A DNA stretch of 32,000 nucleotides. It comes from Candidatus Electrothrix yaqonensis. GTDB taxonomy: Bacteria; Desulfobacterota; Desulfobulbia; Desulfobulbales; Desulfobulbaceae. A program made the translations under genes and the position numbers. Location: assembly GCA_047651235.1 (NCBI GenBank), contig CP178758.1:2550001-2582000 (forward strand), read 5' to 3'. The stretch's first letter is position 1. Each line of letters opens with the position of its first letter. Under the pieces are notes generated by a model, which saw only the letters and a program-made list of their open reading frames with translations, was not told the origin of the DNA and ran no database searches. Positions 1-32,000 of this stretch are shown here, one piece after another.

Positions 1-132
1 GGTTTCTGTGTATCCTCCGTGTACGGATTCCTGTTCCTGCACTCAGGAACAATGCGGAGCCAGCTGCTGATTATTTGTTGATTGATCTGCTGATTGCGCT
101 GCACGGAACAGCAGAAAAAAAGCAGAAAATTG

Positions 133-163
133 ACCCGGCGCCGAATCTGGTGTCGGGTTTTTT
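133..163 (+). terminator. Rho-independent terminator-like hairpin with T-run
   Basis: ACCCGGCGCC (133-142) pairs with GGTGTCGGGT (149-158): 10 bp including two G-U pairs, with a 6-nt loop GAATCT. It runs directly into a T6 tract (158-163). Confidence 0.5.
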
Positions 164-190
164 ATGCGGTTTTTGATACGTTTTTTTGCC
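153..190 (+). repeat. T-tract module, copy 1 (TCGGG-T6-ATGCGG-T5-GATACG-T7)
   Basis: Hand alignment to 23555-23590 gives about 30 identical positions with a few 1-nt indels. The three T-tracts are spaced about 11-12 nt apart in both copies. Confidence 0.5.
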
Positions 191-569
191 GCGCATTGCA
201 CCTCACCCGGCAGCAGCTCTCCGGCAAAGTCTGGAAAAGATCTCCCGCAGCAGATGATCCTTCAATCCTTCAGCCGGTTCATGAGCTGTTTTTCATATTC
301 GTCATCAGTGATCAGCCTCATGGTTCTTTTTTTTCCCGGATTTCCGGAAATGCCGGATCGGGCCTTCCGGCTGTCCCGTCTCAGTCGTATCTGTATGGGC
401 TGCGAATCTATTTTTCCACCAACGGCGTAACTCCTCTTCCTGTTTATTTTCTGAAAAAATCAGCTTGCTTATTGTGGCCAAACCGGTCAAATTGTATTTT
501 GGCAGGAAGCTAACTGCCCGTTACCGAACAGATGAAATCTGTGTCGAAACACAAAGCAAGGAGGAAATC

Positions 570-1181
570 ATGAAGGTATTGATCGTTTATTACTCAATGT
601 ATGGACACGTTCGTCAGCTGACAGAAGCTGCAGCGGAAGGAGTGCGGTCTGTGGCAGATGCGGAAGCAATCCTGCGCCGAATTCCGGAGACTCTGCCGGA
701 TGAGGTTCTGGAAAAAATGGGGGCGGTTGAAGCGCAGAAACAGCAGGCTGACGTGCCGATATGCACTGTAGATGAACTGGGTCAGGCAGATGCAGTCATT
801 TTTGGAACACCGACCCGCTTCGGCAACATGTGCGGTCAGATGCGCCAATTTCTTGACGCAACAGGACAGCTGTGGATGGAAGGAGCGTTAGTCGGCAAAG
901 CCGGAAGTGTTCTGACAAGCTCAAACACCCAGCACGGGGGACAGGAATCCACCATCCTGAGTTTTCATATTACGCTGCTTCATCAGGGTATGGTGATTGT
1001 CGGTCTGCCCTATGCGTTTAAAGGACAAATGCTGACAGATCAGGTGAGCGGCTGTTCACCGTATGGGGCCTCAACCGTTGCAGGTGGTGATGGCAGTCGG
1101 TTGCCGAGCGCGAACGAGCTTGCCGGGGCACGATTTCAGGGAGAACATGTTGCCAGGATCGCCAAAAAGCTGAACGTATAA
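570..1181 (+). CDS. wrbA: NAD(P)H:quinone oxidoreductase, WrbA-type flavodoxin-like protein
   Basis: ORF 465..1181 trimmed to the ATG at 570, which follows AAGGAGG (558-564). [14 protein letters not shown]..., [10 protein letters not shown] and HGGQEST are typical WrbA blocks. Confidence 0.9.
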
Positions 1182-1344
1182 CCTGTCAAGGCCTGTCAGC
1201 AGGACCGTTGTCAGAACAGATGCAGATCCTGCAGAAATGACAGTCTTCTTCCGCCCTTCTGTTCAGTACTGCTGCATCCCGCTCCAAAACCGGGAATCCG
1301 TTCATCAGGCTCCCCGGTATTCATTGTTCTCTCTCCTCAGCCGC

Positions 1345-1896
1345 TCAGCCGTTAAGGACAATTTTGCCTGCCACCTTAAAGGGAAAAATCTTTTTACCGT
1401 CCTTGCCGAGATGAAGCTGCCCGTCCAGCTCGTAGTTGAGCGGCTCATTACGCTTGTTGCCATACTGCTGCACATCTTTCTGCAGAAGCTCAATCACCGT
1501 ACCGACAATGGAGAACTTGGAGGTATAGACTACGACCGGCACAGAGATTGTGCCGAAAGGAGGCAGCCCTTTGCGTTCGTCGCTGATCCCGGAGGCAAAA
1601 ACTTCACCGTTAATTTTCAGGTCGCATTTTATACTGCGGATTTCCATCTGGGTGTCATTGGGATTGACCACCCGCAGCTTCAGGAGAAAAATGGTCTCCA
1701 ATGCCTTGATTTCCTGCAGCTCTATATCAGAGAGCGCGACATTCAGCTCCTCCTTGGCCCCCCAGGGCAGGGACTGCTGTACAGAGGCGCATCCTGCAGG
1801 CAGCAGCGTGAAACAGAGGGCAGCAAACAGCAGAGCGGAAGAATGGTATAATCCGGCGGCAAACGGAACAGATATTTTTTTTCTGAGCACTTTCAT
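1345..1896 (-). CDS. LEA_2 / WHy-domain (LEA14-like) lipoprotein
   Basis: ORF 1345..2025 trimmed to the ATG at 1896 (MKVLRKK...). It has a hydrophobic signal ending in the lipobox LLPAGC. The body (LLKLRVVNPND...IKCDLKINGEVFASG...YELDGQLHLG) fits the bacterial LEA type 2 pattern. Confidence 0.75.
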   Translation of the reverse strand: MKVLRKKISVPFAAGLYHSSALLFAALCFTLLPAGCASVQQSLPWGAKEELNVALSDIELQEIKALETIFLLKLRVVNPNDTQMEIRSIKCDLKINGEVFASGISDERKGLPPFGTISVPVVVYTSKFSIVGTVIELLQKDVQQYGNKRNEPLNYELDGQLHLGKDGKKIFPFKVAGKIVLNG

Positions 1897-2081
1897 AGAA
1901 ATATGAATCAACATAGATATGGACAGGTGGACAGACAGATACATACTCCGATGCTCCGTACCGGCCCCGGTAATTTTGCAATCGAAATATATACTCACAG
2001 TAAAGTTATTTTCAGTGATTGTCAATCCCCTGTGCCGGGCTCTCCGCTTCTTTACGGGTGCGCTGTGCGGTCGGAAAAAAA

Positions 2082-3068
2082 TCAGAGCATGATAAAGAAA
2101 TACCCAAGGGCAACCAGGGCAATGGAAACCGCCCGGAAGGTCTGACTGAACAGAATCAGCTGCATGGCCAGTCGCGGCTTAAAGATACCGGCATAGTAGG
2201 GAAACTGATGTCGTACAGCCCGGATGGGCGAGGACAGCACATTGCCGATCAGCAGGGTCAGGATCACCGCTTCATTACTCATGCTGCCGTCCTGCAACAG
2301 GGCACCGGCCGCAACCAGGCCTGCGGTGAATTCGGCAGCCACCTGAAGGGCGATAATTGAAACCGCCTGCGGAGAGAGCCAGGCAAGGAAGGTCAGACGG
2401 GCAGCCAGGGTATCCTTCAGCAGCTGAAACATGCCTGCCTCGGAAAGAGCAAAAAAGACAACATAGATCGGCACAGTAAAACGGATGATCTTCCGGATGC
2501 GTTTTTTAAACCGCAGAACTGTACGCTGCCCGGCTTCCCGGATACTGATTTTTTCCGCCGTGTTCTGCACCTGCTTTCCGGCGGTCTGCCTGCCAGCAAG
2601 AAGAAAACGACTCAGCACCGTGATAGCCAGGGTCCGCAGAAGAGCGGCACCCAGGGTCAGGCCGATATAAATGAACGCTGCGCCTCTGATCAGAGGAACT
2701 GTGATAAAAAAGGTGGTAGGGAGGTGGAGGAAATAGGTGGGCAGGCTGTTGAACATATTGGCCAGGACCAGCTCTTTTTTGCTGATTTTTTTCTTTTCAT
2801 AGGCTTCGGAGAGCATGGTGTTGGCTGCCACGCCGGAAAAAAAGGCCATAGAAAAGGCCGCTCCGGTCAGGTCGGACAGGCGGCCGAAGCGGATCATCGG
2901 TGCCGCTGCCACCGACATCTTCCGGGTCCAGTTCAGGGCTTCAATGAACCCGGCAGCAATGAGGCCGACAGAGATAAAGAGCAGCAGGCGGATCAGAGGC
3001 CAGCCCAGTTCGTGCCAGAGCAAAAGGAACGTGTCTGCCAGCGCAGCCATGTACCAGGGACTGTCCAT
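2082..3068 (-). CDS. Polytopic membrane protein, nucleoside-recognition (Gate) domain-like
   Basis: ORF 2082..3167 trimmed to the Met at 3068, so it does not overlap the sppA stop (3082). It has multiple hydrophobic helices. The LLWHELGWPL...MIRFGRLS... layout resembles Gate-domain proteins. The function call is weak. Confidence 0.5.
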   Translation of the reverse strand: MDSPWYMAALADTFLLLWHELGWPLIRLLLFISVGLIAAGFIEALNWTRKMSVAAAPMIRFGRLSDLTGAAFSMAFFSGVAANTMLSEAYEKKKISKKELVLANMFNSLPTYFLHLPTTFFITVPLIRGAAFIYIGLTLGAALLRTLAITVLSRFLLAGRQTAGKQVQNTAEKISIREAGQRTVLRFKKRIRKIIRFTVPIYVVFFALSEAGMFQLLKDTLAARLTFLAWLSPQAVSIIALQVAAEFTAGLVAAGALLQDGSMSNEAVILTLLIGNVLSSPIRAVRHQFPYYAGIFKPRLAMQLILFSQTFRAVSIALVALGYFFIML

Positions 3069-3081
3069 CCGTCCCGGCCTG

Positions 3082-4953
3082 TCAGAGGATTGAGGAGGGC
3101 AGCAGGCAATGGCTGTATATATTGCGCGGGTCTCCCTTGGGCAGAAAAGAAGACGGTCCTCCAGCACTGCGCAGCAGCTGTTCAGCCAGTTTTCTGAAAC
3201 TGTGTGCTGTTGTCAGTCCAGTCTGTCCTGTCAGTTCCGCATGCGCGGTTTCCAGCTGCACCAGCAGACGTTCGAACGGCGTTTTCTCCCCCTCAAAATA
3301 AAAAGCCCGGTCAGCCGGTATTCCGGTCAGCTCCGCCGCCGTAGCAACAGCCTCTTCCAGCCCGCCCAGCTGATCCACCAGCCCGATCTCAAGGGCTGTT
3401 GTGCCGTCCCAGACCCGTCCCTGAGCAACCTCATCTACTGCAGCCGGGTCCATCTTTCTGCCTTCAGCTACAATCCGGACAAACTGCCGATACGTCTGCT
3501 TAATATTCATCTGGACTGCCCTGCGGGTATCCTCGGACAGAGGACGTGTCAGATCACCCTCCCCTGCCAGTTTTGTTGTCCCGACCCCGTCACTGTATAC
3601 CCCGATTTCCGCCAATGACTGCTCGACAGTAGGAAATGCGGCAAAAATACCGATAGAACCGGTTATCGTCCCGGATGAGGCGACGATTTTATCCGCATCT
3701 GCAGCCAGCCAGTAGGCCCCGGAGGCAGCTGTCGCCGCCATGGATACGACAACAGGTTTTCCGGCCTGCTGCAGCCGGATCAGCTCCTGGCGGATCACCT
3801 CCGAGCCGAAGACACTGCCGCCGCCGCTGTCAATACGCAGAACCACAGCACCGACTGTTCGGTCCCTCCGCATTTTGCGGAGCGTTTTTGCCACTCCGGA
3901 GGCGCTGATCTGACCGACTTCGGCATCACCGTAGATAATATCCCCCTGGGCAACAAGGATGGCAATCCCCCTCTGCCGATCTCCTGCCGGACGGCTGTAG
4001 ACAGCCGGAAGCGTTTCCACGTAGCTGGTAAAGGCCACCTGTTTGAAACCGGTTTTCTTCCGGTTCTCTCCGACAAGAGAAATCAGGTGTTCACGGACTT
4101 CAGCCTTTGTTTTGATACCGTCAATCAGGCCCGTATTCAGGGCCATCCGGGCAGAATTTCCTCCGGCAGCCGCCAGTCTCTCCGGCAGCTGCTCACTCAA
4201 CTGTTCAATATCCTGCACGGAAATGCCCCGCTGTGCGGCAATGTCTGCACAGAACCGCTGCCAGAGACTGGTCAGCCACTGCAGATTCGCCTCTTTCACC
4301 TCCGGTGACATGTCATTACGGAGCAGAGGCTCAACAGCAGACTTGAACGTACCTACCCTGAAAACGTGAAAATTGATCCTGAGCTTATCCAGCAGATCGC
4401 GTACGTGCAGCTGAAAAACCCCGAAGCCGTGCAGATCAACCTCTCCCATAGGATGAAGGTATACCTCGTCACTCCGGGCAGCCATATAATACTGCCCCTG
4501 GGTAAAGGTGTCTCCGTAGGCAATAACCGGTTTACCGCTTTTTTTGAATTCATCAATAGCCCGACCGATCTCCTGCAGCTGATCAAGCCCGGCATACTGT
4601 AGTCTGTCCGGTGCCAGGACCAGTAGCTTGATGCGGTCGTCATCAGCTGCTGCCCGAATACCGCTGATAATATCCTGCAGCAGAAGTTCAGTATGCTGAG
4701 GAGTGCCGTCGATGGCATGCAGCATCCGGGCTGCCGGGCCGAGCAGAGACTCCTTTTCCAGGACACTGCCGTACGGCGCCAGCACCAGAGCAGAGCCGGG
4801 CTCTATCTCCGTTTTGGGCTGATGCCCCAGCAGCATAAGAAAGAGACCAATGAAACAAAGAAATAAAACCGTGCTGAGAAGAGCGGTCCCCACGGTCAGG
4901 ATTTTCCACATCCAGCGGATGAGCAGAGCAATGAATCGGAATATTTTTTTCAA
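3082..4953 (-). CDS. sppA: Signal peptide peptidase SppA, 67K (two-domain) type
   Basis: 623 aa with a TTG start. The N-terminus MKKIFRFIALLIRWMWKIL parallels E. coli SppA (MRTLWRFIAGFFKWTWRLL). There are two ClpP/crotonase-like halves with DSGGGSV and SMAATAASGAYW motifs. Confidence 0.9.
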   Translation of the reverse strand: MKKIFRFIALLIRWMWKILTVGTALLSTVLFLCFIGLFLMLLGHQPKTEIEPGSALVLAPYGSVLEKESLLGPAARMLHAIDGTPQHTELLLQDIISGIRAAADDDRIKLLVLAPDRLQYAGLDQLQEIGRAIDEFKKSGKPVIAYGDTFTQGQYYMAARSDEVYLHPMGEVDLHGFGVFQLHVRDLLDKLRINFHVFRVGTFKSAVEPLLRNDMSPEVKEANLQWLTSLWQRFCADIAAQRGISVQDIEQLSEQLPERLAAAGGNSARMALNTGLIDGIKTKAEVREHLISLVGENRKKTGFKQVAFTSYVETLPAVYSRPAGDRQRGIAILVAQGDIIYGDAEVGQISASGVAKTLRKMRRDRTVGAVVLRIDSGGGSVFGSEVIRQELIRLQQAGKPVVVSMAATAASGAYWLAADADKIVASSGTITGSIGIFAAFPTVEQSLAEIGVYSDGVGTTKLAGEGDLTRPLSEDTRRAVQMNIKQTYRQFVRIVAEGRKMDPAAVDEVAQGRVWDGTTALEIGLVDQLGGLEEAVATAAELTGIPADRAFYFEGEKTPFERLLVQLETAHAELTGQTGLTTAHSFRKLAEQLLRSAGGPSSFLPKGDPRNIYSHCLLPSSIL

Positions 4954-5365
4954 GAGCAGAATGTACGATGAGTTTGTCGGGCGGGCTATTACGCTATTAT
5001 GGAAACATAATGATAATCAGCATGTTCCGGACGGTTCACCCCGAATGGATTCTATCTGATTTATCTGACAGGTACAGAATACGTGATGTATTTTTTTATT
5101 GCAAGTATTGCAATGCAATATGCAAAGATATAAGGGTGGAATTGTCATGTTTCTTGTAATCGGAAAGAGCGGAGCGTGTCAATCGCTTTCCGCTAACTTT
5201 CCGGTAATTTCCTTCGGCAAGCTGTTGCAGGGCAATATGAAATTGACGAAACCGCCGGTTTCTGCTATGCAGAAGGGCGTCAATCAGGCGGCAATTCCTG
5301 CCGGAATGACAGCGGGGCATTCTGCTCCGAAAAAGAAACAAACCTCTTCCCCCTTGGATGCCCCG

Positions 5366-6673
5366 ATGATACCGGAAAAAAACTATCCGTCTGACCTTGC
5401 CGATTTTATCAGAACCTCCCCTACAGCTTTTCATGCCGCTGCTTCTGCAGGTAAGCTACTCAAAGAAAACGGCTTTACCCGGCTTGATGAACGGGAATCC
5501 TGGCAGAACCTGCCTGCCGGGCGATATTTTGCAGTCCGCAATGATTCCAGCCTGATCGCCTTTATCCGGCAGGATACGGTGCAGTCTATCGAAATGATCG
5601 GGGCGCATACGGACAGCCCCTGCCTGAAGGTCAAGCCCAATCCGGTCCGGGTCAAACAGAACTGTCTGCAACTGGGCGTTGAGGTCTACGGCGGCGCCCT
5701 GCTCCGGCCGTGGTTTGATCGGGAGCTTTCCCTTGCCGGCCGGATTTGCTGGCATGATGCCGGAGCCGATTCTGCAATCCATTCAAGCCTGATTGATTTT
5801 CAGCGGCCTGTCGCCATTATTCCCAATCTTGCCATTCACCTGAACCGTGAGGCCAACAAGAAACAGGAGGTCAACCGGCAGACCGACCTTGTTCCCGTCC
5901 TTGCCTTGGCCGGAGACGACGAACTGTATTTACCGGATTTTTCCGCCATTGTAGAGGAACAGCTGCGCAGTCAGCATTCGTTACCAGAACAGGCCGCTGT
6001 CACCGACTATGATCTGTTTTTTTACGATGCCGCCCCGCCTGCCTTGGTCGGTCTGCATGATCAGTTCCTTGTCGGTGCCCGACTGGATAACTTGGTCTCC
6101 TGCTTTGCCGCGCTGCAGGCCCTGCTTGCTGCCGATTCTGCCGGGACGGAACAGAATTGTCTGATTATTCTGAACGATCATGAGGAGGTGGGCAGTGTTT
6201 CCGCCTGCGGCGCCCAAGGAACCTTTCTGCGGGATATCCTTGAACGCCTGCTGCCTGAGGCCGGAGAACGGCAGGCTGTTCTGCGCAATTCATTTCTGAT
6301 TTCAGCAGATAACGCCCATGCGGTCCATCCGAATTTTCCGGACAGGCATGATGCGCAGCACCTGCCGCTCATGGCGAAGGGGCCGGTAATCAAGATCAAC
6401 GCCAATCAGCGGTATGCCACCAATGCCGGGACAGCTGCCCGGTTCCGGATGCTCTGCACCCAAGCTGAAGTGCCGGTGCAGGAGTTTGTCATGCGGAACG
6501 ATATGGCCTGCGGTTCCACTATCGGGCCGCTGACAGCAGCTGAAATCGGCATTGACACAGTCGATGTGGGAGTGCCGTCCCTTGCCATGCATTCCATCCG
6601 GGAAACTGCGGCCTGCCGGGACTGCTGGTTTCTGTATCAAGCCCTGTGTACTTTTTTTACTGCCGGAGCATAA
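5366..6673 (+). CDS. apeB: M18 family (aspartyl) aminopeptidase
   Basis: ORF 5099..6673 trimmed to the ATG at 5366, giving about 435 aa. DFIRTSPTAFHA near the N-terminus, GAHTDSPCLK, LNDHEEVGS, and SADNAHAVHPN fit M18. The start choice is uncertain because in-frame Met codons also occur upstream. Confidence 0.85.
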   Translation: MIPEKNYPSDLADFIRTSPTAFHAAASAGKLLKENGFTRLDERESWQNLPAGRYFAVRNDSSLIAFIRQDTVQSIEMIGAHTDSPCLKVKPNPVRVKQNCLQLGVEVYGGALLRPWFDRELSLAGRICWHDAGADSAIHSSLIDFQRPVAIIPNLAIHLNREANKKQEVNRQTDLVPVLALAGDDELYLPDFSAIVEEQLRSQHSLPEQAAVTDYDLFFYDAAPPALVGLHDQFLVGARLDNLVSCFAALQALLAADSAGTEQNCLIILNDHEEVGSVSACGAQGTFLRDILERLLPEAGERQAVLRNSFLISADNAHAVHPNFPDRHDAQHLPLMAKGPVIKINANQRYATNAGTAARFRMLCTQAEVPVQEFVMRNDMACGSTIGPLTAAEIGIDTVDVGVPSLAMHSIRETAACRDCWFLYQALCTFFTAGA

Positions 6674-6974
6674 ATTCCGGGGAACCAGGATGAAAAATTT
6701 CCTTTTTTTCTCCGACCGAGCATCTGGTCGGCCGTTAAGGAGAAGGAATATTATTCTTTTATATCGTTATGTTCTTCAGTGTTTCAGCACGATACTCTAC
6801 ATAAATGTACAGAGAAGTACTCCTTCTACTGCGGAATAATGCAGCTGCTGCAGTTGACAGTGTGCTACAGAATAGTGTAAAAGAAATGCTTTTTCAACAG
6901 AATACTATGACCCGTCTCTCCTGAGAATTTCTTGAGAGCCGGTCTTGAAACTTTCTTTAACCGAGGAGAATATC

Positions 6975-9176
6975 ATGGCTTTTTCGAGGAGGAACTTTCT
7001 CAAATATGCCGCCATGTCTGCCGGGGGCACTGTGCTTGCCGACACCCCTTTTATTTCCGCCAGGGCTAGAGCAGAGGCTGAGGGCGGAAATGTAAGGTAT
7101 GTGCCGACCAGCTGCGAGATGTGCTTCTGGAAATGCGGCGCCATTGCCAAAGTGGTTGACGACAAGGTGGTGAAACTGGAGGGCAACCCGCTTCATCCCC
7201 AGAGCCGGGGCAAACTCTGCGCCCGCGGTCAGGCCGGAATCGGCCAGCTCTACGATGAAAACCGGCTGCAGTACCCGATGATTCGTGTCGAGGGATCAAA
7301 ACGTGGTGAAAACAAGTACGAACAGAAAACTTGGGATGAAGCATTCACCTATATAGCGGAGAAACTCAAAAAAATTCAGGGGAAATACGGTCCGGAATCC
7401 GTTGCCATGATGTCGCACGGCTCTCCGGGTGATTATTTCACCAATCTGCTCAAGGCGATGGGGAGCAGAAATATTGCTTTTCCATCTTTTGCTCAGTGCA
7501 AGGGTATCCGTGATGAGGCGTGGCTGATGACCTACGGGCATAAGCCGGGCACAAGCTGTGAACGGGTTGACTTGGAAAACAGCCGGGTTATTGCGCTGTT
7601 CGGCACTCATCTGGGGGAAAATATGCATAACTCCCAGAATCAGGAATTTGCCGAAGCTGTGAGCCGGGGGGCCAAGGTCATCTGCGTTGATCCCCGCTAC
7701 TCCACCGCCGCCTCCAAGGCCGCCTTCTGGCTGCCCATCAAACCGGGGACCGATACTGCCCTGCTTCTGACCTGGATCAATATTATTATCACCGAGAAGT
7801 TGTACGACAAGGAGTATGTGGAAAAATACACCGAAGGCTTTGCGGAGGTTAAAGAGGCGGTCAAAAAATATACCCCAGAATGGGCTGCCCAGGAAACCGA
7901 GCTGCCCATGCAGCAGATTGTTGAATCAGTCCGGGAGTTGGGTCGGTATGCACCCAATGTTGTTGTTCATCCGGGACGGCATTATTCCTGGTACGGCAAT
8001 GACACCCAGCGGGCCCGGGCTGTGGCGATCATCAATGCCCTGCTCGGTACCTGGGGCCGGAAAGGCGGGATGTGGCTGCCAGCTAAAGCCAAGTTCGCCA
8101 GTTTCAATGATGGCGCCCCGGCATATCCTCCTGCAAACAAAGAACCTGTCATCAAAGGTGATTTTCCCTTTGCCGGAGGTGAGGGCGTGACCCAGGTCGT
8201 ACGGGACACCACCATCACCGGGAAACCGTACCCGATCAAGGCATGGATTGTCGCTGGCACCAATCTGATGAAAGCCCTGCCTGATCAGCGTCTGACCCGC
8301 AAGGCCATCGACAACTTGGACCTTCTGGTTGCTGTTGATCTGTTCCCCACGGAAACCGTGATGCTGGCCGATGTCATCCTGCCTGAATGTACTTACCTAG
8401 AGCGGCATGATGGTCTGTTCAAGCTTTCCACCCGCGAGGCCGGAGTTAGCCTCCGCCAGCCTGCTGTCGAACCCATGTATGATACCAAACCGGCCTGGTG
8501 GATCGGCAGCGAGCTCTGCAAGAAAATGGGGTTCGGCCAGTACGCAGTCAAAGACAACTGGGAAAAACGGATGCGGCGTCAGGCCAAGGCGTGGAAGATC
8601 GATTTCGACGAACTTGCTGATACCGGGTATGTCAGTATTCCGGGCAGCAGGGCCCCCTATATCACCGAGACCAATCAGCCGGTCTTCAACACCTTTCCTG
8701 AAAAAATCGTCCTGTACAGTGAAGATCTGGAAGAACACGGCTTTGATCCGGTGCCCCAGTATGAACGGATTGAGCAGCCCAAGAAAAACACCTACCGCCT
8801 TATCTACGGCCGCAGCCCGGTCCATACCTTCAGCCGGACCATCAATACCCAGTGGCTCTGGGAACTGCAGAAAGAAAATGAAGTGTGGCTGAATAAAAAA
8901 GAAGCGGACCGTATCGGCGTGAAGAACGGCCAGTATGTCCTGCTGGAAAATCAGGATGGTGTGCGGTGCAACAGAGTAAAGGTCCGGGCTACTGAACGGA
9001 TCCGGCGTGACTGCGTCTACATGGTGCACGGATTCGGCCATAATGCGCCCGGGCTGAAACGGGCCGATCAGCGTGGTGCGGATGATCAGCAGCTGATAAC
9101 GAAATACATCGAAGATCCGATCACCGGCGGCACCGGGATGCGGGTGAACTTTGTCAAGATAATCAAGGAGGCCTGA
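6975..9176 (+). CDS. Molybdopterin oxidoreductase catalytic subunit, polysulfide/thiosulfate reductase (PsrA/PhsA)-like, Tat-exported
   Basis: The ATG at 6975 follows GAGGAG (6963-6968). Twin-arginine motif SRRNFLK. N-terminal FeS motif CEMCFWKCG...C. Size about 733 aa. It is followed by FeS and NrfD-type subunits. Confidence 0.85.
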   Translation: MAFSRRNFLKYAAMSAGGTVLADTPFISARARAEAEGGNVRYVPTSCEMCFWKCGAIAKVVDDKVVKLEGNPLHPQSRGKLCARGQAGIGQLYDENRLQYPMIRVEGSKRGENKYEQKTWDEAFTYIAEKLKKIQGKYGPESVAMMSHGSPGDYFTNLLKAMGSRNIAFPSFAQCKGIRDEAWLMTYGHKPGTSCERVDLENSRVIALFGTHLGENMHNSQNQEFAEAVSRGAKVICVDPRYSTAASKAAFWLPIKPGTDTALLLTWINIIITEKLYDKEYVEKYTEGFAEVKEAVKKYTPEWAAQETELPMQQIVESVRELGRYAPNVVVHPGRHYSWYGNDTQRARAVAIINALLGTWGRKGGMWLPAKAKFASFNDGAPAYPPANKEPVIKGDFPFAGGEGVTQVVRDTTITGKPYPIKAWIVAGTNLMKALPDQRLTRKAIDNLDLLVAVDLFPTETVMLADVILPECTYLERHDGLFKLSTREAGVSLRQPAVEPMYDTKPAWWIGSELCKKMGFGQYAVKDNWEKRMRRQAKAWKIDFDELADTGYVSIPGSRAPYITETNQPVFNTFPEKIVLYSEDLEEHGFDPVPQYERIEQPKKNTYRLIYGRSPVHTFSRTINTQWLWELQKENEVWLNKKEADRIGVKNGQYVLLENQDGVRCNRVKVRATERIRRDCVYMVHGFGHNAPGLKRADQRGADDQQLITKYIEDPITGGTGMRVNFVKIIKEA

Positions 9177-9177
9177 T

Positions 9178-9735
9178 ATGCCCAGATACGTCATGGTCAT
9201 TGACCAGTCAAGATGCATCGGCTGCATGGCATGCGTGGTGGCATGCAAACGCGAAAACGATGTGCCGCCGGAAAACTACCGCACCAGAGTGCTGGAAATG
9301 GTCCGGGGAAAATTCCCTGATCTGACCACGGAAATGCGGTCCGAACTCTGCAATCATTGCGACCAAGCACCCTGCGTGACTATCTGTCCCACCGGTGCTT
9401 CACATCATGAGGAGGACGGCACAGTACAGATTGACCGGAAAAAATGTGTGGGCTGCAAGGCATGTATTACCTCCTGCCCGTATAATGTCCGCTATATCAA
9501 CGAAGAGCACGGCTATGCCGACAAATGTTCCTTCTGTCAGCACCGTCTCAAGGAAGGCGACAAACCGGCCTGTGTTGTCAGCTGTGTCGGCGGCTCAAGG
9601 ATATTCGGCGATCTGGATGATCCGAGCAGCGAGGTTTCCGAAATTCTGCGGAAAACCAGCAACCGGGTGCTGAAAAAAGAGGTCGGCACCGGGCCGAATG
9701 TCTATTATATCAATCAGTACGCCAAAAGGGCATAA
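9178..9735 (+). CDS. 4Fe-4S ferredoxin-type electron-transfer subunit (PsrB/NrfC/DmsB-like)
   Basis: Starts 1 nt after the A-subunit stop. Cys clusters CIGCMACVVAC, CNHCDQAPC, CVGCKACITSC and CSFC...C are present. Confidence 0.9.
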   Translation: MPRYVMVIDQSRCIGCMACVVACKRENDVPPENYRTRVLEMVRGKFPDLTTEMRSELCNHCDQAPCVTICPTGASHHEEDGTVQIDRKKCVGCKACITSCPYNVRYINEEHGYADKCSFCQHRLKEGDKPACVVSCVGGSRIFGDLDDPSSEVSEILRKTSNRVLKKEVGTGPNVYYINQYAKRA

Positions 9736-9747
9736 GGAGGGAGCGTA

Positions 9748-10758
9748 ATGGAACTGATCTCCAACGGGAACGAAGTCGTTGAACGGGTTATTACAGGTAC
9801 CAACGCCATTACCTATCCGGTTATGCATGTCTGGGACTGGCGGGTAGCCATTTATCTCTTTCTTGGCGGTCTTGCAGGCGGTCTGATGACCATGAGTGCG
9901 ATCAACTATCTCCGGCCGGGCAGAAAAGGCCCGCTGCAGAGCATCTGCTGCTGGCAGATACCGGTCATGGCCCCGATCCTCCTGACCATCGGGCTGCTTT
10001 TCCTCACACTGGATCTTGAGCGGAAAATGCACGGCTATCTGTTCTACACCGCCTTTAAGCCGCTTTCCCCGATGAGCTGGGGTGCGTGGATCGTCCTTAT
10101 TATTTATCCGCTGATGATCCTCTATGCCCTTGCTGCTCTGCCGGATGAGGTAAAAAACGGGATAAAAAATGGTTTTATCAGAGGGGTGGCTGATGTCATG
10201 CAGCCGCATTTGCGCAAACTGGCCAAAGTAAATGTCATTTTCGGTATACTGCTTGCTATCTATACCGGTATCCTGTTGAGTACCTTTGTGGCGCGGCCTC
10301 TGTGGAACTCGGCGATTCTGCCGTTGCTTTTCCTGACCAGCGGTATGAGCACCGGAGCTGCGGTAATGATTATCGTCGCCAAGAATAAAGAGGTTAAACT
10401 CTTCTTCACCAAGCTGGATATCTGGCTGATTATGGCAGAATTGCTGGTGCTCGCGCTTCTGTTCTACGGGCATTATACAGCCGATGCAGCCCATCGGGCA
10501 GCCATCATGCCGTTCTTTGACACTTCGCATGGGCATTTCCCTTATTTCCTGAGTATTGTTATTATCGGAATTGTTCTTCCGCTGGCAATCGTGCTCAAGT
10601 TTCTTGAGGTGACCGGGAAGCATACAGAGGAGTTGACCATGTCCGGTCTCTTCCTGATGAATACCAGTGCCGTGCTTGTTCTGATCGGTGGACTGATTGT
10701 CCGTTTTGCCTTGGTCTATGCAGGCCAGCTTTCCGGCTACGGGTATGCGATGATGTAG
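9748..10758 (+). CDS. NrfD/PsrC-type integral membrane quinol-interacting subunit
   Basis: 336 aa with about 8 hydrophobic helices, in the third position of an A-B-C operon. The RBS AAGGAGG lies just upstream. Confidence 0.85.
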   Translation: MELISNGNEVVERVITGTNAITYPVMHVWDWRVAIYLFLGGLAGGLMTMSAINYLRPGRKGPLQSICCWQIPVMAPILLTIGLLFLTLDLERKMHGYLFYTAFKPLSPMSWGAWIVLIIYPLMILYALAALPDEVKNGIKNGFIRGVADVMQPHLRKLAKVNVIFGILLAIYTGILLSTFVARPLWNSAILPLLFLTSGMSTGAAVMIIVAKNKEVKLFFTKLDIWLIMAELLVLALLFYGHYTADAAHRAAIMPFFDTSHGHFPYFLSIVIIGIVLPLAIVLKFLEVTGKHTEELTMSGLFLMNTSAVLVLIGGLIVRFALVYAGQLSGYGYAMM

Positions 10759-10823
10759 CCGTTCTGCACACTTTTCCGGACAGGAGGCGGCTTTTCTGCC
10801 CCTGCCCGGATCATATTCTGAAG

Positions 10824-10865
10824 AGCCGCCAAGTATGTGCGATATTGCATACGGCGGCTTTTTTT
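10824..10865 (+). terminator. Rho-independent terminator of the psr-like operon
   Basis: AGCCGCC (10824-10830) pairs with GGCGGCT (10853-10859) and is followed by T7 (10859-10865). It lies 66 nt after the psrC-like stop. Confidence 0.65.
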
Positions 10866-11006
10866 GTGCCGTATGCAGCAAAAAGCGTTTGATAGATCAG
10901 AAGGATAGCGGTATGCTGGTCGGAAGCTCCTTTTTTTGACACTCTTTGACATTCCTGCCCCAAGGGAGGAGATGTTTCCTTTTTTTTTATCCGACTGATG
11001 TGACAG

Positions 11007-12299
11007 ATGGAATCTGCGGACCAACGAAGCAATGATCATACGGAGAGCCGAACCGGACAAGCCTTTCTGGAAAGAATTCCGGAACCGGTCTACCAGGAGC
11101 TGCTGGAAACCTTTGCCGCAGCATACGGTTTTATTAATGGGAAGCAGCTCCGCATGGCAGAGTATTTTGTCGGACTTCACCGTTCTCTTGCCGATGACCT
11201 TCTTTCGTTTATTGAGAAGGTCACCCAGGAGATACGGCTGAACAGGCTGCCTCTGCCTGCTGCCCCGGAAGGCTTTGCCCCGGCTGCGGAAAATCTTCTC
11301 CCCTTTGAACGGAAAAACTGTTTCTCTTTTGCCTACTTTGATGCCGCTCTGACAGAGCAGGGAATCAGGATAATAGAGTTTCAGGCATTTCCGACACACT
11401 CCGCCGTCTCCGTCGCAATGAACAATTTTTTGTATGAAAAGCTCGCGCTGCCCGATTCGCCGCTGTTCCCCAACGCGCCCAATGCACAGCCGGAAGATTT
11501 TCATCGCCTGATGCGGCAGATTATCTGCGGAGATGCGGAAAACGGCATTGTTATTACGGATCGGAATCTTGCCGGGCAGAAGACAAACTTTTCTTTCTAT
11601 GTCGTACAGGAGGCATTGGGAGGAAAAGCAGATGTCGTTGATGCAAAAGAAATTTTCGAGCGGAACGGCAGGCTTTTCTATACGCACCCGGACCGGGGAA
11701 TGCAGCAGGTGCAGCGGCTGTACAATCGGATTGTTCCTACGGAAGCTATGGTTGAAGACAATTATCCGGCTGATCCGGAAGCCCTGCCTTTCCGTTTTGA
11801 CAGCCGGTACCGGGACTTGACCTTTGTCAACCATCCCTGCAAATATCTTGAGATTTCCAAGGGGCTGCTGCCGTACATTACCGATCCGCTCAATCCTCCC
11901 TGCTATGAGCTGGAAGAGACCGCAGACCATTTTTTTTCCGGCGCATGGACCTGTTCGGACTTTGTCTGGAAGGATAAATGGGGCTATGCCGGACATACCA
12001 ACGTGCTGCTCCCCGATCTGCAGCTGCTCGAACAGCTTTCCAAGGACAATATGCTCAGCAGATATATTGCCCAGCAGAAAATTCCTTTTGAAGTGTTCCG
12101 CACCGGAGACGGACTGGAAAAAATTGTCGAGCTGCGCTTTATGGTAGTGCAGTCCGAGGATACTCAACTGATAACGCCGATGGCGCGGATCGGGCATGTC
12201 CACAGGACACCGGGCTGCGGGCCGGTCTATAAAGTGCATTTTGGTGACAACAATATGCCCGGATACGGATTTTGTTCTGTTTTAGGAATGAAAATTTAA
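11007..12299 (+). CDS. Hypothetical protein with distant ATP-grasp-like features (glutathionylspermidine-synthase / circularly permuted type)
   Basis: 430-aa ORF with ordinary composition. FAYFDAALTEQGIRIIEFQAFPT resembles the xRFDFxxxxGxxKxxExNADTP block of the YgiC/GSP-synthase preATP-grasp. A later segment (WKDKWGYAGH...YIAQQKIPF...ELRFMVV) resembles the nucleotide-binding half. The family assignment is from recall only. Confidence 0.55.
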   Translation: MESADQRSNDHTESRTGQAFLERIPEPVYQELLETFAAAYGFINGKQLRMAEYFVGLHRSLADDLLSFIEKVTQEIRLNRLPLPAAPEGFAPAAENLLPFERKNCFSFAYFDAALTEQGIRIIEFQAFPTHSAVSVAMNNFLYEKLALPDSPLFPNAPNAQPEDFHRLMRQIICGDAENGIVITDRNLAGQKTNFSFYVVQEALGGKADVVDAKEIFERNGRLFYTHPDRGMQQVQRLYNRIVPTEAMVEDNYPADPEALPFRFDSRYRDLTFVNHPCKYLEISKGLLPYITDPLNPPCYELEETADHFFSGAWTCSDFVWKDKWGYAGHTNVLLPDLQLLEQLSKDNMLSRYIAQQKIPFEVFRTGDGLEKIVELRFMVVQSEDTQLITPMARIGHVHRTPGCGPVYKVHFGDNNMPGYGFCSVLGMKI

Positions 12300-12362
12300 T
12301 AACAACGGAACTTGCTGACAGGTCATTGACAATTTCATAGTTGCGTTTATTCTCATCCGGTT

Positions 12363-12735
12363 ATGAAGATAAAAACATATTCTCCTGAGATAGAAACGCG
12401 AATGCGTAATTTTTACGGCAGCCTGTCTGAAAAAGACCGCCGTCGGCCTTGATGACGCATTTTTCGCAGTGCTGAAAAATCACACGGCGGGTTCGCCTAT
12501 GGACGCTGTATGATATATACAGTAATATCGGCTATATCACATTAGGACAAGCGGTGACACCTCCGAGTTCGGGTGCGCCTGTATTCGGAACTGGTGGACG
12601 ACACATGGAAAATCTGAATTCCTCTTCGAGACAGGCCGCAAAACGGCTGACGGTTTTAAAGAAAATATGAAAATTCAATTCGACGAGTTTCTGCCGAAGT
12701 GGAATTATGCCGCTGTTCCGTCAGGACGGCTTTGA
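12363..12735 (+). pseudogene. ISAzo13-family (DDE_Tnp_ISAZ013) transposase remnant, collapsed by internal deletions
   Basis: Three broken pieces remain. Piece 1 is 12363-12452 (MKIKTYSPEIETRMRNFYGSLSEKDRRRP*). Piece 2 is 12448-12513 (LDDAFFAVLKNHTAGSPMDAV*). Piece 3 is 12526-12735 (..YHIRTSGDTSEFGCACIRNWW..., jumping to ...ENMKIQFDEFLPKWNYAAVPS). These match the family blocks LNE..RR, TRGDP, G.V.VG..HDT..FA...IR.WW and F.GEWNY...P. Confidence 0.6.
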
Positions 12736-12845
12736 ATCCCGTAGTTATTTAATTCCCGTTCCTTACCGGCCGGGGAGATCACCATGACCTTCGGCATCAC
12801 TGGGCCGCATTACGCGGTAGGTGCAGCCGGGACGATAAACAGCAG

Positions 12846-13061
12846 GATATATACCAAATCTTCGGCTATCCCCTGACTCCGCTTCTGTTTATTACCGGGA
12901 ACTGCTGGATTATCTTCTTTTCCGTGACAAACCGTCCGATGGCAGTGCTGTTCGCGCTCGGCACCATCGCTGCGGGCATGGCGGTCTATCATTTTTTCTC
13001 ACCTGAGGAAAAGGAAAGGGAAAAAAAGACCGGCAGCCGGCAGGCAGAGATCTTACGGTAA
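12846..13061 (+). pseudogene. Orphan 3' fragment of an APC-type amino-acid permease
   Basis: The frame reads DIYQIFGYPLTPLLFITGNCWIIFFSVTNRPMAVLFALGTIAAGMAVYHFFSPEEKEREKK...*. This matches the usual last transmembrane helices and tail of APC permeases (..GYP..P..F...). No permease-like sequence lies upstream. Confidence 0.4.
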
Positions 13062-14186
13062 AGGTATTCTCGCCAGCCAGGTGTGTGCTTGTCGAACCTC
13101 GGTACCGTCCGGGTACGTTGTTTCCTGATCAAGTTCCTTAACGATCTGTACTTTCGGGATGCTACCGAGATGCCGATCAAACAGGAGGAAATTTTTGCTG
13201 CGCTGACTATCCGCCCATTTCACCTCAAGCATCAAGCAGGGCGATGTCTCTCTGGTCACAAGAAAATCAATTTCGTTGCCGTCCTTGGTCTGCAAATAAT
13301 GCAGACCTAACTCCTCGCCCAGACAGTCTTCACGAAAATGAATCTCTTTCAGCAGAGCACAGGCTGTTGCATTTTCCAGGCGTATTCCTCTATCTCCGAG
13401 AACCTGCCCAGTGTCGTAAAAATAAAATTTCGGTGTTTTGAGTAATGATCTGGCAACATTGCGATGATAGGGAGTTACTCGGAAAATGATATACATATTT
13501 TCCAGCAGAGTCAGCCACCTCTTCACGGTCTTGTCGCTCACCTGTAAATCCTGTGCCAGCGAGCTGAAGGAAACCGGGCTGCCGACTCGTTTTCTCAGCA
13601 GCTGAATCAGGGTCTCAACCGCTGTGATCTGCTGGACGTTTTCCAGCTCTATGAGGTCCTGCCTGATGATAATGTCCAGGTGAGAGCGTTTCCAACGTTT
13701 GTAAAACCTTTCTTCTCCCTCCAGGTACGGTTCTGGGAAACCACCGATTTCAAGCAGTTGGTCTAAAGCGGATTCAGGGGGGATCTCCGGGCGCAAGGAG
13801 CTGAGTTCTTTGAGATCAAAGGGATGAAGTCTGAACTGAAAAAAACGTCCTGCCAAGGAGTCACCCACTTTTTTATAGGTATCCAACTTGGCACTGCCGG
13901 TGACCACGAGCGCAGGCGGGATGCCTTCAGTATCGTACACTCCTTTCAGCCATGATTTCCAGTTGTTCAGTTTATGCAGCTCATCAAAAATGACAGCTTG
14001 TTTTTTTCTGTCCCAGATGCGTTCCAGCAGTCTGAGCCGGTGTTCGGGACTATCAAAGTTGAGATAGTCAAAATCCTGAACCAGCATTTTGGAAAGGGTG
14101 GTTTTGCCGGATTGTCTCGGGCCGGTAATAAGAATAATCTTGCGGGCAAGATCCTCTTTGACGGCTTGGGTAAGATATCGGTCCAT
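13053..14186 (-). CDS. AAA+ ATPase with C-terminal DUF4143-type domain
   Basis: ORF 13053..14339 trimmed to the ATG at 14186 (MDRYLTQ...). Walker A ITGPRQSGKTTL and Walker B VIFDELH are present. The C-terminal half (GGFPE..., LHYLQTKDGNEIDFL) is typical of AAA_14/DUF4143 proteins. Confidence 0.85.
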   Translation of the reverse strand: MDRYLTQAVKEDLARKIILITGPRQSGKTTLSKMLVQDFDYLNFDSPEHRLRLLERIWDRKKQAVIFDELHKLNNWKSWLKGVYDTEGIPPALVVTGSAKLDTYKKVGDSLAGRFFQFRLHPFDLKELSSLRPEIPPESALDQLLEIGGFPEPYLEGEERFYKRWKRSHLDIIIRQDLIELENVQQITAVETLIQLLRKRVGSPVSFSSLAQDLQVSDKTVKRWLTLLENMYIIFRVTPYHRNVARSLLKTPKFYFYDTGQVLGDRGIRLENATACALLKEIHFREDCLGEELGLHYLQTKDGNEIDFLVTRETSPCLMLEVKWADSQRSKNFLLFDRHLGSIPKVQIVKELDQETTYPDGTEVRQAHTWLARIPLP

Positions 14187-14514
14187 TCCGACTATTATAG
14201 AGCCAATGCCGAAAAAGTCAAGACTGTCCCGGAATGAGGTCCGAAAAAGTCGGACAGGGAGCTTTCGTCGCATATATTGTCTACTCAGCCTATTTTGCCC
14301 GGCGTTTCCCCAAGACCCTGCTCCTGGCCGTCGCAGCAAGCCTTATCGCCCTAGGGCTTCCTCGGCTTCGGGACAGGTATCATTGGTAGTCCTGCAACAA
14401 TTTGATTTCCACGGGGCAGGGTATAAACCTTCGCCTTCAGGCGGAAATGTCTTTAGCCGATTCTTCCTCCCGGTGTACAATAAGTTCTCAGGAATAACAA
14501 CCGGGAGAAAGCTG

Positions 14515-14951
14515 ATGGACAAAGAGAGATACAGACGTGGTTCTCATACTGTTACAGATTTCAAATATCATTTTGTGTAGAAGACGAAATACGGTCATCA
14601 TGTGCTGAAAGATGATATCGCTCTGCGTCTTCGTGAAATAATAATGGAGATGTGCGCTCAGAACAAAATGAATATAATCAGCGGTAATATAAGATCTAAT
14701 CATATACATATCCTGGTATTGGCACCGTCTTGTCTCTCTCCGGCAAAAATGGCGCAGTATCTGAAAGGAAAAAGTTCCTACCGGTTGCAGAGAGAATTTC
14801 CCCGCCTGCGCAAAACATACTGGGGTCGCGCGGATATTTCGGAGCAACAGTGGGTGCGGTGACCGAAGAGCATATAAAACGGTATATTGAAAACCAGGAT
14901 GACTCCCCTGAATCTTTTAAGATTTGGGATGAATCCGATCCGGTGCCCTGA
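14515..14951 (+). pseudogene. tnpA: IS200/IS605-family Y1 transposase (tnpA), inactivated
   Basis: MDKERYRRGSHTVTDFKYHFV-TAG-KTKYGHHVL...SNHIHILV...YLKGKSSYRLQREFPRLRKTYWG, then in another frame SRGYFGATVGAVTEEHIKRYIENQ. An in-frame TAG (14578-14580) sits at the conserved Trp of the HxVW motif. A frame-breaking indel lies near 14824-14827. Confidence 0.8.
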
Positions 14952-15385
14952 TTACCGCCCGGCTCGCGCTGGAGCAGAACCGGGAAGTCTTTGCCGTGCC
15001 GGGCAGCATTGAATCGCCGAAGAGTGAAGGGCCTCACAGCCTGCTGCGTCAGGGCGCCACCCTTGTCCGTTCGGTTGACGATATTCTTCAGGAACTGCCT
15101 CCTGTTGCCCCTGCTTCTTCTGCCGGACAATCTGCCGCAGACAGCAGATCCGGAACCTCAACTGCGGTGCAGCAGGAACTTCCCGCAATCCCGGAAGACC
15201 TTTCGGAACCGGAAAAGGCCCTGCTGGCCTCCCTTGATACGGCACCGGTGGATATCGAACAGCTGACTGAACAGACAGAGCTGCCGCTCAGTATCCTGCA
15301 CGGTCTGCTGCTCGGACTTGAGCTGAAGGGCCTGATCTGTCAGCTACCAGGGCAGCAGTATATACGGGCGACTGTCCGCAGATAA
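14933..15385 (+). pseudogene. dprA: dprA (DNA-processing protein A), 3' fragment only
   Basis: The frame opens at 14933: IRSGALITARLALEQNREVFAVPGSIESPKSEGPHSLLRQGATLV...DILQEL. This is the end of the DprA Rossmann domain, followed by a C-terminal winged-helix-like part (..EQLTEQTELPLSILHGLLLGLELKGLI..). The first ~220 codons expected for DprA are absent. Confidence 0.75.
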
Positions 15386-15656
15386 GCCTCCTTCTTCTTT
15401 ACGTTCTCGCTACGTTTCGGTGGAGTCTGAAATCCCCCTCTCTGTGCTCCGTCAATGCGCGGTCTGATTTTGAGCTGTGATACCATCTGGAATACCAGTG
15501 TTGTTATTGAATGCTGAAAGAATTCCCTTGCTTTTTCTGTGCCGTATCCAGTAAGCTCTCTTTAAAAGAGCTTTTCGCACCGAGCGGAAGCCCCCTGACA
15601 ATCAGTTTGAGCAAGAACAAAATCAGTTCATCAGCTCGAAAAAAAGGAGATTATTC

Positions 15657-16151
15657 ATGCAGACACATAAAGCTAAGGCGTTCTCAGTAGTTATTGCCGT
15701 GTTTTTTATTTTTTCTGCAGGTAGTGCTTTCTTCGCGAAAGCTCCTCTCGCCTTTGCCAAGGAAATAAAATCAACAGAAGGAGACAAAATATCTCTTTAT
15801 GACCAGCTTGGCGGCGAAAAAGCCATAGATGCTGCCGTTGACAAATTTTACGAGAAAGTGCTGGCTGATGATCGGGTCAACGGTTTTTTTAAAGGTGTTA
15901 ATATGGATCGCCAGCGGGCTATGCAGAAAGCATTCCTTACATTTGCTTTTGGCGGTCCCAATGCCTATGAAGGCCGGGATTTGAGGGCTGCGCATACTCA
16001 TTTAGTAGCAAAAGGGCTGAACGACACACATTTTGATGTCATTGTTGAGCATTTGGGCGCAACTCTGAAAGAGCTGGGCGTGAAAGAGGAGCTGATCAGT
16101 CACGCAGCAGATGTAGCCAACAGTGTCCGTAATGAAGTACTGAATAAGTAG
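15657..16151 (+). CDS. glbN: Group I truncated haemoglobin (trHbN-like) with N-terminal signal peptide or anchor
   Basis: AGGAG (15645-15649) lies 7 nt before the ATG. The first ~35 aa are MQTHKAKAFSVVIAVFFIFSAGSAFFAKAPLAFA|KE, with a basic n-region, a hydrophobic core and an AxA site. Then LYDQLGGEKAIDAAVDKFYEKVLADDRVNGFF...QKAFLTFAFGGPNAYEGRDLRAAHTHL fits the 2-on-2 globin pattern. Confidence 0.85.
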   Translation: MQTHKAKAFSVVIAVFFIFSAGSAFFAKAPLAFAKEIKSTEGDKISLYDQLGGEKAIDAAVDKFYEKVLADDRVNGFFKGVNMDRQRAMQKAFLTFAFGGPNAYEGRDLRAAHTHLVAKGLNDTHFDVIVEHLGATLKELGVKEELISHAADVANSVRNEVLNK

Positions 16152-16184
16152 TGCAATTTTTGCGATAATTTGGTTTCTATGTCC

Positions 16185-16219
16185 ACCGGGTGCGTGCTTT
16201 GCGCGTGACCCGGTTTTTT
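16185..16219 (+). terminator. Rho-independent terminator after the globin gene
   Basis: ACCGGGT (16185-16191) pairs with ACCCGGT (16208-16214). Further inner pairs are possible. T6 follows (16214-16219). It lies 34 nt after the stop. Confidence 0.7.
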
Positions 16220-16434
16220 ATATTTTTCACGTAACCGTCTTCCAAGCCCTGCCACACCCGCCTTCCTTGACGCCTCCCCCGATCACCCTGTACAAACGAC
16301 AATACTATGGATACAAAATAAGTTCAGAACAAGGAGAATTGCTTGTCTATCAGAGCGAAGATAAATTATAGTTCTCTTATTACCTCTACAGGAGGTACCT
16401 CTCAACCAACTGTTATACCGCGAGCAATGAAGAA

Positions 16435-17760
16435 ATGATGAATTATCAGGCAGCATGGGACTTCCTTGATCAGCTCCAGTTTTTCAAAATCAAACTGGGC
16501 CTGGATTCCATGAACCGGTTTCTGGAGCGGTTGGGTAATCCGCACCGCGACCTGCCCTGTATCCATATCGGCGGCACCAACGGCAAAGGATCCGTCGGGG
16601 CAACGCTCTGTTCCATCCTCACCGCAGCCGGATATACCACCGGATTTTATACCTCCCCGCATCTCACTTCGGTACGGGAACGGTTCAGGATCGGGGACAG
16701 GTACATCAGCAAAGCCGATTTCGCCCGGCTGATCAGTCAGATTCATGCGGTGCTTGACGGCGGCCAGATCACCTATTTTGAATGCACCACGGTACTGGCC
16801 ATGCTCTGGTTTGCCGAGCAGAAGGTTGATCTCGCCATTCTGGAGGTCGGCATGGGCGGCAGACTGGACGCCACCAATGTCATCACGCCCCTGCTCTCCA
16901 TCATCACTAATGTGAGCATGGATCACGAGCAGTACCTCGGCAGCACCTTGGCCGAGGTGGCCGGGGAAAAAGCAGGAATCATCAAAAACGGCATTCCGGT
17001 GGTCTCCGGTGCAGCAGACGATGATTCCACCAGGATTATCCGAATGACCTGTGATGCCCGGCAGGCCCCGCTCTTTCTTTTTGACCGGGAATTTTCCGGC
17101 AGCCCGGCAGGGGAGGAGCAGACGCTCTGGCAGTATCTGGGTTTGGACGGCCAAGTCCTGCACGATCTGCCCATGCCGCTGCGGGGAAATTATCAGGTGA
17201 ACAACGGCTCGCTTGCCCTTGCCGCAGTTGAGCTGCTCCGCCAGCAGGGCAGGACAATCACGGAAGAGCAGATCCGTACCGGTCTTGCCCGGACCCGCTG
17301 GCCCGGCCGGCTGGAGCTCTTCCGCCTCAACGGTGAAGGTGTATTGGTTGACAAAGAAAACGAAGGCCAGAATTTTCTCCTGGACGGCGCCCATAATCCA
17401 GCTGGTGTGCAGGCCCTGAAACAGGAACTGCGAAATTTTCTCCGCAACCGCCTGATTCTGATCTGGGGAGCTATGAGCGATAAGGATCTGCGGGCCACTC
17501 TGGAGGAAATTGCCCCGCTGGCTGATATGCTTATTTTCACCCGGGCAGAATCGGAGCGTTCTGCCGGGACAAGCCTGCTCAAAGAAAGCCTGTCGGAAGA
17601 TATGCATCAGAAGGTGATCTGCAAGGAGACGGTGCAGGCCGCCCTGACCCAGGCCCGTGTGCTGGCCACCGGGGATGACCTGATCTGCGTGGCCGGATCC
17701 CTGTACCTTGTGGGCATGGTCCGTAAACAGCTTCTGGGGGAGCTGGTAAGTGATGAATGA
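16435..17760 (+). CDS. folC: Bifunctional folylpolyglutamate synthase / dihydrofolate synthase
   Basis: 441 aa. HIGGTNGKGSV P-loop, SPHL, and DATNV and Mur-ligase-like blocks are present, and the length is typical for FolC. Confidence 0.9.
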   Translation: MMNYQAAWDFLDQLQFFKIKLGLDSMNRFLERLGNPHRDLPCIHIGGTNGKGSVGATLCSILTAAGYTTGFYTSPHLTSVRERFRIGDRYISKADFARLISQIHAVLDGGQITYFECTTVLAMLWFAEQKVDLAILEVGMGGRLDATNVITPLLSIITNVSMDHEQYLGSTLAEVAGEKAGIIKNGIPVVSGAADDDSTRIIRMTCDARQAPLFLFDREFSGSPAGEEQTLWQYLGLDGQVLHDLPMPLRGNYQVNNGSLALAAVELLRQQGRTITEEQIRTGLARTRWPGRLELFRLNGEGVLVDKENEGQNFLLDGAHNPAGVQALKQELRNFLRNRLILIWGAMSDKDLRATLEEIAPLADMLIFTRAESERSAGTSLLKESLSEDMHQKVICKETVQAALTQARVLATGDDLICVAGSLYLVGMVRKQLLGELVSDE

Positions 17761-18046
17761 GATGAATGAATATTCCGTATACAGTTTCGGCACTGATGAG
17801 GCAGATATCAGGGCAGAACGGCAGAAGGCCAGAGCCCTGCGCAAGACCCGCTGGTGGCAGCAGAAAACCGCTGCAGGCATCTGTCATTACTGTCAGCGTA
17901 AGGTTCCTTTTCAGGAACTGACTATGGATCATGTCGTGCCGCTGTCGATAGGCGGACGCTCTACCAAGGGAAATCTGGTGCCCTGCTGCAAAGAATGCAA
18001 TACAGCCAAAAAGGCTGACCTGCCCCCGGAGCTTGACGAACTCTGA
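17753..18046 (+). CDS. Small HNH endonuclease-domain protein
   Basis: CHYCQRKV...MDHVVPLSIGG...NLVPCCKECNTAK is a complete HNH motif with two Cys pairs. The ATG at 17753 (GTG at 17750) overlaps the folC stop at 17758-17760. Confidence 0.75.
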   Translation: MNEMNEYSVYSFGTDEADIRAERQKARALRKTRWWQQKTAAGICHYCQRKVPFQELTMDHVVPLSIGGRSTKGNLVPCCKECNTAKKADLPPELDEL

Positions 18047-18138
18047 GCGGCTGGAGCCGGTGACATTCTGTTCGTCCGGAAAGCATGTTGTCGTAGGAGT
18101 TTACTGAGGAATCCTTCCGAAGTTTCAAAGTTCCCCCT

Positions 18139-18157
18139 GCTCCGCAGGAGCTTTTTT
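18139..18157 (+). terminator. Short rho-independent terminator after folC-HNH
   Basis: GCTCC-GCA-GGAGC (18139-18151) is followed by T6 (18152-18157). Confidence 0.5.
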
Positions 18158-18257
18158 ATGGCCCGGTTAAAGCTGATGAGTTTTCGTGGAGGGCATGTAT
18201 ATCTCGTTGTTGTGCCGTCCGGTTTCAGTTAGAAGCAAAAAAGGTACCAATAAATTC

Positions 18258-19433
18258 ATGTTCGGTGTACTGCGACATGCCGGGTGCGTTATGGCGCCCG
18301 AAGAACAACAGGAATGGACAGGCCATGTCTGCGGCCTGTGCCTTGCCCTGAAAAATCAGTACGGCCACTTCGCCCGCCTGACCACCAATTATGATGCCGC
18401 CCTGCTCTCGGCGCTGTATGATGCCCAGACCACGCAGCTCCAGAACAGTCGTATCAGTTACTGCCCGCTCCGCAGTTCACGCAGACGCAGAGCAAAGATC
18501 ATTACCCCGGATAATCCCGGAGTGCGGTATGCGGCTGCCATGTCTCTGATCATGGCGTCAAGCAGGATCAAAGATCATATCCAGGACAACGAAACAGGGT
18601 TGCGATATATACGAGGCCCTGCATCCGGGGTTGCCGAGCGATGGATGCGGGCGGCACGAAAAGGTGCTGCCGAGCTGGGCTTTGCTGCGGAACGCATTAC
18701 GCAGCTGCTGCAGCATCAAACCGAGGTGGAAGCCCGGACAGGCCGGGAGTTCTCTGTCTATGCCGAACCCACGGAGCAGGCGGTCGGCGCGGCATTTGAA
18801 CATACCGCCGTCCTGACTGAACAGCCCGGCAACAGAGACGGCCTTCGTGCAGCAGGACGTATGTTCGGCCGCATCATGTATCTGCTGGACAGTTATGAGG
18901 ATTACGGGCAAGACCTTGCAGCACACCGGTTCAACGCTTTGGCTGCTTCCTTCCCGGCAGCGGAGTGGCGGCCGCAGGCTGTCCGTCTCTTCCGGCAGGC
19001 CTATGCAGATTTGAAGAAACACGTCAGCCGACTGGATCTCTCCAGCCCGGCCCTGATTCACGCCCTGCTTCTCCGTAAACTTAAGCAGAAGGGCTGCAGG
19101 AATCTGCATATCTGCACGAAATCCCCTGCAGGCTGCCGCCCGGATGCGGGACAGGCGGGCACTGCTGAAGAATCATACAGTATTTTCAACAGTATATCCA
19201 GCAGGCTCTGCTGGCAGGATGACTACTACGTTCATGAAAACGACAGAAGGAGACACCGTTCTTCAGGCCCCTGGTGCTGTGATTGCGGCTGCGACTGCTG
19301 CAGTTGTTTCCGAGATAGCGAATGTTGTGACTGCAACGGTTCCGACAGCACTTGTTTTCCGGATTGCAGCTCCTGTGACTGCAGCTGCTGTGACGGATGC
19401 GATTGCGGCGGCTGTGACTGCGGCTGCAGCTGA
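18258..19433 (+). CDS. DUF5685-like protein with hyper-cysteine C-terminal tail
   Basis: ORF 18186..19433 trimmed to the ATG at 18258 (MFGVLRHAGC...). FGVLR...C-x17-CGLCLALKNQYG.FARLTTNYDAALLSAL matches my recollection of the DUF5685 N-terminal signature. The same frame runs without interruption into a 52-aa tail containing 21 Cys. Confidence 0.7.
   Translation: MFGVLRHAGCVMAPEEQQEWTGHVCGLCLALKNQYGHFARLTTNYDAALLSALYDAQTTQLQNSRISYCPLRSSRRRRAKIITPDNPGVRYAAAMSLIMASSRIKDHIQDNETGLRYIRGPASGVAERWMRAARKGAAELGFAAERITQLLQHQTEVEARTGREFSVYAEPTEQAVGAAFEHTAVLTEQPGNRDGLRAAGRMFGRIMYLLDSYEDYGQDLAAHRFNALAASFPAAEWRPQAVRLFRQAYADLKKHVSRLDLSSPALIHALLLRKLKQKGCRNLHICTKSPAGCRPDAGQAGTAEESYSIFNSISSRLCWQDDYYVHENDRRRHRSSGPWCCDCGCDCCSCFRDSECCDCNGSDSTCFPDCSSCDCSCCDGCDCGGCDCGCS
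19275..19430 (+). other. Cys/Asp-rich low-complexity coding segment (tail of the 18258..19433 CDS)
   Basis: CCDCGCDCCSCFRDSECCDCNGSDSTCFPDCSSCDCSCCDGCDCGGCDCGCS has 21 Cys and 10 Asp in 52 residues by direct count. The DNA is built from TGY/GAY/GGC triplets, so all frames are low-complexity. Confidence 0.8.
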
Positions 19434-19472
19434 ACAAAGCGTTACTATACGCTATACGTACAGGATAAATCT

Positions 19473-20045
19473 ATGAGCCCTGTTTCCCATGTCCTTATCG
19501 GATGGCTGGCGGCAAATGCTGCCCGGGCCGAACGCCGCGAACGGCTGCTGATTACGGTTGCCGGAATTATTCCTGATGCGGACGGTCTTGTCCTTGTTGC
19601 TGATCTTGCTGCAGGCCACAGCACCCGGCAGCTGGAATTCTGGAGCCGGTATCATCATGTGCTGGGCCATAATATCGGCTTTGCCCTTCTGATCACTGCC
19701 GGAGCCGCTCTTCTGACCCGCAAACGTAAAGCCGTCACAGCCCTGTTTGTCTGGCTCAGTTTTCACCTGCACCTGCTCGGCGATCTGGTCGGGTCACGGG
19801 GACCGGACGGCAACCAATGGCCGATCCCTTATCTGCTGCCCTTTTCCGATGCATGGCAGTGGACCTGGGAAGGACAGTGGCTCCTGAATTCCTGGCAGAA
19901 TCTGCTGATTACTGTTCTGGCGATCGGAATAACTTTCTATCTGGCCTGGAAAAAAGGATATTCTCCTCTGGAAATGATTTCGGACAGGGCAGATAAAGGG
20001 TTTGTCGCAACCCTGCGCAACCGGTTCGGTAATCCGAAAAACTAA
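19473..20045 (+). CDS. YdjM/DUF457-type membrane-bound metal-dependent hydrolase
   Basis: 190 aa. The N-terminal SHVLIGWL, the IIPDADGL motif, the His-rich RYHHVLGHN and HLHLLGD, and several hydrophobic helices fit the family. Confidence 0.6.
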   Translation: MSPVSHVLIGWLAANAARAERRERLLITVAGIIPDADGLVLVADLAAGHSTRQLEFWSRYHHVLGHNIGFALLITAGAALLTRKRKAVTALFVWLSFHLHLLGDLVGSRGPDGNQWPIPYLLPFSDAWQWTWEGQWLLNSWQNLLITVLAIGITFYLAWKKGYSPLEMISDRADKGFVATLRNRFGNPKN

Positions 20046-20055
20046 AAGAACAGCT

Positions 20056-21156
20056 ATGCTTGTACACGGAATTCCCTACCGCTCCATCTGGCCTGAACCT
20101 GACGGCCGCACGGTCGGCATTATTGACCAGACCCGACTGCCCCACCGTTTTGAGACCGTCACTCTCCGGACCCTTGATGATGCGATCTGGGCCATCAGCA
20201 ATATGCTGGTGCGCGGCGCTCCGCTGATCGGAGCCACGGCAGCCTACGGGATCTGTCTCGCTCTGAACAAAAAAAGTTCCGATGCTGCCTTGGAAGCCAG
20301 CTGCACCGGACTGATTCAGGCTAGGCCCACAGCCGTGAATCTGCGCTGGGCTGTGGAGCGGATGCGTGCGCTACTGGCTCCTCTGCCCCCTGAAAAACGA
20401 CTGACAGCAGCGTATACAGAGGCAGCAGCAATCTGTGACGAGGACGTGCGAGTCAATGAGGCCATCGGCGAACACGGCCTCCAGCTCCTGCAGAAAAAAT
20501 ATGCGGAAAAAAACAACACTGTCAATATCCTGACCCACTGCAATGCAGGCTGGCTGGCAACCGTGGACTGGGGCACTGCCTTGGCACCGGTCTTCAAGGC
20601 CCATGCAGCCGGAATCCCGGTCCATGTCTGGGTGGATGAAACCCGGCCCCGCAATCAGGGCGCACATCTCACGGCCTGGGAACTTGCCGCTGCAGGCATT
20701 GACCATCACCTAATCGCGGACAACAGCGGCGGCCATCTCATGCAGCAGGGCAAAGTTGACCTCTGCATTGTGGGCACGGACCGGACAACGGCTGGCGGTT
20801 ATGTATGCAACAAGATCGGTACCTATCTGAAAGCGCTGGCTGCTGCAGACAACAACATTCCCTTTTATGTGGCCCTGCCCGGCTCCACCATTGACTGGAC
20901 CCTGGAACACGGGGCAGAGATTCCCATTGAAGAACGGGCTGAAGAGGAGGTCCTGCTGGTTTCCGGTCTGGCTCAGGACGGGACAGTACAGCAGGTGCGT
21001 ATTGCCCCGCAGCAGACCAGCGCGACCAATCCGGCCTTTGATGTGACCCCGGCCCGGCTGGTCACCGGCCTGATCACGGAACGGGGGATCTGTTCCGCCG
21101 ACCGGCAGGGGCTGCTGTCTCTTTTTCCCGAAGGCGCGGCACAACGTGCGGGATAA
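20056..21156 (+). CDS. mtnA: S-methyl-5-thioribose-1-phosphate isomerase (eIF-2B alpha/beta/delta family)
   Basis: ORF 20002..21156 trimmed to the ATG at 20056, 10 nt after the upstream stop. IIDQTRLPH, VRGAPLIGA, ARPTAVNL, HCNAG, ETRP.NQGA.LTAWEL, VGTDR and CNKIGTY are present. Confidence 0.85.
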   Translation: MLVHGIPYRSIWPEPDGRTVGIIDQTRLPHRFETVTLRTLDDAIWAISNMLVRGAPLIGATAAYGICLALNKKSSDAALEASCTGLIQARPTAVNLRWAVERMRALLAPLPPEKRLTAAYTEAAAICDEDVRVNEAIGEHGLQLLQKKYAEKNNTVNILTHCNAGWLATVDWGTALAPVFKAHAAGIPVHVWVDETRPRNQGAHLTAWELAAAGIDHHLIADNSGGHLMQQGKVDLCIVGTDRTTAGGYVCNKIGTYLKALAAADNNIPFYVALPGSTIDWTLEHGAEIPIEERAEEEVLLVSGLAQDGTVQQVRIAPQQTSATNPAFDVTPARLVTGLITERGICSADRQGLLSLFPEGAAQRAG

Positions 21157-21348
21157 CCGCCTTTTTATCGCCCGCTCCCTATACACGAATGATCGTTTTA
21201 TGGTATGCTTTCTCTGCTGCCGTCCGGTTCTCTGCGCTCTGCCTGACCGGACAAAAACGCACGGCGACCTGTTGCGGTTACTGCGGTTACCGGAACACCG
21301 CTGTCTGTTGTTTTAATCTCATCTGCTCAAGGAGGAAGCAAGATTATT

Positions 21349-23508
21349 ATGTTCTTCAAGCTGTTCCCTTTTCTGCTCTGGTTTAAAGGGTATAAACCGG
21401 AAGAATTCAAACAGGATCTGGTGGCCGGTATTACAGTTGCCCTGGTCCTGATTCCCCAGTCCATGGCCTATGCCCAGCTGGCCGGGCTTCCGGCCTATTA
21501 CGGCCTGTATGCCGCCTTTCTCCCGCCCATGATCGCTGCCCTGTTCGGTTCCAGCCGTCAGTTGGGCACCGGCCCGGTTGCAGTTGTCTCGCTGATGTCG
21601 GCAGCCTCCCTTGAACCCCTGGCCACGGCCGGTTCCCAGGAATTCATTGCCTACTCCATCGTTCTTGCTATGGTGGTCGGCATTTTCCAATTCCTGCTCG
21701 GCGTGCTGCGGCTCGGCATGGTGGTGAATTTTCTTTCTCATCCGGTGATTAACGGGTTCACCAATGCTGCGGCAATCATTATTGCCTCCTCCCAGTTTTC
21801 CAAATTTTTCGGCGTGTATGTGGACAAGGCCCCGCATCATTATGAAACCATGATCCGGGTGGTTCAGGAAGCCTGTAACTATACCCACTGGCCGACCCTG
21901 CTTTACGGTATCGGGGCGGTAGGTATTATGGTTGTGGTGAAAAGAATCAATCCGAGAATTCCGGCCGTCTTGGTTGCTGTGGCGGTCACCACCCTGCTTT
22001 CTTGGTCCACCGGATTCAACAAAGACACCCAAATCCCGCTATCTGCTGTCCATGCGCCGGGCATAGAACAACAGATAGCGAAATTCAACAAAGCTGTCAG
22101 TGAGGTTGAACATCACGGCAGGGAACGGGCCGACCTCGGCAGGGCATTGGACACGATACATAAAGCAGAAAAGGAAGCCCACGGCGCTCCCCCGCCGACT
22201 GAGCTTGTCCGGATCGAAAAAGACGTGGCCCTGCTGACCAGCAAGATGGATCATGCAAAACATGACGCCCATATGATCCGCACGGAACTCAGGCGGATGA
22301 AATTTGCAGGAGTTCAGGAAGGAGAACAGTACCGCTTTTACCTCAGGGGCAATATTCCCTCCGGGGTTACGACAGACGGCCGGACCTGGCGCCTCAAGGT
22401 CGGCAACTCACCGCTGAATACGGAACAAATGACCATGATGAGCGGCGGTGCTGTGGTCGGCACAGTCCCGGAAGGACTGCCCACCTTCAGTATGCCGGAC
22501 ATCACCGTGAAAAAAGCAACCAAGCTGCTGTCGACCGCCATTATCATTTCTTTGCTCGGCTTCATGGAGGCCATTGCCATTGCCAAAGCCATGGCCGCCA
22601 AGACCGGTCAGAAAATCGATGCCAACCAGGAGCTGATTGGCCAGGGGCTGTCCAACATCATCGGTTCTCTGGGTTCCAGCTACGCTGTCTCTGGTTCTTT
22701 CTCCCGCTCAGCCGTCAACCTCCAGGCCGGAGCCGTGACCGGTATTTCTTCGGTGGTCACCTCCCTGATGGTCCTGCTGACCCTGTTGTTTTTCACCCCC
22801 CTGCTTTACCACCTGCCCCAGGCAACCCTGGCCGCAGTCATTATGATGGCGGTTATCGGTCTGATCAACACCAGCGGCTTTGTTCATGCCTGGAAGGCAC
22901 AGCGCTATGACGGCATCATTTCCGTGGTCACCTTTGTGGCCACCCTAACTTTTGCCCCGCATCTGGACAAGGGCATCATGATCGGCTTTGCCCTGTCCAT
23001 GTGCGTCTTTCTCTACAGATCCATGCGGCCGTTGGTTGCGGAACTTTCCATGAATGAAGAGAATGTCCTGAAAAGCTCCGAGCATTACCGGCTCAAGGGC
23101 TGCCGCCATATTTCCGTGGTCCGCTTTGACGGTGCGCTCTTTTTCGCCAATGCTACCTACCTTGATGAGCAGGTCGGCCGATTCAGAAACGAACATCCTG
23201 ATCTGCGGTGTATTATGCTGGATGCCAAGGGCATCAATGATATGGATGCTTCGGGAGAGGAAGTCCTGGCCATGATTGTTGAACGTCTGCGGGCAGCCGG
23301 TATCGGCTTTGCTATGAGCGGAGTCAAAGGCCAAGTCATGGCAGTTATGGAACGGACCGGCCTGCTCGACAAAATCGGAATAGAAAACATTTATCCCAAT
23401 ACCAAGACAGCAAGCGCCGCCTTGGTCGATAAAATACATACTGACTCTGATCTGCCCAGAGGCGGCTGTCCTGACTGTCCGCTGACCCGTCATATTCCGG
23501 CAGACTGA
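21349..23508 (+). CDS. SulP/SLC26-family anion transporter with C-terminal STAS domain and a large internal insertion
   Basis: AAGGAGG lies upstream. GITVALVLIPQSMAYAQLAGLP, the FGSSRQL motif, VPEGLP and the STAS end (VRFDGALFFANA) are present. At 719 aa it is about 130 aa longer than usual because of residues ~232-366. Confidence 0.9.
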   Translation: MFFKLFPFLLWFKGYKPEEFKQDLVAGITVALVLIPQSMAYAQLAGLPAYYGLYAAFLPPMIAALFGSSRQLGTGPVAVVSLMSAASLEPLATAGSQEFIAYSIVLAMVVGIFQFLLGVLRLGMVVNFLSHPVINGFTNAAAIIIASSQFSKFFGVYVDKAPHHYETMIRVVQEACNYTHWPTLLYGIGAVGIMVVVKRINPRIPAVLVAVAVTTLLSWSTGFNKDTQIPLSAVHAPGIEQQIAKFNKAVSEVEHHGRERADLGRALDTIHKAEKEAHGAPPPTELVRIEKDVALLTSKMDHAKHDAHMIRTELRRMKFAGVQEGEQYRFYLRGNIPSGVTTDGRTWRLKVGNSPLNTEQMTMMSGGAVVGTVPEGLPTFSMPDITVKKATKLLSTAIIISLLGFMEAIAIAKAMAAKTGQKIDANQELIGQGLSNIIGSLGSSYAVSGSFSRSAVNLQAGAVTGISSVVTSLMVLLTLLFFTPLLYHLPQATLAAVIMMAVIGLINTSGFVHAWKAQRYDGIISVVTFVATLTFAPHLDKGIMIGFALSMCVFLYRSMRPLVAELSMNEENVLKSSEHYRLKGCRHISVVRFDGALFFANATYLDEQVGRFRNEHPDLRCIMLDAKGINDMDASGEEVLAMIVERLRAAGIGFAMSGVKGQVMAVMERTGLLDKIGIENIYPNTKTASAALVDKIHTDSDLPRGGCPDCPLTRHIPAD

Positions 23509-23519
23509 TTTCTTCAGCC

Positions 23520-23564
23520 AACCGGGTGACTGACGTGACTGACCACAGACGGCATCGGGTTTTT
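23520..23564 (+). terminator. Imperfect terminator-like hairpin after sulP
   Basis: AACCGGGTGAC (23520-23530) pairs with GGCATCGGGTT (23551-23561) at 9 of 11 positions. T5 follows (23560-23564). The loop carries a tandem 9-mer GTGACTGAC x2 (23526-23543). Confidence 0.4.
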
Positions 23565-23590
23565 ATGCGGCTTTTTAAACGGTTTTTCAT
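23555..23590 (+). repeat. T-tract module, copy 2 (TCGGG-T5-ATGCGGC-T5-AAACGG-T5)
   Basis: See copy 1 at 153-190: same order of blocks and same T-tract phasing. This copy lies 20 nt upstream of the usp start codon. Confidence 0.5.
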
Positions 23591-23609
23591 TCACCAATGA
23601 GGATACACC

Positions 23610-24497
23610 ATGAACAGTACACGAGTGATGAACAAGTCCGAGATCATCGCCCTTGCCACAGACGGTTCCTCCTATACAGACGGAGCTGTCCAGGAGGCTG
23701 TTTTTCTGGCCCAGGCATGCGGGGCAAAGATCATTGTCCTGAATGTCATCGCCATAGATTCGGAGTCAGCAACCGGTGTCCATGCCACGTCTGCGGCCAT
23801 GCACCGGGAGAGCAGGGAATATATGGACAAGATCAGGAAACTGGCCGATGATAACGGCATTGCCTGTGAATTTGCTGTTGAGGAATCCTACCGGCCGGAC
23901 AAGACTATTGTCGAGCTGGCCTATAAGCATCATGCAGATATTCTGATTATGGGCCGGCACGGCAGACAGGGACTGCTCAAACTCCTGGTGGGCAGCATGA
24001 CTTCCAAGGTGATCGGTCACAGATTTCCCAAGGTACTGGTTGTACCCAAGGATTTTACCATTACCGGAGATAAGGTGCTGCTGGCAGTGGACGGCTCAGA
24101 AGCGTGTGAAGCTGCGGCCGACGAAATCATCGGTATGGGGATTCACTGCACCAATCTGAAGGAAGTCTATGCAGTTTCCGTTACCTCTTCCGAAAGCGGA
24201 GTTGAGCAGGCCCAAGCACTGGCCGAGGCCGTCTGCCAGAGAGGCCGGGATCAGGCACCGCGAGTAAGCTTTCATCCGCTGGCCCTGGTCGGCAAACCGG
24301 CAGCTGATCTTCTTGCACAAACAGCCCTGGAAAAAGAGGTGGATATGATTCTGATCGGCGGGCACGGCAAAGGGCTGACCAAACTCCTCATGGGCCATGT
24401 TACCGAGAAGGTCATCGGCAGAGCGCACTGCGCCGTGCTGGTGATTGAAAAGCCGACTGAGCAGGATAAACAGGATCTTCCGGAAGACAACGAATAA
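23610..24497 (+). CDS. Tandem universal stress protein (two UspA domains)
   Basis: GAGGA lies 6 nt upstream. There are two repeats of the Usp pattern: (..VLNVI...DILIMGRHGRQGL..GSMTSKVI..VLVV) and (..DMILIGGHGKGLT..LMGHVTEKVI..VLVI). Confidence 0.85.
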   Translation: MNSTRVMNKSEIIALATDGSSYTDGAVQEAVFLAQACGAKIIVLNVIAIDSESATGVHATSAAMHRESREYMDKIRKLADDNGIACEFAVEESYRPDKTIVELAYKHHADILIMGRHGRQGLLKLLVGSMTSKVIGHRFPKVLVVPKDFTITGDKVLLAVDGSEACEAAADEIIGMGIHCTNLKEVYAVSVTSSESGVEQAQALAEAVCQRGRDQAPRVSFHPLALVGKPAADLLAQTALEKEVDMILIGGHGKGLTKLLMGHVTEKVIGRAHCAVLVIEKPTEQDKQDLPEDNE

Positions 24498-24569
24498 CCT
24501 CGCGGCGTCCGAAACAATGTTGACGCTCCTGCTCTGTTGCAACAGATAATAACGCACTGTAAAAGCTGA

Positions 24570-25628
24570 ATGAAGCTGCTGCCGAAAAATCCCCGTAATA
24601 TTCTTATCCGCTCCACCAACTGGATCGGCGATGCGATCATAACCACCCCGGCAGTGCGCACTATCCGCCGCAACTTCCCGGAAGCGCGGATCAGCCTGCT
24701 GGCCCTACCCTGGGTGGCGGATGTCTTTGCCGCCTGCCCCCATATTGATCGTATTTTTATCTACGACAAACAGGGACGGCATCAGGGCCTGCGGGGAAAA
24801 CTCCGTCTTGCCGCCGAGCTGCACAGGGAGCAGTACGATCTGACCATCCTGCTGCAGAATGCCTTTGAGGCTGCCCTGATCACCTTTCTGGCCCGTATTC
24901 CTATCCGGGCGGGCTACACCACGGACGGCAGAGGTCTGCTGCTGACCCACGGGGTACGCAAATTACCTGACATCGGCACGAAACATCAGGTGCATTATTA
25001 CCAGGAAATGCTGGCCGGACTGGGGCTGAAACGGAGCGAAGATGCCCTGGAACTTTTTCTTGATCCTGCGGCCGTGCTGCAGGCGGAAGCCCTGCTGGAA
25101 GGGTCTCTGCAGGGAGAAACTGTATCGATCATCGGCCTGAATCCCGGTGCAGCCTACGGCCCGGCCAAATGCTGGCCTGCGGCAAAATATGCTGAACTGG
25201 CCAAAAGGCTGGCACGTGCCACCAATGGCCTGATCGTGATTTTCGGCACAGCAGCAGATCAGGAGGCTGCCGCTGAAATTGCTGCCTCTGCCGGAGAAAG
25301 GGTGCTGGATCTGACCGGCAAAACCAGTCTTGCCCAGGCTCTAGCCTGCATTGCCCGCTGTCATGTTTTTGTGACCAACGACTCCGGCCTGATGCATGTG
25401 GCTGCAGCCCTCAATACCTCGCTGGTCGCTGTCTTCGGCTCAACCGATCATATCGCCACCGGCCCCTTTTCCGAGCAGGCAACCATTGTCCGCCGACCTG
25501 TCGAATGCAGCCCGTGTATGAAAACCCATTGCCCCAAAGGACATTTTCAGTGCATGGAAAACATTGCTGTGCACGAAGTGGAGCAGGCGGCTTTAGGGTG
25601 GTTGAATACGGTTAAGCTGCCGCCCTGA
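24570..25628 (+). CDS. waaF: Glycosyltransferase family 9, LPS heptosyltransferase II-like
   Basis: ILIRSTNWIGDAIITTPA, LLQNAF..AL, GAAYGPAKCWP and FVTNDSGLMHVAAAL are present, and the length is 352 aa. Confidence 0.8.
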   Translation: MKLLPKNPRNILIRSTNWIGDAIITTPAVRTIRRNFPEARISLLALPWVADVFAACPHIDRIFIYDKQGRHQGLRGKLRLAAELHREQYDLTILLQNAFEAALITFLARIPIRAGYTTDGRGLLLTHGVRKLPDIGTKHQVHYYQEMLAGLGLKRSEDALELFLDPAAVLQAEALLEGSLQGETVSIIGLNPGAAYGPAKCWPAAKYAELAKRLARATNGLIVIFGTAADQEAAAEIAASAGERVLDLTGKTSLAQALACIARCHVFVTNDSGLMHVAAALNTSLVAVFGSTDHIATGPFSEQATIVRRPVECSPCMKTHCPKGHFQCMENIAVHEVEQAALGWLNTVKLPP

Positions 25629-25674
25629 AAATTCGAACCTGTGGCACCCCCTCTAACTCTCATCCTCAACGAAA

Positions 25675-25712
25675 CAAAAAAGGCCGCCCTCATTTCCACG
25701 AGAACGGCCTTT
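25675..25712 (-). terminator. Rho-independent terminator for carB (read on the minus strand)
   Basis: AAGGCCG (25680-25686) pairs with CGGCCTT (25705-25711), plus an inner CTC/GAG pairing. On the minus strand the stem runs into a T-run (complement of A25676-25681). It lies about 40 nt after the carB stop. Confidence 0.5.
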
Positions 25713-25751
25713 CCGACGTCAGTGTCAGCAAAAGCTATCCGGCAATCTCCA

Positions 25752-28700
25752 TCAACCTGCCGCAGAAAACTCCTGCACAGTTTTCACGCCCACCTCCTGT
25801 TCTGCTGAAGCGGTAATAGCCTGGGCCATAGATATAGCCCCGCTGACCGTGGTGGTGTAGGGGATATGATAATCCAAAGCAGCGCGACGAATGCGGTAGG
25901 AATCCTCAGTAGTCCTGCTGCCGGAAGAGGTATTGATGATCCACTGCACCTGCCCGTCCTTGATCTTATCCAGGATATGCGGCCTGCCCTGAGAAATTTT
26001 ATTGATCTGTTCGCAGGCTACCCCGTATTCGGTCAGCCGTTCAGCAGTGCCGTCAGTTGCCAGCACTGTGAAGCCCCGCTCCAGCAGAGATTTGATCACC
26101 GGTACCAGAGGTGCCTTATCTCCGCGCCGCACAGAGATGAACACGGCCCCGGATTGGGGCACCTGTTGATTTGCCGCTTGCTGTGATTTAGCCAGGGCCA
26201 GGCCAAGATCCCCATCAATGCCCATGACTTCACCAGTAGATTTCATCTCCGGTCCCAGCAAGGTATCCACATTATCAAAACGATCAAAGGGAAAAACCGC
26301 TTCTTTGACTGCCCAATGATCAATGGAAACCTCCTTGGTAAAGCCCAGCTCTTCCAGACTGATGCCCATCATAACCTTGGTGGCGATCTTGGCCAACGGC
26401 ACACCGGTGGCCTTGGACACAAAGGGCACTGTTCGCGAAGCCCGAGGATTGACCTCCAGGATATACAGATCTTCATCCTTGACTGCGTACTGGACATTCA
26501 TCAGGCCGATAACGCCCAGCTCGCCGGCCATTGCCTTGGTGGCCCGCATGATCTCGGCGATCATGTTGTCGGACAGAGTATGGGGCGGCAAGACACAGGC
26601 CGAGTCACCGGAATGAATTCCAGCCTCTTCAATATGCTCCATAATCCCGCCGATCACGGTCATTGTCCCGTCAGAGACCGCATCCACATCCACTTCAACC
26701 GCATCTTTCAGAAACCTGTCCAGTAAGACCGGATGCTCACTGCCTGCAATGGTGGGGCGGGCCATAAAGTCCCGTAGGCCCTGATCGTTATAGACAATCT
26801 GCATATCCCGACCACCCAACACATAGGAAGGCCGCATAACCACAGGATAGCCGATCCGCTCCACCTCTTTCAAGGCCTCTTCCAGATTATTCACTGTGCC
26901 GTTTTCCGGCTGCTTCAGCCCCAGCTTCTGCAAGAGCTGCTGAAAGCGCTTTCGATCCTCTGCCCGATCAATGGCATCTGGTGGGGTTCCGATAATGGAA
27001 ACACCTTTTTTATCCAGAGCCACAGCAAGGTTGAGCGGGGTCTGACCACCAAACTGGACAATCACACCGTCTGGTTTTTCCAGCTCAATGATATTGAGTA
27101 CATCTTCACGGGTCAGCGGTTCAAAATAGAGGCGATCCGAGGTGTCGTAGTCTGTGGACACGGTTTCCGGGTTGGAATTGACCATCACAGATTCCACCCC
27201 GATCTCTGCCAAGGCAAAGGAGGCATGGACACAGCAATAATCAAACTCAATACCCTGGCCGATTCGGTTGGGGCCGCCGCCAAGAATGATGATTTTTTTA
27301 TTATCCGAAGGCAGGGATTCATTCTCCTGATCATAGCAGGAATAATAATAAGGGGTGTAGGATTCAAACTCAGCAGCGCAGGTATCCACCAGCTTATACA
27401 CCGGCAGGACATCCTTTTCCTTACGGAGTTGACGGATATCATCCTCTGAGGTACCGGTGAGATACCCCAATTGGACATCAGAAAAACCATGTTGTTTAAC
27501 GGTGCGGAGAAAATCAGCATCAAGCCCGGTAAAGCCCCGCTGCTCAATATTCTTGCCCATGTCAACGATTTGCTGCATGTTGCGCAAATACCAAGGGTCA
27601 ATCATGCTCAGCTCATGCATTCGTTCAATGGACATACCCCGTCGCATGGCCTCAAAAAGATGAAAGAAACGCTTGGAGCTTGGTTCCTTAAGGGCCTTTT
27701 CCAGATCATCTTGATGCAGATCCTCCATCCCATCCTTGCCATCAAAACCAAAGCCCATTCGCCCGATTTCCAGAGAGCGCATGGCCTTCTGAAAGGCCTC
27801 TTTAAAGGTCCGACCCATGGACATGGTCTCACCCACGGACTTCATAGCCGTGGTCAGGGTATCATCAGCTTCAGGGAATTTCTCAAAGGTCCACCGGGGT
27901 ATCTTGACCACACAGTAGTCAATGGTAGGCTCAAAAGCGGCATAGGTTTCCTGGGTGATATCGTTCTTTAGCTCATCCAGGGTATAGCCCACAGCCAGCT
28001 TGGCTGCAATCTTGGCAATGGGAAAGCCTGTGGCCTTGGAAGCCAGGGCAGAAGAGCGGGAAACCCTAGGGTTCATCTCGATGACCATGATCTCGCCGTC
28101 TTCCGGGTTGACCGCAAACTGGACATTGGAACCACCGGTTTCTACGCCGATCTCCCGGATAATGGCAATGGATGCATCCCGTAGCTCCTGGTACTCAACG
28201 TCGGACAGGGTTTGCTGCGGCGCTACGGTGATGGAATCACCAGTATGCACGCCCATGGCGTCGATATTCTCAATGGAGCAGATAATAACCACGTTATCCT
28301 TACGGTCCCGCACTACCTCCAGTTCATACTCTTTCCAGCCCAACAGGCTGCGTTCCAGCATAATCTCAGTGGTCATGGAAAGATCCAGGCCAGCTGTACA
28401 CATCTCGCGCAGTTCCTGACGATTATAGGCCACCCCGCCGCCGGTCCCGCCCAGAGTAAAGCTGGGACGAACAATCACGGGAAAACCGATCTTGTCACCG
28501 GCATCCATAGCATCTTCAATGGTATGGACGATAAAGGATTTCGGCACATTGAGGCCGATTTTTTCCATGGCATCGCGGAATTCTTCCCGACCTTCGGCCT
28601 TGCGGATAACGTCGATATTTGCAGCCAGCATCTCAACATTATATTTTTCCAAGACACCGGTCTCTGCCACCTTGATGGCGGTGTTCAGCGCGGTCTGACC

Positions 28701-28973
28701 GCCCAGAGTGGGCAGGATGGCGTCAGGACGCTCCCGCTCAATCACCTTGATCAGGTATTCCGGGGTAATGGGTTCAATATAGGTGCGATCCGCTAATCCT
28801 GGATCAGTCATAATGGTGGCAGGATTTGAGTTGATCAACACCACCTCATAGCCCTCTTCTTTGAGGGCCTTAACGGCCTGAGCCCCGGAATAGTCGAATT
28901 CACAGGCTTGGCTGATAATGATCGGCCCGGAGCCGATAATTAAAATTTTATGTATATCTGTACGTTTCGGCAT
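25752..28973 (-). CDS. carB: Carbamoyl-phosphate synthase large subunit
   Basis: 1073 aa. [29 protein letters not shown], duplicated ATP-grasp halves and a C-terminal MGS-like domain are present. Confidence 0.97.
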
Positions 28974-29027
28974 GATACGAAGGATAGCGATTATATGTTA
29001 GCGCAGAAGGGGGATACGGAAAAAATA

Positions 29028-30143
<1,116 letters not shown>

Positions 30144-30246
30144 ATGTTCTTGTTCCGTGATAGACTGGGAAGTTTCGCCTGCAGTATTTTATGCCGACAC
30201 GTTTTACCATTCTCTGCAGCATCGCGCAATGAAGATCATACATGGG

Positions 30247-30846
30247 TTATCTCCGCATCATGGCGGCAACTTCGCCCATGCGCCTGCCGAGATTCCGTGC
30301 CGTGGCAATTCCGGTCGTATCATGCTGATACCCGTCAGGATGGTTACCCCAGGCAGCACCGCCGAAATGGTCACCGTCACCGACAAGAATCATATCATGA
30401 ATCATCATGGCCGCATGAACAGCCTGCACAGTCAGCTCCTGGCCTCCGTTCCGTGAGCCGCCCACCGCGATCACGCCGCCGAGTTTATTCCTCAGCATAA
30501 AACCGTTCCGCCGGAAGACGACAGTCCGGTCCAGAAACGCCTTGGCCTGACTGGACATGCAGCCCATATATACAGGCGTTGCCATGATGAGTCCGACCAT
30601 TTCCGGGTCGGCGAGCTTCGGGATGATGTCCTGGTAATCATCTTGCAGACTGCACAGGACGCCTTTTTTACAGGCATCACAGGCAATGCAGCCCTGAAAC
30701 TGCAGCGGGGCAAGATCGATCAGTTCCGTTTCGATGTCACTTCCTGATTCTTCTGCTGTCCGTCGGACTGAATCAAGAGATTGTTCCAGCAGAAAACGGG
30801 TGGACTTGTTTTCTCTCGGACTTGCTGAGACGCATATAATTTTCAT
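30247..30846 (-). CDS. Iron-sulfur flavoprotein (Isf-like, NADPH-dependent FMN reductase fold)
   Basis: MKIICVSASPR..S.T is present. The compact cluster motif CIACDACKKGVLC (CX2CX2CX5C) is characteristic of Isf. PVYMG and GGSRNGGQE are also present. Confidence 0.8.
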   Translation of the reverse strand: MKIICVSASPRENKSTRFLLEQSLDSVRRTAEESGSDIETELIDLAPLQFQGCIACDACKKGVLCSLQDDYQDIIPKLADPEMVGLIMATPVYMGCMSSQAKAFLDRTVVFRRNGFMLRNKLGGVIAVGGSRNGGQELTVQAVHAAMMIHDMILVGDGDHFGGAAWGNHPDGYQHDTTGIATARNLGRRMGEVAAMMRR

Positions 30847-30943
30847 TATTCTTCCTCGTTTTTAGCCTTTTCTTTTTCCTTTACTCTGTGGAGCTGATAA
30901 ATTCGATGATTTGAATCTGCTGTGTAAAAACGACCATTTTTGC

Positions 30944-31054
30944 TTATTCTGCGGAGCCTGTCAATGCCGAGGTGCAAACAGACTGAAGAACCTCATCCGC
31001 TTCCTCCGTGATCACAAAACGCCGATACTTGGCTACGCAGACGAAATGATACAT
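30944..31054 (-). pseudogene. N-terminal relic of a second Y1 (IS200/RAYT-like) transposase
   Basis: A 36-codon minus-strand ORF reads MYHFVCVAKYRRFVITEEADEVLQSVCTSALTGSAE*. YHFV..AKYRR.V.T is the Y1-transposase HxV...KYRR block. The rest of the protein is missing. It is too short to appear in the ORF track. Confidence 0.5.
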
Positions 31055-31291
31055 GATACATCAGCAACGATACATTATGACTTTTGCGGATCAGATCTCC
31101 CATAATCCTGAGCCTAATTCTACTTTGTCAACCATAACCTTTTGATCTATTTGTAAAAACTTCTTGCAATATCCGGATAAAGTTGTATCTTTCATTAGGA
31201 AGATTTTATCGCTTTTTGATCAAGCTAGCACCTGATAACAGCTATCAAAAAAATACCCGTCAATCGCCCTGATTATAACTTTATTCTTTTT

Positions 31292-32000
31292 ATGAACGCT
31301 CCCAGCCCCGAAAAAAGAAGTCCCCATGACAAATTCTTTGAGTTGACCGGCATCGCCCGGCAACTTACGTCTTTTCACGAAAGATATCATCATTTTTTTA
31401 AGAGACATACGGTAAGTTTGTCAGATAAAGCATTCCAATACTTGAAAGGTTTATTCCAGTCTGACAAAAAAACATGGAACGTATGGAGGAAAAGGTTCCG
31501 GGCGTTAAATATGAGCCCCTCCAGTATTTTCTTTCCGAATCGAACTGGGATTGGCGTCCTGTAAACAACCACGTAGCTAAAGATGCGGATAACATTTTTG
31601 GAGGAAAGGAAGATAGCGCTCTTTTTATTGATGAATCCGGGATACCCAAAAAGGGTAAAATGTCTGTTGGGGTTTCTCGTCAATGGTGCGGGCAGCTTGG
31701 TAAAACCGACAACTGTCAAGTAGTAGTGTTTGCAACTTTGGGATATGGTCGCTTTTCAACGCCGATCGACTGTCGGCTGTATTTACCGAAAAGCTGGACG
31801 GATGACAAGGAACGTTGTCTTAAGGCTAAGATTCCCGCCGACAAAATTGTTTTCAAAACAAAGCATGAACAGGCTCTTGACATGGTCTTCCATGCGCGAA
31901 AGAATGGCGTTCGTTTTAACTGGGTGGGTTGTGATGGTTTTTACGGGAAGAATTCTCAATTTCTTCGGAAACTTGATAATAACGATGAAAAGTTCATGGC
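31292..32000 (+). mobile_element. IS701-family DDE transposase gene, 5' two-thirds, split by a -1 frame change; it continues past the window end
   Basis: Frame A (31292-) reads ...LTSFHERYHHFFKRHTVSLSDKAFQYLKGLFQSDKK. Frame B (open from 31465 to 32000) reads NMERMEEKVPGVKYEPLQYFLSESNWDW...ALFIDESGIPKKGKMSVGVSRQWCGQLGKTDNCQVVVFATL...RLYLPKSWTDDKERC...GCDGFYG. These are classic IS701 blocks. Confidence 0.85.
31466..31472 (+). other. A7 homopolymer at the frame junction of the IS701 transposase
   Basis: GAC AAA AAA ACA in frame A. Shifting back one base after the A-run gives AAC ATG GAA ..., which restores the conserved ..DKKNMERM.. sequence. A stop at 31462-31464 closes frame B immediately upstream. 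Confidence 0.7.

Follow-up and report, generated by a model that had tools for sequence, protein, structure and literature searches.

Endogenous prenylation of cysteine residues in cytoplasmic proteins is regarded as a eukaryotic trait. The protein farnesyltransferases and geranylgeranyltransferases are, to our knowledge, not endogenous bacterial systems, and we know of no S-prenylation by any enzyme of the IPPS fold. The closest described systems are ComQ, PalQ and StheQ, IPPS-fold enzymes whose prenylated substrate is a peptide specified by a neighbouring gene (bioRxiv 10.64898/2026.08.29.745113; PMC13290415). PalQ modifies its peptide at or near the C-terminus (PMC10853753), and StheQ acts likewise; MoeN5 also takes an acceptor other than IPP (PMC7839719). 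According to a 2026 review, the characterised trans-IDS-like peptide prenyltransferases all target Trp and not Cys (PMC13290415). Here we describe a member of DUF5685, a family in which a prenyltransferase-like fold appears to be combined with cysteine strings, either fused to it or carried on adjacent J-domain proteins.

The gene, its family and its reading frame

The window (the whole stretch of 32,000 nucleotides of Candidatus Electrothrix yaqonensis DNA that was analysed) encodes a DUF5685-family protein with a C-terminal cysteine string on its forward strand, at positions 18258..19433 (391 aa plus stop). Retranslation of 18258-19433 yields the 391-aa protein exactly as quoted in the preliminary description, including the 21 Cys and 10 Asp of its last 52 residues, and NCBI XOF32761.1, 'DUF5685 family protein [Candidatus Electrothrix sp. 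YB6]', matches it at 100% identity. Members of the DUF5685 family share the start at ATG 18258; the longest open reading frame (GTG 18186) and one database call (ATG 18195) are longer solely because of the choice of start codon. On the same strand, 3' of the upstream HNH gene, lies a terminator-like hairpin with a T-run (18136..18157), a pattern match only, which suggests that the DUF5685 gene may start its own transcript.

Membership in DUF5685 was confirmed, together with the accession PF18937 given in the preliminary description. The protein matches this profile with E=3.9e-31 and 108.9 bits against a cut-off of 26.7, its residues 1-261 falling on profile positions 1-251 of 272, and all 64 aligned homologues match the profile as well. 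The motifs first quoted as marks of the family (MFGVLR, CGLC.ALK and TNYD) are found in the protein, where M1-F2-G3, C25, C28, N44 and D46 are family-conserved. In alignment A3, which covers the two subfamilies and identities as low as 15-20%, G3, C25, C28, C69, D106, D110, G204, D211, D215, D219 and N226 are invariant, and a further conserved polar set in DUF5685 consists of R40, N44, D46, E158 and N226. The family is large, with 2,158 representative clusters at E<=0.001 and thousands of members. Its tail-bearing subfamily is found in Desulfobacterota, Chloroflexota and Actinomycetota; the tail-less proteins, with E values as low as 2e-111, form the core of PF18937 and apparently come from gut Firmicutes. 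Other searches added little: an NCBIfam scan of the window protein returned only a meaningless phasin match (E=0.21), a PDB search with the single sequence gave no match, and the low-GC fragment P0192 gave no useful match as a query. The UniRef names 'Regulatory protein' and 'Expression regulator' are unsupported, and no DNA-binding domain was found in the protein. As the preliminary description had supposed, no characterised protein of this architecture was found in the literature searched, where 'DUF5685' appears in one paper, only as a list entry.

Two ways in which the tail might prove spurious had been named at the outset, namely an upstream indel that would place the real C-terminus in another frame, and a lineage-specific extension that is not expressed. 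Neither is borne out by the data. An independent Logan assembly has 0 nucleotide differences across the gene, and comparison with an 84%-identical relative gives pN/pS values of 0.13 for the body, 0.34 for the linker and 0.12 for the tail, with indels in frame; the value for the tail indicates that it is under purifying selection in the Cys frame. These observations effectively rule out a frameshift as the origin of the tail. An origin by tandem repetition or slippage is likewise ruled out, since a single 15-nt x2 array was found in the tail DNA and the Cys codons are mixed (13 TGC and 8 TGT). An alternative-frame ORF (19144..19476) is present, and some database homologues are recorded with Ala/Thr/Val tails; against this, the Cys-frame tail is conserved in homologues from three phyla. 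The same distribution bears on the suggestion of a link to the Ni/S cofactors of cable-bacterial fibres, which is unsupported and is set aside because the tail-bearing subfamily, being widespread outside cable bacteria, also occurs in Chloroflexota and Actinomycetota. Hence an artefact or a lineage-specific oddity, be it a frameshift, an assembly error, an untranslated extension or a cable-bacterium carrier of sulfur or of a Ni/S cofactor, is scarcely credible, and the gene and its tail are almost certainly real and translated. The Ala/Val/Thr reading is the state of a handful of evidently frameshifted database homologues.

A prenyltransferase-like body with a cysteine tail

The body of the protein (residues 1-290; 18258..19127, + strand) is predicted by AF2, Foldseek and profile searches to adopt an all-alpha, trans-isoprenyl-diphosphate-synthase-like fold with a small beta-hairpin at residues 64-82. 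In the AF2 model of the window protein, pLDDT exceeds 90 across these residues, and Foldseek finds MoeN5 as the best match (E=3e-4, TM 0.62 on target) followed by about 50 trans-prenyltransferases, the top matches being MoeN5, GGPPS, HexPPS and OPPS. MoeN5 is again the best match (E=6e-4, TM 0.56/0.60) of a second, independent AF2 model, built for a tail-less relative that is about 20% identical (pLDDT 90). When profiles were compared with PDB sequences, a polyprenyl synthetase ranked first (E=0.021 with alignment A1, 0.0026 with A3), and trans-prenyltransferases, MoeN5 among them, accounted for 7 of the 13 matches listed, with local profile alignments falling on FARM and SARM. Pfam polyprenyl_synt was not matched at E<=10 by any of 64 members, a weak Pfam scan of 64 members (E<=10) returned neither an isoprenoid nor a metallothionein family, and hhalign of A1 against the single sequence of E. 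coli IspA was uninformative (probability 0.5%). There are no polyprenyl synthases among the ORFs of the 80 fetched loci. Because polyprenyl_synt is unmatched and only the profile search against the PDB reaches E=0.0026, we file the protein as fold-level kin and not as a family member. The body very probably has the fold and ancestry of a prenyltransferase, as a remote relative of the trans-isoprenyl-diphosphate synthases. The prenyltransferase fold had been missed in the preliminary description.

Candidate counterparts of both Asp-rich motifs can be recognised in the body. That of the first (FARM, DDxxD) is D106-H-I-Q-D110 (18573..18587, + strand), with D106 and D110 invariant, at the C-terminal end of helix 87-109; the second Asp of DDxxD is replaced by His, and the HMM alignment pairs the motif with 'vhDDvvDes' of the polyprenyl synthetase 4lob and also with IspB. 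Canonical tail-less DUF5685 proteins (alignment A2) have DDxxD at the FARM position. The counterpart of the second motif (SARM), D211-S-Y-E-D215-Y-G-Q-D219 (18888..18914, + strand), has three invariant Asp and aligns with 'iiDDilDYtsD' of 4lob and with 'liDDllDYnaD' of E. coli IspB; relative to 'DDilDYtsD', positions 1, 5 and 9 are kept and the second Asp is lost. The body also holds three family-invariant Cys, two of them in C25-G-L-C28 (18330..18341, + strand; invariant in alignments A1, A2 and A3) and the third, C69 (18462..18464, + strand), in a 'CPLR' motif that follows beta-strand 64-68 according to the alignments and the AF2 model. C25/C28 and C69 together are a candidate metal site, for Zn or Fe-S.

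A linker predicted to be disordered (residues 291-339; 19128..19274, + strand; pLDDT <50) connects the body to the tail and includes the basic patch R330-R-R-H-R334 (19245-19259, + strand) as well as W339. In homologues, the median number of K/R in the 25 aa preceding the tail is 4, and runs like RRRKRIRPRRR are seen in many of them. The cysteine string itself, residues 340-391 (19275..19430, + strand), ends in CDCGGCDCGCS, and its 52 residues (19275-19430) read CCDCGCDCCSCFRDSECCDCNGSDSTCFPDCSSCDCSCCDGCDCGGCDCGCS. Given the 1.5% Cys of 18 neighbouring ORFs, the probability of at least 21 Cys in 52 residues is about 5e-25, and the tail is indeed, as first noted, denser in Cys than metallothionein (40% versus about 33%). 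A stringent Cys tail is present in 148 of the 174 full-length homologues, most of the others being truncated, frameshifted or endowed with a sparser Cys/Asp/Gly tail, so that a similar tail occurs in at least 85% of these homologues from three phyla. Tails of the subfamily have a median of 20 Cys, and by its Cys fraction the window tail ranks at the 41st percentile. Pooled tails consist of 40% Cys and 16% Asp, with 3.5% F+Y+W+H and almost no Lys or Arg, and Cys spacings of 0, 1 or 2 residues (CC, CxC, CxxC) make up 84% of the gaps. Composition is conserved among homologues; sequence and length are not. Judging from these sequences, the tail is typical of its subfamily and not special to Electrothrix.

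Partner genes and explanations for the string

The tail-less relatives provide an indication of what the string belongs to. Downstream DNA was sufficient for 51 distinct tail-less DUF5685 genes, and for 44 of these the next gene encodes at least 3 Cys in the last 15 residues of its product, the gap between the two genes usually being -20 to 0 nt; such a neighbour accompanies 1 of 66 tail-bearing genes. In 28 of the 44 partners the N-terminal 90 aa include an HPD motif, and in a sample of ten the DnaJ model PF00226 is significant in six (E 1e-17 to 1e-20) and TPR models in three. The partner protein usually joins a J-domain and TPR, as in the architecture of the eukaryotic cysteine-string protein. 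A Hsp70 paralogue in the same operon was seen at 3 loci, an adjacency that is real but rare. Of the 44 partner tails, 14 contain the terminal motif C[DE]C..GG..C.C (shuffle mean 0.0), as do 17 of the 192 fused tails (shuffle mean 1.4), and the window tail ends in this motif common to the partner strings. At all loci and in all homologues examined, the string is either fused to DUF5685 or placed at the end of a gene overlapping DUF5685, and it occupies the extreme C-terminus in nearly all cases (exception P0230). Partner strings are interspersed with hydrophobic residues, in contrast to the strongly acidic fused tails. Upstream of tail-less DUF5685 genes lie small ORFs that were rejected as substrates, since they encode charged helical peptides without Cys.

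Since a tail-less DUF5685 gene is almost always followed by an overlapping cysteine-string gene, we infer that the string is likely to be the cognate partner of the domain, and most probably its substrate; the tail is accordingly held to be probably the target of the enzyme itself, rather than a simple metal sponge. It should be emphasized that fusion or adjacency denotes a functional link and leaves its nature unspecified, as a shared metal site or binding would give the same pattern. For the tail-bearing subfamily, all-vs-all clustering of the ORFs of 80 loci found no neighbour shared beyond genus-level synteny (maximum 19/80), and seven further contexts from other phyla are all different. 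In the window, FolC, HNH, YdjM and MtnA were considered as functional partners and rejected as unrelated housekeeping genes; the pairing with YdjM is not kept in a related Desulfobulbales-type contig.

The explanation that we consider best as a whole, at a probability of about 0.4, is a cytoplasmic protein of two modules, the DUF5685 domain (1-290) and a disordered C-terminal cysteine string (340-391) on a basic flexible linker, in which the string would be the substrate of an S-prenylation. The altered Asp-rich motifs D106xxxD110 and D211xxxD215xxxD219 would be the Mg2+/diphosphate-binding motifs, which would bind Mg2+ and prenyl diphosphate and then ionise the prenyl diphosphate; the prenyl group would be captured by string thiolates, for which a Zn(Cys)3 site of the kind used by other thiol-alkylating enzymes may provide activation, and the C-terminus would end up multiply S-prenylated and membrane-seeking. 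A fused protein would act on its own tail or on that of a neighbouring molecule. S-prenylation of the string by DUF5685, with self-modification in the fused form, is our best guess. Taken separately, covalent S-prenylation as the relation between domain and string is offered tentatively, with the odds somewhat against it. A broader reading is rather doubtful: the DUF5685 family would be a new branch, directed at Cys, of the trans-IDS-like peptide prenyltransferases, and would comprise the first protein-cysteine prenyltransferases endogenous to bacteria. The targets would be the strings of J-domain/TPR co-chaperones, which would correspond to the eukaryotic cysteine-string protein, or, in this Electrothrix gene and in Chloroflexota and Actinomycetota, the tail of the enzyme itself, with the fused form self-lipidating and membrane-anchored. 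Several points speak against S-prenylation: about twenty Cys are far beyond the need of a lipid anchor, the fused tails, at 16% Asp, are strongly acidic where the strings of Firmicutes-type partners are more hydrophobic, a self-modifying enzyme would be close to a single-turnover device, and the homology to prenyltransferases is remote (no polyprenyl_synt match, Foldseek E only about 1e-4).

A serious rival, although an unlikely one, is that the Cys/Asp string folds round Zn2+, Cu+, Cd2+ or Fe-S as a store, buffer, sensor or metal donor, in which case the three invariant Cys of the body would belong to the same metal system. Its metallothionein-like composition (40% Cys, CC/CxC/CxxC in 84% of gaps, few aromatics and almost no Lys/Arg), conserved where sequence and length are not, is consistent with such a role, as are the predicted disorder of the tail, which resembles that of apo-metallothioneins, and the metal site that invariant C25/C28/C69 suggest in the body. 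The sole metallothionein among the PDB matches is human MT-1A, a weak and not significant match of the A1 profile (E=4.4), and the Pfam and NCBIfam scans returned no metallothionein family. A metal store, however, needs neither a tie to DUF5685 nor an extreme C-terminal position, the partner strings contain interspersed hydrophobic residues, and tails rich in Asp rather than Lys would make already anionic clusters more negative still. Because about 90 loci of three phyla show no recurrent metal-resistance or metal-homeostasis gene beside the DUF5685 gene, and because the strings are genetically tied to DUF5685, the metal-thiolate or polysulfide reading of the tail appears weakened.

The string could also act unmodified by docking reversibly in DUF5685, where it might serve, for example, as a switch responding to redox or thiol stress, as a J-protein/Hsp70 handle or as a pseudo-substrate that autoinhibits the domain. 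The pattern of fusion and adjacency proves a functional link only, the linker is flexible, and the J-domain partners and the Hsp70 paralogue in 3 operons point to protein-protein interactions of the chaperone type; yet the five invariant Asp aligned with prenyltransferase catalytic motifs argue for catalysis, the conserved polar set argues in the same direction, and docking would lead one to expect a defined sequence, whereas conservation extends only to composition and a short terminal motif. We regard docking of this kind as improbable. The known chemistry of ComQ, PalQ and StheQ (PMC13290415; bioRxiv 10.64898/2026.08.29.745113) raises the further prospect that W339, directly before the string, is the acceptor and that the Cys have another role. 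A Trp no more than 3 residues from the tail start is present in 27 of 148 homologues (about 3% expected), and one within -12..+6 in 53 of 148; 'DLW' occurs in several partner strings. Most homologues, however, are without Trp in that region, and many partner strings have F, Y, I or L instead, so that Trp is not a family-defining acceptor; since Trp is enriched there yet not general, the idea of a conserved acceptor at this place was rejected, and prenylation at W339 is very improbable.

Should DUF5685 prove enzymatically active, bacteria would have a new post-translational modification system and their own counterpart of the cysteine-string protein, and Cys prenylation would gain a new biocatalyst. 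Should metals bind to the tail instead, DUF5685 would amount to a metallothionein linked to an enzyme, widespread and so far unrecognised. In both cases, a domain of unknown function is turned into a testable hypothesis, with named residues to mutate and mass-spectrometric read-outs. The finding is probably not special for cable-bacterium biology, because the gene is not lineage-specific.

Comparison with known systems

With ComQ, PalQ and StheQ, DUF5685 shares a predicted all-alpha IPPS-superfamily fold in which the first Asp-rich motif appears to be kept and the second to be degenerate. The acceptor of these enzymes is a ribosomal peptide or protein, not IPP, and is encoded beside the enzyme; the proposed DUF5685 acceptor is likewise adjacent or fused. 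The ComQ-type placement of an acceptor gene beside the enzyme, seen for 44/51 tail-less DUF5685 genes, is an analogy of organisation and not a proof of an enzyme-substrate pair. Unlike these enzymes, DUF5685 is not detectably in their sequence family, its N-terminus has a three-Cys motif and a beta-hairpin instead of their usual N-terminal helices, and its acceptor would be many Cys thiols, whereas they modify one Trp. MoeN5, IspB, GGPPS and HexPPS resemble it as the best structural matches to the two family models (TM about 0.6) and in Asp-rich motifs that align. The differences from MoeN5 and the polyprenyl diphosphate synthases are an identity of only 12-15%, the unmatched polyprenyl_synt, a FARM counterpart of the form DHxxD, and the extra Cys motif and tail of the window protein. 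At the one position seen among the basic IPP-binding residues, the Lys of 'GKT' aligns with Pro ('ePTE').

DNAJC5/CSP has a similarly dense C-terminal cysteine string, which is multiply S-lipidated by DHHC palmitoyltransferases for membrane anchoring, and its layout of J-domain, linker and cysteine string is that of the operon partners of tail-less DUF5685. The window protein differs in that it has no DnaJ match, the fused tails are acidic and not hydrophobic, and the candidate modifier has a prenyltransferase fold instead of the DHHC fold, the lipidation being putative. Metallothioneins (mammalian MT, fungal Cu-thioneins and bacterial SmtA/MymT) are alike in very high Cys content, in CxC/CC/CxxC spacing, in few aromatics and in ligand-free disorder, but the tail is part of a 391-aa protein, is rich in Asp without Lys, is tied to DUF5685 and lies in a context unrelated to metals. 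Finally, the protein farnesyl- and geranylgeranyltransferases are alpha-alpha-barrel heterodimers of unrelated fold that modify one or two Cys, compared with about twenty here; their substrates (Ras, Rab; CaaX, CC, CXC) nevertheless share with the window protein a polybasic stretch followed by C-terminal CXC/CC, and their Zn2+-activated thiolate and Mg2+/diphosphate chemistry is the chemical model for the S-prenylation proposed for DUF5685.

The gene and its cysteine tail

The open reading frame at 18258-19433 (+) translates to 391 residues, in agreement with the preliminary description, and its product is 100% identical to the NCBI entry 'DUF5685 family protein [Candidatus Electrothrix sp. 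YB6]'. Residues 1-261 match the Pfam DUF5685 model (E=3.9e-31, 108.9 bits against a cut-off of 26.7), whose accession, PF18937, is the one given in the preliminary description; an NCBIfam scan of the protein returned nothing further. Translation should begin at the ATG at 18258, because M1-F2-G3 is nearly invariant across the family. The labels 'Regulatory protein' and 'Expression regulator' used in UniRef have no support. Of the final 52 residues (19275-19430), 21 are Cys and 10 are Asp; at the background Cys frequency of 1.5% in 18 neighbouring ORFs, a stretch of this length would have that many Cys or more with a probability of ~5e-25.

It had been cautioned earlier that the tail might result from a frameshift or be an unexpressed extension, and neither objection holds. 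An independent Logan assembly (L095, SRR31704081), syntenic with the window around the gene, shows 0 nucleotide differences over it. Every indel relative to a metagenomic relative (L094, 84% identical) is in frame, and pN/pS against this relative is 0.13 in the body (residues 1-290), 0.34 in the linker and 0.12 in the tail; by this comparison, the tail is constrained in its Cys frame as strongly as the catalytic-looking body. The alternative Ala/Val/Thr-rich ending appears in a few database homologues (P0072, P0183, P0186, P0190 and P0225). There it corresponds to a Cys/Asp tail read in the +1 frame, and the five records probably contain a sequencing frameshift or a gene-calling mistake. A slippage-prone repeat was rejected as the source of the tail DNA, which holds one 15-nt x2 array only and uses both Cys codons.

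An exhaustive search returned 2,158 representative homologue clusters at E<=0.001. Among 174 homologues with an intact N-terminus and the second Asp motif, 148 carry a stringent Cys tail (median 49.5 aa, 20 Cys, 43% Cys), while the other 26 are mostly truncated, frameshifted or equipped with a sparser Cys/Asp/Gly tail. Taken together, the tails consist of C 40%, D 16%, G 15%, S 6%, E 4%, N 3%, K 0.5% and R 1.3%. In nearly all homologues the string occupies the extreme C-terminus (P0230, with ~25 residues beyond its Cys-rich block, is an exception), and a basic run often stands before it. In 111 of the 148 tails, no more than 3 residues come after a closing C[DE]C. In Cys fraction the window tail ranks at the 41st percentile, and on this sequence survey the Cys tail is a hallmark of the family, not a peculiarity of this genome. 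The tail is carried, among other named organisms, by Electrothrix, Desulfonema and Desulfococcaceae on the Desulfobacterota side, Herpetosiphon, Ardenticatenaceae and others in the Chloroflexota, and many mycelial actinomycetes, including Streptomyces, Amycolatopsis, Nocardia and Nonomuraea. This distribution over Electrothrix, Chloroflexota and actinomycetes lends no support to the speculative link with the Ni/S conductive fibres of cable bacteria. Most tail-bearing proteins known to date from loci L001-L080 and the named matches belong to bacteria that are filamentous or mycelial (Electrothrix, Desulfonema, Herpetosiphon, Anaerolineae, Chloroflexales and actinomycetes), which may reflect sampling bias.

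Fold and motifs of the body

The AlphaFold2 model, built with 64 homologues, has pLDDT >90 over residues 1-290 and is disordered from residue 298 on. In a Foldseek search against the PDB, its top matches are all trans-prenyltransferases, with MoeN5 (E=3e-4, TM 0.62 on target) ahead of GGPPS, hexaprenyl-PP and octaprenyl-PP synthases and others. A second, independent model, of the tail-less P0265 (~20% identical to the window protein, pLDDT 90), again finds MoeN5 best (E=6e-4, TM 0.56/0.60), with polyprenyl synthases next. The family profile A1 searched against all PDB sequences places the polyprenyl synthetase 4lob on top (E=0.021), and the broader profile A3, which spans both subfamilies, reaches a best E of 0.0026 with 4jxy, IspB, MoeN5 and GGPPS among its matches; this sequence-profile agreement with the predicted fold needs no structural model. 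An hhalign comparison with single-sequence IspA was uninformative.

Local profile alignment sets 'kieDHvaD' (D106, D110) opposite the first catalytic Asp-rich motif of the prenyltransferases, 'vhDDvvDes', 'GRimyLlDsyeDyaaD' (D211, D215, D219) opposite the second, 'GnafqiiDDilDYtsD', and 'ePTE' opposite 'GKTs'. Canonical tail-less members have a textbook DDxxD at the first of these sites. Residues G3, C25, C28, C69, D106, D110, G204, D211, D215, D219 and N226 are invariant in both subfamilies. None of the 64 DUF5685 members scanned against Pfam matches the polyprenyl_synt family at E<=10. From the two models, the profiles and the register of the motifs, we interpret the body as distantly related, at the level of the fold, to the trans-isoprenyl diphosphate synthases. 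It would be a protein outside the polyprenyl_synt family that has kept the Mg2+/diphosphate-binding framework and gained a three-Cys motif.

The string as tail or as neighbouring gene product

A tail-less subfamily of ~280-300 aa forms the core of the Pfam model (E down to 2e-111, full model length). These forms, which we take to be Firmicutes-type, come mainly from metagenome contigs, gut and other host-associated. In their loci the next gene usually abuts or overlaps the DUF5685 stop by 4-20 nt, and its product bears a cysteine string at its extreme C-terminus (e.g., '...CCDLWIADSLCECMGGDLCTCI', 'CCCCCGDDCCSDLCTLYICDSCCECFGGDLCTCF', '...LVCWCGCECCRSSGCRACC' and '...LLCECFDSCDC'). Among distinct genes whose downstream sequence extends for 700 nt or more, such a partner follows 44 of the 51 that lack the tail and 1 of the 66 that bear it. 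The terminal motif C[DE]C..GG..C.C, which the window tail end CDCGGCDCGCS fits, occurs in 14 of 44 partner strings (shuffle mean 0.0) and 17 of 192 fused tails (shuffle mean 1.4). This fused-or-adjacent complementarity is classic Rosetta-stone evidence and indicates, from gene arrangement, that string and DUF5685 domain are cognate partners and that the string is not a generic metal sponge attached by chance.

Of ten partners sampled, six match PF00226 (DnaJ; E 1e-17 to 1e-20) and three match TPR models, and HPD lies within the first 90 residues in 28 of the 44. Proteins from L096-L175 and L091-L093 combine a J-domain (HPD), a G/Y-rich linker, TPR and a C-terminal cysteine string, the same layout as the eukaryotic cysteine-string protein; examples overlapping the stop of tail-less DUF5685 are L132:1846-2493, L104:4864-5670 and L106:4821-5249. 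An Hsp70 paralogue shares the operon at three loci only (L104:2220-4001, L123:2181-4001 and L113:5647-7575).

One tail-less clade sits in a conserved operon (L091:2432-12873, L092, L093) that encodes, in order, an FtsK/SpoIIIE-like ATPase, a small charged ORF, DUF5685, a Cys-ended 230-aa protein, a 340-aa Cys-containing unknown, a Fer4_12/radical-SAM-like 182-aa protein, a Ser/Thr kinase, an unknown, an FHA protein and a ClpB-like AAA+; L093 additionally has genes for an LHH toxin and a Gln-amidase upstream.

ORF clustering of 80 genome loci revealed no conserved neighbour of tail-bearing genes beyond genus-level synteny, and seven further contexts from other phyla each differ. Around the gene in the window lie folC, a small gene for an HNH protein, one for a membrane protein of the YdjM family, and mtnA, none of them a metal or isoprenoid gene. 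The stand-alone 98-aa HNH endonuclease gene (17750-18046) overlaps the folC 3' end and is followed by a terminator-like hairpin (18136-18157) before the DUF5685 gene, an arrangement also present in L095. In Herpetosiphon only, and maybe by coincidence, the gene immediately before tail-bearing DUF5685 on the same strand is lgt (L085:4965-5864, L002:6965-7867), which encodes prolipoprotein diacylglyceryl transferase, itself an enzyme that lipidates Cys. An acyl-CoA dehydrogenase gene adjoins tail-bearing DUF5685 at L024:5977-7185 and 15 other Streptomyces-type loci, L079 and L088:7125-8357, a weak signal from several actinomycete loci and one unrelated metagenomic contig.

Elsewhere, the window holds a PsrABC-like operon of the polysulfide/thiosulfate/tetrathionate reductase type (6945-10758; molybdopterin oxidoreductase catalytic subunit, 4Fe-4S dicluster subunit and NrfD-type membrane subunit) and a truncated 'bacterial-like globin' (PF01152, 15657-16151) with a hydrophobic, signal-peptide-like N-terminus that may be exported. 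The ORF at 14996-15385 matches the DprA winged-helix domain only, perhaps a dprA remnant or mis-delimited gene, and adjoins a DUF4143/AAA_14 ATPase gene (13053-14339, minus strand). Three ORFs have no Pfam match: 11007-12299 (430 aa), 1237-1851 (204 aa) and 2082-3167 (361 aa).

Possible functions of the string

From the predicted fold, the motifs and the gene coupling, we propose, with a probability of roughly 35-40%, that the Asp/Mg2+ site of DUF5685 would ionise a prenyl diphosphate and that the prenyl group would pass to thiolates of the cysteine string, a transfer that in the Electrothrix protein would be self-modification. Eukaryotic cysteine strings are multiply S-lipidated membrane anchors, and thiol-alkylating enzymes commonly use a Cys-rich Zn site for thiol activation. 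Against S-prenylation, the homology to prenyltransferases is remote, the fused tails are acidic, twenty Cys exceed the needs of a lipid anchor, and we know of no precedent for an IPPS-fold enzyme. According to a review, Trp is the target of all characterised IPPS-fold peptide prenyltransferases (PMC13290415). A ComQ-like prenylation of the Trp preceding the tail appears highly improbable, since Trp is enriched there in homologues but not conserved.

The main rival keeps to the earlier reading of a metal-thiolate, metallothionein-like tail, acting with the Cys site of the body. The composition and disorder of the tail fit it, but metal-related gene context is absent, and neither the strict coupling of the string to DUF5685 nor its C-terminal placement is what it would lead one to expect; we consider it somewhat unlikely. 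Non-covalent docking or a redox role of the string seems distinctly less probable. Taken further, S-prenylation of the string would amount to a Cys-prenylation system endogenous to bacteria, with cysteine-string proteins of their own; this extension is tentative and slightly less probable than the proposal itself, and would be of high interest if true.

In the literature searched, DUF5685 appears only as a list entry, and bacterial J-proteins with cysteine strings do not appear. The window gene is an ordinary member of a catalogued, uncharacterised family; the architecture and the gene-pair logic are, as far as this literature goes, unreported. MoeN5, the best structural match, has a non-IPP acceptor (PMC7839719). 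ComQ, PalQ and StheQ are IPPS-fold enzymes that prenylate peptides encoded adjacent to them, for PalQ and StheQ at or near the peptide C-terminus (bioRxiv 10.64898/2026.08.29.745113; PMC13290415). By analogy, we rate such trans-IDS-like peptide prenyltransferases with adjacent substrates as the closest kind to the DUF5685/cysteine-string pair.
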